DNA of 6,065 bases from Escherichia phage NC28, in sequence record NC_007823.1. One strand, given 5' to 3'. Under the pieces are notes generated by a model, which saw nothing but the letters and a program-made list of their open reading frames with translations, did no database searches and was not told the origin of the DNA. Positions within the stretch are counted from its first letter, which is position 1, and each line of letters begins with the position of its first letter. This document shows, one piece after another, positions 1 to 6,065 of the stretch. The position numbers were made by a program, and so were the translations under genes.

Positions 1-26
1 TTGTTGACTTCTCCCAATCCCTTATG

Positions 27-59
27 AGACTCTTACTTCAACGAATGAAGTAGGAGTCT
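27..59 (+). terminator. Hairpin just downstream of gene H (H stop is at the window end, assuming a circular genome): 13-bp stem (27-39 / 47-59, one G-U pair), 7-nt loop, followed by TCTTTAT. Likely the post-H (TH-like) terminator or mRNA-stabilising hairpin.
   Basis: Read directly: 5' arm AGACTCTTACTTC (27-39), loop AACGAAT (40-46), 3' arm GAAGTAGGAGTCT (47-59). The 3' arm contains AGGAG (52-56), the SD of the ORF starting at 65. The U-tract is weak. Confidence 0.5.
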
Positions 60-64
60 TTATC

Positions 65-433
65 ATGAAGCCCGCTCACCGCTTGACTCATCCGATTCTC
101 GGTTCTTGGTTGTTTAAGTGCCCTGTTTATATCAGTTATGAGCACCTTCATCATGGTCGTCTCATTAAGGTTCGCGCTGTTCGTGATTTATCCCCTCGCC
201 AGCAGCTTATCGCTAACCCTAAAAATTGTTTTGACGTTGTTATTGCTGTGATTGACGTTACTTATTGCTCTGTCACTTATTTTGATTATGAGGCTGAGGA
301 ATATGCCGAGTGTGATTCAGAAACTATGGATAATATCCTTGCTTATGTTAACTCTCCTCACTCCCTTCGCTCTGAGGAGGATTCATCCGTTGATGTTGAC
401 GATATGGCGTGGCTTTATGAAATTGCGGAGTAA
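65..433 (+). CDS. Hypothetical acidic protein (122 aa) in the H-A intergenic region; no recognisable family.
   Basis: ATG at 65 with AGGAG (52-56) 8 nt upstream. T-rich third codon positions match the phage's other genes. C-terminal half is strongly acidic (EEDSSVDVDDMAWLYEIAE tail). Stop TAA at 431-433 lies 3 nt before the next ATG. Confidence 0.5.
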   Translation: MKPAHRLTHPILGSWLFKCPVYISYEHLHHGRLIKVRAVRDLSPRQQLIANPKNCFDVVIAVIDVTYCSVTYFDYEAEEYAECDSETMDNILAYVNSPHSLRSEEDSSVDVDDMAWLYEIAE

Positions 434-436
434 ATC

Positions 437-526
437 ATGGAAACTGTTGTCGGGAAATTTATTGCTTTGGCTGTTGTTGCTCTTATGCTGTATGGAATTG
501 CCCGTTTAATTCGGAGGTTCCCGTGA
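437..526 (+). CDS. Hypothetical small hydrophobic peptide (29 aa, METVVGKFIALAVVALMLYGIARLIRRFP): one predicted transmembrane helix with a basic C-terminus.
   Basis: ATG at 437 with GGAG (427-430) 6 nt upstream. Hand translation gives an uninterrupted hydrophobic stretch then RLIRRFP; stop TGA at 524-526. Too short to appear in the supplied ORF track. Confidence 0.38.
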   Translation: METVVGKFIALAVVALMLYGIARLIRRFP

Positions 527-699
527 AATACTTTAGTCTTGTGGATGAACATTATGCTTATTGCCCTGACACGCGGATTCTGCATATCACTCGCAGTCGT
601 GTTTCTGACCCTCGTTATGAGCGTCGTTTTCTTACTGATGAGGAGCATTTTGAGCTTCTGGATTGGTTGAAAAGCCGTCTGACTTACGTTAATTCTTGA
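523..699 (+). CDS. Hypothetical 58-aa protein with GTG start overlapping the ORF2 stop (GTGA), translation VKYFSLVDEHYAYCPDTRILHITRSRVSDPRYERRFLTDEEHFELLDWLKSRLTYVNS.
   Basis: GGAGG (513-517) lies 5 nt upstream of GTG 523. Open frame to TGA 697-699 verified codon by codon. No in-frame ATG, so the start is uncertain. Confidence 0.33.
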   Translation: MKYFSLVDEHYAYCPDTRILHITRSRVSDPRYERRFLTDEEHFELLDWLKSRLTYVNS

Positions 700-725
700 C
701 AATCTTCTGAAATACCCTCTATATT
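696..725 (+). promoter_or_regulatory. Candidate sigma70 promoter for gene A (PA-like): -35 TTGACA (696-701), -10 TATATT (720-725), 18-nt spacer.
   Basis: Perfect -35 hexamer and a 5/6 -10 read directly, positioned about 35 nt upstream of the A start codon, analogous to phiX174 PA in the H-A intergenic region. The ORF3 stop TGA sits inside the -35 hexamer. Confidence 0.45.
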
Positions 726-755
726 GCCCTCATAGGTTCACTACGAGGGCTTTTT
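726..755 (+). terminator. Terminator-like or leader hairpin: GCCCTC (726-731) / GAGGGC (745-750) stem, 13-nt loop, followed by TTTTT (751-755), immediately before the gene A ATG.
   Basis: Read directly. The 3' arm GAGGG (745-749) is also the likely SD of gene A, 9 nt before ATG 759. Could terminate transcripts coming from the upstream cassette and/or modulate A translation. Confidence 0.4.
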
Positions 756-758
756 CGC

Positions 759-2243
759 ATGGCTACCGAATTGTTTTCTGACGTTGTAAAGGCTACGTGG
801 TCGCATGTCACTGCTAAGCATCCTCATCTTCGTATGGCTGTTCAGGTTGATAACCGTAGCCGTCTTCTTTCTGATTTGGTTTACCAGTTGGAAAAACGCC
901 TTTCCGAAGAGACTCATTTGGATGATGAGACTTATGCCCTTTATGAATCTCAGACTGGCCTTTTGGAAGACCATATGGCACTGGTTCGAAAGTGTGCAGC
1001 CCAACTTGATAATAGTAACACTATAGACCACCGTACCCCGTTGGACCCTGAATGTGTTTTCCTTTTTGAAATGATTTGTCCAGGTGTTCGCTATGGTAAG
1101 GCGCTTAATTCGCTTTGGAGTAAGTATGTCGCTCAATGGCCTGAGAAGTTAATTCGTCAGGAGCTCGACATGGTTAAGCCTTTATCTTTCAAGGATGAGG
1201 TTGCCAAGTACATGGAGAAAATGCAGGAAAAAACACGTAAAAATCGCATGACTCAGAAAGTGATTAATGAGATGCGTATTGCTCACCAAAAAGGCTGGTT
1301 CTTCGTATTTGATACGTTGACACTTGCTGATGACCGTTTGCAGGCGTTTAATGAAAACCCCAATGCTCTTCGTGATTACTTCAGGACTGTTGGTCGAGCT
1401 GTTTTGCGCGCTGAAGGTCGTTCGGTTAAGGATTCCTACAACGACTGCTATCGCTATCTTTGTGTGCCGGAGTTTGGAGGCCAGCACGGCCGTCTTCATT
1501 GGCATGTCGTGCATATGGTGCGGACTCTTCCTTTGGGAAGTCACGACCCTAATTTCGGTCGCAAGGTACGTAATTATCGCCAAATTAACTCGTTCCGTGG
1601 TATGTGGCCTTATGGCTTCACGCAACCGATAGCTGTACGCTATCAACATGATGCTTATTCTCGTAAAGGTTGGTTGTGGCCTGTTGACAAAACAGGAAAA
1701 GCAATGCAGAGTAAGCCGTATCAGGCGGTCGCATGGTATGTGACCAAGTATGTAGCTAAGCAATCTGATCAGCGTCAGAAAGCTATTACCGAGAGACAAA
1801 AAAAATGCAAAAATCCTTTGATGGCAATTTGCTTGAAGAAAGAATTCAGGGTTCGCAGCAGCCGGAAGCTCGGAATGGAGTTACCTTCAATGGTTCACCT
1901 GAGCAACAAGGTCCTTCTGGAACTGAGCAGAATCAGCTTCGATTCCAGCCCGCTCTATCAGATAGTGAAAGAGAACGCCAAAAAGCAATTGAGCTTGAAC
2001 ATCGGCGTAGTGCCTTTGCACGTCATTATGGATGTGCGCCCGCAAGTGAGAAGTATGTTGAAAAATATCCGTCGTTTGATGAAAAAGACACCAGAATTCA
2101 ATTGGCAGAATTCTATCGCTTCAATGACGGTCACCTTAAAAAATGGGGATATTTCTAATGAAGCACGTCAATACATTGTTGATGCAGGAATTACGCCTTT
2201 TGATTTGCGAGCTAAAGCGACTCAAACTTTCGGCGGTAAGTGA
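759..2243 (+). CDS. A: Replication initiation protein A (rolling-circle HUH endonuclease), 494 aa.
   Basis: Long ORF with HUH motif GRLHWHVVH (His codons near 1497-1514) and double-tyrosine motif AWYVTKYVAKQSD (Tyr codons at 1737 and 1749). Central and C-terminal regions align with recalled phiX174 protein A (e.g. GWFxVFDTLTLADDRL, PNALRDYFR, DPNFGRxVRN, WPYG, GWLWPVD). Confidence 0.94.
   Translation: MATELFSDVVKATWSHVTAKHPHLRMAVQVDNRSRLLSDLVYQLEKRLSEETHLDDETYALYESQTGLLEDHMALVRKCAAQLDNSNTIDHRTPLDPECVFLFEMICPGVRYGKALNSLWSKYVAQWPEKLIRQELDMVKPLSFKDEVAKYMEKMQEKTRKNRMTQKVINEMRIAHQKGWFFVFDTLTLADDRLQAFNENPNALRDYFRTVGRAVLRAEGRSVKDSYNDCYRYLCVPEFGGQHGRLHWHVVHMVRTLPLGSHDPNFGRKVRNYRQINSFRGMWPYGFTQPIAVRYQHDAYSRKGWLWPVDKTGKAMQSKPYQAVAWYVTKYVAKQSDQRQKAITERQKKCKNPLMAICLKKEFRVRSSRKLGMELPSMVHLSNKVLLELSRISFDSSPLYQIVKENAKKQLSLNIGVVPLHVIMDVRPQVRSMLKNIRRLMKKTPEFNWQNSIASMTVTLKNGDISNEARQYIVDAGITPFDLRAKATQTFGGK
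1002..1031 (+). other. Viral (+) strand replication origin 30-mer inside gene A; predicted nick between G1008 and A1009.
   Basis: CAACTTGATAATAGTAACACTATAGACCAC matches the recalled phiX174 origin CAACTTGATATTAATAACACTATAGACCAC at 28 of 30 positions; both differences fall in the AT-rich spacer. In frame within A (translated ...QLDNSNTIDHR...). Confidence 0.8.
1212..2243 (+). CDS. A*: Protein A*: in-frame internal restart within gene A, about 343 aa.
   Basis: In-frame ATG at 1212 (MEKMQEKTRKNRMTQ...) preceded by AAGGA/GAGG (1191-1200). It sits at the position equivalent to the phiX174 A* start, about 25 residues before the conserved GWFxVFDTLTLADD. In-frame ATGs at 1221 and 1248 are alternatives. 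Confidence 0.45.
   Translation: MEKMQEKTRKNRMTQKVINEMRIAHQKGWFFVFDTLTLADDRLQAFNENPNALRDYFRTVGRAVLRAEGRSVKDSYNDCYRYLCVPEFGGQHGRLHWHVVHMVRTLPLGSHDPNFGRKVRNYRQINSFRGMWPYGFTQPIAVRYQHDAYSRKGWLWPVDKTGKAMQSKPYQAVAWYVTKYVAKQSDQRQKAITERQKKCKNPLMAICLKKEFRVRSSRKLGMELPSMVHLSNKVLLELSRISFDSSPLYQIVKENAKKQLSLNIGVVPLHVIMDVRPQVRSMLKNIRRLMKKTPEFNWQNSIASMTVTLKNGDISNEARQYIVDAGITPFDLRAKATQTFGGK
1805..2158 (+). CDS. B: Internal scaffolding protein B (117 aa), encoded in an alternative frame inside gene A.
   Basis: ORF in a different frame from A. C-terminus ...DTRIQLAEFYRFNDGHLKKWGYF matches recalled phiX174 B C-terminus (...WRIQPAEFYRFHDAEVNTFGYF). Acidic, Q-rich N-terminal region typical of B. Confidence 0.9.
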   Translation: MQKSFDGNLLEERIQGSQQPEARNGVTFNGSPEQQGPSGTEQNQLRFQPALSDSERERQKAIELEHRRSAFARHYGCAPASEKYVEKYPSFDEKDTRIQLAEFYRFNDGHLKKWGYF

Positions 2244-2319
2244 CCCAGATTTTTCTCAGGAGAAAATTCATGCTGAGCTCGACTCGTTACTACGCAAGTT
2301 ATCGCGCCACTTTGACTAA
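2158..2319 (+). CDS. K: Protein K (53 aa); start overlaps the B stop (TAATG), reads through the end of A and into C.
   Basis: Hand-translated MKHVNTLLMQELRLLICELKRLKLSAVSDPDFSQEKIHAELDSLLRKLSRHFD resembles recalled phiX174 K ([43 protein letters not shown]...). GGGGA lies about 9 nt upstream. Not in the ORF track because it is under 60 aa. Confidence 0.75.
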   Translation: MKHVNTLLMQELRLLICELKRLKLSAVSDPDFSQEKIHAELDSLLRKLSRHFD

Positions 2320-2476
2320 GCAATTGATGTTTCTTACTAAAGCCGACTTTACGAATGATGATGAGAAGTGGCTTAATGCGTTTGGTAATTTGCTTCGCCA
2401 GTGGTTTCAGATTGAGGACTGGAAAGGAAATCATAAGAAATTGTTTGACGATTTAAAAAAACGCGAATACATTTGA
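2270..2476 (+). CDS. C: Protein C (68 aa), involved in ssDNA synthesis and packaging.
   Basis: ATG 2270 preceded by AGGAG (2259-2263), 6-nt spacing. MLSSTRYYASYRATLTKQLMFLTKADFTNDDEKWLNAFGNLLRQWFQIEDW aligns with recalled phiX174 C (…SSYFATFRHQLTILSKTDALDEEKWLNMLGTFVKDWFRYE…). The track's 2240 start is a GTG inside the A stop codon and is less likely. Confidence 0.85.
   Translation: MLSSTRYYASYRATLTKQLMFLTKADFTNDDEKWLNAFGNLLRQWFQIEDWKGNHKKLFDDLKKREYI
2445..2473 (+). promoter_or_regulatory. Candidate PD promoter: -35 TTGACG (2445-2450), 17-nt spacer, -10 TACATT (2468-2473), inside the 3' end of gene C.
   Basis: TTGACGATTTAAAAAAACGCGAATACATTTGAG is nearly colinear with the recalled phiX174 PD region TTGACATTTTAAAAGAGCGTGGATTACTATCTGAG. 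Confidence 0.45.
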
Positions 2477-2518
2477 GTTGTTTCAAAGTTATCTACCCAT
2501 AAGTGTTAGGAGTATGTT

Positions 2519-2977
2519 ATGTCTAATCTTGTTGCTACTGATGTAAATTTCGCTACTTCTGTTGCCGCTCTGAAGATGCTTCAGTCTTCTGCTGTTCTGG
2601 ATATTACTGAGGAGGATTTCGACTTCCTGACTGGTGATAAAATTTGGATTGCTACTGACCGCAACCGTGCGCGTCGTTGTGTAGAGGCTTGTGTTTATGG
2701 AACGCTGGACTTTGTTGGATACCCTCGCTTTCCTGCTCCTGTTGAGTTTATTGCTGCCGTCATTGCTTATTATGTTCATCCCGTCAACATTCAGACGGCC
2801 TGCCTCATCATGGAAGGCGCTGAGTTTACGGAAAACATTGTTAATGGTGTCGAGCGTCCGGTTAAAGCCGCTGAGCTCTTCGCGTACACCCTGCGTGTTA
2901 AAGCCGGACTCAAAGAGACGGTTTTGAATGCTGAAGAGAATGCTCGCCAAAAACTTCGTGCTTCTGGAGTAATGTAA
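2519..2977 (+). CDS. D: External scaffolding protein D (152 aa).
   Basis: AGGAG (2508-2512) 6 nt before ATG 2519. Protein is near-identical over long stretches to recalled phiX174 D (…DFDFLTxxKxWIATDRxRARRCVEACVYGTLDFVGYPRFPAPVEFIAAVIAYYVHPVNIQTACLIMEGAEFTENI…). Confidence 0.96.
   Translation: MSNLVATDVNFATSVAALKMLQSSAVLDITEEDFDFLTGDKIWIATDRNRARRCVEACVYGTLDFVGYPRFPAPVEFIAAVIAYYVHPVNIQTACLIMEGAEFTENIVNGVERPVKAAELFAYTLRVKAGLKETVLNAEENARQKLRASGVM
2697..2927 (+). CDS. E: Lysis protein E (76 aa), embedded in gene D in the +1 frame; N-terminal transmembrane domain.
   Basis: ATG 2697 with GAGG (2684-2687) 9 nt upstream. MERWTLLDTLAFLLLLSLLLPSLLIMFIPSTFRRPASSWKALSLRKTLLM... matches recalled phiX174 E (MVRWTLWDTLAFLLLLSLLLPSLLIMFIPSTFKRPVSSWKALNLRKTLLM...). 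The track's 2691 start is a GTG two codons upstream. Confidence 0.87.
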   Translation: MERWTLLDTLAFLLLLSLLLPSLLIMFIPSTFRRPASSWKALSLRKTLLMVSSVRLKPLSSSRTPCVLKPDSKRRF

Positions 2978-2978
2978 T

Positions 2979-3053
2979 ATGAAAAAGGCTCGTCGCTCTC
3001 CTTCTCGTAAAAAAGGTGCTCGCCTCTGGTATGTAGGCGGTTCTCAGTTTTAA
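2979..3053 (+). CDS. J: Small basic DNA-binding/packaging protein J (24 aa: MKKARRSPSRKKGARLWYVGGSQF).
   Basis: ATG 2979 two nt after the D stop; GGAG (2966-2969) 9 nt upstream. Basic composition and the C-terminal GARLWYVGG motif match recalled phiX174 J (…GARLWYVGGQQF). Short length fits G4/alpha3-type J. Confidence 0.85.
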   Translation: MKKARRSPSRKKGARLWYVGGSQF

Positions 3054-3057
3054 TTAT

Positions 3058-3071
3058 GGGCCTTCGGGCCC
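3058..3071 (+). terminator. J-F intergenic GC hairpin GGGCC-TTCG-GGCCC followed by TTT; terminator-like (TJ) or mRNA-stabilising stem-loop.
   Basis: Perfect 5-bp GC stem with TTCG tetraloop read directly, followed by TTTAAGGA, whose AAGGA (3075-3079) is the SD for F at 3086. Confidence 0.55.
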
Positions 3072-3085
3072 TTTAAGGAAATCCA

Positions 3086-4369
3086 ATGTCAAACGTGCAA
3101 ACTTCCGCAGAACGTATTCCGCATGACCTTTCCCATCTGGTTTTTGATGCTGGCAAGATTGGTCGTTTAAAGGTTGTTTCTTGGACTCCTGTTGTTGCAG
3201 GTGATTCTTTTGAGCTTGATATGATTGGCGCAATTCGCCTTTCTCCGCTTCGTCGTGGTTTGGCTGTTGATAGCCGCGTTGACTTGTTTACTTTCTATGT
3301 TCCTCATCGTCATGTTTATGGTGAGCAATGGATTGATTTTATGAAAGCAGGTGTTGATGCTGCTCCGCTTGCACCTGTTACTTGTTCGCGTGGTTGGGAT
3401 AGCGCCCAGTATTTGGCTACAATTCCGTCCTCTAACCTGAAGGTTCCTAAGTTCCTTCATCAAGGTTATTTGAATATTTATAATAACTATTTTAAAGCTC
3501 CGTGGATGGATGATTTAACTTATGCCAATCCGTCTAATATGGAAGGTGAAGACGTTCGTTTTGGTGTTCGTGCGTGTAACTTGAAAACTATTTGGACTGC
3601 CCCACTTCCGCCGGACACTGAGACTTCTCATTCTATGGAGACTGAGACTAACTCTATTGATATCATGGGCCTTCAGGCCGCTTATGCTCAGCTTCATACT
3701 GAGCAGGAACGTGATTATTTCATGACGCGTTATCGTGATATTGTTAATGAATTTGGTGGTAGTACTTCTTATGATGCGGATAATCGCCCTCTTCTGGTTA
3801 TGCACTCTGAGTTTTGGGCTTCAGGCTATGACGTCGACGGCACCGACCAAAGTTCTCTCGGTCAGTTCTCTGGACGTGTACAGCAGACCTTTAAGCATTC
3901 AGTACCGCGATTCTTCTGCCCTGAGCATGGCACTATGTTCACACTCGCATTGGTCCGCTTCCCGCCGACCCATGAGATGGAGATGCATTACTTAGTTGGC
4001 AAGGAAGATTTAACCTATACTGATTTGGCTTGTGACCCAGCTCTGATGGCCAACCTCCCTCCTCGTGAGGTTAATATGTCTCAGTTCTTCCATTCTGGAA
4101 GTGCTAGTGCTAAGTTTAAGATTGCTGAAGGTCAATGGTATCGTATGCAGCCTGACCGTGTTGCTTTGCCGTATAACTATCTTGATGGTTTTCCGTTCTA
4201 TAGTGCGATTCCATCTGATGATATTAATCATCGTGTTCTGGTTAATACTGATAACTACGATGAGGTTTTCCAGTCTATGCAGCTTGCGCACTGGAATATG
4301 CAGACCAAGTTTAACTGCACCATTTATCGTAATATGCCGACCACTCGCGACTCTATTATGACCTCTTGA
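3086..4369 (+). CDS. F: Major capsid protein F (427 aa).
   Basis: Same length as phiX174 F and extensive identity to the recalled sequence (MSNxQTxAERxPHDLSHL…, FTFYVPHRHVYGEQWI, GYLNIYNNYFKAPWM, WTAPLPP, SIDIMGLQAAYA, SYDADNRPLLVM, ASGYDVDGTDQxSLGQFSGRVQQT, LPTTRDSIMTS). Confidence 0.97.
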   Translation: MSNVQTSAERIPHDLSHLVFDAGKIGRLKVVSWTPVVAGDSFELDMIGAIRLSPLRRGLAVDSRVDLFTFYVPHRHVYGEQWIDFMKAGVDAAPLAPVTCSRGWDSAQYLATIPSSNLKVPKFLHQGYLNIYNNYFKAPWMDDLTYANPSNMEGEDVRFGVRACNLKTIWTAPLPPDTETSHSMETETNSIDIMGLQAAYAQLHTEQERDYFMTRYRDIVNEFGGSTSYDADNRPLLVMHSEFWASGYDVDGTDQSSLGQFSGRVQQTFKHSVPRFFCPEHGTMFTLALVRFPPTHEMEMHYLVGKEDLTYTDLACDPALMANLPPREVNMSQFFHSGSASAKFKIAEGQWYRMQPDRVALPYNYLDGFPFYSAIPSDDINHRVLVNTDNYDEVFQSMQLAHWNMQTKFNCTIYRNMPTTRDSIMTS

Positions 4370-4375
4370 TTATGT

Positions 4376-4389
4376 GGGCCTTCGGGCCC
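4376..4389 (+). terminator. F-G intergenic GC hairpin GGGCC-TTCG-GGCCC, second copy of the J-F hairpin; terminator-like (TF).
   Basis: Identical stem-loop to 3058-3071, with similar flanks (TTATG upstream, C(C)TTTAAGGA downstream); the downstream AAGGA serves as the SD for G. Confidence 0.55.
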
Positions 4390-4406
4390 CTTTAAGGATG
4401 TTGATT

Positions 4407-4952
4407 ATGTTTCAAGTTTATGTATCTAAGCATGTTGCCCCGTTCACTTCTAAGAACCGTGCTTTTTCTATTGCTCCCGCTGCTAATCCGCAGGTTGTTA
4501 ACTCTGGTGAGATTGTTGCAGGTCGTTCTACGTTTCGTATTGCTTCTTCTATTGCTTCCGCTGTTAATGGTAGTGGTTTCGCTTTTGTTCAGATGATGGA
4601 CCCTAACTCTCCTGATTCTCAGCAGGTTTTCTCTGTTGCTGCTTCTCTGTCCTTTAGTGTTGATTCGAATTACATTCCTTGTGTTGTTCGTTTTGAGGAT
4701 AACGCTGCTCAGCCTACTGATTTTGATATTGCGACCGCTGATTTTATTCCGGTTGAGGTTTCTGCTATTTCTCCTCGTGCGCTTAGTGTTCGCGATTGTG
4801 TTACCGTTGATGTTAAGCCTCGCACTCAAGGCAATAATGTTTTTGTTGGTGTTGTTTTCTTTTCTGCTTCTGCTAATGCCGGTAATGTCACTGGTGTCGT
4901 TTCGATGGCTCAGGTTGACCATGAAGTTACAGCTTTGCAGCCGCTTAAATAA
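4407..4952 (+). CDS. G: Major spike protein G (181 aa).
   Basis: ATG 4407 (MFQVYVSKH...) with AAGGA (4394-4398) 8 nt upstream. Start MFQ and motifs CVVRFE, DCVTVDV-PRT-GNNV-VG and C-terminal LQPLK match recalled phiX174 G. The track's 4374 start is a GTG inside the hairpin; the in-frame ATG at 4398 is too close to the SD. Confidence 0.9.
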   Translation: MFQVYVSKHVAPFTSKNRAFSIAPAANPQVVNSGEIVAGRSTFRIASSIASAVNGSGFAFVQMMDPNSPDSQQVFSVAASLSFSVDSNYIPCVVRFEDNAAQPTDFDIATADFIPVEVSAISPRALSVRDCVTVDVKPRTQGNNVFVGVVFFSASANAGNVTGVVSMAQVDHEVTALQPLK

Positions 4953-5087
4953 AAGGCCACCGCACTCCTGGTTAGATGCCTGCCCAGTGTAGGGTGGACC
5001 GAGCCGTACGGAGATACCCGAGAAACTAGGAACGCGGAAGGCGTTAGCCGCCTTCCCTCCTGCTAAGCCCAAAGGAGACTTTCAGCT
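4953..5087 (+). promoter_or_regulatory. 135-nt structured G-H intergenic region; candidate terminator after G and/or complementary (-) strand origin (primase-dependent ssi). Strong hairpin at 5036-5056 (GGAAGGCG-TTAGC-CGCCTTCC); possible imperfect hairpin 4957-4997; palindrome CCGTACGG at 5004-5011.
   Basis: Hairpins read directly. The spacer is far longer than a terminator plus RBS needs, while the F-G spacer is only 37 nt. My recollection is that in G4 the (-) strand origin is in F-G and in alpha3/St-1/phiK it is in G-H. AAGGAG (5072-5077) is the SD for H. Confidence 0.35.
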
Positions 5088-6065
5088 ATGTTAGGTGCCG
5101 TTGTAGGTGGTATTGTTTCAGCCTTAGCTGGTGGAGCAGCTTCTAAGCTATTTGGTGGCAAGCCTGCCGCTCAAGCCGCCACTGAGTCCTCTGGCCTTTC
5201 TAATGGTCAAGGTGTTATTGGTATGGACCAAGATGCTGGTATTCAGTCAGCTATTCAGGGTTCGAATGTTCCAAATGGTCAGATTCCTGCCCCTACCCAG
5301 ACTGGTGGCGTTATGTCTGACGCTAAAAATATGATTAAGAATGCTGGTAAAGATTTGCTTGATGGTGTTATGACCGCTGGAAGTGACCGCATTAAGCAGG
5401 CATTGGTTGATAAATTGAGTGGTAATAATGCAAAACGACAAGGACAAGCAACCCGTGATTACTTGGCTTCGGCCTTCCCTGAGCTCAACCCGTGGGAACG
5501 TTCTGGAGCTGGTGCTTCCGGTGCCGGATTGGAATCTTCCGGTCAGGACCAACAAAAAGAGTTGATGCGTATGCAGCTGGATAACCAGAAAGATATTGCA
5601 AAGATGCAGATGGATAACAATTTGCAGATTGCTGGTATTCAGTCCGCTACATCTCGTCAGAATACTAAGGACACTGTTTATGCTCAGAATGAAATGCTTC
5701 AGTACAATCAGCGTGAGTCGCAGGCACGCGTTGAATCTATCCTCGCCAACACTAACCTTACGGATAAGCAGGCTACCCATGAAATCATGAGAATGGCTCT
5801 TACCCGTGCTCAGGAAACTGGTCAGCATTTGACTAACTCTCAGATTATGGCATTGGAGAAAAAGGTTTATGCAGAAATCGGAAAAATTAATCAAGATACT
5901 CAAAACGCTCGCTATGGTAGTTCTCAGGTTACTGCTGCGGCGAAAGATGTTACGAATATGATTACTGATGCCACCTCTGGTGCTGCTGATTGGGTTTCCC
6001 AGCAATGGAATTCCCTCTTTAAGGATGGTAAGTCTAATGGTATTCCCCTCAATACCAGAAAATAA
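5088..6065 (+). CDS. H: Minor spike / DNA pilot protein H (325 aa).
   Basis: AAGGAG (5072-5077) 10 nt before ATG 5088. Glycine-rich N-terminus (MLGAVVGGIVSALAGGAASKLFGG), then GIQSAIQGSNVPN, TRDYLAxAFPELNxWER, QKELxxMQLDNQK, IAGIQSATSRQNTKDxVYAQNEML, ENTNL, QNxRYGSS; C-terminal ...FKDGKSNGI...RK. All match recalled phiX174 H. Stop TAA is the last 3 nt of the window. Confidence 0.95.
   Translation: MLGAVVGGIVSALAGGAASKLFGGKPAAQAATESSGLSNGQGVIGMDQDAGIQSAIQGSNVPNGQIPAPTQTGGVMSDAKNMIKNAGKDLLDGVMTAGSDRIKQALVDKLSGNNAKRQGQATRDYLASAFPELNPWERSGAGASGAGLESSGQDQQKELMRMQLDNQKDIAKMQMDNNLQIAGIQSATSRQNTKDTVYAQNEMLQYNQRESQARVESILANTNLTDKQATHEIMRMALTRAQETGQHLTNSQIMALEKKVYAEIGKINQDTQNARYGSSQVTAAAKDVTNMITDATSGAADWVSQQWNSLFKDGKSNGIPLNTRK

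What the first reader, a model, noticed from the sequence alone, without database searches (positions are those of the whole stretch)
1..758. Large H-A intergenic region carries a compact, translationally coupled three-ORF cassette
In phiX174 the H-A spacer is a few dozen nt holding only a terminator and PA. Here it is about 760 nt and contains three + strand ORFs (65-433, 437-526, 523-699), each with a Shine-Dalgarno 5-8 nt upstream and tight coupling (TAA-3 nt-ATG; overlapping GTGA). Their T-rich third-position codon usage matches the core genes. The cassette is bracketed by a post-H hairpin (27-59) and a pre-A hairpin with T5 (726-755). As far as I recall, alpha3-like genomes are annotated with only the 11 canonical genes, so this could be an undescribed accessory module sitting where alpha3-like genomes are longest. 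None of the three products resembles a protein I recognise.
Basis: partly seen in the sequence, partly recalled or inferred. Interest (0 to 1): 0.78.

Follow-up and report, generated by a model that had tools for sequence, protein, structure and literature searches.

The report
Known extra genes in alpha3-like phages
The long stretch between genes H and A of this WA13-like microvirus is a conserved set of small protein-coding genes, already noted in 2006 as reading frames of unknown function; there are at least four, because two tiny membrane peptides are read from the same DNA in different frames.

Summary
ORF1 (65-433), ORF2 (437-526) and ORF3 (523-699), their Shine-Dalgarno sites, the couplings and both hairpins are where stated. 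The window is a complete alphatrevirus genome, 91.7% identical to WA13.

Across 30 distinct relatives the ORFs stay open. ORF1 and ORF3 are under purifying selection (dN/dS about 0.2, shifted frames 1.0 or more). AlphaFold models are confident (pLDDT 89 and 83) with no known structural relatives.

Doubly synonymous sites evolve at the baseline rate (3.0 transition events per site), singly nonsynonymous sites at about 1.0, doubly nonsynonymous sites at 0.06.

Positions 696-758 have the same layout as the whole phiX174/G4 H-A spacer (pA promoter and T_H terminator). The cassette therefore sits at the tail of the late transcription unit.

It is not undescribed. [quoted passage not shown] Phage Lilleven annotates the three ORFs, and a 1980s alpha3 record marks their ribosome-binding sites. 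Function remains unknown; the proteins are orphans restricted to this genus.

The parts
4..9 (+). -35-like hexamer TTGACT (TTGACA in most relatives) 3 nt after the H stop, the same spacing as the pA -35 in G4. There is no good -10, so promoter activity is unproven.
   Evidence: Not reported by the promoter scan.
27..59 (+). Post-H hairpin: 14-bp stem whose 3' arm contains the ORF1 Shine-Dalgarno. Most relatives follow it with T5-6 (terminator-like); in this window the run is TCTTTATC.
   Evidence: -21.7 kcal/mol, z -5.5; 92% paired; pair 35-51 is AU/GU/GC.
65..433 (+). ORF1: 122 aa, 14.1 kDa, acidic (pI 4.9, net charge -10). The N-terminal half is basic and nearly invariant; the middle is variable.
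   Evidence: Open in all genomes. dN/dS 0.20 overall, 0.05 for codons 1-65, 0.43 for codons 66-103. AlphaFold pLDDT 88.7, pTM 0.79. In-frame 96-nt insertion in the L018 lineage.
417..509 (+). ORF2b: 30-aa hydrophobic peptide (MKLRSKSWKLLSGNLLLWLLLLLCCMELPV) in the +1 frame, overlapping the last 5 codons and stop of ORF1 and the first 24 codons of ORF2. Weak or no Shine-Dalgarno.
   Evidence: ATG and stop kept in 30/30 genomes. Site-class rates SS 3.0, SN 0.95, NS 1.0, NN 0.06. Overprinted-type composition, T3 0.16. RBS marked at the equivalent spot in M25640. Retained in divergent L042.
437..526 (+). ORF2: 29-aa single-helix membrane-type peptide (METVVGKFIALAVVALMLYGIARLIRRFP), SD GGAG 427-430.
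   Evidence: Open in 30/30. Two C-terminal forms: 4-nt overlap with the ORF3 start in 29 of 30 genomes, 2-nt gap in ID32. Second codon positions never vary over the first 25 codons in 22 genomes. Nonsynonymous-only-in-ORF2 sites run at one third of baseline. Called as a gene on many contigs and as QBZ71503.1.
523..699 (+). ORF3: 58 aa, 7.2 kDa, four strands plus a C-terminal helix. SD GGAGG 513-517. The start is GTG here and ATG in the other junction form.
   Evidence: dN/dS 0.08-0.19. AlphaFold pLDDT 82.9. Homologues only on ~6-kb alphatrevirus contigs.
554..670 (+). Candidate fifth ORF nested in ORF3 (+1 frame; 38 aa from ATG554 or 41 aa from ATG545; hydrophobic). Inconclusive.
   Evidence: Open in 30/30, but only a weak drop in ORF3-synonymous rate: 1.94 vs 2.33 for doubly synonymous sites (P 0.38) and about 3.2 in the ORF3 flanks.
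696..725 (+). pA-type sigma-70 promoter TTGACA-18-TATATT. The -35 overlaps the ORF3 stop TGA 697-699.
   Evidence: Best promoter-like site in the window, 11/12. Same layout as phiX174 and G4 pA. Deleted in part in NC35.
726..755 (+). T_H-type intrinsic terminator: stem 726-735/741-750 plus T5 751-755. The 3' arm GAGGG is the gene A Shine-Dalgarno.
   Evidence: (covariation UA<->AU at 733/743 in 8 sequences). The pA-T_H overlap in phiX174 is described in preprint 10.1101/2020.03.05.979765.
759..2243 (+). Gene A (context).
5088..6065 (+). Gene H (context). Its stop codon is the last three bases of the window.

Best explanation
The 'H-A intergenic region' of this WA13-like alphatrevirus is a genus-specific accessory gene cassette inserted between gene H and a canonical pA/T_H module (696-758).

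Shown or strongly supported: it encodes at least four proteins.
- ORF1: a 14-kDa acidic beta-rich cytoplasmic protein.
- ORF2 and ORF2b: two roughly 30-aa hydrophobic peptides read from the same 70 nt in two frames. ORF2b is overprinted on ORF2, as E is on D in phiX174.
- ORF3: a 7-kDa alpha/beta protein.

Inferred expression logic:
- No convincing internal promoter exists, so the cassette is transcribed as the 3' tail of late mRNAs that read through the post-H hairpin. These mRNAs end at the T_H hairpin (726-755).
- ORF1's Shine-Dalgarno lies in the 3' arm of the post-H hairpin, so its initiation should be limited by that structure.
- ORF2 and ORF3 are then translated by coupling (TAA-3 nt-ATG; GTGA/ATGA overlap).
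- ORF2b, with little or no Shine-Dalgarno, would be made at low level.
- pA transcripts should start inside the 5' arm of the T_H stem (as at phiX174 position 3962). They would escape termination and expose the gene A Shine-Dalgarno.

Inferred function (low confidence): phiX174 and G4 lack these genes, and St-1 may carry a frameshifted ORF1. The products are therefore most likely non-essential host-interaction factors, comparable in status to protein K. I would guess a cytoplasmic factor with a fast-evolving surface (ORF1 codons 66-103) plus small inner-membrane peptides acting on the envelope (lysis timing or exclusion of superinfecting phage). They are unlikely to be virion or replication components.
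For: Conservation and selection:
- The region is conserved at 81-93% nt identity in all 24-25 alphatrevirus records and on metagenomic ~6-kb contigs, where gene callers find the same cassette.
- ORFs are intact in 30/30 distinct genomes and indels are confined to spacers.
- dN/dS is 0.20 for ORF1 and 0.08-0.19 for ORF3, against 0.96-1.9 in shifted frames.

Dual coding of ORF2/ORF2b (transition events per opportunity):
- SS 3.0, SN 0.95, NS 1.0, NN 0.06, against a baseline synonymous rate of 2.85.
- P = 2e-8 and 9e-10 versus baseline; P = 0.007-0.008 versus the doubly synonymous sites.
- The ORF1 control shows no false signal.

Other coding evidence:
- A junction remodelled in two ways keeps both ORF2 and ORF3 open and switches the ORF3 start from GTG to ATG.
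- An in-frame 96-nt insertion occurs in ORF1.
- AlphaFold models are confident, and the BFVD model of the Lilleven orthologue of ORF1 matches at TM 0.97.
- Codon usage matches the core genes; ORF2b has an overprinted-type profile.

Signals:
- The pA/T_H layout equals that of phiX174 and G4, and the phiX174 transcription start site is annotated at 3962.

Prior literature.
Against: - There is no direct evidence of transcription or translation for any of the ORFs.
- The doubly synonymous class that anchors the dual-coding argument has only 3 sites (9 events).
- ORF2b has at best a GGA about 10 nt upstream, and not even that in this window.
- This window alone carries E13G in ORF2b.
- The post-H hairpin shows little covariation, so its role is inferred from layout.
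- NC35 lacks the pA -10 and the 5' arm of the T_H stem yet is a viable isolate.
- No homology or fold match gives any functional handle, so the functional part is a guess.
Confidence: 0.8

Rival explanations
1. Three genes only. The near-invariance of 411-509 reflects a non-coding signal (an RNA or single-stranded-DNA structure, a protein-binding site, or translation-initiation constraints) superimposed on ORF2, and the +1 frame is open by accident.
For: ORF2b lacks a good Shine-Dalgarno. It has never been called as a protein among 15 billion sequences. Leucine-rich open +1 frames arise easily where third positions are T-rich. Only 3 doubly synonymous sites anchor the test.
Against: - The block folds no better than shuffles (z +0.94), and Rfam finds nothing.
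- Its limits coincide with ATG417 and stop 507-509.
- The stop varies TAA<->TGA but is never lost.
- Common polymorphisms are synonymous in the +1 frame.
- In L042 the part overlapping the diverged ORF1 end changes sequence but keeps the ATG, near-identical length (29 aa) and basic character.
- The control frame shows no such signal.
Confidence: 0.2
2. Five genes: the nested +1 ORF 545/554-670 inside ORF3 is also coding, which would match the 'five conserved reading frames' of Rokyta 2006.
For: It is open with ATG554 in 30/30 genomes. The ORF3-synonymous rate inside it is 1.94, against about 3.2 in the ORF3 flanks. The literature count is five.
Against: The difference from doubly synonymous sites is not significant (P 0.38). 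There is no Shine-Dalgarno. Few mutations could create a stop there, so staying open is weak evidence. I could not read Rokyta 2006 to see which five frames were meant.
Confidence: 0.25
3. The region is non-coding spacer DNA (a regulatory, replication or packaging signal) and the ORFs are chance.
For: Most GenBank records annotate nothing here. phiX174's H-A spacer is purely regulatory.
Against: There is strong third-position bias and dN/dS of 0.05-0.2. No indels occur inside the ORFs. In-frame insertions and start-codon switches occur. Fold predictions are confident. The G4-type complementary-strand origin lies in the G-H spacer instead.
Confidence: 0.02
4. ORF1 is an anti-restriction or anti-defence DNA mimic of the Ocr/ArdA kind, and the cassette is an anti-defence island.
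For: ORF1 carries net charge -10 and its C-terminal half -15.5. It has a variable middle segment (dN/dS 0.43) and a highly divergent allele in L042 within conserved flanks, which is typical of arms-race genes. The alpha3-like phages St-1 and phiK grow on K-12, which has restriction systems (own knowledge).
Against: There is no sequence or fold similarity to any known protein, including Ocr/ArdA-type mimics. The model is beta-rich, unlike the helical known mimics (own knowledge). dN/dS stays below 1.
Confidence: 0.12

Closest known systems
[quoted passage not shown] 2006, as cited by Wichman and Brown 2010, PMC2935103), and hypothetical proteins QBZ71502-QBZ71504 of phage Lilleven
   Same: Same genus, same position between H and A, orthologous sequences (ORF1 78%, ORF3 81-83% identical to Lilleven) and the same three-CDS layout.
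   Different: This window is a new genome (91.7% identical to WA13). The published statement gives no function. I could not check which five frames were meant. ORF2b is absent from protein databases.
Overprinted genes of Bullavirinae (E within D; K across A/C; B within A)
   Same: ORF2b lies in the +1 frame of an older gene, is leucine-rich and hydrophobic because T-rich third positions become second positions, has a weak ribosome-binding site, and depresses the synonymous rate of its host frame.
   Different: It is only 30 aa long and overlaps another tiny membrane peptide rather than a large structural gene. There is no sequence similarity to E or K, and its expression is unproven.
phiX174/G4 pA-T_H module (H-A spacer)
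   Same: Window 696-758 has the same order and spacing: -35, -10, a stem starting right after the -10, the gene A Shine-Dalgarno in the 3' arm, a T-run, then the ATG.
   Different: Sequence similarity of the short modules is not significant (P 0.11-0.14). Here ORF3, not H, ends at the -35.
phiX174 protein K (non-essential accessory membrane protein)
   Same: A small hydrophobic accessory product, absent from the essential gene set and possibly affecting yield (Table 1 of PMC2935103).
   Different: No homology. The status of the cassette proteins as non-essential is inferred only from their absence in phiX174/G4 and a possible frameshift in St-1.

Membership tests
Alphatrevirus-specific conserved ORFs between H and A (Rokyta 2006; Lilleven QBZ71502-4) | Genome is an alpha3/WA13-like microvirus, collinear with the type genomes | tested here: met
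   91.7% identity over 100% of WA13. Gene order is A ... F, G, H.
Alphatrevirus-specific conserved ORFs between H and A (Rokyta 2006; Lilleven QBZ71502-4) | Orthologous ORFs at the same position, open in relatives | tested here: met
Alphatrevirus-specific conserved ORFs between H and A (Rokyta 2006; Lilleven QBZ71502-4) | Identity of the five frames listed in the primary paper | not testable with these tools
   The paper is not held. Only the secondary citation could be read.
Protein-coding gene under purifying selection | dN/dS well below 1 in the proposed frame and about 1 or more in the other frames | tested here: met
   ORF1 gives 0.20 against 1.2 and 1.8. ORF3 gives 0.08-0.19 against 0.96-1.9. 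ORF2 is resolved only through the two-frame test.
Overlapping (overprinted) gene pair | Depressed synonymous rate in the host frame limited to the overlap, with doubly synonymous sites at the baseline rate | tested here: met
   SN 0.95 and NS 1.0 against SS 3.0 and baseline 2.85; NN 0.06. The block limits 411-509 match the ORF. Caveat: only 3 SS sites.
Overlapping (overprinted) gene pair | Both products detected | not testable with these tools
   Needs ribosome profiling, mass spectrometry or reporter fusions.
Sigma-70 promoter plus intrinsic terminator (pA/T_H) | Near-consensus hexamers, and a GC-rich stem followed by a T-run with covariation | tested here: met
   11/12 hexamer matches. Stem 94% paired, with compensatory changes.
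Sigma-70 promoter plus intrinsic terminator (pA/T_H) | Mapped transcript start and 3' ends | not testable with these tools
   No transcript data exist for any alphatrevirus in the sources searched.
G4-type primase-dependent complementary-strand origin | Sequence similarity to the G4 origin | tested here: not met
   The H-A region has no blastn match to G4 or phiX174. The window's G-H spacer 4953-5087 matches G4 3891-4012 at 78%.
Known phage or defence protein families (Pfam, PHROGs, NCBIfam, PADLOC, PDB) | Significant profile or fold match | tested here: not met
Ocr/ArdA-like DNA-mimic anti-restriction proteins | Strongly acidic surface and a matching fold | tested here: inconclusive
   Acidic (net charge -10), but no fold match to any solved structure. 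The activity itself cannot be tested here.
Structured RNA (Rfam) within 395-530 | Family match, or folding energy better than shuffles | tested here: not met

The most novel reading that the evidence does not exclude
The cassette is a self-contained host-manipulation module unique to alphatreviruses. It would combine two orphan proteins with no detectable structural relatives and a pair of membrane peptides encoded in two frames of the same 70 nt. The paired expression of those peptides (one well translated, one weakly) would control something like lysis timing, superinfection exclusion or defence evasion by a mechanism not seen in phiX174 or G4.
Probability: 0.25. Interest if true: 0.65.

Novelty: already known. 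Interest (0 to 1): 0.35.

Why it matters
Microviruses are the textbook minimal DNA phages and are usually described as having 11 genes. One of the three coliphage genera carries four or five more conserved genes that remain uncharacterised twenty years after they were noted. Most reference records, including RefSeq WA13, alpha3, St-1 and phiK, still omit them.

For annotation, the practical result is that these records should carry ORF1, ORF2 and ORF3, and probably ORF2b.

For biology, the genes are small, orphan, apparently non-essential and sit in an easily engineered 6-kb genome. Their function could be settled with a handful of point mutants. The ORF2/ORF2b pair would add another example of overprinting in the family where overlapping genes were first discovered.

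Tried and rejected
1. Complementary-strand origin in the H-A region: rejected. The G4-like origin is in the G-H spacer.
2. Structured RNA as the cause of the invariant block 411-509: rejected (z +0.94; no Rfam hit).
3. Post-H module (1-67) as a sequence duplicate of the pA/T_H module, or a homologue of the phiX174/G4 spacers: local alignments are not significant (P 0.03-0.9). Only the layout is alike.
4. Minus-strand ORFs (702-415, 154-38): intact in only 12-21 of 30 genomes and show no selection signal.
5. Long +1 ORF 138-509 (123 aa in WA13, WA45 and MG945254; marked in the MG945254 record): open in only a minority of genomes.
6. Homology searches found only alphatrevirus orthologues and one divergent allele, P0032. 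Sources searched: Pfam, PHROGs, NCBIfam, PADLOC, PDB sequences, 5.8 billion clustered proteins, a profile search of 1.84 billion representatives, plasmids, and 185,579 species genomes.
8. Literature: Rokyta et al. 2006 and Kodaira et al. 1992 are not held. Other searches found no functional study.
Full report
[quoted passage not shown] It is collinear with phage WA13 and 91.7% identical to it over its whole length. Gene A is at 759-2243, F at 3086-4369 and H at 5088-6065. The finding concerns positions 1-758, between H and A.

**Check of the observation.**
- ORF1 runs from ATG65 to TAA433 (122 aa), ORF2 from ATG437 to TGA526 (29 aa) and ORF3 from GTG523 to TGA699 (58 aa).
- Shine-Dalgarno sequences sit at AGGAG 52-56, GGAG 427-430 and GGAGG 513-517, which is 8, 6 and 5 nt before the starts.
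- The couplings are TAA-ATC-ATG between ORF1 and ORF2, and GTGA between ORF2 and ORF3.
- Third-position T content is 0.54, 0.47 and 0.58 in the three ORFs, against 0.46-0.52 in D, F and H.
- The post-H hairpin (27-59) folds at -21.7 kcal/mol with z -5.5. The pre-A hairpin (726-750, then T5) folds at -14.7 kcal/mol.
- The phiX174 and G4 H-A spacers are 63 and 58 nt, so the size contrast is real.

**Are the ORFs genes?** I collected H-A regions from 14 phage records and from metagenomic contigs. This gave 30 distinct sequences that are 78-93% identical to the window, except that one (L042) has a far more divergent ORF1 segment.
- All three ORFs are open in all 30 sequences.
- The only exceptions in any record are single-base deletions in ORF1 of the 1992 alpha3 sequence and of St-1. 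The alpha3 deletion is absent from the resequenced alpha3 record DQ085810.2. St-1's close relative Lilleven has an intact ORF1.
- All other indels fall in the spacers or at the ORF2/ORF3 junction.
- ORF1 has 49/38/104 variable columns at codon positions 1/2/3 and dN/dS 0.20; the shifted frames give 1.2 and 1.8.
- ORF3 has dN/dS 0.08-0.19; the shifted frames give 0.96-1.9.
- The ORF2/ORF3 junction exists in two forms. One is ...LIRRFP with GTGA. The other is ...LI[S/D/N]R[T/S]L[K/R] with ATGA. ID32 is a third variant, with a 2-nt gap between the ORFs. All keep both ORFs open, and in the second form and ID32 the ORF3 start changes from GTG to ATG.
- One lineage (L018-L020) carries an in-frame 96-nt insertion that adds 32 residues to the ORF1 N-terminus.
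- AlphaFold models are confident. ORF1 has pLDDT 88.7 and pTM 0.79, and is beta-rich with two helices. ORF3 has pLDDT 82.9, with four strands and a C-terminal helix.

**A fourth, overlapping ORF.** ORF2 behaved oddly in the selection test.
- Over its first 25 codons in 22 genomes, second codon positions never vary (0/25). Only 9/25 third positions vary, against 104/122 in ORF1.
- Fine mapping shows a nearly invariant block at about 411-509.
- The block's limits match a +1-frame ORF, ATG417 to stop 507-509. It encodes 30 aa: MKLRSKSWKLLS[E/G]NLLLWLLLLLCCME[F/L]P[V/A].
- Its ATG and stop are kept in all 30 genomes, and the stop alternates between TAA and TGA.

I classified every possible mutation in the overlap by its effect in both frames. 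I then counted parsimony events on a neighbour-joining tree.

| Mutation class | Transition events / opportunities | Rate |
|---|---|---|
| Synonymous in both frames | 9/3 | 3.0 |
| Baseline: synonymous in ORF1 + ORF3 | 490/172 | 2.85 |
| Nonsynonymous only in ORF2b | 19/20 | 0.95 |
| Nonsynonymous only in ORF2 | 26/26 | 1.0 |
| Nonsynonymous in both | 1/17 | 0.06 |

- Against the baseline, the two singly nonsynonymous classes give P = 2e-8 and 9e-10. Against the doubly synonymous sites they give P = 0.007-0.008.
- The same test on ORF1 against its own +1 frame shows no effect (3.08 vs 3.00).
- The block does not fold better than shuffled sequence (z +0.94), and Rfam finds nothing.
- ORF2b has the composition of an overprinted frame (T at positions 1/2/3 = 0.48/0.48/0.16). 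ORF2 has the normal T3-rich profile, so ORF2 is probably the older frame.
- In contig L042 the ORF1 product is only 35% identical to the window's. ORF2b is still present there as a 29-aa ORF from the same ATG. The part that overlaps the diverged ORF1 end has changed in sequence (KWKIAKWKP instead of KLRSKSWKL) but is still basic.
- The old alpha3 record M25640 marks four ribosome-binding sites. One, at the equivalent of window 406-408, can only serve ATG417.
- I rate ORF2b as probably real (about 0.75). The caveats are that only three doubly synonymous sites anchor the test, that it has almost no Shine-Dalgarno, and that this window alone carries E13G.

**A possible fifth frame.** An ORF from ATG545/554 to stop 668-670, nested in ORF3, is open in 30/30 genomes. 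It shows only a weak, non-significant signal. Minus-strand ORFs are not conserved.

**Where the cassette sits.**
- Positions 696-725 (TTGACA-18-TATATT) are the best promoter-like site in the whole window, with 11/12 matches.
- This site is followed at once by the stem 726-735/741-750, a T5 run and the gene A start.
- phiX174 and G4 have the same order and spacing in their entire H-A spacers, with the gene A Shine-Dalgarno in the 3' arm of the stem.
- Logel and Jaschke describe this pA-T_H overlap in phiX174. The phiX174 record places the pA transcription start at 3962, just after the 5' arm.
- The stem here has covariation support: 94% of cells are paired, UA<->AU exchanges occur in 8 sequences, and 0/500 shuffles do as well.
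- So 696-758 is the ordinary pA/T_H module, and the cassette (1-695) lies between H and that module. The ORF3 stop overlaps the -35 hexamer, the position where H ends in phiX174 and G4.
- Sequence similarity among these short modules is not significant; the resemblance is one of layout.
- The post-H hairpin repeats the design: the ORF1 Shine-Dalgarno is in its 3' arm, followed by a T-run (T5-6 in most relatives) and the ATG. A TTGACT/TTGACA hexamer lies 3 nt after the H stop, as in G4. It has no credible -10, and the hairpin shows little covariation.
- The G4-type complementary-strand origin is in the G-H spacer, where 4953-5087 is 78% identical to G4 3891-4012. It is not in this region.

**How it most likely works.**
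- Shown: this is a polycistronic set of at least three, and probably four, protein-coding genes under purifying selection.
- Inferred: the cassette is expressed as the 3' end of late transcripts that pass the post-H hairpin and stop at T_H.
- Inferred: ORF1 initiation is limited by the hairpin that holds its Shine-Dalgarno. ORF2 and ORF3 are translated by coupling. ORF2b is made at a low level.
- Inferred: pA transcripts start within the 5' arm of the T_H stem and so escape termination.

The products:

| Product | Size | Properties |
|---|---|---|
| ORF1 | 14 kDa | Acidic, net charge -10; N-terminal half basic, C-terminal half -15.5 |
| ORF2 | 29 aa | Hydrophobic, basic (pI 10.9) |
| ORF2b | 30 aa | Hydrophobic, basic (pI 9.4) |
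| ORF3 | 7 kDa | Near-neutral (pI 6.3) |

- ORF1 is modular: codons 1-65 give dN/dS 0.05 and codons 66-103 give 0.43.
- ORF1 has a very divergent allele in L042 (35% aa identity), set within flanks that are 77-84% identical in nucleotides.
- phiX174 and G4 do without these genes, and St-1 may carry a frameshifted ORF1.
- My best guess is therefore non-essential host-interaction functions: a cytoplasmic factor with a fast-evolving surface, plus small membrane peptides acting on the envelope. This part is speculation.

**Comparison with what is known.** No family, defence-system or solved-structure match exists for any product.
- Family libraries and PDB sequences.
- A profile search of 1.84 billion representative proteins found only the family itself and P0032.
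- Nothing turned up in plasmids or in 185,579 species genomes.

The cassette itself is not new.
[quoted passage not shown] 2006)".
- Lilleven annotates the three ORFs as hypothetical proteins.
- MG945254 and M25640 carry partial marks.
- Most other records, and a 2026 description of a new alphatrevirus, still list only the canonical genes.
- ORF2b is in no protein database, but it is probably among Rokyta's five frames.

**Verdict.** Novelty: already known, with function still open. Interest is moderate to low (0.35). The value lies in correcting the annotation, in the evidence for the overprinted ORF2/ORF2b pair, and in a set of simple decisive experiments.

Noticed in passing
window 4953-5087 (G-H spacer): 78% identical over 125 nt to the G4 complementary-strand origin and primer region (G4 3891-4012, which lies between F and G there). 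The primase-type minus-strand origin of this genome therefore sits between G and H.
   Followed up: partly
window 454 (ORF2b codon 13): This window alone has G where the other 29 genomes have A. The change is silent in ORF2 (GGG/GGA) but E to G in ORF2b, within the otherwise invariant LLSENLLL motif.
   Followed up: no
L042 820-1209 (Logan SRR20337160 contig): An ORF1 allele (P0032, 129 aa) only 35% identical in protein and 52% in DNA, within flanks that are 77-84% identical. ORF1 looks like a mosaic or fast-evolving locus.
   Followed up: partly
L018 2811-3275, also L019 and L020 (6.2-6.3-kb contigs): ORF1 is 154 aa because of an in-frame 96-nt insertion just after the start. The old SD/ATG region has become coding (ATG to TTC). 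The base of the post-H stem and the T5 run are kept.
   Followed up: partly
NC35 (L013), equivalent to window 703-731: A 29-nt deletion removes the pA spacer, the -10 and the 5' arm of the T_H stem in a viable isolate. How gene A is transcribed there is unclear.
   Followed up: no
St-1 NC_012868 (L009) near window 229; alpha3 NC_001330 (L003) near window 192: Single-base deletions split ORF1. The alpha3 one is absent from the resequenced DQ085810.2, so it is probably a sequencing error. The St-1 one lies in a T4 run and could be an error or a real laboratory loss, which would show that ORF1 is dispensable in culture.
   Followed up: partly
phiK NC_001730 (L008), equivalent to window 699: A to G changes the ORF3 stop TGA to TGG (ORF3 becomes 70 aa) and the pA -35 to TTGGCA. 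It may be an error in the 1990s sequence.
   Followed up: no
window 4-9: TTGACT (TTGACA in most relatives) lies 3 nt after the H stop, the same spacing as the pA -35 in G4, but with no credible -10 downstream. It may be a relic or a weak promoter for the cassette.
   Followed up: partly
P0022 (ENA contig of 761 nt): A 78-aa product fuses the first 20 residues of ORF2 to ORF3. This is either a deletion variant or an assembly artefact.
   Followed up: no
NC29 (NC_007827, 6259 nt): This genome is about 190 nt longer than its relatives, but gene A starts at 762, so the extra DNA is not in the H-A region.
   Followed up: no

What the first reader, a model, noticed from the sequence alone, without database searches (positions are those of the whole stretch)
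1..6065. Window is probably a whole circular alpha3-like genome opened at the H stop
The window ends exactly on the H stop codon and begins with what looks like the post-H hairpin. All canonical microvirus genes occur once in order, and the 6065-nt length matches what I recall for alpha3-like phages (about 6.0-6.1 kb, against 5386 for phiX174). If so, positions 6065 and 1 are contiguous in vivo and the H-A region described above is the genome's only large non-canonical segment.
Basis: inference. Interest (0 to 1): 0.4.

Follow-up and report, generated by a model that had tools for sequence, protein, structure and literature searches.

The report
Complete alpha3-group microvirus genome
The 6065-base window is one complete copy of a small circular single-stranded-DNA coliphage of the alpha3/WA13 group, written out from just after gene H as is customary for these phages; this is an ordinary result, although the phage is a lineage that no deposited genome matches closely.

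Summary
The window aligns end to end with 13 complete Alphatrevirus genomes (WA13 91.7%, alpha3 about 79-83%). It carries A/A*, B, K, C, D, E, J, F, G and H once each, intact and in the canonical order. It ends on the H stop codon and starts 25 nt before a strong, conserved post-H hairpin. Joining 6065 to 1 gives a sequence that aligns without gaps to ten independent sequences that read through that point. One of these, L018, is a 95%-identical metagenomic contig that closes on itself as a 6051-nt circle. It differs from the window only by substitutions and one 14-nt indel in the C-D spacer. No copy occurs in 5,426 complete E. coli genomes.

Two refinements apply. The 758-nt H-A region is a conserved three-gene module (122, 29 and 58 aa; dN/dS 0.07-0.23), not empty spacer. 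The literature already counts these among the extra ORFs of this group, and their function is unknown. The 135-nt G-H spacer is a second non-phiX feature: the G4-type primase-dependent complementary-strand origin.

The genome is a mosaic new lineage, below 95% identity to every named phage. Interest is low.

The parts
1..6065 (+). One complete unit of a circular Alphatrevirus (alpha3/WA13 group) genome, opened after the H stop
   Evidence: Colinear over the full length with 13 complete genomes. 95.0% identical, with a single 14-nt indel, to the closed-circle contig L018.
26..61 (+). Post-H hairpin followed by UUUAU, probably the weak terminator after H. Its 3' arm contains the AGGAG ribosome-binding site of orfHA1.
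   Evidence: -22.1 kcal/mol, z = -4.2. The stem is conserved in 17 sequences with only one-sided changes. The simple terminator scan did not call it.
65..433 (+). orfHA1: 122-aa protein of unknown function, with a basic conserved N-terminal half and an acidic C-terminal half
437..526 (+). orfHA2: 29-aa hydrophobic peptide, a single predicted membrane span followed by a basic tail
   Evidence: Conserved ORF in 13 of 14 genomes. dN/dS 0.23. Kyte-Doolittle 2.27 over 19 aa. GGAG 8 nt upstream.
523..699 (+). orfHA3: 58-aa protein with a GTG start that overlaps the orfHA2 stop by 4 nt
696..725 (+). Promoter-like site upstream of gene A (P_A candidate)
   Evidence: TTGACA-18-TATATT, 11 of 12 matches, the best match in the window.
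726..750 (+). GC-rich hairpin plus a T run in the leader of gene A
   Evidence: -14.7 kcal/mol, z = -4.2.
759..2243 (+). Gene A: rolling-circle replication initiator (494 aa), with HUH motif HWHVV (aa 247-251) and tyrosine pair YVTKY (aa 327-331)
   Evidence: Pfam Phage_GPA 202.6 bits. Motifs located. 95-97% aa identity to relatives.
1002..1031 (+). Viral-strand origin, the 30-mer CAACTTGATAATAGTAACACTATAGACCAC inside gene A
   Evidence: Invariant in all 14 aligned genomes. Position. The function is inferred from phiX174-type origins.
1272..2243 (+). A*: in-frame internal start of gene A (323 aa)
   Evidence: ATG in frame at the position annotated in St-1.
1805..2158 (+). Gene B: internal scaffolding protein (117 aa), overlapping A in another frame
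   Evidence: Pfam Phage_B 169.4 bits. Only 78-81% identical to named relatives but 93% to L018.
2143..2319 (+). Gene K (58 aa, or 53 aa if it starts at 2158)
   Evidence: phrog_8511, E = 1.5e-39. Annotated from either start in relatives.
2270..2476 (+). Gene C (68 aa)
   Evidence: Pfam Phage_C 37.8 bits.
2445..2473 (+). Promoter-like site ahead of gene D (P_D candidate, weak)
   Evidence: TTGACG-17-TACATT, 9 of 12 matches. This is a consensus match only.
2519..2977 (+). Gene D: external scaffolding protein (152 aa)
   Evidence: Pfam gpD 261 bits. 100% aa identity to ID62 and L018.
2697..2927 (+). Gene E: lysis protein (76 aa), nested inside D
   Evidence: Pfam Microvir_lysis 71.8 bits.
2979..3053 (+). 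Gene J: DNA-binding core protein (24 aa)
   Evidence: Pfam Microvir_J 52.5 bits.
3058..3071 (+). GGGCC-TTCG-GGCCC hairpin after J
   Evidence: Repeat family D2. Fold -11.5 kcal/mol, not better than shuffles.
3086..4369 (+). Gene F: major capsid protein (427 aa)
   Evidence: Pfam Phage_F 530.8 bits. 96-99% aa identity to the WA13 clade and 66% to the alpha3 clade.
4376..4389 (+). GGGCC-TTCG-GGCCC hairpin after F, a copy of the one after J
4407..4952 (+). Gene G: major spike protein (181 aa; an alternative ATG lies at 4398)
   Evidence: Pfam Phage_G 95.3 bits. It is the most divergent gene, with dN/dS 0.55 and 85% aa identity to L018.
4953..5087 (+). G-H spacer: G4-type primase-dependent complementary-strand origin. 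Hairpin I is 5036-5056, contains GCGTTAGC (5041-5048) and is followed by CTG.
   Evidence: Homologous along its whole length to G4's F-G spacer. GCGTTAGC is the St-1/alpha3 Hairpin I motif according to PMC13037366. Hairpin -14.2 kcal/mol, z = -2.3. Spacer length is fixed at 134-136 nt across the group.
5088..6065 (+). Gene H: minor spike / DNA pilot protein (325 aa). Its stop codon is the last triplet of the window.
   Evidence: Pfam Microvir_H 308.7 bits. 92-97% aa identity to the WA13 clade.

Best explanation
The window is one complete, unit-length copy of the circular single-stranded DNA genome of a bullavirine microvirus of the genus Alphatrevirus (WA13 sub-clade). It is written out from the base after the H stop codon, which is the numbering convention of alpha3 and its relatives.

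Shown here: the full gene set on one strand; the invariant 30-nt viral-strand origin inside gene A; the HUH and double-tyrosine motifs of protein A; a G-H spacer homologous to the G4 primase origin; a strong promoter match ahead of A; hairpins after H, J and F; and three extra conserved genes between H and A.

Inferred from established microvirus biology (phiX174, G4, alpha3):
- Host primase primes complementary-strand synthesis at the G-H hairpins.
- Protein A nicks the origin in gene A and drives rolling-circle replication.
- All genes are transcribed rightward from promoters ahead of A, B and D, with leaky termination at the hairpins.
- B and D scaffold F/G/H procapsids, C and J package the circle, and E lyses the cell.
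- Bases 6065 and 1 are neighbours in the virion DNA.

The genome is a natural mosaic. Its backbone is closest to an unnamed metagenomic circle (95%), with patches closer to WA45, ID32, ID62 or phiK.
For: Full-length colinear matches to WA13 (91.7%) and 22 other records, and global identities of 78-92%.

All genes are intact and have the same lengths as in WA13, and they pass Pfam's curated cut-offs.

The joined ends align without gaps to ten sequences that cross the junction. The nearest relative, L018, is a self-overlapping circular contig of 6051 nt, 95.0% identical with a single 14-nt indel far from the junction. L020 and L021 are also closed circles.

There are no long internal repeats and no overlap between the window's ends.

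The sequence is absent from complete E. coli genomes, from plasmids except phiX174 contaminants, and the junction motif is absent from species-representative genomes.

The ori(+) 30-mer is invariant. The A motifs are present. The G-H spacer is homologous to the G4 origin and carries the alpha3/St-1 GCGTTAGC motif.

Substitutions are overwhelmingly synonymous: dN/dS is 0.07-0.19 in A, D, F, H and the larger H-A ORFs. This is what is expected of a functioning natural genome.
Against: Circular closure of this particular sequence was not observed. No reads or source record are available, and neither its F nor its H protein exists as an exact sequence in the large protein collection.

The single-stranded nature, the origins, the promoters and the terminators are inferred from homology and were not tested.

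The post-H hairpin was not called by the simple terminator scan and shows no double compensatory changes.

The patchwork of best relatives could in principle be an assembly chimera of co-occurring phages and not natural recombination.
Confidence: 0.95

Rival explanations
1. The window is a piece of a larger replicon: an integrated microvirus (prophage) or part of a plasmid or chromosome, trimmed so that it looks unit-length.
For: One metagenomic contig (L019) joins alpha3-like A/B/K/C/D sequence to kdpA-kdpB. Integrated microviruses are known in other subfamilies (title of PMC3091885).
Against: There is no match in 5,426 complete E. coli genomes, and plasmid hits are only phiX174 contaminants. 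The junction motif is absent from 185,579 species genomes.

L019 is a chimera. Its kdp genes belong to gut Clostridia (at most 84% KdpB identity), the join truncates kdpA, and none of 80 kdp loci holds phage sequence.

The window's two ends fit each other exactly as in closed circles.
Confidence: 0.01
2. The window is unit-length only approximately: the assembly was closed or trimmed wrongly, so that a few bases are missing or duplicated at the 6065/1 join.
For: The source reads are unavailable. Circular assemblies commonly carry k-mer overlaps, as L018, L020 and L021 do.
Against: The joined ends align column for column (300/300, no gaps) with MG945254, and with a single 1-nt gap inside the hairpin loop with alpha3 and Lilleven. 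Global alignment to the L018 circle has no indel anywhere except 2487-2500. The window's first and last 20 nt share nothing. H has the same length as in its relatives, and the H-A region is exactly 758 nt, as in WA13 and alpha3.
Confidence: 0.02
3. The sequence is an in-silico chimera, or an otherwise artificial composite of several co-occurring Alphatrevirus genomes, and not one natural genome.
For: The best relative changes along the genome: L018 at 96-99% over most of it, but phiK-like at 601-1100, WA45-like at 2201-2700, and WA45/ID32/ID62-like at 4201-5100. No exact protein matches exist in public collections.
Against: In the patches the window is only 89-94% identical to the best relative, so they are not copied from any known genome. 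Every ORF and overlap is intact. Such mosaicism is the reported norm for these phages (title of Rokyta 2006, cited in PMC2935103). The unusual B segment is shared with the independent contig L018.
Confidence: 0.04

Closest known systems
Enterobacteria phage WA13 (NC_007821 / DQ079873) and WA45: the nearest named genomes
   Same: Same gene order, gene lengths and opening point. The H-A region is 758 nt and the G-H spacer is 135 nt in both. Nucleotide identity is 91.7% over the full length. F is 99%, D 98% and J 100% identical at the protein level.
   Different: About 8% nucleotide divergence. B is only 79% identical. The window is an outgroup to all named genomes in the A/B overlap. There are 1-2-nt indels in the C-D and J-F spacers.
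Logan contig SRR12711546_9384 (L018): unnamed metagenomic circle of 6051 nt
   Same: 95.0% identical. It shares the window's distinctive B segment (B 93%) and the same three H-A genes (93-97%). It is demonstrably circular through a 30-nt terminal overlap.
   Different: It has a 14-nt shorter C-D spacer. G is only 85% identical. Three patches are 86-89% identical.
Escherichia phage alpha3 (NC_001330, DQ085810), St-1 and phiK: type members of the genus
   Same: Same architecture, including the three H-A ORFs, an identical ori(+) 30-mer, and a primase origin in the G-H spacer with GCGTTAGC.
   Different: About 79% global identity. F is 66% and H 78-81% identical. G lies in the least conserved stretch, about 52-62% nt identity. 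The C-D spacer is 26 nt.
phiX174 and G4: the textbook microviruses
   Same: Same eleven genes in the same order on one strand, and the same replication and assembly logic. The G4 record is also opened at the H stop. G4's complementary-strand origin is homologous to the window's.
   Different: Their genomes are 5.4-5.5 kb, with a short H-A spacer (58 nt in G4) and no orfHA1-3. In G4 the origin lies between F and G, not between G and H. Only the D-to-F stretch (about 30% of the window) is alignable at the nucleotide level, at about 74-76% to G4-type phages; phiX174 matches only a 319-nt piece of D at 88.7%.

Membership tests
Microviridae, subfamily Bullavirinae | Gene set A/A*, B, K, C, D, E, J, F, G, H on one strand in this order, with B, K and E overlapping other genes | tested here: met
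   All are found once and intact. Pfam families are above curated cut-offs for nine of them, and K matches phrog_8511.
Microviridae, subfamily Bullavirinae | HUH rolling-circle initiator with two catalytic tyrosines, and a conserved 30-nt origin inside gene A | tested here: met
   HWHVV at aa 247-251 and YVTKY at aa 327-331. The 30-mer at 1002-1031 is invariant in 14 genomes. Nicking activity was not tested.
Microviridae, subfamily Bullavirinae | Circular, single-stranded DNA genome | not testable with these tools
   Circularity is supported indirectly. The ends fit as in three self-overlapping circular contigs of relatives and seven other sequences that cross the junction. Strandedness cannot be read from the sequence.
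Genus Alphatrevirus (alpha3 / WA13 group) | Genome of about 6.0-6.3 kb that aligns over its full length with alpha3, St-1, phiK and the WA13-like phages | tested here: met
   6065 nt, with 100% coverage at 89-92% identity to the WA13 clade and 84-88% coverage at 83-85% identity to the alpha3 clade.
Genus Alphatrevirus (alpha3 / WA13 group) | Long H-A region (about 730-760 nt) carrying conserved extra reading frames | tested here: met
   758 nt. orfHA1-3 are conserved, with dN/dS 0.07-0.23. PMC2935103 states that alpha3- and WA13-like phages have additional conserved ORFs of unknown function.
Genus Alphatrevirus (alpha3 / WA13 group) | Primase-dependent complementary-strand origin in the G-H spacer, with Hairpin I carrying GCGTTAGC | tested here: met
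   The sequence is homologous to the G4 origin. The motif lies at 5041. The motif is assigned to St-1 and alpha3 in PMC13037366. Priming itself was not tested.
Any named Alphatrevirus species (95% nucleotide identity rule; the threshold is quoted from general knowledge of ICTV practice) | At least 95% genome-wide nucleotide identity to a named species exemplar | tested here: not met
   The best named match is WA13 at 91.7%, or 91.6% in the global alignment. Only the unnamed contig L018 reaches 95.0%.

The most novel reading that the evidence does not exclude
The genome itself is ordinary. The least understood part is the H-A module, a three-gene cassette found only in alpha3-group microviruses. 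It comprises orfHA1 (122 aa, a confidently predicted mostly-beta fold with no neighbour in the PDB and a strongly acidic C-terminal half), orfHA2 (a 29-aa membrane peptide) and orfHA3 (58 aa, very conserved).

orfHA1 is a fast-changing slot: it is only 36% identical in one lineage whose flanking genes are 78-86% identical. That pattern would fit an accessory host-interaction function such as counter-defence, host takeover or superinfection exclusion, built on a fold not yet described. Nothing found here excludes that reading, and nothing demonstrates it.
Probability: 0.25. Interest if true: 0.45.

Novelty: new member of a known kind. Interest (0 to 1): 0.12.

Why it matters
Knowing that the window is a whole circular genome fixes how everything else in it should be read. 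Positions 6065 and 1 are neighbours. The H-A region is a normal, conserved part of alpha3-group phages, not an insertion or an assembly artefact. No gene is missing.

The sequence adds one more lineage, at or below the usual species threshold, to a small and well-studied genus. It also shows the recombinational mosaicism already described for these phages.

The only open biology lies in the three H-A genes. They are clearly under selection and restricted to this group, and their function remains unknown.

Tried and rejected
- **Exact junction search.** A 30-mer spanning 6065->1 gave no match in IMG/VR. A degenerate 23-mer gave nothing in IMG/VR or in the species genomes. It gave three metagenome contigs, of which only L016 is a real relative. 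L015 and L017 share only the motif.
- **Source contig.** Exact look-ups of the F and H proteins found nothing on record.
- **Rfam.** No family matched at E <= 1.
- **Rokyta et al. 2006.** The paper could not be read by DOI or by PMC id, so its content is cited only through PMC2935103.
- **Prophage or larger replicon.** Rejected. The one phage-bacterium contig, L019, is a chimera with Clostridia kdp genes.
- **Family assignment of orfHA1-3.** Pfam, PHROGs and NCBIfam gave nothing. A PDB sequence profile search for orfHA1 also gave nothing.
- **Alternative-frame ORF 138-509.** It is annotated in MG945254 but rejected as a gene: it is broken by stops in 11 of 14 genomes, including the window, and has dN/dS 1.03.
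- **My own error.** My first G coordinates (4397) were in the wrong frame. They were corrected to 4407 or 4398.
Full report
**Observation**

The window is 6065 nt. Its last ORF runs from 5088 to 6065 (325 aa), so the TAA at 6063-6065 is the final triplet of the window. The product is a microvirus H pilot protein (Pfam Microvir_H, 308.7 bits).

The first 75 nt fold into a long hairpin. The stem spans 26-61, the free energy is -22.1 kcal/mol, z = -4.2, and none of 200 shuffles folds as well. It is followed by UUUAU. The hairpin therefore starts 25 nt into the window, not at base 1. Its stem is nearly invariant in 17 related sequences, with only one-sided changes at one pair. Conservation and energy support it, but covariation does not. 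The simple terminator scan did not list it.

**Gene content**

Reading the window against the annotation of WA13, alpha3 and St-1 gives these genes:

| Gene | Coordinates |
|---|---|
| A | 759-2243 |
| A* | 1272-2243 |
| B | 1805-2158 |
| K | 2143 or 2158-2319 |
| C | 2270-2476 |
| D | 2519-2977 |
| E | 2697-2927 |
| J | 2979-3053 |
| F | 3086-4369 |
| G | 4407-4952 (alternative ATG at 4398) |
| H | 5088-6065 |

- All genes are on the + strand, have no internal stops, and have the same lengths as in WA13.
- Nine products exceed Pfam's curated thresholds, and K matches phrog_8511.
- No direct repeat longer than 30 nt exists, so nothing is duplicated.
- Protein A carries the HUH motif (HWHVV, aa 247-251) and the tyrosine pair (YVTKY, aa 327-331).
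- The 30-nt viral-strand origin, CAACTTGATAATAGTAACACTATAGACCAC at 1002-1031, is invariant in all 14 aligned genomes.

**Identity**

- Megablast against 50,697 phage records gives full-length, single-piece, colinear matches: WA13 and WA45 (91.7% and 91.6%), a dog-faeces Microviridae genome MG945254 (91.1%), and ID62, ID32, NC3, ID21, NC35 and NC29 (89-90%).
- Matches to alpha3, phiK and St-1 cover 84-88% of the window at 83-85% identity.
- Global alignment gives 91.6% to WA13 and about 79% to the alpha3 clade.
- The relatives are 6039-6259 nt long, so 6065 nt fits.
- alpha3, phiK, St-1 and the ten WA/ID/NC genomes compared here start at the same base, TTGTTGAC immediately after the H stop. A G4 record is also opened at the H stop. 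The window's start is therefore the numbering convention of this field.

**Is 6065->1 really contiguous?**

The source reads are not available, so I used every sequence that reads through that point.

- The joined ends (last 150 nt plus first 150 nt) align to MG945254, which is opened inside D, over 300/300 columns with no gap at 92.7%.
- They also align to Lilleven (opened at A) and to the 1989-era alpha3 fragment M25640, with a single 1-nt gap in the hairpin loop.
- A scan of the metagenome collection for the conserved junction motif found contig SKEJ01013411 (L016). It runs from window 5619 through the junction to 1744 in one alignment.
- Exact-protein look-ups of homologues returned five more contigs that cross the junction.
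- Three of those are self-overlapping, which is the signature of a circle: L018 (6081 nt, 30-nt exact terminal overlap, unit 6051 nt), L020 (141-nt overlap, unit 6077) and L021 (30-nt overlap, unit 6077).
- L018 is the closest relative of the window, at 95.0%. A global alignment of the rotated circle against the window contains only substitutions and one 14-nt indel at 2487-2500 in the C-D spacer.
- In the junction-crossing sequences whose bases were read at this point, TAA is followed directly by TTGTTGAC.

Nothing is missing or extra at the join.

**Larger replicon?**

- There is no megablast hit in 5,426 complete E. coli genomes.
- The six plasmid hits are 5386-bp phiX174 control contaminants that match only part of gene D.
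- The junction motif is absent from one genome of each of 185,579 species.
- The single exception, ENA contig L019, joins alpha3-like A/B/K/C/D sequence to kdpA-kdpB. The kdp part does not match E. coli and is closest to gut Clostridia MAGs (KdpB at most 84% identical). Those genomes continue kdpA 390-700 nt upstream of the join, and none of the 80 kdp loci holds phage sequence. L019 is a chimera, not an integration.

**What the non-canonical segments are**

*The H-A region.* The 758-nt H-A region is not empty. It contains three ORFs in series:

| ORF | Coordinates | Product | Ribosome-binding site | dN/dS |
|---|---|---|---|---|
| orfHA1 | 65-433 | 122 aa | AGGAG 9 nt upstream, inside the 3' arm of the post-H hairpin | 0.19 |
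| orfHA2 | 437-526 | 29 aa, one hydrophobic span | GGAG 8 nt upstream | 0.23 |
| orfHA3 | 523-699 | 58 aa, GTG start overlapping the orfHA2 stop by 4 nt | GGAGG 6 nt upstream | 0.07 |

(Ribosome-binding sites, hydrophobic span, dN/dS.)

- The ORFs keep frame, start and stop in 12-14 of 14 genomes.
- The apparent orfHA1 frameshift in the 1992 alpha3 record disappears in the resequenced record DQ085810.2.
- For comparison, dN/dS is 0.07-0.15 for A, D, F and H, and 1.0-2.0 for the alternative frames over the same DNA.
- A further overlapping ORF that MG945254 annotates (window 138-509) is broken by stops in 11 of 14 genomes, including the window, and has dN/dS 1.03, so it is not a gene.
[quoted passage not shown] 2006). 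I could not read the original paper.
- Lilleven's record annotates the same three ORFs as hypothetical proteins.
- Downstream of orfHA3 lie the best promoter match of the window (TTGACA-18-TATATT, 696-725) and a GC-rich leader hairpin with a T run (726-750, -14.7 kcal/mol, z = -4.2), directly before the A start.

*The G-H spacer.* The 135-nt G-H spacer is a second feature without a phiX174 counterpart at that place.

- It aligns along its whole length with G4's F-G spacer.
- It contains the hairpin GGAAGGCGTTAGCCGCCTTCC followed by CTG.
- A review that cites Sims et al. 1979 states that St-1 and alpha3 have GCGTTAGC in Hairpin I of the primase origin where G4 has GCGAAAGC (PMC13037366).
- Its length is fixed at 134-136 nt across the group.

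I take it to be the primase-dependent complementary-strand origin. That rests on sequence homology, not on a functional test.

**How it works**

*Shown:* the gene set, the motifs, the origin sequences, the promoter and hairpin matches, and the fit of the two ends.

*Inferred from the established biology of phiX174, G4 and alpha3:*
- The injected + strand is primed by host primase at the G-H hairpins and converted to duplex.
- Protein A nicks the 30-mer in its own gene and drives rolling-circle synthesis.
- Transcription runs rightward from promoters ahead of A, B and D, through leaky hairpin terminators after J, F and H.
- B and D scaffold F, G and H into procapsids, C and J load the circle, and E blocks MraY to lyse the cell.

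**Function of the H-A genes**

I could not assign one.

- Pfam, PHROGs and NCBIfam give nothing for any of the three, and a PDB sequence profile search for orfHA1 gives nothing.
- Homologues of orfHA1 and orfHA3 among 5.8 billion proteins lie only on contigs of at most 6.3 kb.
- An exhaustive profile search of 1.84 billion representatives finds only the orfHA1 family itself plus one divergent member, P0033 (E = 7e-16).
- P0033 sits on contig L105 in the same H - orfHA1 - orfHA2 - orfHA3 - A layout. There H, orfHA2, orfHA3 and A are 78-86% identical to the window, but orfHA1 is only 36% identical. orfHA1 is therefore a fast-evolving slot.
- The N-terminal half of orfHA1 is basic (pI 9.8) and nearly invariant. 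The C-terminal half is very acidic (charge -15) and ends in the conserved tip VDDMxWLYEIAE.

**Mosaicism**

- Over most of its length the window is 96-99% identical to L018.
- In three patches another relative is closer, and identity drops to 89-94%: 601-1100 (phiK), 2201-2700 (WA45/WA13) and 4201-5100, covering gene G (WA45, ID32, ID62).
- In the A/B overlap the named WA13-clade genomes are 97-100% identical to one another, but the window is only about 91% identical to all of them. Its B protein is 78-81% identical to named relatives. L018 shares this variant, with B at 93%, so it is a real lineage.
- This fits the horizontal transfer reported for these phages.

**Verdict**

The window is a complete Alphatrevirus genome opened at the conventional point. 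It is a new member of a known kind: it lies below 95% identity to every named phage (91.7% to WA13) and at 95.0% to one unnamed metagenomic circle. Interest is low. The only part with open biology is the H-A gene module, whose existence is already in the literature.

Noticed in passing
window 65-699: The so-called H-A intergenic region is a three-gene cassette (122, 29 and 58 aa) under purifying selection (dN/dS 0.19, 0.23, 0.07). Each ORF has its own Shine-Dalgarno motif, and orfHA2 and orfHA3 are translationally coupled through a 4-nt overlap. The cassette is restricted to alpha3-group microviruses and has no family or fold assignment. The orfHA1 model is confident but has no PDB neighbour.
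   Followed up: yes
L105 820-1209 (Logan SRR20337160_149276): In a more divergent lineage H, orfHA2, orfHA3 and A are 78-86% identical to the window, but the orfHA1 homologue (P0033, 129 aa) is only 36% identical. The orfHA1 slot evolves much faster than its neighbours, or has been replaced.
   Followed up: partly
window 1805-2158 (A/B overlap): The window is an outgroup to all 13 named genomes in this segment. It is about 91% identical to each of them, while the WA13 clade is 97-100% identical internally. B is only 78-81% identical to named relatives. The variant is shared with metagenomic circle L018 (B 93%) and ENA contig L019 (B 90%).
   Followed up: yes
window 601-1100, 2201-2700, 4201-5100: These are mosaic patches. 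Elsewhere L018 is the best relative at 96-99%. In these three stretches phiK, WA45/WA13 or ID32/ID62 are closer, and identity falls to 89-94%. This suggests recombination with unsampled lineages. Gene G is the most divergent gene (dN/dS 0.55).
   Followed up: partly
window 2477-2518 (C-D spacer): This spacer is the indel hot spot of the group. It is 26 nt in alpha3, St-1, phiK, Lilleven, ID62 and MG945254, 42-43 nt in the window and WA13, 73 nt with a tandem repeat in NC3, and 233 nt in NC29. The only indel between the window and L018 lies here.
   Followed up: partly
window 4953-5087: The G-H spacer is homologous to G4's F-G complementary-strand origin. The same origin module therefore sits in a different intergenic slot in the two phage groups.
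   Followed up: yes
window 3045-3074 and 4363-4392: Nearly identical GGGCC-TTCG-GGCCC hairpins, each followed by TTTAAGGA and an ATG, stand after J and after F. A related copy lies inside F at 3654-3683. As isolated 35-37-nt segments the hairpins after J and F fold no better than shuffles.
   Followed up: partly
L019 1-4728 (ENA ERZ916621, human gut metagenome): This contig fuses alpha3-like A/B/K/C/D sequence (91% to window 1673-2716) to kdpA-kdpB of a gut Clostridia bacterium, giving a spurious D-KdpA fusion ORF. It is judged to be an assembly or library chimera.
   Followed up: yes
NC_001330 / X60322 (alpha3) and NC_012868 (St-1), positions about 66-434: The reference records of alpha3 and St-1 carry a 1-nt deletion that breaks orfHA1. 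The resequenced alpha3 record DQ085810.2 has the ORF intact, so at least the alpha3 frameshift is a sequencing error in the old record.
   Followed up: partly
L015 833-855 and L017 959-981 (metagenome contigs): Two unrelated metagenome contigs contain the exact 23-nt junction motif AATACYAGAAAATAATTGTTGAC but no other similarity to the window. L017 has a weak 29-nt extension. This is probably chance in a very large collection, but it was not explained.
   Followed up: no
window 138-509 (frame 3): An ORF annotated as 'similar to hypothetical protein' in MG945254 is interrupted by a stop at 249-251 in the window and by stops in most relatives. Its dN/dS is 1.03. It is an annotation artefact of a T-rich alternative frame.
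   Followed up: yes

What the first reader, a model, noticed from the sequence alone, without database searches (positions are those of the whole stretch)
27..59. Post-H hairpin sequesters the ribosome-binding site of the first cassette ORF
The 13-bp stem's 3' arm contains AGGAG (52-56), the only plausible SD for ATG 65. One RNA structure could therefore both terminate or stabilise H-containing transcripts and throttle translation of ORF1 on read-through mRNA. That would keep expression of the downstream cassette low or conditional.
Basis: seen in the sequence. Interest (0 to 1): 0.45.

Follow-up and report, generated by a model that had tools for sequence, protein, structure and literature searches.

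The report
Post-H terminator hairpin masking ORF1's ribosome site
The hairpin just after gene H of this alpha3-like microvirus is real, is kept in every relative examined and buries the ribosome-binding site of a conserved small gene, but it is another example of the terminator/ribosome-site arrangement already seen at the H-A junction of phiX174 and G4.

Summary
The window is a complete circular alpha3-like microvirus genome (Bullavirinae, Alphatrevirus; 91.7% identical to WA13), cut just after the gene H stop.

- **Observation confirmed.** Bases 27-40 pair with 46-59: 14 bp, one G.U, 5-nt loop, -20.8 kcal/mol. AGGAG (52-56) lies in the 3' arm and the ORF1 ATG is at 65.
- **Strength.** It is the most stable 40-nt fold on the + strand. 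The predicted probability that the SD is unpaired is 0.001. ORF1 has the highest ribosome-site opening cost of 14 start sites tested (19.3 kcal/mol; others 3.3-16.4).
- **Conservation.** All 22 distinct alpha3-like post-H sequences keep the base stem GACUCUU/GGAGUCU, while the apex varies. Covariation is weak.
- **ORF1 is a real gene.** It shows a codon-position signature and has 19 homologue clusters, all found on contigs of at most about 6.3 kb.
- **Not a new design.** phiX174 and G4 have the same layout after H: a TTGAC -35 box, then the T_H hairpin whose 3' arm is gene A's SD, then a U-run and ATG. In phiX174 the pA start lies in the hairpin loop. The window also carries this module before gene A (696-758).
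- **Best reading.** A T_H-type terminator or 3'-end stabiliser that also blocks ORF1 translation on read-through mRNA. ORF1 may be translated from transcripts that start inside the hairpin; this is inferred, not shown.

Modest interest; a new member of a known kind.

The parts
5088..6065 (+). Gene H (minor spike / pilot protein). Its stop codon is the last codon of the window, and the genome is circular.
   Evidence: ORF list; matches H of WA13 and the other Alphatrevirus records.
1..9 (+). Conserved block TTGTTGACT containing a -35-like hexamer TTGACT (4-9; TTGACA in most relatives), 3 nt after the H stop.
   Evidence: 7 of 9 positions are invariant in 18 genomes, against 16% invariant third codon positions in ORF1 (P = 8e-5). 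It occupies the same place as the pA -35 of phiX174 and G4.
25..33 (+). TGa + GACTCT: a hypothetical extended -10 element, 18 nt after the -35 box, lying inside the 5' arm.
   Evidence: Read from the sequence only. It has A at hexamer position 2 and T at position 6 but only 2 of 6 matches to TATAAT. The consensus scan did not call it. Inference.
27..40 (+). 5' arm of the hairpin (AGACTCTTACTTCA). Its base GACTCTT (28-34) pairs with the SD.
   Evidence: GACTCTT is invariant in all 22 distinct alpha3-like sequences.
41..45 (+). Loop ACGAA. Its first bases are where a transcript would start by analogy with phiX174 pA.
   Evidence: The phiX174 start site 3962 is the first loop base of T_H.
46..59 (+). 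3' arm of the hairpin (TGAAGTAGGAGTCT).
52..56 (+). Shine-Dalgarno AGGAG of ORF1, fully inside the stem.
   Evidence: The same pentamer is annotated as a ribosome_binding_site in the alpha3 record M25640. P(unpaired) is 0.001.
57..64 (+). U-rich tail TCTTTATC. It is both the terminator U-tract (weak here) and the SD-ATG spacer.
   Evidence: Relatives have TCTTTTTT.
65..433 (+). ORF1, 122 aa; a conserved protein-coding gene of unknown function.
   Evidence: Mean pairwise differences at codon positions 1/2/3 are 0.168/0.110/0.331. There are 19 homologue clusters at 70-96% identity. AlphaFold2 mean pLDDT is 88.9.
437..526 (+). ORF2, 29 aa, with its own SD GGAG at 427-430.
   Evidence: Conserved in all relatives. 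Called as a gene in Lilleven and in metagenomic contigs. Its RBS is annotated in M25640.
523..699 (+). ORF3, 58 aa. Its GTG start overlaps the ORF2 stop (GTGA).
   Evidence: Codon positions 0.102/0.042/0.206; conserved in all relatives.
696..758 (+). Second copy of the design: pA (TTGACA-18-TATATT), then the hairpin 726-750 whose 3' arm holds the SD of gene A (GAGG 745-748), then TTTTT and the ATG of A at 759.
   Evidence: The only 11/12 promoter match in the genome. Hairpin. Second-highest opening cost, 16.4 kcal/mol. Conserved in the relatives, except NC35 which carries a deletion here.

Best explanation
The element is the alpha3-group version of the microvirus post-H terminator hairpin (T_H type). 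On transcripts that arrive from the upstream promoters through gene H, the 14-bp stem folds as soon as its 3' arm is made. (1) Together with the U-rich tail it stops a fraction of polymerases. This fraction is likely large in relatives with U6-7 and smaller in this genome. It also leaves a 3' hairpin that protects H-containing mRNA. (2) On molecules that read through, the same stem holds ORF1's only Shine-Dalgarno sequence in a helix of about -20 kcal/mol, so ORF1 is essentially untranslatable from late read-through mRNA. Shown here: the structure, its conservation, the SD occlusion in thermodynamic models, the coding status of ORF1, and the same layout at phiX174/G4 pA-T_H. Inferred: actual termination, stabilisation and translational repression.
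For: - The stem is in the MFE and centroid structures.
- It is the most stable local fold on the + strand.
- SD P(unpaired) is 0.001 in 14 of the 15 genomes (0.207 in ID62), with hairpin energies of -14 to -21 kcal/mol.
- The opening cost of the ORF1 ribosome site is 19.3 kcal/mol, the highest of 14 start sites. Gene A is next at 16.4; all others are 3.3-11.9.
- The base stem is invariant in 22 distinct alpha3-like sequences, while the apex changes in sequence and length yet still folds.
- Pair 35/51 occurs as G.U, G-C and A-U. One genome (L036) shows a double-sided change.
- The RNA + strand (-20.8) is more stable than the - strand (-16.7) because of the conserved G.U.
- Tails are U6-7 in alpha3, St-1, NC3, ID62 and Lilleven.
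- In phiX174 and G4 the T_H 3' arm GGAGGC is gene A's SD.
- In phiX174 the combined pA-T_H element cuts transcriptional current by about 70% (bioRxiv 10.1101/2020.03.05.979765).
- The hairpins after J and F leave their SD outside the stem. Occlusion is therefore specific to the two junctions that carry a -35 box.
Against: - No experimental data exist for any alpha3-like phage.
- There is no significant covariation: 7 of 14 pairs never vary, shuffles reach the observed score 211 times in 500, and the RNAalifold covariation term is -0.08.
- The U-tract in this window is interrupted (UUUAUCAU), and the simple terminator scan did not call the site.
- One lineage (L031/L032) has almost no U-tract but keeps the stem. 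Termination therefore cannot be the only conserved role.
- A fold this stable occurs somewhere in 5 of 60 shuffled genomes.
- ORF1 is under purifying selection, so it must be translated somehow. This explanation alone does not say how.
Confidence: 0.6

Rival explanations
1. Promoter-terminator overlap (an extension of the best explanation rather than an exclusive rival). The conserved -35 box at 4-9, with TG(25-26)-n-GACTCT(28-33), is a weak extended -10 promoter. Its transcripts start in the hairpin loop (about A40/A41), as phiX174 pA transcripts start in the T_H loop. They lack the 5' arm, so ORF1's SD is open. The element thus stops and silences upstream transcripts while launching a translatable ORF1-3 mRNA.
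For: - TTGTTGAC is invariant well beyond the neutral expectation (P = 8e-5).
- There are no indels between the box and the stem in any genome.
- The first 26 nt look homologous to phiX174 pA: TTGAC, the shared 8-mer CTCCCAAT and TATG sit at nearly the same offsets.
- The phiX174 start site 3962 is the first loop base of T_H.
- Starting the RNA at 40 lowers the ORF1 opening cost from 19.3 to 8.4 kcal/mol. The same calculation for phiX174 gene A gives 13.4 to 4.5.
- In L029/L031 the replaced apex carries GATAAT.
- It explains how a gene under purifying selection can be expressed at all.
Against: - The -10 candidate matches TATAAT at only 2 of 6 positions (3 of 6 for GAGACT with a 16-nt spacer).
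- The consensus scan finds no promoter here and only one strong promoter in the genome, at 696-725.
- phiK lacks the TG.
- The conserved -35 box could be a relic, or serve a DNA-level role.
- There are no start-site data.
Confidence: 0.3
2. A plain intrinsic terminator and mRNA 3'-end stabiliser. The overlap with the SD is a by-product of squeezing a terminator and a start site into 64 nt. ORF1 is translated at a low level by breathing of the stem, or after nuclease processing.
For: The position right after H and U-tracts of 5-7 in most relatives; the phiX174 precedent for T_H; the lack of covariation evidence for any more specific role.
Against: The part of the stem that never varies is exactly the part that pairs with the SD, whereas the apex and the U-tract vary. 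L031/L032 keep the SD-pairing stem with a poor U-tract. The terminator hairpins after J and F in the same genome keep their SD outside the stem. Overlap is therefore not forced by compactness.
Confidence: 0.2
3. A DNA-level element. This could be a hairpin in the single-stranded viral DNA, or part of a 'reduction sequence'-like site. [quoted passage not shown] It would act in complementary-strand synthesis, superinfection inhibition or packaging.
For: The hairpin is also predicted in ssDNA (-11.1 kcal/mol, z -4.7). The phiX174/G4 reduction sequence maps to the homologous region (PMC8310164). The blocks 1-9 and 20-25 outside the stem are conserved.
Against: The universally kept T33.G53 and the common G35.T51 are wobble pairs in RNA but mismatches in DNA. 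The RNA + strand is the most stable form. The 3' arm is explained by the SD. No test of the reduction effect in alpha3-like phages was found in the papers searched.
Confidence: 0.07

Closest known systems
phiX174 pA-T_H composite element (H-A intergenic region)
   Same: It lies immediately after the H stop. A TTGACA -35 box comes within 10 nt of the stop, then a hairpin whose 3' arm contains the SD of the next gene (GGAGG), then a U-run that doubles as the SD-ATG spacer, then ATG. The first 26 nt appear homologous (TTGAC, CTCCCAAT, TATG). T_H is a measured terminator that overlaps the promoter.
   Different: In phiX174 the next gene is A, the stem is 6-8 bp (-12.8 kcal/mol) and it starts after the -10 hexamer. 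Here the next gene is ORF1 of a three-gene insert, the stem is 14 bp (-20.8) and it covers the place where the -10 hexamer would be. No acceptable -10 is recognisable and no start site is known.
G4 pA-T_H (L016 1-61), and this genome's own pA-hairpin-SD(A) module at 696-758
   Same: Both have TTGAC(T/A)-18-(-10), then a GC-rich hairpin with the SD in the 3' arm, then TTTT(T) and ATG. The distance from the -35 box to the ATG is similar: 55-63 nt, against 61 here.
   Different: Both have near-consensus -10 hexamers (TAATAT, TATATT) and shorter stems that begin after the -10. The A-proximal hairpin shows compensatory changes in ID32, which the post-H hairpin largely lacks.
RBS-sequestering hairpins as translational operators (thermodynamic occlusion of the SD; own knowledge of de Smit and van Duin's work on the MS2 coat gene)
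   Same: The SD is inside a stable helix, and the predicted cost of opening the site is far above that of the other genes.
   Different: No ligand, protein, temperature or upstream-translation trigger is identifiable. The H stop is 26 nt upstream of the stem, so a terminating ribosome should not melt it (inference).
phiX174 terminator hairpins as mRNA 3'-end stabilisers (Hayashi and co-workers, as cited in bioRxiv 10.1101/2020.03.05.979765)
   Same: A stem-loop at the end of a late transcription unit in a phage that produces nested read-through mRNAs.
   Different: Stabilisation has not been tested for any alpha3-like phage.

Membership tests
Rho-independent (intrinsic) terminator | A stable stem-loop downstream of a stop codon, on the coding strand | tested here: met
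   14 bp (5 G-C, 8 A-U, 1 G.U), -20.8 kcal/mol, starting 26 nt after the H stop.
Rho-independent (intrinsic) terminator | An uninterrupted U-tract directly 3' of the stem | tested here: inconclusive
   In the window, after C58, the tail is UUUAUCAU (5 U of 8), and the consensus scan does not call it. Alpha3, St-1, NC3, ID62 and Lilleven have UUUUUUAU. L031/L032 have UCUCAUGA.
Rho-independent (intrinsic) terminator | RNA 3' ends and loss of transcription at the site | not testable with these tools
   No transcriptome of an alpha3-like phage was found.
Bullavirinae pA-T_H promoter-terminator overlap | A -35 box just after the H stop | tested here: met
   TTGACT at 4-9; TTGAC is invariant in the 22 alpha3-like sequences; same place as in phiX174 and G4.
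Bullavirinae pA-T_H promoter-terminator overlap | A recognisable -10 hexamer 16-18 nt downstream of the -35 box | tested here: not met
   Candidates are GAGACT (3 of 6) or TGnGACTCT (2 of 6 plus TG). Nothing is reported by the scan.
Bullavirinae pA-T_H promoter-terminator overlap | The hairpin's 3' arm carries the SD of the next gene, followed by a U-run and ATG | tested here: met
   AGGAG at 52-56 is in the 3' arm, with ATG at 65. Compare GGAGGC-TTTTTT-ATG in phiX174.
Bullavirinae pA-T_H promoter-terminator overlap | The transcription start lies inside or after the 5' arm, so promoter transcripts lack the stem | not testable with these tools
   Annotated for phiX174 (start site 3962). For the window it is only a geometric analogy (about position 40).
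Bullavirinae pA-T_H promoter-terminator overlap | The downstream gene is A | tested here: not met
   The downstream gene is ORF1. Gene A has its own complete module at 696-758.
RBS-occluding translational operator | The SD and/or start codon is base-paired in the dominant structure | tested here: met
   P(unpaired) is 0.001. The opening cost of 19.3 kcal/mol is the highest of 14 starts.
RBS-occluding translational operator | A defined mechanism that opens the structure | tested here: inconclusive
   No competing fold appears in a context running from 60 nt upstream to 130 nt downstream of the H stop. Removing the 5' arm lowers the cost to 8.4, but no start or processing site is known.
Any curated RNA family (Rfam 15) | A covariance-model match | tested here: not met
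   No match with E <= 1 anywhere in the window.

The most novel reading that the evidence does not exclude
The post-H element may be a second promoter-terminator-RBS 'insulator', derived from the ancestral pA-T_H module, in which the -10 region has been taken over as the anti-SD arm. Late transcripts would be terminated there, and any read-through copy would be translationally silent for ORF1. The accessory operon ORF1-3 would be expressed only from transcripts that start in the hairpin loop (about A40/A41) and so carry a free SD. One 60-nt element would then uncouple an acquired three-gene cassette from the phage's late transcription.
Probability: 0.25. Interest if true: 0.5.

Novelty: new member of a known kind. 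Interest (0 to 1): 0.3.

Why it matters
If the reading is right, alpha3-like microviruses use the phiX174 H-A junction design twice. That design is a hairpin that ends one transcription unit and hides the next gene's ribosome site. They use it once for gene A and once for a conserved three-gene insert that almost no annotation records. This gives a concrete, testable account of how the unexplained 0.7-kb H-A region of the alpha3 group is expressed. It also flags ORF1 as a real gene worth studying: it is a confidently folded protein with no sequence-family or fold match. The regulatory logic itself is not new, so the general significance is modest.

Tried and rejected
- **Rfam, whole window at E <= 1:** no match.
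- **PHROGs and Pfam for ORF1-3:** nothing credible.
- **Pattern scans** for GAGACTCTT-N(8-38)-AGGAGTCT in viral and metagenome contigs returned mostly chance hits in unrelated contigs. L054 was checked and is unrelated.
- **Covariation test:** not significant. I do not claim covariation support.
- **Full H-A region alignment:** MAFFT misaligned the hairpin once the insert-bearing L029/L031 were included, so its per-arm diversity and invariance figures understate conservation. I relied instead on direct inspection of the 22 sequences.
- **Literature:** the Rokyta 2006 paper (PMC1347346) is not held. Searches found no description of alpha3 promoters, terminators or the H-A ORFs.
- **Rejected readings:** translational coupling of ORF1 to H (the stop is 64 nt from the ATG and 26 nt from the stem); an alternative upstream start at ATG 24 (in frame only in some relatives, and without an SD); and a pure chance hairpin (conserved in all relatives).

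Full report
**What the window is.**
The 6065-nt window is a complete circular genome of an alpha3-like microvirus (Microviridae, Bullavirinae, Alphatrevirus). It aligns end to end with WA13 and WA45 at 91.6-91.7% identity and with alpha3, phiK and St-1 at 83-85%. [quoted passage not shown] The finding therefore lies in the first 64 nt of the long H-A region typical of this clade.

**The observation.**
- Bases 27-40 pair with 46-59: 14 bp made of 5 G-C, 8 A-U and one G.U at T33.G53, with a 5-nt loop.
- AGGAG is at 52-56 and the ORF1 ATG at 65.
- The stem is in the MFE and centroid structures of a 120-nt RNA.
- With 60 nt of H upstream and 130 nt downstream it persists, and the SD has a mean unpaired probability of 0.001.
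- It is the most stable 40-nt fold on the + strand: -20.8 kcal/mol, against a genome mean of -5.8 and sd 3.2.
- A control tempers this: 5 of 60 dinucleotide-shuffled genomes contain an equally stable window somewhere. The case rests on position and conservation, not on energy alone.

**Conservation.**
I collected the post-H region from 13 database phages and from metagenomic contigs reached through ORF1 homologues. That route does not select for the hairpin.
- All 22 distinct alpha3-like sequences have the hairpin.
- The base of the stem, GACUCUU pairing with GGAGUC(U), never varies.
- The apex varies. There are single mismatches in several phages. One genome (L036) has altered apical pairs and a bulge. 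One lineage (L029-L032) has the apex replaced by a roughly 30-nt insert that still folds.
- Formal covariation is weak. Seven of 14 pairs never vary, and one pair occurs as G.U (8), G-C (5) and A-U (2). The shuffle control reaches the observed score 211 times in 500.
- RNAalifold reproduces the stem, but with a covariation term of only -0.08.
- The + strand RNA form is the most stable (-20.8, against -16.7 for the - strand and -11.1 as ssDNA). This is because of the conserved wobble pair, and it points to a role in RNA.

**Is ORF1 real?**
Yes.
- ORF1 (122 aa), ORF2 (29 aa) and ORF3 (58 aa) are intact and syntenic in all relatives except the old alpha3 and St-1 records, which have ORF1 frameshifts. 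The alpha3 frameshift is absent from the re-sequenced DQ085810.2.
- Pairwise differences by codon position are 0.168/0.110/0.331 for ORF1 and 0.102/0.042/0.206 for ORF3.
- ORF1 has 19 homologue clusters at 70-96% identity, all on contigs of at most about 6.3 kb.
- ORF1 has no credible Pfam or PHROG match.
- The AlphaFold2 model is confident (mean pLDDT 88.9, pTM 0.80) and has no PDB fold match.
- The alpha3 GenBank record M25640 already annotates this AGGAG, and the SDs of ORF2 and ORF3, as ribosome-binding sites. Only Lilleven and one dog-faeces genome annotate the ORFs.

**How occluded is the start site?**
I computed the free energy needed to unpair positions -15 to +13 around each of 14 start codons, using a context of 80 nt upstream and 100 nt downstream.

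| Start site | Opening cost (kcal/mol) |
|---|---|
| ORF1 | 19.3 |
| Gene A | 16.4 |
| All 12 others | 3.3-11.9 |

- ORF2 and ORF3 are ordinary, at 8.9 and 8.6. Only ORF1, not the whole cassette, is masked.
- The terminator-like hairpins after J and F (GGGCCTTCGGGCCC) leave their SD (AAGGA) just outside the stem. Overlap of SD and stem is therefore not a necessity of compactness.

**Comparison with known microvirus biology.**
- In phiX174 the sequence after H reads TTGACA, then 17 nt, then TTTCAT, then GCCTCC-aaatctt-GGAGGC, then TTTTTT and the ATG of gene A. G4 is analogous.
- So the T_H 3' arm is gene A's SD.
- The annotated pA start site (3962) is the first loop base, so pA transcripts lack the 5' arm.
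- Logel and Jaschke describe this promoter-terminator overlap. They measure about a 70% loss of transcriptional current across it (bioRxiv 10.1101/2020.03.05.979765).
- My opening-cost calculation for phiX174 gene A gives 13.4 kcal/mol on read-through RNA and 4.5 from the known start site.
- The window has this module in front of gene A at 696-758. It comprises TTGACA-18-TATATT, which is the only 11/12 promoter match in the genome. A hairpin at 726-750 with GAGG in its 3' arm follows, then TTTTT and ATG. Compensatory changes occur in ID32.
- The post-H element is a second instance. TTGACT sits 3 nt after the H stop, the spacer shares CTCCCAAT and TATG with phiX174, and then come the hairpin, SD, U-rich tail and ATG.

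**Mechanism.**
- *Best supported (confidence 0.6).* This is a T_H-type terminator or 3'-end stabiliser for H-containing transcripts that also silences ORF1 on read-through RNA.
- *Termination strength.* It is probably strong in relatives with U6-7 and weaker here, where the tail is UUUAUCAU. In L031/L032 the U-tract is nearly gone but the SD-pairing stem is kept. That suggests SD masking or RNA stability is at least as conserved a role as termination.
- *Open question.* ORF1 is under purifying selection, so something must expose its SD.
- *Most economical answer (probability about 0.25-0.3).* The conserved -35 box still works, with TG(25-26)-n-GACTCT(28-33) as a weak extended -10. It would start transcripts at about A40/A41 in the loop, exactly as in phiX174.
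- *For this idea.* TTGTTGAC has 7 of 9 invariant positions, against 16% at ORF1 third codon positions (P = 8e-5). There are no indels between box and stem. An RNA starting at 40 has an opening cost of 8.4 instead of 19.3.
- *Against it.* The -10 is poor and the consensus scan does not call it.

**Other rivals.**
- A plain terminator with an incidental SD overlap (0.2).
- Chance, which is negligible given the conservation.

**Verdict.**
The element is a new member of a known kind: the Bullavirinae post-H terminator/RBS hairpin. Interest is modest (0.3). The most useful outcomes are the duplicated-module view of the alpha3 H-A region and the case that ORF1-3 are real, unannotated genes.

Noticed in passing
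window 696-758: A complete phiX174-style pA module sits in front of gene A. It comprises TTGACA-18-TATATT, a hairpin GCCCTC...GAGGGC with A's SD in the 3' arm, TTTTT and ATG. Gene A's start has the second-highest opening cost in the genome (16.4 kcal/mol, falling to 10.5 from a predicted start at about 732).
   Followed up: partly
L010 (NC35), about 75 nt upstream of gene A (A starts at 730): NC35 carries a 29-nt deletion that removes the pA -10 hexamer and the 5' arm of the A-proximal hairpin but keeps the SD. It is a natural mutant in which gene A must be transcribed and translated differently.
   Followed up: no
window 65-433 (ORF1): ORF1 encodes a conserved 122-aa protein whose N-terminal 65 residues are nearly invariant. 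The AlphaFold2 model is confident and beta-rich (pLDDT 88.9, pTM 0.80). It has no significant PDB fold match and no Pfam or PHROG family. Its homologues were found only on contigs of at most about 6.3 kb; those examined are alpha3-like. It is unannotated in the 2006 coliphage, alpha3, phiK and St-1 records examined.
   Followed up: partly
L029/L030 1120-1300 and L031/L032 (metagenomic alpha3-like genomes of 6.2-6.3 kb): In this lineage the hairpin apex is replaced by a roughly 30-nt insert that contains GATAAT. ORF1 carries a 32-aa N-terminal extension (154 aa) that starts with the same MKP. The SD-pairing base stem is unchanged.
   Followed up: partly
window 3058-3071 and 4376-4389: Identical GGGCCTTCGGGCCC tetraloop hairpins follow genes J and F. 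Each is followed by TTTAAGGA, so the SD for F and for G lies just outside the stem. These are the likely T_J and T_F equivalents.
   Followed up: partly
window 4953-5087 (G-H intergenic region): This 135-nt non-coding stretch holds the second most stable local fold on the + strand (in the window starting at 5024, -18.3 kcal/mol). From my own knowledge it is probably the primase-dependent complementary-strand origin described for alpha3, St-1 and phiK. This was not tested here.
   Followed up: no
window 1002-1031 (inside gene A): CAACTTGATAATAGTAACACTATAGACCAC closely resembles the 30-nt phiX174 viral-strand origin recognised by protein A. The comparison is from memory of the phiX174 sequence and was not aligned here.
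   Followed up: no
L003 (NC_001330 / X60322 alpha3) and L013 (St-1), positions 1-440: ORF1 is frameshifted in the old alpha3 record and in the St-1 record. It is intact in the re-sequenced alpha3 DQ085810.2 (L266), so the alpha3 frameshift at least looks like a sequencing error.
   Followed up: partly
window 427-437 and 512-526: ORF2 has its SD (GGAG) inside the end of ORF1. The ORF3 GTG start overlaps the ORF2 stop (GTGA), with GGAGG 6 nt upstream. This is a tightly coupled three-gene operon layout.
   Followed up: no

Follow-up and report, generated by a model that had tools for sequence, protein, structure and literature searches.

The stretch between genes H and A of Escherichia phage NC28 raises the question of whether its first open reading frame, ORF1, is a gene and whether its acidic product acts against the host, as a preliminary description made from the sequence had proposed with the DNA mimic Ocr as the precedent. 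The window analyzed here is the whole stretch of 6,065 nt, which is the complete circular genome of this α3-like microvirus (Bullavirinae, Alphatrevirus), and its numbering opens directly 3' of the gene H stop. The following canonical genes were located in the window.

759-2243, gene A
1805-2158, gene B
ending at 2319, gene K
ending at 2476, gene C
2519-2977, gene D
2979-3053, gene J
3086-4369, gene F
4407-4952, gene G
5088-6065, gene H

The H stop and the A start are separated by 758 nt. ORF1 lies in this stretch, upstream of the gene A promoter and in a frame separate from those of the 11 canonical genes (A, A*, B, C, D, E, F, G, H, J, and K), and its earlier placement outside the core genes was therefore correct. 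Over positions 1-760, the nearest records were WA45 and WA13 (92.8% and 92.6% identical, respectively). No CDS is entered for the H–A stretch in GenBank/RefSeq for α3, φK, St-1, WA13, WA45, ID21, ID32, ID62, NC3, NC29, and NC35, and all but two of the GenBank records examined leave it unannotated. Lilleven alone has three "hypothetical proteins" there, and MG945254 has two misc_features. The 1985 α3 fragment M25640 marks four ribosome-binding sites, one of which matches the position of the ORF1 site. As late as 2026, the CDS list published for a newly isolated α3-like phage was canonical only. An Rfam scan of the window returned no family. The features of the H–A stretch were assigned as follows.

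22..68, plus strand, RNA hairpin just 3' of the H stop (MFE -21.7 kcal/mol, z = -5.3)
52..56, plus strand, AGGAG, the ORF1 Shine-Dalgarno sequence (8 nt ahead of the ATG), with GGAG invariant in 13 genomes
65..433, plus strand, ORF1 coding sequence (122 aa and stop; ATG at 65, TAA at 431-433), supported by open-frame conservation, codon periodicity, and dN/dS
437..526, plus strand, ORF2, which begins 3 nt past the ORF1 stop and encodes a hydrophobic peptide of 29 aa (single transmembrane-like)
523..699, plus strand, ORF3, 58 aa with a GTG start, in a 4-nt overlap with the ORF2 stop (GTGA)
696..725, plus strand, σ70-type promoter of gene A (TTGACA, 18 nt, TATATT), matching the consensus at 11 of 12 positions and conserved in relatives
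726..751, plus strand, hairpin and TTTTT right after the promoter and before the A ATG at 759 (MFE -14.7 kcal/mol, z = -3.1)

The conservation of the frame was examined first among relatives. ORF1 was open over its full length in 11 of the 13 GenBank relatives, with no indel among these 11 genomes, and it was also open in every environmental contig that was recovered using the neighboring ORF3 as an anchor. GenBank and environmental sequences together gave 29 intact copies, 20 of them distinct. Variable sites at codon positions 1, 2, and 3 numbered 44, 34, and 98 (15, 5, and 53 in the N-terminal half), and this periodicity was absent from the non-ORF flanks. The dN/dS of ORF1 (Nei-Gojobori) was 0.18, with values of 0.06 for the N-terminal half and 0.32 for the C-terminal half, and the two alternative frames of the same DNA gave 1.2 and 1.8. 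On the same genomes, dN/dS was 0.05 for A, 0.05 for C, 0.065 for D, 0.08 for J, 0.115 for H, 0.13 for F, and 0.36 for G, which places ORF1 between H and F on one side and G on the other. Because dS in the N-terminal half was high (0.68) and dN was low, the constraint acts on the ORF1 protein and not on a DNA element. The GC content (0.44) and the frequency of T at third positions (0.55) were like those of the core genes, which marks ORF1 as a long-resident gene. ORF1 was broken only in the α3 record X60322 (1985/1992 sequence) and in St-1, both old laboratory phages, by single-base deletions. The resequenced α3 record DQ085810.2 has an intact ORF1; in St-1, the deletion falls in a T-run and the frame downstream of the lesion is undecayed. 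These frameshifts are either sequencing errors or recent laboratory lesions, and, if the lesions are real, they hint that ORF1 is dispensable on laboratory hosts. A +2-frame ORF at 138-509, open in WA13, WA45, and MG945254, was rejected as spurious because it is broken in other relatives and has a dN/dS above 1. Several independent lines of evidence thus identify ORF1 as a genuine, selectively constrained protein-coding gene.

Orthologs of ORF1 were found as the Lilleven protein QBZ71502.1 (MK629527; UniProt A0A4D6DYX2) and, unannotated, in α3, φK, St-1, WA13, WA45, ID21, ID32, ID62, NC3, NC29, and NC35. They share 70 to 96% amino acid identity with ORF1 and the same place between H and ORF2/ORF3/A, and none has an assigned function. 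All homologs were on contigs of microvirus size (about 6 kb) or shorter. An exhaustive profile search found three clusters among 1.84 billion representatives, consisting of microvirus proteins only, and no homolog was found in 72,556 plasmids or in 185,579 species genomes. ORF1 is thus restricted to Alphatrevirus-like contigs and yet present in every sampled member of the genus. Pfam gave no family for ORF1 at E < 0.1, microvirus families included, and scans with Pfam, PHROGs, and NCBIfam gave nothing significant for ORF1 or, where included, for ORF2, ORF3, or the distant homolog P0020 (36% identical to ORF1); the PADLOC defense profiles matched none of these four. Two marginal hits, a PHROG "transcriptional repressor" (E = 0.24) and Pfam Frankia_peptide (E = 0.18), were regarded as noise. 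Neither a sequence search (phmmer) nor a family-profile search of the PDB matched ORF1. The Pfam annotation of related contigs names the neighboring C, D, F, G, H, and A and no family for ORF1 or ORF3.

Between H and the promoter/terminator element of gene A (pA/T_H), the α3-like microviruses have a compact module of three ORFs, which opens with ORF1. ORF2 is present in every relative and has its ribosome-binding site, GGAG, within the final part of the ORF1 coding sequence. The coding evidence for ORF2 is ambiguous, with a dN/dS of 0.43 and a value of 0.22 in an alternative frame. ORF3 has a dN/dS of 0.067 and homologs in Alphatrevirus only, and its AlphaFold2 model (pLDDT 79.7) has four strands and a C-terminal helix. 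By the dN/dS values, ORF1 and ORF3 are clearly under purifying selection. The 3-nt gap between ORF1 and ORF2 and the GTGA overlap between ORF2 and ORF3 suggest translational coupling. The φX174-like and G4-like phages do not carry the module; these groups have only a short H–A spacer, which spans 88 bp in φX174.

The expression context of the module was then read from the window. The only strong match to the σ70 consensus was the gene A promoter at 696-725, and a scan for this consensus across the window found no promoter between H and ORF1 that could serve ORF1 to ORF3. The overlap of promoter and terminator at 696-751 is the same as that of the φX174 pA-T_H element directly before A, and in φX174, about 70% of transcription ends at T_H, whereas T_J, T_F, and T_G together let only about 18% of the transcriptional current through (bioRxiv 10.1101/2020.03.05.979765). 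In the α3-like phages, unlike φX174, about 630 nt of coding sequence (ORF1 to ORF3) stands between the H stop and this element, so that "intergenic region" is a misnomer for them. Since the three ORFs have no promoter of their own and lie downstream of H, they are probably translated from the tail of H-containing late transcripts. None of 200 shuffled sequences folded as well as the hairpin at 22-68, the 3' arm of which holds the ORF1 Shine-Dalgarno sequence, followed by a U-rich run and the ATG. The hairpin sequence was conserved in 12 relatives, among which no compensatory changes or covariation were found, and it may serve as an attenuator or in translational occlusion. ORF1 also lies beyond all of the attenuating terminators, where the late transcripts are most attenuated. 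The 3'-terminal place and the hairpin-masked Shine-Dalgarno sequence predict low, non-early expression of ORF1.

The amino acid composition largely bore out the first impression of the protein. The excess of Asp and Glu was confirmed, with 20 acidic residues (roughly 21 had been counted) and 10 Lys and Arg; there are also 6 His, the pI is 4.88, and the net charge is -10. The concentration of acidic residues toward the C terminus was also borne out, since 17 of the 20 lie within residues 61-122, and the tail singled out earlier, EEDSSVDVDDMAWLYEIAE, corresponds to residues 104-122. Residues 61-122 hold 17 D/E (27%) and 1 K/R, with a net charge of about -16, and residues 1-60 are basic, with 3 D/E and 9 K/R. 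The term "strongly acidic" therefore fits the C-terminal half and does not fit the whole protein, whose pI of 4.9 is close to those of the phage's own D (5.04) and G (5.20). This charge dipole was found throughout the family, whatever the allele type, and the 36%-identical homolog has it too: the N-terminal part (N-lobe) carries about +6 to +8 (3 D/E and 9 to 11 K/R) and the C-terminal part (C-lobe) about -13 to -18 (15 to 19 D/E and 1 to 5 K/R). About a dozen acidic positions are conserved, six of them significantly so. Conserved acidic positions include D74, E78, E79, E105, D106, D112, D113, and E119, and only synonymous changes were seen at E78, E79, E86, E105, D106, and D112 (binomial P of 0.001 to 0.04). 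Acidic residues alternate along β-strands in D74-x-E76-x-E78 and V109-D-V-D-D113. Because the dipole occurs in every allele type and six acidic positions show no nonsynonymous change, the acidity of ORF1 is a selected feature.

In addition to the composition, the predicted structure of the product was examined. AlphaFold2, run with a 19-sequence alignment, gave a β-rich model with a mean pLDDT of 88.9 and a pTM of 0.80. Strands were modeled at residues 3-9, 13-17, 21-28, 33-40, 57-64, 69-73, 78-82, 104-110, and 118-121, and helices at 44-49 and 85-95. An independent BFVD model of the Lilleven ortholog superposed on the ORF1 model with a TM of 0.98. The pLDDT, together with the constraint seen in dN/dS, is that of a folded, conserved protein, and the disordered and nonconserved polypeptide against which the preliminary description had weighed its proposal was not found. 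A structure search with the model matched no solved structure, and an Ocr-like fold was not seen. The model and the alignment divide the protein as follows.

65..262, plus strand, N-lobe (residues 1-66), basic and nearly invariant, with five β-strands, the last of them preceded by a short helix
263..433, plus strand, C-lobe (residues 67-122), acidic, with a dN/dS of 0.32 and a terminal conserved strand DDMxWLYEIAE
313..384, plus strand, variable surface island (about codons 84-107), the predicted exposed face of helix 85-95 and the next loop

The N-lobe had a dN/dS of 0.06 (0.08 by a count-based estimate) and contains the invariant motif RDLxPRxxLxANPKNC. Invariant polar residues were H5, R6, K18, R40, D41, N51, K53, N54, C55, D64, D74, E78, R102, and S103. 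The NC28 protein itself deviates at two positions that are at least 90% conserved in the family (R24S and E62V). A Cys/His metal site formed by H5, C19, C55, and H29/H30 was considered and rejected, since P0020 has Arg at C19 and lacks the His pair. A free acidic C-terminal tail like that of single-strand-binding proteins was likewise rejected, as residues 104-121 are modeled as β-strands of the domain.

The variable island differed from the rest of the C-lobe. Nucleotide identity between allele types was 25 to 71% within the island and 83 to 100% in its flanks, and the sliding dN/dS reached 0.7 to 0.9. Helix positions 88, 91, and 92 were hydrophobic throughout, and positions 89, 90, 93, 94, and 96 carried four to seven residue types each; in the model, helix 85-95 is accordingly amphipathic, with a buried face that is kept and an exposed face that drifts. 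The synonymous divergence of the island was not above that of the rest of ORF1, and a SLAC-style count found no ORF1 codon with a significant nonsynonymous excess. The reading of the island as the product of an arms race was dropped because of the absence of significant codons, in favor of a near-neutral surface patch with recombining alleles. On the basis of the models, the ORF1 product is a compact, β-rich, presumably cytoplasmic protein that is charge-bipolar and an orphan in both sequence and fold.

The C-lobe alleles fell into discrete types with 62 to 73% nucleotide identity between types.

Type A: the NC28 window, WA13, WA45, MG945254, and ID62
Type B: ID21, ID32, and φK
Type C: NC35, NC3, α3, St-1, and Lilleven
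Type D: NC29
One more C-lobe type, shorter by two codons: metagenomes

Types B and C were each found in both deep structural-gene subclades, between which identity is about 67% for gene F and about 54% for gene G. Across both subclades, identity was 80 to 100% for gene A, ORF2/3, and the N-terminal half of ORF1, and fixed differences between the subclades occurred only in about 2500-5750 (genes D to H). The genus is thus a mosaic in which ORF1 alleles reassort against the structural block. Among the 42 columns that tracked the ORF1 allele type genome-wide, 35 were in the C-lobe, 6 elsewhere in ORF1 or its leader, and 1 in gene A; with 41 of the 42 in ORF1 or the leader, no covariation of the variable face with other phage genes was seen. 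On one contig (L015), identity is 36% over the entire ORF1 and about 85 to 90% on either side of it, and this ORF1 allele retains 34 invariant residues. Its dS was 1.58, with the N-lobe saturated, compared with 0.57 to 0.83 in H, ORF2, ORF3, and A. Since this value is above those of the flanks, the allele is older and was acquired by recombination. No additional alleles of the P0020 kind were found in IMG/VR. The allele comparisons thus indicate that the ORF1 family is old and moves by recombination.

Taken together, the explanation that we consider best is that ORF1 is an accessory host-interference factor of the binding type, partly DNA-mimic-like and outside the known mimic families. This reading is tentative, with a probability of roughly 0.4. 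The accessory role is suggested by φX174 and G4, which manage without ORF1. Little of the protein would be made, from the distal part of the late transcripts, because the hairpin partly hides the ribosome-binding site and ORF1 has no promoter of its own; the protein would act through binding and not catalysis. The basic lobe and the acidic sheet, both conserved, would bind a conserved partner, for which a host protein involved in DNA or RNA handling is the most plausible candidate, and the acidic face would compete for the nucleic-acid-binding surface of this partner as a decoy. Several results weigh against this reading. The mechanism is read from the anatomy of the protein, and the near-core constraint and the presence in every sampled member would suit an integral phage function equally well. 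No codon showed significant positive selection, so the common alleles bear no arms-race signature; the low, non-early expression predicted for ORF1 is ill suited to a stoichiometric inhibitor; a basic N-lobe is atypical for DNA mimics; and the invariant polar residues could equally mark a catalytic or ligand-binding site.

The same constraint gives some standing to a phage-internal helper, with a basic N-lobe that would bind ssDNA or mRNA of the phage itself and an acidic lobe that would contact a conserved phage or replication protein. Such a protein would tune gene expression, replication, the switch to ssDNA synthesis, or the way in which the larger genome of 6.1 kb is packaged. ORF1 is present in every sampled member with an N-lobe dN/dS (0.06) equal to that of A, C, and D, it is tightly coupled with the equally constrained ORF3, and its codon composition is of the long-resident type. 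The layout of a basic and an acidic lobe may also resemble that of single-strand-binding proteins. The phage-internal role is, in our estimate, on the unlikely side but well worth considering.

A bolder form of the host-interference reading is that ORF1 is the first microvirus host-interference or anti-defense protein to be described, with a new fold. The invariant basic lobe would anchor the protein, and the conserved acidic β-sheet would be a nucleic acid decoy aimed at a host enzyme that threatens the incoming or replicating ssDNA, for example a restriction or other defense nuclease, uracil-DNA glycosylase, or RecA/SOS functions. We regard this form as unlikely.

A role of the module at the membrane or between phages, through superinfection exclusion, competition in coinfection, or modulation of lysis, was also weighed. 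The effect would be exerted by the hydrophobic ORF2 peptide, which ORF1 and ORF3 would partner or regulate from the cytoplasm. The three ORFs always occur together and are closely packed (3-nt gap and 4-nt overlap), ORF2 is a conserved transmembrane-like peptide, the module lies directly 3' of the gene for the DNA-pilot protein H, and the discrete C-lobe alleles reassort among lineages like specificity determinants. However, the dN/dS of ORF2 (0.43, with 0.22 in the alternative frame) leaves its coding status ambiguous, no known exclusion or toxin family was matched, and on contig L015 an ORF2 and ORF3 of about 85 to 90% conservation stand beside a 36%-identical ORF1, which speaks against matched alleles. 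This role is therefore considered quite improbable.

The specific precedent invoked in the preliminary description was Ocr. A mimic of the Ocr/ArdA type, which would imitate the B-form phosphate backbone and in this way inhibit restriction-modification enzymes of type I or BREX-like enzymes, fared worse. A C-lobe with 27% D/E and a single K/R, in which acidic positions are under purifying selection and some alternate along β-strands, would fit such a mimic, as would the noncore status of the gene and the propagation of genus members on K-12 hosts (St-1 and Lilleven records). On the other side, no anti-restriction family was matched in Pfam or in the PDB by sequence or profile, and the β-rich fold has no structural match. 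The whole protein has an acidic-to-basic ratio of 20:10 with a basic N-terminal half, versus 34:6 for Ocr. Ocr is made first, whereas ORF1 has no promoter of its own, comes last in its transcription unit at the 3' end of late transcripts, and has a hairpin-bound Shine-Dalgarno sequence. Moreover, the microvirus replicative form would meet restriction before any phage protein exists. An Ocr/ArdA-type function is accordingly very unlikely. Finally, the reading of ORF1 as a chance or decaying ORF, or as a frame conserved only because an origin, a packaging signal, or another DNA or RNA element lies in it, could appeal to the missing RefSeq annotation (α3, φK, St-1, WA13, and others) and to the two frameshifted records, but it is effectively refuted by the dS of 0.68 with low dN, the dN/dS above 1 in the other frames, the absence of indels in 11 genomes, the intact α3 record DQ085810.2, the confident AlphaFold2 fold, and the 34 invariant residues that a 36%-identical homolog retains.

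The φX174-type phages are textbook examples of "fully annotated" 11-gene genomes, and the H–A stretch of their α3-like members holds three conserved frames without a name, family, or known fold. The CDS of ORF1 to ORF3 should be added to the RefSeq records of α3, φK, St-1, WA13, and relatives. Should ORF1 prove to target the host, no such factor would have been described before in the Microviridae, a family that the main text of a catalogue of 268 phage anti-defense proteins leaves unmentioned. If the decoy reading is true, "minimal" φX174-type phages carry a counter-host module, ORF1 to ORF3, that was missed for decades; if a replication or packaging role is true, it would explain how the α3-like phages differ from φX174 and G4. 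The function of ORF1 is unusually easy to test, since a 6-kb genome can be synthesized and mutated in days.

Next, we compared ORF1 with known systems. Like genes of phage accessory regions (bioRxiv 10.1101/2023.04.06.535777), ORF1 is noncore, lineage-restricted, recombining, and possibly dispensable in the laboratory. It differs from them in that no sampled member of the genus lacks it and in that its constraint comes close to that of a core gene; the accessory-gene hallmarks of variable presence and diversifying selection were not detected for ORF1 among the sampled members. Its distribution over Alphatrevirus-like contigs only is nevertheless, as far as the searched sequences reach, that of a lineage-restricted accessory gene. 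ORF1 can thus be described as a lineage-specific phage accessory protein, and the ribosome-binding sites of these ORFs had already been flagged in the 1985 record.

In function, small acidic phage inhibitors come nearest to ORF1, and in sequence its unnamed orthologs do. Ocr, the first protein made by T7, is a helical, elongated dimer in which 34 of the 116 residues are acidic and 6 are basic, and it is acidic over its whole surface (PMC3439906). ORF1 is similarly small (about 120 aa) and noncore, with a maintained excess of Asp and Glu; unlike Ocr, to which it has no sequence or structure similarity, it is β-rich and acidic in the C-lobe only. The Ocr fold (PDB entry 1S7Z) mimics bent B-form DNA. 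ArdA, a family with a three-domain fold, gave no Pfam, PDB sequence, or structure match for ORF1, and no homolog was present in the 72,556 plasmids. The C-lobe of ORF1 alone (17 versus 1) approaches the acidic-to-basic ratio of Ocr, and, like ArdA, UGI, and p56, ORF1 is a small protein with a presumably acidic surface. UGI and p56 are inhibitors of uracil-DNA glycosylase and acidic β-sheet mimics, and UGI demonstrates that a β-sheet scaffold can mimic DNA. As a speculation, an ssDNA phage could well profit from inhibiting a host enzyme that has ssDNA or uracil as its target.

Downstream of ORF1, the packed module between genes H and A contains two further small reading frames.

437-526, plus strand: putative ORF2, a 29-aa hydrophobic peptide (METVVGKFIALAVVALMLYGIARLIRRFP)
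523-699, plus strand: ORF3, 58 aa, unannotated in RefSeq

ORF3 showed a dN/dS of 0.067, indicating constraint equal to that on genes A and D. The frame opens with a GTG in a 4-nt overlap with the ORF2 stop, and in ID32 and NC29 it begins with ATG instead. ORF3 was restricted to Alphatrevirus, and its AlphaFold2 model (pLDDT 79.7) comprised four strands and a C-terminal helix. The putative ORF2 starts after a gap of 3 nt from the ORF1 stop and was found in all relatives examined; its peptide consists of a single transmembrane-like helix followed by a basic tail. The dN/dS of this frame was 0.43, an ambiguous value, with an alternative frame scoring 0.22.

In addition, a long frame overlaps ORF1.

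138-509, plus strand (+2 frame): Leu-rich ORF, open in WA13, WA45 and MG945254

This ORF corresponds to the second "hypothetical protein" feature of MG945254. Because the frame is interrupted in most relatives as well as in the window, and because its dN/dS exceeds 1, it was rejected as a spurious gene.

ORF1 itself varied among the relatives. The ORF1 of the window carries the substitutions R24S and E62V (codons 24 and 62), both at positions at least 90% conserved across the family. Two other forms were recovered from Logan contigs.

L016, 4122-4586, and L017, 689-1153 (ERR1302523 and ERR1302443, respectively): 154-aa ORF1 variant
L015, 820-1209 (SRR20337160): divergent ORF1 allele P0020, 129 aa, 36% identity

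The 154-aa variant has an acidic 34-residue insertion (PLTSSEIAVINSAICDLDDSIEEVESLVASVS) immediately past the start codon and also lacks two codons in the variable loop. The surroundings of P0020 in its contig (H, ORF2, ORF3 and A) were about 85 to 90% identical. Since the synonymous divergence of the P0020 allele is saturated, microvirus lineages yet unsampled must exist that carry very different ORF1 alleles.

Judged from sequence comparison, Alphatrevirus genomes are mosaic. Two deep subclades were distinguished, the WA13-like phages versus α3, St-1, φK and Lilleven, and the fixed differences between them all fell within genes D to H (window approximately 2500-5750). Genes A and C and the H-A module were 84 to 100% identical between the subclades. 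The nearest record in the phage collection searched showed 92.8% identity over window positions 1-760, and none in that collection was identical.

Outside the module, the following intergenic and repeated elements were identified.

4953-5087, plus strand: G-H intergenic region, G+C-rich, with several hairpins
3053-3081 (before F) and 4371-4399 (before G), plus strand: repeat of a GGGCCTTCGGGCCC hairpin followed by TTTAAGGA
3662-3684, plus strand: degenerate third copy of this repeat, within gene F

The G-H intergenic region, to which the primase-dependent complementary-strand origin maps in α3, St-1 and φK and which is a candidate for that origin here, folded as single-stranded DNA at -22.2 kcal/mol, with a z score of only -1.6, and had no match in Rfam. 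The repeat combines a terminator-like stem with a Shine-Dalgarno sequence.

Finally, two structured elements flank the module.

22-68, plus strand: conserved, very stable hairpin directly 3' of the H stop, with a U-run following it
696-751, plus strand: pA promoter sequence (TTGACA/TATATT) abutting a hairpin and T5

The first hairpin (-21.7 kcal/mol, z = -5.3) is predicted to sequester the ORF1 ribosome-binding site and could be a translational brake or attenuator; covariation support for it was sought among the relatives, and none was found. At the position equivalent to 696-751, phage NC35 has lost 29 nt, including the -10 box and the hairpin's 5' arm, yet this phage is a viable isolate. In the window, the promoter touching a hairpin and T5 has a layout like that of the φX174 pA/T_H element, in which the gene A promoter overlaps the terminator downstream of gene H.

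Follow-up and report, generated by a model that had tools for sequence, protein, structure and literature searches.

ORF2 of Escherichia phage NC28, a conserved and probably translated gene for a predicted small membrane peptide in the enlarged H-A region of alpha3-like phages

The Pf3 coat protein has an N-out/C-in topology, KdpF is a small membrane protein of E. coli of about 30 aa, and protein K of the Bullavirinae has membrane character. Together with the lysis protein E, these are the described peptides closest to ORF2, a frame of 29 codons in the genome of Escherichia phage NC28 (sequence record NC_007823.1; the window analysed here is the whole stretch of 6,065 nucleotides). By analogy, ORF2 would resemble peptides of the Pf3 coat and KdpF type in length class and in having one short helix with a basic cluster; it differs from them in that its core has only 15 uncharged residues and that it shows no similarity to the family profiles. 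Protein K is likewise a small, accessory product of the same phage family, non-essential and encoded in overlap with A and C, but its locus (2158-2319) is a different one, it has no sequence similarity to ORF2, and it is found in all Bullavirinae, whereas ORF2 is restricted to alpha3-like phages. Protein E shares with ORF2 a small hydrophobic N-terminal helix and the phage family; unlike E, ORF2 has one third of the length, lacks the C-terminal domain, and occupies a slot of its own instead of lying inside another gene. The first-pass annotation was right that this phage already carries E (PF04517, E=4e-20); ORF2 itself gave no match at E up to 1 in Pfam, PF04517 included. Its best PHROG matches (E=0.04-0.24) were to families of unknown function or to a "moron" membrane protein, not to holins or lysis proteins, and its neighbors are not lysis genes, as they would be in a lysis cassette, but ORF1 and ORF3. 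Neither ORF1, ORF2, ORF3 nor the peptide of an overlapping +1 frame had a significant match in Pfam, PHROGs, NCBIfam or PADLOC, the PADLOC defence and counter-defence profiles included. As judged from these profile comparisons, ORF2 is outside the E, holin and defence families. The roles suggested in the first-pass annotation, in lysis timing, superinfection exclusion or membrane potential, are conjectural, and none of these searches ties the peptide to E or to a family of lysis, holin or defence proteins.

The closest relative in the databases is an orthologue: in phage Lilleven, protein QBZ71503.1 occupies the same slot between a 122-aa ORF1 and a 58-aa ORF3 and is the same gene, and all three homologues are annotated there as hypothetical proteins. 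The alpha3 record M25640 carries annotated ribosome-binding sites that match the starts of ORF1, the +1 frame, ORF2, and ORF3. In the other phage records that match ORF2, nothing is annotated at that position. Rokyta et al. reportedly listed five frames in 2006, with ORF2 among them only as a possibility. Wichman and Brown (2010; PMC2935103) mention conserved frames, citing Rokyta et al. (2006), and a report from 2026 (PMC13029530) describes an alpha3-like phage with 11 coding sequences, of which only the standard genes are named. Our literature search returned no functional study of ORF2. ORF2 is not new, then: it has been noticed before and is uncharacterised.

The 6065 bases of NC28 make up the complete genome of an alpha3-like microvirus, in the genus Alphatrevirus of the Bullavirinae, and share 91.7% full-length identity with WA13 and WA45, and 83-90% with alpha3, phiK, St-1, and the ID and NC isolates. 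In the phages phiX174 and G4 the spacer between H and A is short. In NC28 the H-A region is enlarged to about 760 nt (bases 1-758; gene H ends at 6065 and gene A starts at 759), and in phage collections it was matched by alpha3-like phages only (25 records, 81-93% identity). ORF2 is the middle one of three tightly packed extra genes in this region, a setting that the first-pass annotation does not mention. We distinguish the following features in the region:

22-68, + strand: hairpin behind gene H, resembling the terminator T_H (dG -21.7 kcal/mol, z = -5.3)
65-433, + strand: ORF1 (122 aa), the upstream cistron, which shares its reading frame with ORF2
417-509, + strand: +1-frame ORF (MKLRSKSWKLLSGNLLLWLLLLLCCMELPV), overlapping the end of ORF1 and most of ORF2
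427-430, + strand: Shine-Dalgarno sequence GGAG of ORF2, within the last sense codons of ORF1 and six bases 5' of the ATG
437-526, + strand: ORF2, 29 codons plus TGA, encoding METVVGKFIALAVVALMLYGIARLIRRFP (ATG at 437, TGA at 524-526), open in 25 distinct sequences
458-502, + strand: hydrophobic core F8-A22 (FIALAVVALMLYGIA), a predicted membrane helix of 15 uncharged residues between K7 and R23
503-523, + strand: basic tail RLIRRFP, a predicted cytoplasmic anchor, whose codons contain the ORF3 Shine-Dalgarno sequence GGAGG (514-518)
523-526, + strand: overlap GTGA of the ORF2 stop and the ORF3 start, a junction of the translational-coupling type
523-699, + strand: ORF3, 58 aa, GTG start, the downstream cistron (dN/dS 0.08; Shine-Dalgarno GGAGG)
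696-725, + strand: sigma-70 promoter-like site TTGACA-18-TATATT (11/12 consensus matches)

The hairpin at 22-68 holds the Shine-Dalgarno sequence of ORF1 (AGGAG, 52-56) in its 3' arm and the ORF1 ATG under its outer stem; it is probably the equivalent of the T_H terminator and would also limit the translation of ORF1. The site at 696-725, just 3' of ORF3, is presumably the promoter of gene A and marks the downstream edge of the cassette. NC35 (L014/L041) has a 29-nt deletion, corresponding to 703-731 of NC28, by which both the spacer and the -10 box are lost from TTGACA-18-TATATT; since the -10 box ahead of gene A is lost, NC35 must express A differently.

The position and sequence of ORF2, its GGAG with a spacing of 6 nt, and the gap of 3 nt to the ORF1 stop (TAA, 431-433) all read as the first-pass annotation had given them. 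It had also pointed out that ORF2 is missing from the ORF track, and this absence is accounted for by length, since ORF2 is listed only when the minimum is set at 20 aa. Among 21 distinct sequences, the Shine-Dalgarno sequence is GGAG in 16, GGGG in three, and GGAA in one; in L048, a divergent member of the sample, there is only a weak GGAAG-like element ahead of ORF2. The run of about 18 consecutive hydrophobic residues that had been described is shorter in our hands, with 15 uncharged residues (F8-A22). On the Hessa scale its best windows of 15, 17 and 19 residues sum to -2.0, -0.3 and +0.8 kcal/mol, respectively, so that the core would make a short membrane helix, borderline to adequate by prediction. 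The charge is +3 in the RLIRRFP tail and roughly 0 in the N-terminal METVVGK. The layout, with a hydrophobic core and a basic tail, would suit a small single-pass membrane peptide, but the hydrophobicity itself is common by chance: of the 32 ORFs of 25 aa or more on the plus strand of NC28, 10 have a 17-residue window as hydrophobic as that of ORF2 or more so. Among the established genes of NC28 only E reaches that level; shifted frames are hydrophobic and free of stops because third codon positions are T-rich, and since equally hydrophobic windows are common in spurious ORFs of NC28, hydrophobicity alone is weak evidence for ORF2.

We collected 25 distinct sequences covering ORF2: 13 GenBank relatives, two IMG/VR contigs, Logan and ENA contigs (both located via ORF1 homologues), and two metagenome contigs located via a fully degenerate DNA pattern. 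The ORF2 ATG is present, and the frame open for 28-30 codons, in all 25, so that the conservation in relatives proposed as a check on the frame was indeed observed among these alpha3-like sequences; the count has to be read with the facts that the open frame is partly automatic, because the nucleotide sequence is highly conserved, and that frame conservation is confounded as a test, because the +1 frame is equally open everywhere. L048 keeps ORF2 even though its ORF1 DNA is only 61% identical, and there the junction is TAA-ATG without a spacer (0 nt). The peptide is 100% identical in WA13/WA45 and 85-93% identical in the other relatives. Residues 1-21 are nearly invariant, the sole changes being V5I, F8L, A12V, V13I, L16F, and I21V, while the tail occurs in eight forms that differ by substitution or indel (RLIRRFP, RLISRT, RLISRTLK, RLIDRTLR, RLINRTLR, RLVNRTLK, RLVDRILK, and YVTINRILK); each of the seven variants besides RLIRRFP retains two or more basic residues, and their net charge lies between +1 and +3. 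On the other side, the spacer at 434-436 is hypervariable (six variants), and conservation sets in exactly at the ATG of ORF2. Gene callers had called a gene of 29 or 30 aa at this position on four independent metagenome assemblies. Searches with tblastn returned 25 records at 85-100% identity, all alpha3-like, and no match in plasmids; the degenerate DNA pattern (all synonymous codons of residues 1-15) matched nothing in viral and metagenome collections but near-identical copies of alpha3-like type, and the DNA of the cassette had no match in 5,426 E. coli genomes. A separate observation concerns the codon for Gly6 (452-454), which is GGG in NC28 alone and GGA in the 24 other sequences; this change is silent in ORF2 and turns Glu into Gly in the +1-frame peptide.

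The order and spacing of ORF1, ORF2 and ORF3 are the same in all genomes compared. The ORF2 stop always lies at the ORF3 start: ATGA takes the place of GTGA in the variant lineages, and ID32 has TGA-AA-ATG. For ORF1, dN/dS is 0.07 over the N-terminal half and 0.34 over the C-terminal half, every metagenome contig has ORF3 called as a gene of 58 aa, and both ORFs show the usual excess of change at third positions; since ORF1 and ORF3 are under clear purifying selection (dN/dS 0.07-0.19 and 0.08, respectively), the cassette is coding. The relatives of ORF1 form 19 protein clusters, all on microvirus contigs of roughly 6 kb, and an HMM profile of ORF1 run against 1.84 billion proteins found microvirus copies only. 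The AlphaFold model of ORF1 is beta-rich (pLDDT 88.9) and had no significant fold match in the PDB. A query with the concatenated proteins of ORF1, ORF2 and ORF3 returned only ORF1 relatives; matches of 154 aa, which we considered as possible fusions of ORF1 with ORF2 in view of their common frame, proved to carry N-terminal extensions instead, and read-through of the conserved ORF1 TAA into ORF2 is unlikely. A minus-strand ORF at 415-702 was also discarded, since, where it covers ORF3, the wobble pattern agrees with the ORF3 frame instead of the minus-strand one. ORF3 contains a hydrophobic +1-frame ORF of its own (539/545-670), which is open in relatives, and the codon-position pattern of ORF3 is undistorted.

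We noted several other features of the genome in passing. Two stretches of gene A (1491-1590 and 1665-1750) are the only other non-overlapping coding stretches with third positions conserved like those of ORF2, and they may conceal internal signals, for instance the start of A* or the promoter of B. An invariant run at 1002-1033 resembles the viral-strand origin sequence. A GC hairpin of the GGGCCTTCGGGCCC type occurs in three copies (3056-3073, 3664-3681, and 4374-4391), two of them terminator-like, in the J-F and F-G spacers, and one within gene F. The G-H spacer (4953-5087) is long, GC-rich, non-coding, and highly conserved (58/66 columns are invariant in 4977-5042); presumably it is the primase-dependent complementary-strand origin of alpha3-type phages.

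With a three-periodic codon model trained on the established genes of NC28, the register of ORF2 scored +12.7 nats over the +1 register; windows from true genes averaged +15.9 and windows in a wrong register -25.8 under the same model, and 0 of 231 wrong-register windows reached +12.7. Against the gene reading, the dN/dS of ORF2 itself is only 0.32-0.38. Substitutions over 440-499 in 23 sequences comprise 10 that are synonymous in ORF2 and six that are non-synonymous. All six replacements are conservative (mean BLOSUM +1.5, vs -0.6 for all possible ones), the core accepts only V/I, F/L or A/V exchanges, and second codon positions vary in just one case of 23. Sorted by their effect in both frames, the substitutions observed among those possible (440-499, 23 sequences) are as follows:

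Non-synonymous in both ORF2 and the +1 frame: 0 of 99
Synonymous in ORF2 only: 8 of 46
Synonymous in the +1 frame only: 6 of 33
Synonymous in both ORF2 and the +1 frame: 2 of 2

It is thus established that ORF2 exists with its start context, that it is conserved and has the geometry of a coupled gene, that its codon composition is gene-like, and that it is under frame-specific constraint; these features suggest that ORF2 is a real gene, probably translated, for a small membrane peptide. We lean, with some reserve, towards the reading that ORF2 is a genuine translated middle cistron of a coupled accessory cassette whose product would be a single-pass inner-membrane peptide.

The codon-position pattern of ORF2 is odd. 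In 11 whole genomes only 4 of its first 25 third positions are variable, where 13-15.6 would be expected (binomial p 2e-4 to 3e-6), a deficit at the 0.7th percentile of 1378 control windows that is equalled only by the two gene A stretches; in 22 sequences 9/23 vary, vs 75% in the pooled neighbors (p=2.7e-4), and against ORF3 alone (56%) the contrast is marginal. Diversity is 0.124 at first positions and 0.063 at third positions (pi1/pi3 = 1.96), the reverse of all eight control genes. ORF2 is not simply a young or slowly mutating segment, which is ruled out by the periodicity together with first-position polymorphisms at intermediate frequency. The abnormal pattern implies that a second constraint overlies ORF2; with ORF2 as the primary gene, an overprinted +1 peptide would be the neatest, if unproven, candidate for the extra constraint on its synonymous sites.

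The ORF at 417-509, which the first-pass annotation does not mention, is possibly such an overprinted second peptide, or possibly a mere by-product of T-rich codons. Its ATG at 417 and its stop at about 507-509 (TAA, TGA or TAG) are kept in every genome, including L048; we did not retain the longer +1 ORF (252-509) as a unit, since its upstream boundary shifts from 87 to 378 among genomes. The D/E pair is a precedent for a hydrophobic +1-frame peptide arising from T-rich third positions, as the 417-509 frame would be to ORF2, although in the D/E overlap the third positions of D stay the most variable, unlike those of ORF2. Dual coding of the block 438-506, with ORF2 and the 417-509 peptide (MKLRSKSWKLLSENLLLWLLLLLCCMEFPV in most genomes) both translated and selected, would explain the frozen synonymous sites of ORF2: its abnormally conserved third positions are second positions in the +1 frame, its variable first positions are the wobble positions of the +1 ORF, and the excess of pi1 over pi3, opposite to the control genes, points the same way. 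Nearly all the V/I, F/L and A/V changes of ORF2 are synonymous in the +1 frame and its synonymous changes are non-synonymous there, the synonymous/non-synonymous ratio of the +1 frame is similar to that of ORF2, and the annotated site in M25640 would serve it. A logistic model, which is built on 16-20 substitution types only, gives each frame a separate penalty for non-synonymy (p = 0.0015 and 0.007; 1.5e-5 and 3e-4 with the larger set). Several observations tell against dual coding all the same. The accepted +1 changes are as radical as random ones (mean BLOSUM -1.25, vs -1.20 for all possible changes) and include L to P twice, W to L, S to L, C to S, and E to G, while the N-terminal codons at 426-436 change often and radically (R to W, S to L, K to N). 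The +1 Shine-Dalgarno sequence is weak (GGA), and it is GGC, i.e., absent, in NC28 and WA13/WA45; the +1 frame has the codon composition usual for a shifted frame; T-rich third positions automatically give the +1 frame of any gene a stop-free, hydrophobic reading; and the third-position deficit is no more than marginal when ORF3 alone is the yardstick. We regard dual coding as unlikely.

The geometry of the junctions would also suit a relay, in which ribosomes leaving ORF1 re-initiate on ORF2 and so reach the start of ORF3, the peptide itself having no function. ORF1 and ORF2 are 3 nt apart in NC28 and directly adjoin in L048, the overlap of the ORF2 stop with the ORF3 start survives seven tail variants, and the sequence of the tail varies freely. 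A pure relay has no need, however, of nearly invariant residues 1-21 with conservative replacements, and ORF3 owns a strong GGAGG, so that it does not depend on a relay; we consider this explanation improbable. Distinctly improbable is the reverse assignment, in which only the +1 peptide (417-509) is functional and ORF2 stays open passively through the nucleotide conservation that the +1 frame imposes. Variability over 438-506 is about 4%, 17% and 39% at the three +1 codon positions, the classical signature of coding, and 39%, 4% and 17% when the same columns are counted by ORF2 codon position, but codon composition strongly favors ORF2, conservation sets in at ATG 437 and not at 417, and the hypervariable spacer at 434-436 falls inside the +1 frame, which also tolerates radical changes and has a poor or absent Shine-Dalgarno sequence; furthermore, the tail variants keep the ORF2-ORF3 junction, which is irrelevant to the +1 frame. 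That the block is a non-coding cis-acting element of the DNA or mRNA, with incidental open frames, is highly improbable: 57/66 columns are invariant in 11 genomes, and in phiX174 the stretch between H and A contains cis-acting signals, but the block has three-base periodicity (0/15 variable columns fall on position 2, chance about 0.002), RNA and DNA folding of 415-545 is unremarkable (z about 0), the 66-nt window ranks only 789th of 6000 in genome-wide conservation, and we found no promoter or terminator consensus inside ORF2, no Rfam match, and no long-range repeat or complementarity for the block.

For the reading we prefer, that of a translated middle cistron with a membrane-inserted product, we infer translation, membrane insertion, topology and function from the features described above. 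The cassette would occupy the enlarged H-A region between the hairpin behind gene H and the promoter of gene A and run from ORF1 across the 3-nt gap to ORF2, and from there to ORF3, whose start overlaps the ORF2 stop, with translational coupling along the way. The product would be a single-pass inner-membrane peptide of 28-30 residues, with the near-invariant residues 1-21 as the functional helix and the variable basic tail in the cytoplasm; by the positive-inside rule, such a tail implies an N-out/C-in topology. The coding sequence of the tail may double as a site of ribosome hand-off to ORF3. Neither the phiX174 clade nor the G4 clade has the cassette, which marks it as accessory and not as a component of the core life cycle. 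As for how the peptide acts, the likeliest possibility would be that it binds or anchors a partner at the host inner membrane, possibly the co-translated ORF1 or ORF3 protein or a host membrane protein; a role as a lysis effector is less likely.

The Bullavirinae are textbook phages, usually with 11 genes, to which the alpha3-like clade adds about 700 bases, and these extra bases hold at least three conserved, coupled genes that are still omitted from recent annotations. The practical stakes are modest, as the cassette is accessory and ORF2 had been noticed before. If ORF2 is a real gene, it would lengthen the gene list of a model system and provide a small, easily handled case of a phage micro-membrane-protein. 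In addition, the unusual pattern of its codon positions puts it forward as a candidate member of a new overprinted pair; if dual coding were true, the best-studied phage family would have two more membrane peptides beyond K and E, in a miniature of D/E overprinting within a three-gene accessory cassette that includes a 122-aa member with a confidently predicted fold and no known relative.

What the first reader, a model, noticed from the sequence alone, without database searches (positions are those of the whole stretch)
523..699. ORF3 starts at a GTG overlapping the ORF2 stop, and its own stop lies inside the PA -35 hexamer
The GTGA overlap, with GGAGG 5 nt upstream, is a typical translational-coupling junction. 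The ORF stays open for 58 codons and ends at TGA 697-699, inside TTGACA (696-701). The product (VKYFSLVDEHYAYCPDTRILHITRSRVSDPRYERRFLTDEEHFELLDWLKSRLTYVNS) is Arg-rich and could bind nucleic acid. This packing is hard to explain unless the region is functional.
Basis: seen in the sequence. Interest (0 to 1): 0.42.

Follow-up and report, generated by a model that had tools for sequence, protein, structure and literature searches.

The report
Conserved small accessory gene in alpha3-like microvirus
ORF3 is a real, strongly conserved 58-codon gene packed between a tiny upstream gene and the gene A promoter of an alpha3/WA13-like coliphage; earlier work had already noted conserved reading frames in this clade, and its function is still unknown.

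Summary
The window is a complete alpha3/WA13-like microvirus genome (91.7% identical to WA13), and 523-699 lies in the ~758-nt H-A spacer that phiX174 and G4 lack.

ORF3 is a genuine protein-coding gene:
- It is intact at 58 codons in about 26 relatives.
- Tree-aware counts give 116 synonymous against 48 nonsynonymous changes (p=2.5e-38). The other two frames show no signal.
- dN/dS is 0.14-0.19, like gene H. Codon composition matches known phage genes.
- The start codon switches from GTG to ATG in one lineage, together with a remodelled ribosome binding site, yet the start/stop junction with ORF2 is kept.

The TTGACA that holds the stop codon is the gene A promoter -35, judged by its shared layout with phiX174 and G4.

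The "Arg-rich nucleic-acid binder" idea is not supported: net charge is about zero and no significant homolog or fold match exists anywhere. The predicted fold is four strands plus one helix.

Existence is not new. Old alpha3 annotation marks its ribosome binding site, phage Lilleven annotates it, and Rokyta 2006 is cited for five conserved reading frames in this clade. Function remains unknown.

The parts
523..699 (+). ORF3 coding sequence (58 codons plus TGA), GTG start
   Evidence: Intact in relatives. Frame-specific purifying selection. Codon composition matches known genes.
513..517 (+). Shine-Dalgarno GGAGG for ORF3, 5 nt upstream of the GTG and inside the end of ORF2
   Evidence: Annotated as ribosome_binding_site in alpha3 record M25640 at 1713-1718, which corresponds to window 513-518. 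Lineages with an ATG start have AGGA 7-8 nt upstream instead.
523..526 (+). GTGA start/stop overlap between ORF3 (GTG) and ORF2 (TGA)
   Evidence: The variants are ATGA in NC29, L015-19, L037 and L038, and TGA-3 nt-ATG in ID32.
437..526 (+). ORF2, a 29-aa hydrophobic peptide (METVVGKFIALAVVALMLYGIARLIRRFP), upstream partner in the proposed coupling
   Evidence: GGAG lies at 427-430. The second codon position never changes in 44 inferred substitutions. It is annotated as a CDS in Lilleven. Extra nucleotide-level constraint here remains unexplained.
65..433 (+). ORF1, a 122-aa acidic protein, first cistron of the cassette
   Evidence: 303 synonymous against 198 nonsynonymous changes, p=2e-74. 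dN/dS 0.18-0.19. Homologs occur only on microvirus-sized contigs.
696..725 (+). Gene A promoter PA: -35 TTGACA (696-701, containing the ORF3 stop), 18-nt spacer, -10 TATATT (720-725)
   Evidence: Promoter scan matches 11 of 12. The layout matches the phiX174 and G4 H-A spacers. TTGACA is conserved in 19 of 20 relatives.
726..755 (+). T_H-like hairpin (GCCCTC...GAGGGC) plus T5. The predicted PA transcription start is about A732, just after the left arm.
   Evidence: The fold and the alignment fold show 9 conserved pairs, one with a compensatory UA-to-AU change. The phiX174 transcription start, annotated at 3962, is the first base after the left arm.
27..62 (+). Hairpin directly after gene H and before the ORF1 ATG, followed by a T-run (T5-T6 in most relatives, TTTATC here). 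It is a likely leaky terminator that sets how much transcription reaches ORF1-3.
   Evidence: Folding energy -22 kcal/mol, z = -4.25. 13 pairs are conserved in 18 sequences.
759..2243 (+). Gene A, the downstream neighbour served by PA
   Evidence: Annotated in relatives.

Best explanation
ORF3 is a genuine, translated accessory gene. It is the third and last cistron of a three-gene cassette (ORF1 122 aa, ORF2 29 aa, ORF3 58 aa) that fills the long H-A spacer of alpha3/WA13-like microviruses and is absent from phiX174 and G4.

Shown here: the reading frame is under purifying selection, as strong as for gene H, in every available relative. The initiation codon is codon 523. The gene runs right up to the gene A promoter and stops inside it.

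Inferred:
(1) Transcription comes from late transcripts that read through the leaky hairpin after gene H and end at the T_H-like hairpin downstream of PA. Expression would therefore be low.
(2) Translation starts at GTG 523 on the GGAGG Shine-Dalgarno. It is helped by ribosomes terminating at the overlapping ORF2 stop (coupling or re-initiation).
(3) The product is a small soluble four-strand-plus-helix domain with an Arg/aromatic-rich sheet and an acidic amphipathic C-terminal helix. It most likely acts as a low-abundance binding protein, possibly a dimer, for a host or phage partner, either protein or nucleic acid.
(4) The function is accessory, meaning host- or competition-related, and not part of core replication or assembly.

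My estimates: coding gene 0.95; start at 523, 0.9; some contribution from coupling 0.6; nucleic-acid binding 0.2-0.25.
For: Conservation:
- ORF3 is intact at 58 aa in 13 GenBank relatives and in metagenomic genomes.
- 9 protein clusters, about 143 member sequences, all come from ~6.1-kb contigs.

Selection:
- Pairwise dN/dS is 0.079 in frame, against 1.0 and 1.9 in the shifted frames.
- Tree-aware parsimony gives 116 synonymous and 48 nonsynonymous changes. The synonymous fraction is 0.71 against 0.23 expected (p=2.5e-38). Changes by codon position are 36/17/111.
- In the same genomes, dN/dS is 0.19 for ORF3, 0.14 for H, 0.06 for A and 0.18 for ORF1. ORF3 dS (0.35-0.43) matches A and H, so no second constraint hides under it.

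Composition: T at third position 0.59 and A 0.05, like genes A, D, F, G and H. A codon model favours frame 0 by 31.5 and 27.8 nats.

Start and junction:
- The start codon changes from GTG to ATG together with a change of Shine-Dalgarno from GGAGG to AGGA.
- The junction is always overlapping or at most 3 nt apart.
- The start region is unstructured.

Promoter and terminator identity come from the shared layout with phiX174 (annotated transcription start) and G4 and from the conserved hairpins. phiX174 terminators are leaky: T_J, T_F and T_G block 20-40% and T_H about 70% (bioRxiv 10.1101/2020.03.05.979765).

Structure: the AlphaFold2 model has pLDDT 80 with strands 2-6, 9-14, 19-24, 31-36 and helix 39-51.

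Against: - No expression data (RNA, ribosome profiling or peptides) were available for any alpha3-like phage.
- No consensus promoter lies upstream of ORF1. The hairpin at 27-59 may block most transcription.
- Coupling is unproven. ORF3 has a strong Shine-Dalgarno of its own. In the ORF2 stretch, selection cannot be assigned cleanly to one frame.
- Function has no homology support. Pfam, PHROGs, NCBIfam, PADLOC, PDB sequences, 5.8 billion clustered proteins and an exhaustive HMMER scan of 1.84 billion representatives give only the protein's own clade.
- The structural model rests on a shallow alignment of 10 near-identical sequences.
- Three relatives alter the C-terminus or the junction (phiK, L021, L022), so the last ~8 residues and the exact stop are dispensable.
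Confidence: 0.82

Rival explanations
1. ORF3 is translated independently from its own strong GGAGG Shine-Dalgarno. The GTGA overlap is only genome compaction, and termination of ORF2 contributes nothing. ORF2 may not even be translated.
For: GGAGG sits at an ideal 5-nt spacing, and the start region is unstructured. In the ORF2 stretch the substitution pattern is ambiguous between two frames, and dS is unusually low, so translation of ORF2 is not cleanly shown.
Against: All three junction variants keep the ORF2 stop within 4 nt of the ORF3 start across a 3-nt indel and several substitutions. ORF2 keeps its ATG, its GGAG and a length of 28-30 codons everywhere. Its second codon positions never change.
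Confidence: 0.3
2. The conservation reflects a cis-acting DNA or RNA element in the H-A spacer, such as a replication, packaging or 'reduction' sequence, or promoter-upstream DNA. The open frame is then incidental.
For: In phiX174 the H-A region is part of the plasmid-borne 'reduction sequence' that inhibits infection (PMC8310164). ORFs of this length are common by chance in this T-rich genome.
Against: Substitutions concentrate at third codon positions (111 of 164). 71% are synonymous against 23% expected. Synonymous divergence is as high as in genes A and H. The frame, length and start are kept across indels at the junction. The fold z-score of the start region is unremarkable.
Confidence: 0.03
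3. The functional product is the overlapping +1 frame ORF (539-670, a 43-aa hydrophobic peptide open in all relatives), either instead of ORF3 or in addition to it.
For: This frame is open in every relative examined. Rokyta 2006 is cited for five conserved reading frames, which is more than the three non-overlapping ones.
Against: dN/dS in that frame is about 1.0, with 36 synonymous against 128 nonsynonymous changes, which is no better than random. Its start codon varies between TTG and ATG at different positions. ORF3 synonymous sites are not slowed. Leu/Phe-rich open frames are an expected by-product of T-rich third positions.
Confidence: 0.03
4. ORF2 and ORF3 are made, at least partly, as one membrane-anchored fusion protein, by frameshifting or, in some strains, by deletion.
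For: One metagenomic contig (L022) carries an in-frame ORF2-ORF3 fusion of 78 aa.
Against: That contig is 761 nt at about 2x coverage and may be an artefact. No slippery heptamer is visible at 505-526. All other genomes keep separate frames with a start codon at 523.
Confidence: 0.03

Closest known systems
[quoted passage not shown] 2006, as cited in PMC2935103). Also Lilleven hypothetical protein QBZ71504.1.
   Same: Same clade and same genome position. The length is identical (58 aa) and identity is 83-90%. ORF3 is almost certainly one of these frames.
   Different: The window carries a new allele with two private substitutions (A44E, P53L), in a genome only 91.7% identical to WA13. I could not read the 2006 paper to confirm which five frames it lists.
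phiX174 and G4 pA-T_H element (promoter, hairpin terminator and gene A start)
   Same: All share a -35 TTGAC(A/T), a 17-18 nt spacer, a -10, a GC hairpin whose right arm carries the gene A Shine-Dalgarno, a T-run and then ATG. The predicted transcription start lies just after the left arm, as at the annotated phiX174 start 3962.
   Different: In phiX174 and G4 the element follows the gene H stop within 3-12 nt. Here a 58-codon gene ends inside the -35. A second, degenerate copy of the element (window 1-64) sits after gene H and in front of ORF1.
Overlapping start/stop (ATGA or GTGA) translationally coupled gene pairs, as in other microvirus gene junctions
   Same: A 4-nt overlap with the Shine-Dalgarno inside the upstream cistron, conserved across the clade.
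   Different: Dependence on upstream translation is untested. One relative (ID32) has a non-overlapping TGA-AAA-ATG junction.
Four-strand-plus-helix nucleic-acid binders of the PUR/Whirly type (Pur-alpha 3k44 and 5fgo, MRP1/2 2gia, WHY1 4koo, p22 3jv1)
   Same: The predicted order of secondary structure is the same, and these proteins recur among the weak fold hits.
Pfam HA (helicase-associated) domain PF03457
   Same: The ORF3 C-terminal helix TDEEHFALLDWLKNR resembles the repeated ADEEE.RLAKWL.NQ helix of a helicase. HMMER gives E 6.7e-6, summed over five repeats, and hhalign gives 62% probability over 25 columns.
   Different: Only one helix of the HA domain is matched. ORF3 gives no Pfam hit at E<=1, and the rest of ORF3 is beta-strand.

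Membership tests
Bona fide protein-coding gene | Reading frame kept open, at the same length, across diverged relatives | tested here: met
   58 codons in about 23 of 26 distinct genomes. The exceptions change only the C-terminal tail or the junction: phiK has 70 aa, L021 has 56 aa, and L022 is a fusion.
Bona fide protein-coding gene | Excess of synonymous over nonsynonymous change in that frame only | tested here: met
   116 synonymous against 48 nonsynonymous changes, p=2.5e-38. Frames +1 and +2 are not significant. dN/dS is 0.08-0.19.
Bona fide protein-coding gene | Start codon with a ribosome binding site, conserved or compensated | tested here: met
   Either GTG with GGAGG (5 nt) or ATG with AGGA (7-8 nt), at the same codon.
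Bona fide protein-coding gene | Direct evidence of translation (ribosome profiling, peptides) | not testable with these tools
   No such data for alpha3-like phages were found in the paper library.
Translationally coupled overlapping gene pair | Stop of the upstream cistron overlaps or abuts the start of the downstream cistron, conserved | tested here: met
   GTGA, ATGA, or TGA-3 nt-ATG in all relatives.
Translationally coupled overlapping gene pair | The upstream cistron is itself translated | tested here: inconclusive
   The ORF2 ATG, GGAG and length are conserved, and the second codon position is invariant. However, the +1 frame looks equally constrained and dS is only 0.105.
Translationally coupled overlapping gene pair | Downstream translation depends on upstream translation | not testable with these tools
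   Needs reporter fusions with ORF2 start or stop mutants.
Microvirus pA-T_H element | -35 and -10 hexamers with 17-18 nt spacing immediately upstream of gene A | tested here: met
   TTGACA-18-TATATT matches 11 of 12. The layout is the same as in phiX174 and G4.
Microvirus pA-T_H element | Hairpin plus T-run between the -10 and the gene A ATG, conserved as a structure | tested here: met
   9 pairs are kept in 18 sequences, with one compensatory pair. The strict terminator scan misses it because of the 13-nt nominal loop.
Microvirus pA-T_H element | Transcription starts inside the hairpin, so pA transcripts escape termination | not testable with these tools
   Inferred only, from the phiX174 annotated transcription start at 3962.
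Rokyta 2006 conserved reading frames of alpha3/WA13-like phages | Present in alpha3- and WA13-like genomes, absent from phiX174- and G4-like genomes | tested here: met
   tblastn finds ORF3 in all 25 alpha3-type records and nowhere else. G4-like records match only the D-F region. The H-A spacer is 63 nt in phiX174 and 58 nt in G4.
Rokyta 2006 conserved reading frames of alpha3/WA13-like phages | ORF3 is explicitly one of the five listed frames | not testable with these tools
   The paper (PMC1347346) is not held. Only the secondary statement in PMC2935103 was read.
PUR/Whirly-like nucleic-acid-binding fold | Four-stranded antiparallel sheet followed by one helix | tested here: met
   Predicted strands 2-6, 9-14, 19-24, 31-36 and helix 39-51, pLDDT 80. 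This is a prediction only.
PUR/Whirly-like nucleic-acid-binding fold | Significant structural or sequence similarity to family members | tested here: not met
Pfam HA domain (PF03457) | Match to the family profile over the three-helix domain | tested here: not met
   No Pfam hit at E<=1. hhalign gives 62% over one helix only.
Small basic DNA-binding protein (such as microvirus J) | Strong net positive charge | tested here: not met
   K+R = 9, D+E = 9-10, pI 6.25-6.8.

The most novel reading that the evidence does not exclude
ORF3 founds a new, clade-restricted family of small four-strand-plus-helix proteins. It would act, with the ORF2 membrane peptide and the acidic ORF1 protein, as a previously uncharacterised accessory module of ssDNA phages. 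One possibility is a dimeric ssDNA- or RNA-binding factor that tunes the adjacent pA-T_H element or gene A expression. Another is a host-takeover, anti-defence or superinfection-exclusion function that explains why alpha3-like phages carry about 700 nt that phiX174 and G4 do without.
Probability: 0.12. Interest if true: 0.55.

Novelty: already known. Interest (0 to 1): 0.3.

Why it matters
Microviruses are the textbook example of a fully annotated minimal genome. Even so, 23 of the 24 full-length alpha3-type records in the phage collection leave this clearly selected gene unannotated, and no function has been assigned to it or its two neighbours. Confirming that ORF3 is under selection as strong as gene H gives three things:
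- a firm case for adding it to RefSeq annotation;
- a compact, testable three-gene accessory cassette in a tractable phage system;
- a natural example of a gene whose stop codon is built into the -35 of the next promoter.

It does not change current understanding of microvirus biology.

Tried and rejected
- Homology for ORF3 found nothing beyond its own clade. I tried Pfam, PHROGs, NCBIfam and PADLOC, PDB sequences (best E 0.019 to a kinase fragment, treated as noise), 5.8 billion clustered proteins, an exhaustive profile HMMER search of 1.84 billion representatives, tblastn on phages and plasmids and representative bacterial and archaeal genomes.
- ORF1 and ORF3 as paralogs was suggested by eye (RLIKVRAVRDLSPR against RILHITRSRVSDPR). 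It is rejected: BLASTP E 0.1, hhalign probability 0.6%.
- The HA-domain relation rests on one helix only, at 62% hhalign probability. I kept it as a weak lead, not as membership.
- Weak tblastn hits to Vibrio filamentous phage ORFs (E 4-6) were dismissed as chance.
- A promoter for the cassette was not found. No consensus sigma-70 site lies in 4900-6065 or 1-695 on the + strand. The TTGAC(T/A) at 4-9 has no acceptable -10.
- The original Rokyta 2006 and 2009 papers could not be read.

Full report
WHAT THE WINDOW IS. The 6065-nt window is a complete microvirus genome with the canonical gene order: A (759-2243), B, K, C, D (2519-2977), E, J, F (3086-4369), G and H (5088-6065). Over its full length it is 91.7% identical to coliphage WA13 and 83-85% identical to alpha3, phiK and St-1. 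G4-like phages match only the D-F region. The finding lies in positions 1-758, the spacer between genes H and A. In phiX174 this spacer is 63 nt and in G4 it is 58 nt. In alpha3/WA13-like phages it is about 760 nt.

THE OBSERVATION. Every coordinate is right. GGAGG is at 513-517, followed by a 5-nt spacer. GTG is at 523 and overlaps the ORF2 stop at 524-526. The frame is open for 58 codons and ends at TGA 697-699, inside TTGACA 696-701. The promoter scan finds TTGACA-18-TATATT at 696-725, matching 11 of 12 positions, and it is the only strong site in 1-900. Two caveats apply. ORF length is not evidence here, because the window has 32 ORFs of at least 58 aa on both strands. And a TGA within TTGACA is in frame for one reading frame in three.

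IS ORF3 A GENE? Yes. I compared 13 GenBank relatives with metagenomic genomes recovered through the protein and through DNA-level scans, which would also find broken copies.
- ORF3 is 58 codons in all of them, with three exceptions. phiK has TTGGCA in place of TTGACA and reads on to 70 aa. L021 has a frameshift in an A-run eight codons from the end. L022 is a 761-nt contig at about 2x coverage with an in-frame ORF2-ORF3 fusion.
- Pairwise Nei-Gojobori dN/dS is 0.079 in the ORF3 frame, against 1.01 and 1.89 in the shifted frames.
- On a neighbour-joining tree of 20 sequences, parsimony gives 116 synonymous and 48 nonsynonymous changes. The synonymous fraction is 0.71 against 0.23 expected (binomial p=2.5e-38), and changes by codon position are 36/17/111. 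The other two frames show no excess.
- In the seven genomes for which I also had flanking genes, dN/dS is 0.19 for ORF3, 0.14 for the 3' part of H, 0.06 for A and 0.18 for ORF1. ORF3 dS (0.35) is close to that of A (0.42), so nothing else slows its synonymous sites.
- Composition agrees. T at the third position is 0.59 and A is 0.05, as in the known genes. A codon model trained on A, D, F, G and H favours frame 0 by 31.5 and 27.8 nats.
- The overlapping +1 frame (539-670), open in all relatives, evolves neutrally in its own frame. It is the expected Leu/Phe-rich by-product of T-rich third positions.

START, JUNCTION AND STOP. In ID32, NC29, L015-L019, L037 and L038, the GTG is replaced by ATG at the same codon. 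The upstream GGAGG (5 nt) is replaced by AGGA (7-8 nt) through a 3-nt indel plus substitutions. The junction becomes ATGA, or in ID32 TGA-AAA-ATG. A weaker Shine-Dalgarno pairs with the stronger start codon, and proximity to the ORF2 stop is always kept. The N-terminal residues KYFSLVDEHY are conserved through synonymous changes, so translation must begin at or before codon 523. The start region is unstructured (z +1.0). This fits translational coupling but does not prove it. ORF3 has a good Shine-Dalgarno of its own, and evidence for ORF2 translation is mixed. ORF2 keeps its ATG, its GGAG and a length of 28-30 codons, and its second codon positions never change in 44 substitutions. However, the +1 frame reads as equally conserved there. 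The stretch is the most conserved DNA of the spacer (diversity 0.06-0.09, dS 0.105).

THE PROMOTER THAT HOLDS THE STOP. phiX174, G4 and window 696-758 share one layout: -35 TTGAC(A/T), a 17-18 nt spacer, a -10, a GC hairpin, a T-run and the gene A ATG. The phiX174 record places the transcription start at 3962, the first base after the left arm of the hairpin. By analogy the start here is about A732. Transcripts from pA would then lack the left arm and escape the terminator, while read-through transcripts from upstream would form it. The hairpin is conserved in 18 sequences, with one compensatory UA-to-AU pair. TTGACA is kept in 19 of 20 relatives.

HOW ORF3 WOULD BE TRANSCRIBED. No consensus promoter lies in gene H or upstream of ORF1. 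Directly after the gene H stop is a second, degenerate copy of the pA-T_H layout. It has TTGACT at 4-9 (TTGACA in most relatives) and a 17-nt spacer resembling the phiX174 spacer. A stable conserved hairpin follows at 27-59 (-22 kcal/mol, z -4.25), then a T-run (T5-T6 in most relatives) and the ORF1 ATG. The ORF1 GGAG sits in the right arm of that hairpin. phiX174 terminators are leaky (20-40% for T_J, T_F and T_G, about 70% for T_H). The simplest inference is therefore that ORF1-3 are expressed at a low level from late transcripts that read through this hairpin and end at 726-755. A weak promoter firing into the first hairpin cannot be excluded.

WHAT THE PROTEIN IS. ORF3 is an orphan gene of this clade. 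Homologs were found only on ~6.1-kb microvirus contigs, at 79-90% identity. Nothing more distant turned up in any other search:
- an exhaustive profile search of 1.84 billion representatives;
- Pfam, PHROGs, NCBIfam, PADLOC and PDB sequences;
- phage and plasmid DNA by tblastn;
- representative prokaryotic genomes.

MOST LIKELY MECHANISM. ORF3 is the last cistron of a low-expression accessory cassette. It is translated from GTG 523 with help from ribosomes finishing ORF2. It yields a small binding domain that acts on a host or phage partner. phiX174 and G4 complete the life cycle without it, so its role is accessory, related to the host or to competition. The coding, start and promoter statements are shown or strongly supported. 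Transcription route, coupling and biochemical role are inferences.

NOVELTY. Existence is already on record. Alpha3 record M25640 marks ribosome binding sites at the positions of the Shine-Dalgarno sequences of ORF1, ORF2 and ORF3. Phage Lilleven annotates all three as hypothetical proteins. Wichman and Brown 2010 cite Rokyta et al. [quoted passage not shown] I could not read the 2006 paper itself. This analysis adds a quantitative case that ORF3 is selected like a structural gene, the GTG/ATG and Shine-Dalgarno co-variation at the junction, and the negative result on homology. Most database records still omit the gene.

Noticed in passing
window 1-64: A second, degenerate copy of the pA-T_H layout sits directly after the gene H stop. 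It has TTGACT at 4-9 (TTGACA in most relatives), a 17-nt spacer resembling the phiX174 spacer, a conserved 13-14 bp hairpin at 27-59, a T-run and then the ORF1 ATG at 65. The ORF1 GGAG lies in the right arm. No acceptable -10 is present. This suggests the cassette arose by insertion into, or duplication of, the ancestral H-A element.
   Followed up: partly
window 421-510 (ORF2 stretch): This is the most conserved DNA of the whole spacer (diversity 0.06-0.09; dS 0.105 against 0.35-0.58 elsewhere). ORF2 and the +1 frame (W[KR]LLSENLLLWLLLLLCCME[FL]P[VA]*, stop near 509, start not conserved) both read as conserved. Dual coding or an RNA or DNA element could not be told apart.
   Followed up: partly
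window 301-390 (middle of ORF1): ORF1 has a hypervariable segment (pairwise diversity up to 0.44) between an almost invariant N-terminal half and a conserved acidic C-terminal tail (..VDVDDMxWLYEIAE). It occurs as a few discrete allelic types among relatives, which looks like modular exchange or diversifying selection.
   Followed up: no
L014 (phage NC35), equivalent to window 703-731: NC35 carries a 29-nt deletion that removes the pA -10 (TATATT) and the left arm of the T_H-like hairpin but keeps TTGACA and the ORF3 stop. Gene A in this phage must be expressed differently, for example by read-through now that the terminator is disabled.
   Followed up: no
L008 (phage phiK), equivalent to window 696-701: phiK reads TTGGCA instead of TTGACA. 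This weakens the -35, removes the ORF3 stop and extends ORF3 to 70 aa. It could be real or an error in the 1990s sequence.
   Followed up: no
L022 (ENA contig NODE_196078, 761 nt, coverage ~2.2): A short deletion fuses ORF2 and ORF3 in frame into a 78-aa product, with the membrane peptide joined to the ORF3 domain. It may be an assembly artefact.
   Followed up: no
L021 / L040 (NFYT01000619.1, from E. coli assembly GCA_002120565.1): An alpha3-like phage contig sits inside a bacterial genome assembly. A frameshift in an A-run changes the last eight ORF3 residues and ends the frame at a TAA before the promoter.
   Followed up: no
P0026, P0027 (ORF1 homologs on 6.2-6.3 kb contigs): Some larger relatives encode a 154-aa ORF1 with a 34-residue N-terminal extension (MKPLTSSEI...).
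   Followed up: no
window 3058-3071 and 4376-4389: Near-identical GC hairpins (GGGCCTTCGGGCCC followed by TTTAAGGA) sit after gene J and after gene F. They are presumably the T_J and T_F terminators and form a repeated module.
   Followed up: no
window 4953-5087 (G-H spacer): A 135-nt GC-rich, hairpin-prone spacer. From general knowledge of alpha3, St-1 and phiK, this is where the primase-dependent complementary-strand origin lies. Not tested here.
   Followed up: no
window 652-654 and 679-681 (ORF3 codons 44 and 53): The window's ORF3 has two substitutions not seen in any relative: A44E in the helix and P53L in the tail. The genome as a whole is only 91.7% identical to its nearest record, WA13, so it is probably a distinct lineage within Alphatrevirus.
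   Followed up: partly

What the first reader, a model, noticed from the sequence alone, without database searches (positions are those of the whole stretch)
696..758. PA-like promoter followed by a T5-tailed hairpin that contains the gene A Shine-Dalgarno
TTGACA-18 nt-TATATT gives a predicted transcription start around 732. The hairpin GCCCTC/GAGGGC (726-750) plus TTTTT (751-755) ends 4 nt before the A start, and its 3' arm GAGGG is A's SD. Transcripts started at PA would lack the 5' arm, leaving the SD free. Read-through transcripts from upstream would form the hairpin, which would terminate them and/or mask the SD. This could insulate A expression from upstream transcription.
Basis: partly seen in the sequence, partly recalled or inferred. 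Interest (0 to 1): 0.45.

Follow-up and report, generated by a model that had tools for sequence, protein, structure and literature searches.

The report
Gene A promoter overlapping terminator hairpin
This is the alpha3-type phage's copy of the known phiX174 pA–TH element, where the gene A promoter sits against a terminator hairpin that also holds gene A's ribosome-binding site; it is real and conserved, but ordinary for this phage family.

Summary
The promoter is the only site in the genome matching at least 10 of 12 consensus positions. The hairpin folds far better than shuffled sequence (z = -4.2).

The same layout occurs upstream of gene A in phiX174, G4-like phages, a divergent metagenomic microvirus and 12 of 13 alpha3-like genomes. 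In each, the -10 hexamer abuts (one base away in L034) a 6-nt 5' arm, and the 3' arm carries the Shine-Dalgarno sequence, followed by a T-run and the ATG. The six outer pairs are kept in all 13 distinct sequences, two of them through compensatory changes.

In phiX174 this is the published pA–TH overlap. The start site is annotated at the first base after the 5' arm, and the element removes about 70% of incoming transcription. Ribosome-site masking is supported only by folding. NC35 lacks the -10 and 5' arm, and phiX174 tolerates most 5'-arm mutations.

The parts
696..701 (+). -35 hexamer TTGACA of the gene A promoter (pA orthologue). Its TGA (697-699) is also the stop codon of the upstream 58-aa ORF 523-699.
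   Evidence: 6/6 match. Invariant in 12 of 13 alpha3-like genomes; phiK has TTGGCA. Same hexamer as phiX174 pA at 3927-3932.
702..719 (+). 18-nt promoter spacer
   Evidence: Read from the sequence. The length is constant in the alpha3-likes that keep the element. phiX174 has 17 nt and G4 has 18.
720..725 (+). -10 hexamer TATATT, directly abutting the hairpin's 5' arm
   Evidence: 5/6 match with A2 and T6 present. Conserved as TATATT, or TATAGT in ID32, among alpha3-likes. The -10 also abuts the arm in phiX174 and G4-like phages.
726..731 (+). 5' arm GCCCTC of the terminator hairpin; it is also the discriminator region of the promoter
   Evidence: All six outer pairs are standard pairs in 13/13 distinct sequences.
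732..732 (+). Predicted transcription start (an A, 7 nt after the -10), the first base after the 5' arm
   Evidence: Inference from promoter geometry and from the positionally equivalent annotated start at phiX174 3962. Not measured here.
733..743 (+). Inner 3-bp stem TAG/CTA with apical loop GTTCA
   Evidence: MFE structure. The T-A pair is replaced by A-T in ID32 and L017.
745..750 (+). 3' arm GAGGGC; GAGG (745-748) is the gene A Shine-Dalgarno sequence
   Evidence: In phiX174 the equivalent GGAGG is the mutation-sensitive RBS of gene A: the preprint attributes 63% (17/27) of detrimental mutations to the 3' stem and 13% (3/23) to the 5' stem.
751..755 (+). T5 tract (U-tract of the intrinsic terminator)
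   Evidence: T4-T6 in all alpha3-likes and T6 in phiX174.
759..2243 (+). Gene A (replication initiator), 494 aa
   Evidence: ORF list. Identical coordinates are annotated in alpha3 X60322 and WA13. 43-44% identical to the phiX174 and G4 A proteins.

Best explanation
The element is the alpha3-clade orthologue of the phiX174 pA–TH composite.

A host sigma-70 promoter (TTGACA-18-TATATT) is packed against a Rho-independent terminator, so that the 6-nt 5' arm of the terminator stem occupies the positions between the -10 and +1.

RNA polymerases arriving from upstream (from the late genes through H and the two small ORFs at 65-433 and 523-699) transcribe both arms. The GC-rich hairpin followed by U5 forms, and most of these polymerases terminate at about 751-758. 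The hairpin would also cap and stabilise those 3' ends.

Polymerases that initiate at the promoter start at about A732, just past the 5' arm. Their RNA cannot form the terminator, so they read into gene A.

Because the 3' arm is gene A's Shine-Dalgarno sequence, the few upstream transcripts that read through carry it locked in the stem. Gene A would then be translated mainly from its own weak, short-lived promoter transcripts, keeping A and A* low and uncoupled from late transcription.

Shown here: the sequence anatomy, its non-random stability, its conservation and covariation, and positional identity with phiX174.
Shown in phiX174 by others: the start site, the net loss of about 70% of transcription across the element, and the RBS in the 3' stem.
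Inferred: the start at 732, termination in this phage, and translational masking.
For: Anatomy and statistics.

Identity of the genome and of gene A.

Same layout in phiX174, G4, three further G4-like or divergent contigs and 12/13 alpha3-likes.

Covariation: 90.8% of cells are paired against 36-57% when the 3' partner is slid. The outer six pairs are 100% paired. C-G<->U-A and U-A<->C-G double changes separate the GCCCTC/GAGGGC type from the GCCTCC/GGAGGC type. U.G intermediates occur in ID32, L017 and ID62.

phiX174: TSS annotated at 3962, the first loop base. Logel & Jaschke describe the pA-TH overlap, TH blocking about 70% of current, and a net 0.29-fold change across the element. TH has the most stable hairpin score of the four terminators, and pA mRNA is low because it is unstable. 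The RBS GGAGG lies in the 3' stem and is mutation-sensitive.

SD accessibility: 0.001 against 0.18 in the window, and 0.0013 against 0.19 in phiX174.
Against: There are no transcript data for any alpha3-like phage.

The 18-nt spacer and the GC-rich discriminator predict a weak promoter.

The SD of the 732-started RNA is only partly open. It ranges from 0.02 to 0.50 depending on the 3' end chosen, with a competing pairing to CATCCTC near 820.

In the phiX174 saturation mutagenesis preprint, mutational sensitivity is asymmetric: 13% (3/23) for the 5' stem against 63% (17/27) for the 3' stem. The hairpin as such therefore contributes little to laboratory fitness.

NC35, a wild isolate, has a 29-nt deletion that removes the spacer, the -10 and the 5' arm, with no replacement hairpin.

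Covariation rests on few independent events, essentially one clade split plus three wobble changes.
Confidence: 0.8

Rival explanations
1. Promoter and terminator only. The overlap with the Shine-Dalgarno sequence is a by-product of genome compaction, and SD masking has no regulatory consequence. Gene A dosage would be set by termination efficiency, promoter strength and mRNA decay alone.
For: In the phiX174 preprint, 5'-stem mutations are far less often detrimental than 3'-stem (RBS) mutations, 13% against 63%. NC35 lives without the 5' arm. After about 70% termination on top of three earlier leaky terminators, little read-through RNA is left to mask. pA mRNA abundance is ascribed to instability.
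Against: The SD sits inside the stem in every genus examined. When the SD-bearing arm changed (GGAGGC to GAGGGC), the 5' arm changed with it. Folding predicts a difference of about 100-fold or more in SD exposure. The two ideas are not exclusive.
Confidence: 0.35
2. The hairpin acts mainly on the single-stranded viral DNA, not on RNA. It would be part of the H-A 'incompatibility/reduction' sequence, which titrates a limiting host factor needed for complementary-strand synthesis.
For: Brown et al. [quoted passage not shown] They also report parallel substitutions there in chemostats. The hairpin is also non-random with DNA parameters (-7.2 kcal/mol, z = -3.5).
Against: The adjacent T-run, the SD in the 3' arm and the fixed register with the -10 are RNA-level features conserved with the hairpin. 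Transcription drops across the phiX174 pA-TH element. NC35 lacks the stem. I could not read the original incompatibility papers, so the exact mapped site is unverified.
Confidence: 0.15
3. A leader attenuator or riboswitch. Transcription would start upstream of the whole hairpin at the same promoter, and a regulated terminator/antiterminator choice would control gene A.
For: A terminator-like hairpin sits between a promoter and its gene, which superficially resembles an attenuator.
Against: The -10 hexamer abuts the 5' arm, so a start upstream of the arm is geometrically implausible. The phiX174 start is annotated at the first loop base. No alternative antiterminator pairing appears in the folds. 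There is no Rfam family match anywhere in the window.
Confidence: 0.03
4. Chance co-occurrence of a consensus-like promoter and a hairpin, with no function.
For: Consensus scans find promoter-like and terminator-like sites at background rates overall: 8 found against 8.8 expected, and 7 against 5.8.
Against: An 11/12 match is expected 0.116 times per genome. The hairpin has z = -4.2. The whole arrangement is conserved in register across genera whose A proteins are only 43-45% identical.
Confidence: 0.01

Closest known systems
phiX174 pA promoter / TH terminator composite element (H-A intergenic region, nt 3927-3980)
   Same: The order and register are the same: TTGACA, a 17-18 nt spacer, a -10 abutting a 6-nt GC-rich 5' arm, the start at the first base after the arm, a 3' arm containing the gene A Shine-Dalgarno sequence, a T-run, then the ATG. 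Hairpin stability is similar, -11.6 against -13.5 kcal/mol. The predicted contrast in SD accessibility is the same.
   Different: The arms are GCCCTC/GAGGGC rather than GCCTCC/GGAGGC, which swaps two base pairs. There is an extra 3-bp inner stem. The -10 is better (TATATT against TTTCAT) but the spacer is 18 nt. Three extra bases (CGC) lie between the T-run and the ATG. The element lies 696 nt downstream of the gene H stop, after two conserved small ORFs, rather than 10 nt after H.
G4 and G4-like (Gequatrovirus) H-A junction
   Same: TTGACT-18-TAATAT abuts GCCTCC...GGAGGC, followed by TTTTC and the ATG. The layout is the same.
   Different: The loop is 8 nt with no inner stem, and the T-run is shorter or interrupted.
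Promoter-coupled terminators (Fletcher et al. 2026 preprint, 10.64898/2026.08.19.745784)
   Same: A terminator and the promoter of the next unit share the same few tens of base pairs and can influence each other.
   Different: There, the stem-loop DNA serves as the -35, the T-tract as spacer, and the -10 lies downstream, so the termination site is about 10 bp upstream of the start. Here the promoter lies upstream of the hairpin, the start is inside it, and the termination site is about 20 nt downstream of the start.
SD-sequestering hairpins (translational masking in mRNA leaders)
   Same: The Shine-Dalgarno sequence forms one arm of a stable stem.
   Different: Opening is not brought about by a ligand, temperature or an upstream ribosome. 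It depends on which promoter made the RNA, that is, whether the 5' arm is present at all.

Membership tests
Sigma-70 promoter, orthologue of phiX174 pA | -35 and -10 hexamers close to consensus with 16-18 nt spacing | tested here: met
   TTGACA-18-TATATT, 11/12. It is the only site with at least 10/12 in the window. Sites with at least 11/12 are expected 0.116 times per shuffled genome.
Sigma-70 promoter, orthologue of phiX174 pA | Same position relative to gene A and to the hairpin as the mapped phiX174 promoter; conserved in relatives | tested here: met
   The -10 abuts the 5' arm in alpha3-like, phiX174 and G4-like genomes. The -35 is invariant in 12/13 alpha3-likes.
Sigma-70 promoter, orthologue of phiX174 pA | Experimentally mapped transcription start | not testable with these tools
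   A start is annotated only for phiX174, at 3962. No transcript data were found for alpha3-like phages.
Rho-independent (intrinsic) terminator, orthologue of phiX174 TH | GC-rich stem-loop of non-random stability | tested here: met
   6 outer pairs (5 G-C) plus 3 inner pairs; -13.5 kcal/mol; z = -4.24.
Rho-independent (intrinsic) terminator, orthologue of phiX174 TH | U-tract immediately 3' of the stem | tested here: met
   TTTTT at 751-755 directly follows C750. T4-T6 in relatives.
Rho-independent (intrinsic) terminator, orthologue of phiX174 TH | Base pairing maintained in evolution | tested here: met
   the outer pairs are 100% paired in 13 distinct sequences. Four pairs show changes on both sides. 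Few independent events.
Rho-independent (intrinsic) terminator, orthologue of phiX174 TH | Measured termination of upstream transcripts | not testable with these tools
   Measured only in phiX174, about 70%.
SD-masking translational control hairpin | SD lies within a stable stem at a usable distance from the start codon | tested here: met
   GAGG 745-748 is in the 3' arm, 10 nt before the ATG at 759.
SD-masking translational control hairpin | SD accessibility differs between the two RNA forms | tested here: inconclusive
   In silico only. Unpaired probability is 0.001 for read-through RNA against a mean of 0.18 (range 0.02-0.50) for RNA from 732. No translation data.
Transcription attenuator / riboswitch leader | The transcript start lies upstream of the complete terminator hairpin, with an alternative antiterminator structure or a known aptamer | tested here: not met
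   The -10 abuts the 5' arm. The phiX174 start is in the loop. No Rfam match. No alternative structure in the folds.
Promoter-coupled terminator sensu Fletcher et al. 2026 | Terminator stem = -35, T-tract = spacer, -10 downstream; termination site about 8-11 bp upstream of the start | tested here: not met
   The order is reversed here: the promoter is upstream and the start is inside the hairpin.

The most novel reading that the evidence does not exclude
Alpha3-like phages may use this design twice.

A second module lies directly after the gene H stop (window 4-67). It consists of TTGACT/A; an 18-nt spacer carrying the same TATG and TCCCAAT motifs as phiX174 pA; a degenerate -10; a conserved 13-bp hairpin whose 3' arm holds AGGAG; a T-run; and the ATG of a conserved, almost never annotated 122-aa ORF.

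Together with the gene A module, it would bracket a separate small transcription unit (ORF 65-433 plus ORF 523-699) that other Bullavirinae lack.

In that reading each hairpin both ends the upstream unit and lets the next ORF be translated only from RNA started at its own promoter. This would be a general 'promoter-of-origin gate' on translation. NC35's single deletion of the -10 plus 5' arm would be the natural proof that the two halves must be lost together.
Probability: 0.3. Interest if true: 0.45.

Novelty: already known. Interest (0 to 1): 0.18.

Why it matters
It confirms that the pA–TH arrangement is a conserved design of the whole Bullavirinae subfamily rather than a quirk of phiX174. 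In that arrangement the promoter sits against the terminator, the start site lies inside the hairpin, and the ribosome site forms the 3' arm. The conservation supports the idea that gene A (toxic when over-made) is deliberately uncoupled from late transcription.

For annotation, gene A's promoter, terminator and ribosome site can be transferred to alpha3-like genomes, which currently carry no regulatory features.

The by-products may be of more interest than the finding itself: two probable unannotated genes, a second hairpin module, and the NC35 deletion.

Tried and rejected
- Rfam gathering-threshold scan of the whole window: no family.
- Attenuator or riboswitch reading: rejected on geometry.
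- The built-in terminator scan did not list the hairpin. I attribute this to its loop and mismatch rules, not to absence of the structure.
- Using wobble pairs to decide which strand the structure acts on: inconclusive. ID32, L017 and ID62 have U.G on the + strand. However, most alpha3-likes have an A.C mismatch on the + strand that would be G.U on the - strand, and the - strand RNA folds to -17.5. The - strand version has no downstream T-run.
- Deciding whether module 1 or module 2 is the ancestral pA-TH by pairwise alignment against shuffles. All pairs score above shuffles, partly because they share end motifs, so this was not decisive.
- Pfam and PHROGs scans of the two upstream ORFs: no hits.
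- The original incompatibility papers (PMC255664, PMC256038) are not held. Kodaira 1992 on alpha3 was not found, so I cannot say whether this promoter or terminator was explicitly described for alpha3.
- A replacement promoter in NC35: inspection of the sequence showed none convincing.

Full report
**What the window is.** Megablast places the whole 6065-nt window on complete genomes of alpha3-like microviruses (Bullavirinae, Alphatrevirus). It covers WA13 at 100% with 91.7% identity, and WA45, ID62, ID32, NC3, ID21, NC35 and NC29 at 89-92%. It is about 83-85% identical to alpha3, phiK and St-1. The window is linearised, like those records, immediately after the stop codon of gene H. The ORF at 759-2243 (494 aa) has exactly the coordinates of the annotated gene A in alpha3 X60322 and in WA13. 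'Gene A' in the finding is therefore correct.

**Checking the observation.** The sequence reads:
- TTGACA 696-701
- an 18-nt spacer, 702-719
- TATATT 720-725
- GCCCTC 726-731
- A 732
- TAG 733-735
- GTTCA 736-740
- CTA 741-743
- C 744
- GAGGGC 745-750
- TTTTT 751-755
- CGC 756-758
- ATG 759

The promoter scan scores the site 11/12. My own scan shows it is the only site with at least 10/12 on either strand. In 2000 dinucleotide-preserving shuffles, a site with at least 11/12 occurs 0.116 times per genome.

The segment 722-758 folds into the described hairpin at -14.7 kcal/mol, against -5.45 +/- 2.18 for shuffles (z = -4.24, 0/200). The hairpin alone is -13.5. Among stable hairpins (dG <= -8) ending within 2 nt upstream of a TTTT run on the + strand, it was the most stable of the five hits. 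The built-in terminator scan misses it, most likely because of the A.C mismatch between the outer and inner stems.

**Relatives.** I extracted the 80 nt upstream of gene A from reference genomes and from IMG/VR contigs found with an alignment of A proteins. The same order of parts is present in all of these:
- alpha3, WA13, WA45, St-1, ID62, ID32, NC3, ID21, NC29, phiK and Lilleven, plus three metagenomic alpha3-like contigs
- phiX174: TTGACA-17-TTTCAT | GCCTCC AAATCTT GGAGGC TTTTTT ATG
- G4: TTGACT-18-TAATAT | GCCTCC CATCAAAC GGAGGC TTTTC ATG
- two further G4-like contigs
- a divergent 5.2-kb contig, L034 (A protein 44% identical): TAGACA-17-TTGAAT C GCCTCC AATTAT GGAGGC TTTTTT ATG

In every case the -10 hexamer ends 0-1 nt before a 6-nt GC-rich 5' arm, and the 3' arm contains a GAGG or GGAGG ribosome site.

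**Covariation.** The test used 13 distinct sequences (alignment A2; counts).
- The six outer pairs are standard pairs in all sequences.
- 90.8% of all cells are paired, against 36-57% when the 3' partner is slid by 1-3 columns.
- Two outer pairs differ between clades by changes on both sides (C-G to U-A, and U-A to C-G). This is what turns GCCTCC/GGAGGC into GCCCTC/GAGGGC.
- ID32, L017 and ID62 carry U.G intermediates.
- The inner stem shows T-A to A-T.
- These are few independent events, but together with the strict register they show the pairing is maintained.

**What is known about the orthologue.**
- The phiX174 RefSeq record annotates a transcription start at 3962. By my count on the sequence, this is the first loop base, immediately after the 5' arm (3956-3961) and 7 nt after the -10 (3950-3955).
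[quoted passage not shown] They report that TH blocks about 70% of transcriptional current, that the net change across pA-TH is 0.29-fold, and that the element 'resets' the current before gene A.
- Zhao et al. (PMC3335065) give TH the most stable hairpin score of the four terminators, and ascribe low pA transcript levels largely to mRNA instability.
- A 2026 saturation-mutagenesis preprint (10.64898/2026.07.25.740675) places the -35 at 3927-3932 and the -10 at 3950-3955, and the gene A RBS GGAGG at 3969-3973 inside the TH 3' stem. It reports asymmetric sensitivity: 63% (17/27) for the 3' stem against 13% (3/23) for the 5' stem.

**Mechanism in this window.** With TATATT at -12 to -7, +1 falls on A732, the first base after the 5' arm, exactly as in phiX174. 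This is an inference from geometry and orthology, not a measurement.

RNA started there lacks GCCCTC and cannot form the terminator. RNA arriving from upstream contains both arms followed by U5.

Partition-function folding over twenty 3' ends gives the following mean unpaired probabilities for the SD (745-749):
- 0.001 for read-through RNA
- 0.18 (range 0.02-0.50) for RNA from 732

phiX174 gives 0.0013 and 0.19. The SD of the pA-type transcript is therefore much more open than in read-through RNA, but not fully free. One competing pairing involves CATCCTC near 820.

The model is supported. Its first two parts restate established phiX174 biology. The third is plausible but rests on folding only.

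**Evidence that limits the claim.**
- NC35, a wild isolate, carries a 29-nt deletion that removes the spacer, the -10 and the 5' arm. Its 3' arm has drifted to GAGGAC.
- The NC35 region has no significant alternative structure (z = 0.27).
- Together with the tolerance of phiX174 to 5'-stem mutations, this shows the hairpin is not essential.
- The NC35 deletion is also compatible with the model, since losing the promoter is survivable if the terminator and mask are lost at the same stroke. That is an inference.

**Rivals.**
- ssDNA-level role. Brown et al. (PMC3606162) cite van der Avoort 1982/1984 for an H-A intergenic sequence that may titrate a limiting host replication factor. They note parallel substitutions there that also lie in the predicted terminator. 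The hairpin is non-random with DNA parameters too (-7.2 kcal/mol, z = -3.5). I could not read the original papers. This role cannot be excluded, and it could coexist with the RNA-level role.
- Attenuator or riboswitch: rejected on geometry and on the absence of any Rfam match.
- Chance: excluded by the conservation.
- The promoter-coupled terminators recently described in bacteria have the opposite order, with the stem as -35 and the -10 downstream. This element is not of that type.

**Seen in passing.**
- The 758-nt 'intergenic' region between H and A contains two + strand ORFs that look like real genes, 65-433 (122 aa) and 523-699 (58 aa).
- In a 13-genome alignment, ORF 523-699 is intact in all 13 and ORF 65-433 in 11. 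The two exceptions are the alpha3 record X60322 and St-1, each with a 1-nt indel. The re-sequenced alpha3 record DQ085810.2 matches ORF 65-433 in a single piece.
- Variable columns by codon position are 44/33/97 and 14/10/32.
- Both ORFs are confined to 25 alpha3-like records. Nearly all leave them unannotated; Lilleven annotates them as hypothetical proteins and MG945254 carries a 'similar to hypothetical protein' note over ORF 65-433. They have no Pfam or PHROGs match.
- The 1985 alpha3 H-gene record marks ribosome-binding sites that map to genome positions 53-57 and 513-518, just upstream of the two ORF starts.
- Directly after the H stop there is a second module of the same design. It reads TTGACT (TTGACA in the other twelve); an 18-nt spacer sharing TCCCAAT and TATG with phiX174 pA; a degenerate -10 GACTCT; a 13-bp hairpin 28-40/46-58 (20-67 folds to -20.8 kcal/mol, z = -6.0); AGGAG in the 3' arm; a T-run; and the ATG at 65.
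- That hairpin is conserved in all 13 genomes, with A-T, G.T and G-C alternatives at one pair. Whether it includes an active promoter is unknown.

**Verdict.** The second module, the two ORFs and the NC35 deletion are the parts worth a further look.

Noticed in passing
window 65-433 and 523-699 (+ strand): There are two conserved ORFs (122 aa and 58 aa) inside the so-called H-A intergenic region. They are intact in 11/13 and 13/13 alpha3-like genomes. Variation is concentrated at third codon positions (44/33/97 and 14/10/32). They occur only in the 25 alpha3-like records and are unannotated in nearly all of them (Lilleven annotates hypothetical proteins; MG945254 has a note over ORF 65-433). 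No Pfam or PHROGs match. They are probably real, uncharacterised genes.
   Followed up: partly
window 4-67 (+ strand): A second promoter-like/hairpin/SD/T-run/ATG module lies directly after the H stop. It has TTGACT 4-9; an 18-nt spacer with TCCCAAT and TATG, as in phiX174 pA; a weak -10 GACTCT 28-33; and a 13-bp hairpin 28-40/46-58 (20-67 folds to -20.8 kcal/mol, z = -6.0). AGGAG at 52-56 in the 3' arm would be the SD of ORF 65-433. The hairpin is conserved in 13 genomes, with covariation at pair 35:51. It may be the true post-H terminator of alpha3-like phages.
   Followed up: partly
L011 (NC35) about 700-729, equivalent to window 704-732: NC35 has a 29-nt deletion that removes the pA spacer, the -10 and the 5' arm of the hairpin. 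The 3' arm has mutated to GAGGAC, and no replacement hairpin or convincing promoter is present. It is a natural knock-out of the element.
   Followed up: partly
window 697-699: The stop codon TGA of ORF 523-699 is embedded in the -35 hexamer TTGACA. In phiK the hexamer is TTGGCA, which weakens the -35 and also removes that stop.
   Followed up: no
window 3058-3075 and 4376-4390: Nearly identical GC hairpins (GGGCCTTCGGGCCC followed by TTT) lie in the J-F and F-G junctions. They are presumably the TJ and TF terminator equivalents.
   Followed up: no
window 4955-5060 (G-H intergenic): This 135-nt non-coding stretch is predicted to be highly structured (4945-5095 folds to -46.8 kcal/mol). From memory, not tested here, it is the expected place for the primase-dependent complementary-strand origin of alpha3, St-1 and phiK.
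   Followed up: no
L001 (alpha3 X60322) and L003 (St-1), ORF equivalent to window 65-433: Both records have a 1-nt length difference that breaks the 122-aa ORF. The re-sequenced alpha3 record DQ085810.2 matches the ORF in one piece, which suggests a sequencing error at least in X60322.
   Followed up: partly

What the first reader, a model, noticed from the sequence alone, without database searches (positions are those of the whole stretch)
3054..3079. Duplicated 26-29-nt hairpin-plus-RBS module after J, repeated after F
TTATGGGCCTTCGGGCCCTTTAAGGA (3054-3079) and TTATGTGGGCCTTCGGGCCCCTTTAAGGA (4370-4398) are near-identical. Each has a GGGCC/GGCCC stem with a TTCG tetraloop, a short T-run and then AAGGA serving as the SD of the next gene (F and G). 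This looks like a reused terminator/stabiliser-RBS cassette; TTCG-type tetraloops are unusually stable, so it may act as a 3' end protective structure for the J and F mRNAs.
Basis: seen in the sequence. Interest (0 to 1): 0.45.

Follow-up and report, generated by a model that had tools for sequence, protein, structure and literature searches.

The report
Duplicated leaky terminator hairpin in microvirus
The two near-identical GC hairpins after genes J and F of this alpha3-like phage genome are real and conserved, and they match the well-studied weak terminator and mRNA-stabilising hairpin T_J of phage phiX174, so this is an ordinary, already understood kind of signal.

Summary
The window is a complete alpha3-like microvirus genome (Bullavirinae, Alphatrevirus; 91.7% identical to WA13). 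GGGCCTTCGGGCCC occurs exactly at 3058-3071 and 4376-4389. Each copy lies between a stop codon (J, F) and the AAGGA Shine-Dalgarno of the next gene (F, G). All 15 relatives where both spacers could be read carry both modules, and two cut contigs show the F-G copy.

The stem varies by compensatory changes: five core pairs are 100% paired in 19 distinct sequences, and three of them show double changes. The loop varies only as UUCG, UCCG or UACG (UNCG), apart from G4's CGCG, which points to selection on the RNA.

The J-F copy matches phiX174 T_J (GGGGCTTCGGCCCC) in position and sequence. T_J is a rho-independent terminator that blocks about 20-40% of transcription, and disrupting it speeds mRNA decay. 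The F-G copy is specific to Alphatrevirus. In phiX174 and G4 that spacer is long and unrelated, and the G4 F-G sequence has its homologue in this window's G-H spacer.

The most likely function is a leaky attenuator plus 3' stabiliser that steps down F and G transcript levels. No scanned promoter-like site lies in either spacer, so read-through is probably needed.

Not supported: concerted evolution of the two copies, improved Shine-Dalgarno exposure, and a third functional copy inside F. This is a new member of a known kind, of low interest.

The parts
3054..3085 (+). J-F spacer (32 nt). It holds the hairpin, a short T-run, the F Shine-Dalgarno AAGGA (3075-3079) and a 6-nt spacer before the F ATG at 3086.
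   Evidence: Gene positions come from the WA13 and alpha3 annotation.
3058..3071 (+). T_J-type hairpin: GGGCC / UUCG / GGCCC, -10.8 kcal/mol as RNA. It starts 4 nt after the J stop codon.
   Evidence: It is the homologue of phiX174 GGGGCTTCGGCCCC.
4370..4406 (+). F-G spacer (37 nt). It holds the second hairpin, CTTT, the G Shine-Dalgarno AAGGA (4394-4398) and an 8-nt spacer before the G ATG at 4407.
4376..4389 (+). T_F-position hairpin, identical 14-mer GGGCCUUCGGGCCC, -10.4 kcal/mol. An optional sixth pair G4374-C4390 forms with a bulged U. It starts 6 nt after the F stop codon.
2979..3053 (+). Gene J (DNA-binding core protein). Transcripts ending at the first hairpin would carry D, E and J.
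3086..4369 (+). Gene F (major capsid protein), flanked by the two hairpin modules.
4407..4952 (+). Gene G (major spike protein), translated from the SD of the second module.

Best explanation
Each module is a weak (leaky) rho-independent terminator that also acts as a 3'-end stabiliser, fused to the ribosome-binding site of the next gene.

Proposed mechanism (inferred from the phiX174 model, not measured here): transcripts from the promoters upstream of A, B and D run through D-E-J-F-G-H. As RNA polymerase passes the J or F stop codon, the cUUCGg hairpin forms in the nascent RNA. With only three U residues behind it, only a minority of polymerases should release. F and then G mRNA levels would therefore step down relative to D/J mRNA. 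The released RNAs, and RNAs trimmed back from downstream, would end in a very stable hairpin that slows 3'-to-5' exonucleases. Polymerases that read through would produce mRNA in which AAGGA, 3-4 nt past the stem, serves as the SD for F or G.

The J-F module is the orthologue of phiX174 T_J. The F-G module is most simply a copy of it, occupying the T_F position in the alpha3 lineage.

Shown here: presence, non-randomness, conservation, base-pair covariation, UNCG-restricted loop variation, homology to T_J, and no promoter-like site in either spacer.

Inferred: termination, its efficiency, stabilisation, and the duplication origin.
For: 1. Exact 14-mer repeat at homologous positions after two stop codons, with 0 of 200 shuffles matching.
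2. Both modules are present in all 15 Alphatrevirus relatives where both spacers could be read; two further cut contigs show the F-G copy.
3. Covariation: the 5 core pairs are 100% paired in 19 distinct sequences and 3 of them show changes on both sides (GC/CG/AU). The covariation score is 0.333 against 0.096 in shuffles (0 of 500 reach it). Slid registers collapse to 0.045-0.119.
4. Natural loop variants are UUCG, UCCG (L035) and UACG (L022). Only the replaceable second position of the UNCG motif varies, and UNCG stability depends on a ribose 2'-OH.
5. The phiX174 J-F spacer carries GGGGCTTCGGCCCC at the same place, with the same loop, a similar energy (-11.8 vs -10.8) and an equally poor U-tail.
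6. phiX174 T_J, T_F and T_G are rho-independent terminators that block 20-40% of transcription. At 37 C, 68% of transcripts read through T_J, and disrupting T_J accelerates mRNA decay.
7. The best promoter-like sites precede A (696-725) and D (2445-2473), and none lies in the J-F or F-G spacer. The one site between them (3394-3423, 9/12) is inside F and is a weak hit in a scan at chance level (8 found, 8.8 expected). F and G therefore probably depend on read-through.
8. The two hairpins are among the six most stable local structures of the + strand.
Against: No transcript data exist for this phage or, in the literature I could reach, for any alpha3-like phage.

The U-tail is only 3 U. The generic terminator scan does not call the sites, so termination could be very weak or absent and the hairpin could act only as a stabiliser.

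In phiX174, folding energy did not correlate with measured terminator strength, so strength cannot be predicted here.

A 5-bp stem is short for blocking PNPase (my own recollection of in vitro work, not checked).

NC29 carries a 4-bp J-F variant (-7.1 kcal/mol), which shows some tolerance of weakening.
Confidence: 0.8

Rival explanations
1. Pure mRNA 3'-end protector or processing barrier with no real termination. All polymerases read through. After endonucleolytic cuts downstream, exonucleases trim back to the cUUCGg hairpins, which yields stable D-J and D-J-F species.
For: The U-tail is only 3 U and fails the terminator scan. [quoted passage not shown] Disruption of phiX174 T_J accelerates decay of the shorter transcripts.
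Against: The phiX174 homologue has an equally poor tail. It is still associated with a 20-40% drop in transcription and has been treated as a rho-independent terminator since 1981. The two roles do not exclude each other.
Confidence: 0.12
2. RBS-presentation or insulation element. The hairpin locks up upstream sequence so that the AAGGA of F or G stays single-stranded, or so that translation of the downstream gene is insulated from the upstream one.
For: The hairpin-to-SD distance is short and constant, 3-4 nt in all Alphatrevirus copies. The module is always fused to an SD.
Against: In silico, the probability that the SD is unpaired is not raised by the hairpin. With the hairpin it is 0.22-0.43; with the 5' arm mutated it is 0.26-0.61, across three context sizes. 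In phiX174 and G4-like phages the hairpin-to-SD distance is longer and variable at 7-11 nt.
Confidence: 0.05
3. DNA-level element of the single-stranded viral genome, for example a hairpin recognised in packaging or replication, or by protein A/A*. A variant is a pair of direct repeats kept alike by intragenomic gene conversion.
For: The hairpins also fold as ssDNA (-6.0 and -5.8 kcal/mol, z about -2). The phiX174 J-F tail is reported as an extra-origin A/A* cleavage site. Within the WA13 clade the two copies often share the same stem type (Fisher p = 0.03).
Against: Loop variation follows the RNA-specific UNCG rule.

The ACTTGA-type A-protein core of the phiX174 tail is absent from the window spacers.

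The (-) strand origin homologue lies elsewhere, in the G-H spacer.

All four combinations of J-F and F-G stem types occur (6, 2, 3, 10). The weak association is what linkage and shared ancestry would give, so no conversion is needed.
Confidence: 0.03

Closest known systems
phiX174 terminator T_J (J-F intercistronic hairpin; Hayashi et al. 1981, 1983, 1989; Logel & Jaschke 2020)
   Same: Same position, just after the J stop codon and before the F SD. Same cUUCGg loop, a 5-6 bp all-G/C stem, similar energy and a short U-poor tail. The stem-loop is identical in the WA13 clade and differs by one flipped base pair in the window.
   Different: In the window the stem is GGGCC/GGCCC rather than GGGGC/GCCCC. 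The SD follows after 3 nt rather than 9. The phiX174 tail motif ACTTGA, reported as an A/A* cleavage site, is absent. Function has not been measured in any alpha3-like phage that I could find.
phiX174 terminator T_F (F-G intergenic region)
   Same: Same gene order position, after F and before G. By the phiX174 model it has the same expected role in stepping down G and H transcripts.
   Different: No sequence relationship. The phiX174 F-G spacer is 110 nt with different hairpins and its hairpin score is weak. Here the spacer is 37 nt and carries a copy of the T_J-type module.
cUUCGg intercistronic hairpins of phage T4 mRNA (Tuerk et al. 1988, as recounted in PMC4371310)
   Same: A UUCG tetraloop closed by C-G, sitting between cistrons of a phage polycistronic mRNA. 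It is extraordinarily stable and folds on its own.
   Different: Unrelated phage and unrelated flanks. The resemblance is one of motif class only.
G4 J-F hairpin and G4 F-G (-) strand origin region
   Same: G4 and G4-like phages also have a GC hairpin followed by TTTAAGGA before F. Most G4-like genomes carry GGGGCTTCGGCCCC.
   Different: G4 itself has GGGAC/CGCG/GTCCC, which is not a UNCG loop. The G4 F-G spacer is 136 nt and is homologous to this window's G-H spacer, not to its F-G spacer.

Membership tests
Bullavirinae T_J-type terminator/stabiliser hairpin | Located in the J-F spacer, between the J stop codon and the F Shine-Dalgarno | tested here: met
   Hairpin 3058-3071 lies 4 nt after TAA (3051-3053) and 3 nt before AAGGA (3075-3079). 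The placement is the same in phiX174, G4-like and all alpha3-like genomes.
Bullavirinae T_J-type terminator/stabiliser hairpin | Sequence homology of the stem-loop to phiX174 T_J (GGGGCTTCGGCCCC) | tested here: met
   The window has GGGCCTTCGGGCCC, which is 12 of 14 identical; the two differences form one compensatory G-C to C-G flip. WA13-clade genomes carry the phiX174 14-mer exactly.
Bullavirinae T_J-type terminator/stabiliser hairpin | Base pairing maintained in evolution (compensatory changes) | tested here: met
   Five core pairs are 100% paired in 19 distinct sequences, and 3 of them change on both sides. The covariation score is reached by 0 of 500 shuffles, and slid registers collapse.
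Bullavirinae T_J-type terminator/stabiliser hairpin | Causes partial transcription termination and stabilises upstream mRNA in vivo | not testable with these tools
   Known only for phiX174. No transcript data are available for this genome.
Canonical intrinsic (rho-independent) terminator | GC-rich stem-loop formed in nascent RNA | tested here: met
   -10.8 and -10.4 kcal/mol, with all-G/C 5-bp stems.
Canonical intrinsic (rho-independent) terminator | U-rich tract (typically at least 5 U in 8 nt) directly after the stem | tested here: not met
   The tails are UUUAAGGA and CUUUAAGG, with 3 U in 8. Neither is called by the consensus scan. phiX174 T_J also has 3 U in 8 and is a measured weak terminator, so this argues for low efficiency rather than against the mechanism.
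cUNCGg tetraloop hairpin | Loop U-N-C-G closed by a C-G pair, with variation confined to N | tested here: met
   The closing pair C-G is invariant in 19 of 19 sequences. Loops are UUCG in nearly all, UCCG in L035 and UACG in L022. The only exception is G4 with CGCG. The rule is taken from PMC4371310.
Any Rfam RNA family | Match to a curated covariance model | tested here: not met
   No hit at E <= 1 anywhere in the window.

The most novel reading that the evidence does not exclude
In the alpha3 lineage the F-G spacer lost (or never had) the long structured region seen in phiX174 and G4 and received a copy of the J-F terminator/RBS cassette. The two copies are then kept alike by occasional intragenomic conversion or by selection for matched termination strength. 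That would make a modular, copy-and-paste attenuator unit setting capsid-protein stoichiometry.
Probability: 0.15. Interest if true: 0.35.

Novelty: new member of a known kind. Interest (0 to 1): 0.2.

Why it matters
The result has three uses, all modest.

It gives the probable transcription attenuators of an alpha3-like microvirus. Public records annotate only coding sequences for these phages.

It shows that the alpha3 lineage uses the same T_J-type module twice, where phiX174 and G4 have an unrelated, long F-G region.

The natural stem swaps (GGGCC, GGGGC, GGCCC, GAGCCC) and loop variants (UUCG, UCCG, UACG) form a ready-made compensatory series. They could be used to test how hairpin stability sets the D:F:G expression ratios, which is useful for refactoring or designing microvirus genomes.

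It does not open a new question.

Tried and rejected
1. Third copy inside F (3667-3680, GGGCCTTCAGGCCG, found). The peptide IMGLQAAY is invariant, but its synonymous sites vary freely among relatives (GGT TTG CAG..., GGT CTT CAG...), which destroys the hairpin in most genomes. The local fold is no better than shuffles (z = 0.02). It is a coding coincidence.

2. Concerted evolution or gene conversion of the two copies. The window has GGGCC in both copies and WA13 has GGGGC in both. With 13 more contigs, however, all four combinations appear (6, 2, 3, 10; Fisher p = 0.03, not corrected for phylogeny or linkage). Conversion is not needed.

3. Recent import of the J-F spacer from the alpha3 clade. 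The window's J-F spacer looks alpha3-like while its flanks are WA13-like. The same spacer type is common among WA13-clade metagenomic genomes, so it is a standing haplotype.

4. Hairpin as an SD-exposing device. In-silico accessibility gives no support.

5. Rfam search at E <= 1: no hits.

6. IMG/VR scan with protein F returned only the already known reference genomes. The metagenome scan with G gave two loci, one of them useful (L027).

7. Exact look-up of the window's G protein: not on record.

8. Primary papers (Hayashi 1983, PMC255335; Rokyta 2006) are not held. Kodaira 1992 could not be found. I therefore could not check whether the alpha3 hairpins were explicitly described there.

9. PHROGs search of the three H-A spacer ORFs: no family.

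Full report
**What the window is.** The 6065-nt window is a complete alpha3-like microvirus genome (Microviridae, Bullavirinae, Alphatrevirus).
- It aligns end to end with coliphage WA13 at 91.7% identity, with eight other WA13-clade genomes at 89-92%, and with alpha3, phiK and St-1 at 83-85%.
- By transfer from their annotation and the ORF list, the genes are A 759-2243, D 2519-2977, J 2979-3053, F 3086-4369, G 4407-4952 and H 5088-6065.
- The finding therefore concerns the J-F spacer (3054-3085) and the F-G spacer (4370-4406).

**Checking the observation.**
- The 14-mer GGGCCTTCGGGCCC occurs exactly at 3058-3071 and 4376-4389, both on the + strand.
- At up to two mismatches there are three hits against 0.01 expected, and none of 200 dinucleotide-preserving shuffles reaches three.
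- The similarity extends into the flanks (TTATG before, TTTAAGGA after). The second copy has three extra bases.
- As RNA, each folds into a 5-bp all-G/C stem with a UUCG loop, at -10.8 and -10.4 kcal/mol.
- In a scan of all 24-nt windows of the + strand (mean -2.1, sd 2.1 kcal/mol), the two hairpins are among the six best non-overlapping structures. The others include the G-H spacer hairpin and the hairpin just before gene A.
- AAGGA lies 3-4 nt after each stem, and 6 or 8 nt before the F or G start codon.

**Comparison with relatives.** I extracted both spacers from 13 GenBank genomes. I added one metagenome contig (L027) and 13 Logan/ENA/NCBI contigs found through the G protein.
- Every alpha3-like genome has a hairpin module in both spacers wherever the spacer is on the contig.
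- The stems differ between lineages: GGGCC/GGCCC (window, phiK, L027 and many contigs), GGGGC/GCCCC (WA13 clade), GGCCC/GGGCC with an added G-U pair (alpha3 J-F), GAGCCC/GGGCUC (St-1 J-F), and GGCC/GGCC (Lilleven J-F).
- On an alignment of 19 distinct modules, the five core pairs are standard pairs in every sequence, and three of them show changes on both sides.
- The covariation score is 0.333 against 0.096 in column shuffles (0 of 500 reach it). Sliding the 3' arm by one to three columns drops it to 0.007-0.119. The structure is therefore under selection.
- The loop is UUCG almost everywhere, with UCCG in L035 and UACG in L022. Only the second position varies, which is the replaceable position of the UNCG motif.
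- The C-G closing pair is invariant. UNCG stability depends on ribose 2'-OH contacts (PMC4371310), so this pattern points to selection on the RNA rather than on the single-stranded viral DNA. G4 itself is the one exception, with a 7-bp stem and a CGCG loop.

**Identity of the J-F copy.** phiX174 has GGGGCTTCGGCCCC at the same place, between the J stop and the F Shine-Dalgarno. Most G4-like genomes have it too.
- This is the position of phiX174 terminator T_J.
- The literature I could read describes T_J, T_F, T_G and T_H as rho-independent terminators in the J-F, F-G, G-H and H-A spacers, all with efficiencies below 100%.
- RNA-seq shows T_J, T_F and T_G each blocking only 20-40% of transcription (Logel & Jaschke).
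- qPCR shows 68% read-through of T_J at 37 C. Transcripts ending at T_J are the most stable, and disrupting the T_J structure accelerates their decay (PMC3335065, citing Hayashi et al. 1983).
- The phiX174 hairpin has a similar energy (-11.8 kcal/mol) and an equally poor tail, 3 U in 8 nt, as the window's two copies.

**The F-G copy.** It is specific to the alpha3 lineage.
- In phiX174 the F-G spacer is 110 nt and in G4 it is 136 nt. Neither contains this module.
- The G4 F-G spacer aligns over its whole length with the window's G-H spacer. From my own knowledge, that G4 region is the primase-dependent origin of complementary-strand synthesis.
- In alpha3-like phages that region sits after G, and the F-G spacer holds nothing but a T_J-like module.
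- The two modules share their flanks as well as their hairpin, so a duplication of the J-F module is the simplest origin. This is an inference.

**Mechanism.** The most likely role of both modules is the one established for T_J: a leaky intrinsic terminator that also protects the 3' end of the RNA, fused to the next gene's ribosome-binding site.
- The promoter scan finds its best sites before A (696-725, 11 of 12) and before D (2445-2473). It finds none in the J-F or F-G spacer.
- One weak site (3394-3423, 9 of 12) lies inside F. The scan as a whole is at chance level (8 found, 8.8 expected), so it carries little weight either way.
- F and G therefore probably depend on read-through, which fits a 3-U tail that fails a generic terminator scan.
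- The stop codons lie only 4 and 6 nt before the stems. From general knowledge of the ribosome footprint, a ribosome terminating on J or F would hold the 5' arm in its mRNA channel. The hairpin could then form only when RNA polymerase has run ahead, which would further limit termination. This step is inferred and untested.
- If termination occurs, 3' ends are expected about 7-9 nt past the stems, inside the SD.

**Rivals.**
- A pure stabiliser without termination cannot be excluded, but it is a variant of the same known role.
- A role in exposing the SD is not supported. The computed probability that AAGGA is unpaired is no higher with the hairpin than with its 5' arm mutated, in contexts of 80, 160 and 300 nt.
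- A DNA-level role is unlikely. The loop follows the UNCG rule, the A-protein-like ACTTGA motif of the phiX174 tail is absent here, and the (-) origin homologue lies elsewhere.

**Concerted evolution.** I examined whether the two copies evolve in concert, because the window has GGGCC in both and WA13 has GGGGC in both.
- With the extra contigs, all four combinations of J-F and F-G stem type occur (6, 2, 3 and 10 genomes).
- The association is weak (Fisher p = 0.03). It is expected from linkage and shared ancestry in a 6-kb genome that is visibly mosaic.

**The look-alike inside F.** The sequence at 3667-3680 encodes the invariant peptide IMGLQAAY. Its synonymous sites vary freely among relatives, and its fold is no better than shuffles. 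It is a coincidence of codon choice.

**Verdict.** The element belongs to a kind that has been known in phiX174 since the early 1980s.
- None of the Alphatrevirus records inspected annotates the hairpins, and Rfam has no family for them.
- I could not read Kodaira et al. 1992, so I cannot say whether the alpha3 copies were already described.
- The only modestly new point is that the alpha3 lineage uses the same module at both the T_J and T_F positions. Interest is low.

Noticed in passing
window 4953-5087 (G-H spacer): This spacer aligns over its whole length with the F-G spacer of G4 and the G-H spacer of alpha3. It contains the most stable local hairpin of the genome (about 5036-5056, -14.2 kcal/mol). 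From my own knowledge, the G4 region is the primase-dependent complementary-strand origin, so the origin cassette sits in a different spacer in the two lineages.
   Followed up: partly
window 696-757: The best sigma-70-like site in the genome (TTGACA-18-TATATT, 11 of 12) is followed directly by a hairpin at 726-750 (-14.7 kcal/mol) and then UUUUU, just before the A start at 759. This matches the overlapping pA/T_H arrangement described for phiX174.
   Followed up: partly
window 3667-3680 (inside F): GGGCCTTCAGGCCG resembles the spacer hairpins (2 mismatches). It encodes the invariant peptide IMGLQAAY, and relatives vary at the synonymous sites, so it is a coding coincidence and not a conserved structure.
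   Followed up: yes
window 65-433, 437-526, 523-699 (H-A spacer): Three ORFs of 122, 29 and 58 aa are called at the same positions in every alpha3-like contig fetched. They have no Pfam entry on record and no PHROGs match, and their function is unknown.
   Followed up: partly
window 759-1100 versus the rest: The genome is mosaic. In gene A the window groups with phiK (up to 96% identity at 901-1100), whereas D-J, F, G and H group with the WA13/ID62 clade.
   Followed up: partly
window 1002-1031 (inside gene A): CAACTTGATAATAGTAACACTATAGACCAC is 28 of 30 identical to phiX174 4299-4328, which spans the annotated origin of viral-strand synthesis (4306).
   Followed up: partly
window 4398-4400: An ATG in frame with G overlaps the last base of the SD AAGGA. 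Relatives have ATA or ATT there, so G most likely starts at 4407 as annotated in WA13.
   Followed up: partly
L010 (NC29) J-F spacer; L035 J-F spacer: NC29 has lost one G of the 5' arm, leaving a 4-bp stem at -7.1 kcal/mol. L035 carries a UCCG loop. Both are natural weakened or variant forms of the hairpin.
   Followed up: no

What the first reader, a model, noticed from the sequence alone, without database searches (positions are those of the whole stretch)
4953..5087. Long structured G-H spacer is a candidate complementary-strand origin
A 135-nt non-coding spacer follows G and contains an 8-bp GC-rich hairpin (5036-5056), a possible 41-nt imperfect hairpin (4957-4997) and the palindrome CCGTACGG. 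Microviruses need a single-strand initiation site on the viral strand, and the F-G spacer here is too short to hold one. As I recall, alpha3/St-1/phiK place their G4-type primase-dependent origin between G and H, but I cannot confirm the sequence match from memory.
Basis: partly seen in the sequence, partly recalled or inferred. Interest (0 to 1): 0.55.

Follow-up and report, generated by a model that had tools for sequence, protein, structure and literature searches.

The report
Known primase-dependent complementary-strand origin, alpha3 type

Summary
The feature is already known.

- **Source:** the window is a complete alpha3-like microvirus genome (Alphatrevirus), 91.7% identical to WA13.
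- **Spacer:** the G-H spacer (4953-5087, 135 nt) is 91-96% identical to the G-H spacers of alpha3, St-1, phiK and their relatives.
- **Match to G4:** the spacer aligns end to end, at about 78-81%, with the phage G4 F-G spacer. GenBank annotates the 28-nt RNA primer and the 'origin of compl. strand synthesis' there.
- **Hairpin I:** 5036-5056 (GGAAGGCG-TTAGC-CGCCTTCC) is base-for-base identical to the single copy in alpha3, St-1 and phiK. It carries the GCGTTAGC motif reported for the St-1/alpha3 origins.
- **Start triplet:** a CTG follows 3 nt downstream (5060-5062), the same geometry as in G4.
- **Stem III:** Two perfectly covarying base pairs support it.
- **Palindrome:** CCGTACGG is incidental.
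- **Difference from G4:** G4's 6-bp stem-loop II is absent, as it is in alpha3, St-1 and phiK.
- **Rivals:** the window holds no second copy and no phiX-type site.
- **Aside:** a homologous module sits on small E. coli plasmids.

The parts
4953..5087 (+). G-H intercistronic spacer, the whole element on the viral (+) strand
   Evidence: G stop at 4950-4952 and H ATG at 5088. Stops in all six frames. 91-96% identical to the G-H spacers of alpha3-like phages and 78-81% to the G4 F-G origin spacer.
4955..5000 (+). Stem-loop III homolog. Outer helix is 4955-4961 (GGCCACC) paired with 4993-5000 (GGTGG-A-CC), with A4998 bulged.
   Evidence: DNA minimum-energy fold. The helix is paired in 99.4% of cells across 24 sequences. 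Two pairs covary perfectly: C-G 19 / T-A 5, and G-C 22 / A-T 2. A rival local helix, 4980-4985 with 4992-4997, is also 99% compatible but changes on one side only.
5001..5035 (+). Conserved central linker, occupying the position of G4 stem-loop II. Here it forms only a 3-bp CGG/CCG stem (5009-5011 with 5018-5020). It contains the incidental palindrome CCGTACGG (5004-5011) and the block TACGGAGATACCCGA shared with G4.
   Evidence: Alignments. G4 folds CGGAGA...TCTCCG here, but alpha3-like sequences lack the 3' arm. The palindrome is broken in G4, ID62, phiK and WA45.
5036..5056 (+). Stem-loop I (hairpin I): GGAAGGCG-TTAGC-CGCCTTCC, containing the GCGTTAGC mini-hairpin motif at 5041-5048
   Evidence: Identical 21-mer, present once each, in alpha3 (5043), St-1 (5042) and phiK (5039). 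All 8 pairs are kept in 24 of 24 sequences; the fourth pair is A-T in the alpha3 type and C-G in the G4 type, a compensatory change. PMC13037366 reports GCGTTAGC in hairpin I of the St-1 and alpha3 origins.
5060..5062 (+). 5'-CTG-3' predicted primase start triplet. The primer would start opposite T5061.
   Evidence: It aligns column for column with the G4 CTG at 3996-3998. The T of that triplet is the 3' limit of the annotated primer and the G is the annotated origin. CTG is invariant in 24 of 24 sequences, always 3 nt after hairpin I. The rule that priming starts at the T of CTG is from PMC6783573.
5034..5061 (-). Predicted 28-nt primer RNA, 5'-AGGAGGGAAGGCGGCUAACGCCUUCCGC-3', complementary to the viral strand. 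This is an inference by homology.
   Evidence: Reverse complement of 5034-5061. The same operation on the annotated G4 primer region gives AGUAGGGACGGCGGCUUUCGCCGUCCAU.
5063..5070 (+). Conserved 3' tail CTAAGCCC (C[T/A]AAGCC in the family), 3' of the start site
   Evidence: Near-invariant across alpha3-like and G4-like phages and the plasmid homologs.
5071..5077 (+). Ribosome-binding site of gene H (AAAGGAG), 10 nt before the ATG at 5088. It shares the spacer but is not part of the origin core.
   Evidence: Read directly from the sequence. The alpha3 record M25640 annotates the H RBS at the homologous place. This end of the spacer is the variable part.

Best explanation
The G-H spacer is the phage's complementary (minus) strand origin. 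It is a G4-type single-strand initiation site read on the infecting viral (+) strand.

**Proposed mechanism, inferred by homology:**
1. After entry, host SSB coats the circular ssDNA.
2. The folded region stays free of SSB and phases it: stem-loop III (4955-5000), a conserved linker, and the very stable hairpin I (5036-5056).
3. E. coli DnaG primase then binds without DnaB, DnaC or PriA.
4. It starts at T5061 of the CTG located 3 nt 3' of hairpin I and copies back through hairpin I. The result is a primer of up to about 28 nt, predicted as 5'-AGGAGGGAAGGCGGCUAACGCCUUCCGC.
5. DNA polymerase III extends the primer around the circle to give the replicative form.

**Shown here:** sequence orthology to the mapped origins, conserved geometry, covariation in two helices, strong purifying selection, and uniqueness in the genome.

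**Inferred:** the priming itself, the exact start base and the primer length.
For: 1. **Identity of the genome.** The window is a full alpha3-like genome, 91.7% identical to WA13 and 83-85% to alpha3, phiK and St-1. All genes lie on the + strand, which is T-rich at 31.6%. It is therefore the viral strand.
2. **Match within the clade.** The spacer is 95.6% identical to those of ID21 and ID62, 91-92% to alpha3, and 93-94% to St-1 and phiK.
3. **Match to the mapped G4 origin.** It aligns end to end with the G4 F-G spacer (78.4% by blastn, E 5e-21; 81% to ID52). A global alignment gives 77% against a shuffle mean of 47% and a shuffle maximum of 55%. The G4 record marks the RNA primer at 3970-3997 and the origin of complementary-strand synthesis at 3998 in the aligned columns.
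4. **Hairpin I.** The 21-mer is identical and unique in alpha3, St-1 and phiK. The literature gives GCGTTAGC as the hairpin I motif of the St-1 and alpha3 origins (PMC13037366, citing Sims, Capon and Dressler 1979).
5. **Start triplet.** CTG lies 3 nt after hairpin I in 24 of 24 sequences. In G4, priming starts at the T of a CTG 3' of the stem-loops, with SSB and primase only (PMC6783573).
6. **Covariation.** 99.5% of cells are paired, against 33-58% when partners are slid by 1-3 columns. Three pairs change on both sides, against none in the slid controls.
7. **Selection.** The origin core is 93.5% conserved among 13 alpha3-like genomes. The genome mean is 84.7%, gene G 73%, gene H 85% and the non-coding H-A region 84%. 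Against G4 the core is 77% identical, while the flanking genes G and H are 54% and 57%.
8. **Uniqueness.** A profile search finds one copy in the window, E 1.8e-43.
Against: - No experiment exists on this phage.
- The spacer's fold energy is not unusual (z -1.24). One 8-bp hairpin per genome is near the chance expectation.
- G4's 6-bp stem-loop II has no counterpart here; only a 3-bp stem forms. The three-stem-loop picture drawn for G4 therefore cannot be carried over unchanged.
- The 3' arm of stem III can pair in two ways equally well.
- I could not read the primary 1978-79 mapping papers in the held library. That the St-1, phiK and alpha3 origins lie between G and H rests on my own knowledge, plus the unique position of the published hairpin I motif in those genomes.
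Confidence: 0.93

Rival explanations
1. The spacer is mainly an mRNA-level element. The hairpins would act in the G-H transcript as a terminator, attenuator or stabiliser that lowers H expression relative to G, not as a DNA origin.
For: The mRNA has the same sense as the viral strand, so the same hairpins form in RNA. The spacer also holds the H ribosome-binding site. From my own knowledge, microviruses place terminators after J, F, G and H. Hairpins of that kind are visible after J, F and H in this window.
Against: Hairpin I is followed by CCTCCTGCTAAG, not a T-run, and the terminator scan finds nothing on the + strand of the spacer. The module is conserved in sequence in unpaired stretches too (TACGGAGATAC, TCCCTNCTGCNAAGCC). 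It is also conserved after moving between different gene pairs, F-G in G4 and G-H here. In the small E. coli plasmids it lies on the strand opposite the genes, where it cannot be part of their mRNA. A secondary RNA role alongside the origin function is not excluded.
Confidence: 0.04
2. The complementary-strand origin is a phiX174-type, PriA (n')-dependent primosome assembly site, located either in this spacer or in the long H-A region.
For: phiX174 uses such a site. From my own knowledge it lies in the phiX F-G spacer. Some G4-like phages (ID2, ID18) carry a phiX-like F-G spacer, so origin types do swap within the subfamily. The H-A region is 758 nt long and holds a strong hairpin at 27-58.
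Against: The phiX174 F-G spacer has no match in the window better than a 10-nt word, E 0.9 or worse. The 27-58 hairpin sits directly after the H stop and is followed by TTTAT, like a terminator. The H-A region is less conserved (84%) than the G-H core (93.5%). The G-H spacer is homologous to the primase-only G4 origin.
Confidence: 0.02
3. The hairpins and the palindrome are chance features of a spacer with no function.
For: The fold z-score is -1.24. About 0.65 perfect 8-bp hairpins are expected per shuffled genome. The palindrome is not conserved.
Against: The non-coding stretch is more conserved than either flanking gene. It is homologous across genera and across gene positions. It shows compensatory changes.
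Confidence: 0.01

Closest known systems
Negative-strand origins of phages St-1, phiK and alpha3 (Sims, Capon and Dressler 1979, J Biol Chem 254:12615, as cited in PMC13037366)
   Same: Same genus-level clade and the same G-H position. Identity is 91-94% over the spacer. The 21-nt hairpin I with GCGTTAGC is identical. CTG, the CTAAGCC tail and stem III are the same.
   Different: A handful of substitutions only. The window has A-T where alpha3 has G-C in one stem III pair, and C-G where alpha3 has T-A in the next; both changes are compensated. It also has T4969, G5022 and C5035, and the ID21-type form of the H ribosome-binding site.
Phage G4 origin of complementary-strand synthesis (G4 oric), F-G spacer, nt 3884-4019
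   Same: Collinear homology of about 78% over 125 nt. It shares hairpin I of 8 bp plus a 5-nt loop, CTG 3 nt downstream, the outer helix of stem III, and the blocks CCTGCCCA, TACGGAGATAC and CTGCNAAGCC. The expected mechanism is the same: SSB plus DnaG only, with a start at the T of CTG.
   Different: It lies between F and G, not G and H. The G4 loop is GCGAAAGC. The fourth stem I pair is C-G. G4 stem III is 2 bp longer. G4 has a 6-bp stem-loop II (CGGAGA/TCTCCG) that the alpha3 type lacks.
phiX174 complementary-strand initiation site (PriA/n' primosome assembly site), which from my own knowledge lies in the phiX F-G spacer
   Same: Same biological task, starting the complementary strand on SSB-coated viral DNA. 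It is also an intergenic hairpin region.
   Different: No sequence similarity. From established knowledge, it has a different protein requirement (PriA, PriB, PriC, DnaT, DnaB, DnaC, DnaG). The phiX-like spacer is present instead in the G4-like phages ID2 and ID18.
G4-type single-strand initiation (ssi) signals on plasmids. This class is recalled from my own knowledge and was not retrievable in the held library.
   Same: Four small E. coli plasmids of two kinds carry a collinear homolog: CP057337/CP057350 (9.65 kb) and NZ_CP062904/NZ_CP062859 (8.0 kb). Identity to the window is 79% over 117 nt; profile E-values are 2.8e-35 and 4e-32. The stem III arms, the AGAGATACCCG block and TCCCTCCTGCTAAGCC with its CTG are all kept.
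   Different: The hairpin I sequence is replaced by one containing GCGAAGC. The module lies in a gene-free stretch of about 1.7 kb on the strand opposite all the genes of a double-stranded plasmid.

Membership tests
alpha3/St-1/phiK-type primase-dependent complementary-strand origin | Non-coding site on the viral (+) strand between genes G and H | tested here: met
   The spacer is 4953-5087, between the G stop and the H ATG. Stops occur in all six frames. All genes are on the + strand.
alpha3/St-1/phiK-type primase-dependent complementary-strand origin | Sequence orthology to the alpha3, St-1 and phiK G-H spacers | tested here: met
   91.0-91.9% to alpha3 and 93.4-94.0% to St-1 and phiK. nhmmer E 1.8e-43.
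alpha3/St-1/phiK-type primase-dependent complementary-strand origin | Hairpin I with an 8-bp stem and the GCGTTAGC motif | tested here: met
   5036-5056 is identical to the unique 21-mer of alpha3, St-1 and phiK. The motif is reported for the St-1 and alpha3 origins in PMC13037366.
alpha3/St-1/phiK-type primase-dependent complementary-strand origin | Priming by DnaG plus SSB alone, resistant to rifampicin and independent of DnaB, DnaC and PriA | not testable with these tools
   This needs in vitro priming or an M13 origin-deletion rescue assay.
G4 oric in the strict sense (three-stem-loop architecture) | Collinear homology to the mapped G4 origin, including the primer-template region | tested here: met
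   78-81% over about 122-125 nt, E 5e-21 to 1e-23. The annotated G4 primer and origin fall in aligned columns.
G4 oric in the strict sense (three-stem-loop architecture) | 5'-CTG-3' start triplet just 3' of stem-loop I | tested here: met
   CTG at 5060-5062 lies 3 nt after the hairpin, as in G4 (hairpin 3972-3992, CTG 3996-3998). It is invariant in 24 of 24 sequences. The rule is from PMC6783573.
G4 oric in the strict sense (three-stem-loop architecture) | Stem-loop III (long-range helix) | tested here: met
   7 pairs, 99.4% paired, 2 pairs with compensatory changes. An alternative local pairing is not excluded.
G4 oric in the strict sense (three-stem-loop architecture) | Stem-loop II (6-bp CGGAGA/TCTCCG in G4) | tested here: not met
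   The 3' arm is absent in the window and in all 17 alpha3-like sequences, and only a 3-bp CGG/CCG stem forms. The stem is also imperfect in the G4-like phages ID52 and NC6. The window is therefore filed under the alpha3 type, not as a strict three-stem-loop G4 oric.
phiX174-type PriA (n') primosome assembly site | Similarity to the phiX174 F-G spacer, which from my own knowledge holds the n' recognition hairpin | tested here: not met
   Best blastn match anywhere in the window is 10 nt, E 0.9.
Rho-independent transcription terminator | GC-rich hairpin followed directly by a T/U run on the coding strand | tested here: not met
   Hairpin I is followed by CTCCTGCTAAG. There is no + strand terminator-like site in 4953-5087.

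The most novel reading that the evidence does not exclude
The alpha3-type origin is not simply 'G4 oric moved one gene along'. It may be a portable priming cassette with a conserved core: the stem III arms, the GAGATACCCG block, and TCCCTNCTGCNAAGCC with the CTG. This core would tolerate loss of stem-loop II and even replacement of hairpin I. It would be exchanged horizontally between microviruses (F-G in G4, G-H in alpha3-like phages, replaced by a phiX-type site in ID2 and ID18) and small E. coli plasmid or satellite-like circles. In the plasmids its orientation would let primase alone start the strand that runs co-directionally with the genes.
Probability: 0.2. Interest if true: 0.4.

Novelty: already known. 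Interest (0 to 1): 0.12.

Why it matters
For this window the result settles the annotation. Positions 4953-5070 should be labelled as the complementary-strand origin, with the primer start at T5061.

Nothing new follows about microvirus biology. The origin type, its G-H location in this clade and its mechanism were established in 1978-79.

The comparative data do give a compact picture of what selection keeps in this origin family:
- **Kept:** hairpin I geometry, CTG, the outer helix of stem III, and two single-stranded blocks.
- **Not kept:** stem-loop II and the palindrome.

The plasmid homologs found in passing could be a small lead on how primase-only priming sites spread between phages and plasmids.

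Tried and rejected
- **Rfam:** a permissive scan of the whole window gave no hit. This is expected for a DNA element.
- **Thermodynamics:** the spacer's fold energy is not significant (z -1.24). The 8-bp hairpin count is not above chance. I dropped both as arguments.
- **Palindrome CCGTACGG:** rejected as a functional unit. It is broken in G4, ID62, phiK and WA45.
- **Short-pattern collection scans:**
  - 16-specified-base pattern: metagenome contigs and genome contigs returned only chance matches. blastn and nhmmer filters kept nothing outside microviruses.
  - Two more viral contigs patterns behaved the same way.
  - The two single-use scans were therefore spent on a pattern too short for collections of that size.
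- **H protein search in IMG/VR:** returned only the 12 alpha3-like contigs already in hand.
- **phiX-type site in the window:** none.
- **Coding potential:** the antisense ORF 4392-5072 and the + strand ORF 4636-4992 overlapping the spacer were rejected as genes. The spacer has stops in every frame, in the window and in nearly all relatives (a few show one open antisense frame). There is no codon periodicity.
- **Terminator reading of hairpin I:** rejected because there is no T-run.
- **Primary papers:** Fiddes 1978 is not held. Searches for Sims 1979, Kodaira 1992 and papers on plasmid G4-type ssi found only secondary citations.
- **ColE1-type RNAI:** none in the gene-free stretch of the 8-kb plasmid.

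Full report
**What the window is.** The 6065 bases are a complete genome of an alpha3-like microvirus (Bullavirinae, Alphatrevirus).
- It matches WA13 and WA45 end to end at 91.6-91.7%, ID62, ID32, ID21, NC35 and NC29 at 89-90%, and alpha3, phiK and St-1 at 83-85%.
- All genes (A, B, K, C, D, E, J, F, G, H) read on the + strand.
- The + strand is T-rich at 31.6%.
- In this family that makes it the packaged viral strand, the only strand that is ever single-stranded on entering the cell.

**Check of the observation.**
- G ends with TAA at 4950-4952 and H starts with ATG at 5088. The spacer is therefore 4953-5087, 135 nt.
- 5036-5056 is GGAAGGCG-TTAGC-CGCCTTCC, a perfect 8-bp stem with a 5-nt loop.
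- 4957-4997 is an imperfect hairpin. The DNA minimum-energy fold extends it to 4955-4961 paired with 4993-5000.
- CCGTACGG occurs once, at 5004-5011.
- The F-G spacer is indeed short, 37 nt.

As bare structure this is not beyond chance.
- The spacer's fold energy has z = -1.24.
- Shuffled genomes carry 0.65 perfect 8-bp hairpins on average, against one observed.
- The hairpin I region is, however, the most stable 50-nt DNA fold on the viral strand.

**What it is.** The homology evidence has three layers.
- **Within the clade.** The spacer is 95.6% identical to the G-H spacers of ID21 and ID62, 91-92% to alpha3, and 93-94% to St-1 and phiK.
- **Against G4.** It aligns over its whole length with the F-G spacer of phage G4 and G4-like phages: 78.4% to G4 (E 5e-21) and 81% to ID52. 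In a global alignment the core is 77% identical to G4, against a mean of 47% and a maximum of 55% for shuffles.
- **The mapped origin.** The G4 GenBank record annotates 'RNA primer of replication' at 3970-3997 and 'origin of compl. strand synthesis' at 3998 inside that spacer. The reverse complement of the annotated stretch is AGUAGGGACGGCGGCUUUCGCCGUCCAU. The primer's first base therefore lies opposite the T of a CTG at 3996-3998.

This agrees with the literature. In G4, primase starts at the T of a 5'-CTG-3' located 3' of three stem-loops. It needs only SSB and primase, and it makes a primer of up to 28 nt (PMC6783573).

In the window the homologous CTG is 5060-5062. It lies 3 nt after hairpin I, exactly as in G4. 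The predicted primer is 5'-AGGAGGGAAGGCGGCUAACGCCUUCCGC.

The 21-nt hairpin I is identical in the window, alpha3, St-1 and phiK. It occurs once per genome, always in the G-H spacer. A 2026 review states that the St-1 and alpha3 origins carry GCGTTAGC in hairpin I where G4 has GCGAAAGC, citing Sims, Capon and Dressler 1979 (PMC13037366). The window has GCGTTAGC at 5041-5048.

**Structure and covariation.** I aligned 24 distinct spacers, 17 alpha3-like and 7 G4-like.

| Structure tested | Cells paired | Pairs changed on both sides |
|---|---|---|
| Hairpin I + long-range stem III + 3-bp central stem | 99.5% | 3 |
| Same structure, 3' partners slid 1-3 columns | 33-58% | 0 |
| RNAalifold alternative, local pairing of the stem III 3' arm | about 99% | none in the stem III region |

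The three pairs that change on both sides are:
- the fourth pair of hairpin I, A-T in all alpha3-like and C-G in all G4-like sequences;
- two adjacent pairs of stem III, C-G 19 / T-A 5 and G-C 22 / A-T 2.

The window carries the rarer A-T form in stem III, shared only with Lilleven. In the RNAalifold alternative, the stem III 3' arm pairs locally with CTGCCC at 4980-4985. The long-range helix is better supported, but the two may alternate.

G4 folds into the three expected stem-loops. Its stem-loop II (CGGAGA/TCTCCG) has no 3' arm in any alpha3-like sequence. Only CGG/CCG (5009-5011 with 5018-5020) can form. The stem is also imperfect in ID52 and NC6. The linker is nevertheless almost invariant among alpha3-like phages, which suggests it is read as sequence or as spacing rather than as a helix.

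The palindrome CCGTACGG is broken in G4 (GCC-TACGG), ID62, phiK and WA45, so it is incidental.

**Selection.** Conservation was measured among 13 aligned alpha3-like genomes.

| Region | Conservation |
|---|---|
| Origin core 4953-5070 | 93.5% |
| Genome mean | 84.7% |
| Gene G | 73% |
| Gene H | 85% |
| Non-coding H-A region | 84% |

Only stretches of gene A and its overlapping genes, and part of gene D, score higher. Between the window and G4 the core keeps 77% identity, while G and H have fallen to 54% and 57%. The 3' end of the spacer, which holds the H ribosome-binding site, is the variable part.

**Rivals.**
- **Terminator or mRNA element.** There is no T-run after hairpin I and no + strand terminator-like site in the spacer. 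Conservation covers unpaired blocks, and it survives relocation between different gene pairs. A secondary RNA role cannot be excluded.
- **phiX-type PriA site, or a better candidate in the H-A region.** The phiX F-G spacer finds nothing in the window. An origin profile finds one copy only. The strong 27-58 hairpin sits directly after the H stop and looks like a terminator.
- **Chance.** This is excluded by the conservation and the covariation.

**Comparison with what is known.** By function and by membership this is the alpha3/St-1/phiK-type primase-dependent origin, the sister of G4 oric. Every sequence-level defining feature was tested and met. The biochemical one, priming by DnaG plus SSB alone, cannot be tested here.

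It fails one feature of the strict three-stem-loop G4 architecture, stem-loop II. The sequenced alpha3, St-1 and phiK genomes fail it in the same way. I therefore file it under the alpha3 type.

That those origins lie between G and H is from my own knowledge of Sims et al. 1979 and Kodaira et al. 1992, which I could not open. It is corroborated by the unique position of the published hairpin I motif.

**Novelty.** Already known. The interest lies only in the tidy comparative picture and in two asides.

**Asides.**
- **Plasmid homologs.** Four small circular E. coli plasmids of two kinds (9.65 kb and 8.0 kb) carry a collinear homolog of this origin. It lies in a gene-free stretch of about 1.7 kb, on the strand opposite all their genes. 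The CTG block and the stem III arms are kept, but hairpin I is different and contains GCGAAGC. The 9.65-kb element encodes an AlpA-like HTH protein, an Sf6 small-terminase-like protein and a resolvase, which gives it a satellite-like flavour.
- **Origin swapping in G4-like phages.** ID2 and ID18 do not have the G4-type module in their F-G spacer. They have a phiX174-like one instead.

Noticed in passing
L303 (CP057337.1) 1063-1208 minus strand; also CP057350.1; L306 (NZ_CP062904.1) 1342-1490 minus strand; also NZ_CP062859.1: Small circular E. coli plasmids (9653 bp from sheep faeces in the UK; 8009 bp from pig faeces in Canada) carry a collinear homolog of the alpha3/G4-type origin. Identity to the window is 79% over 117 nt; nhmmer E-values are 2.8e-35 and 4e-32. 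It lies inside a gene-free stretch of about 1.7 kb, on the strand opposite all annotated genes. The stem III arms, AGAGATACCCG and TCCCTCCTGCTAAGCC (with CTG) are kept. Hairpin I is replaced by a sequence containing GCGAAGC. The 9.65-kb element encodes an AlpA-like HTH protein, an Sf6 small-terminase-like protein and a resolvase. No Rep protein and no ColE1 RNAI were found.
   Followed up: partly
L285 (ID18, NC_007856) 238-329; L286 (ID2, NC_007817) 231-329: These two Gequatrovirus (G4-like) phages have short F-G spacers of 92 and 99 nt. The spacers are not G4-type but resemble the phiX174 F-G spacer (AAAAATTTTAATTTTT ... GGTTGAxCAAGCGAAGCGCG). Different origin modules therefore seem to have been swapped at the same intergenic position within one genus.
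   Followed up: partly
window 27-58: A 14-bp hairpin (AGACTCTTACTTCA / TGAAGTAGGAGTCT, with one G-T pair) lies just after the H stop, since the genome is circular and H ends at 6065. It is followed by TTTAT and looks like the terminator after H. It is the second most stable local fold of the viral strand.
   Followed up: no
window 696-758: A near-consensus sigma-70 promoter (TTGACA, 18 nt, TATATT; 11 of 12 matches) is followed at 726-750 by the hairpin GCCCTC...GAGGGC and TTTTT, directly before the gene A ATG at 759. This terminator-like structure lies between the presumed A promoter and gene A.
   Followed up: no
window 3058-3071 and 4376-4389: Two copies of the same hairpin, GGGCCTTCGGGCCC, each followed by TTTAAGGA (which also serves as a ribosome-binding site). 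One lies after gene J and one after gene F.
   Followed up: no
window 65-433 and 523-699: The 758-nt H-A region holds open reading frames of 122 and 58 codons on the + strand. The region is 84% conserved among alpha3-like genomes. I did not test whether they are genes.
   Followed up: no
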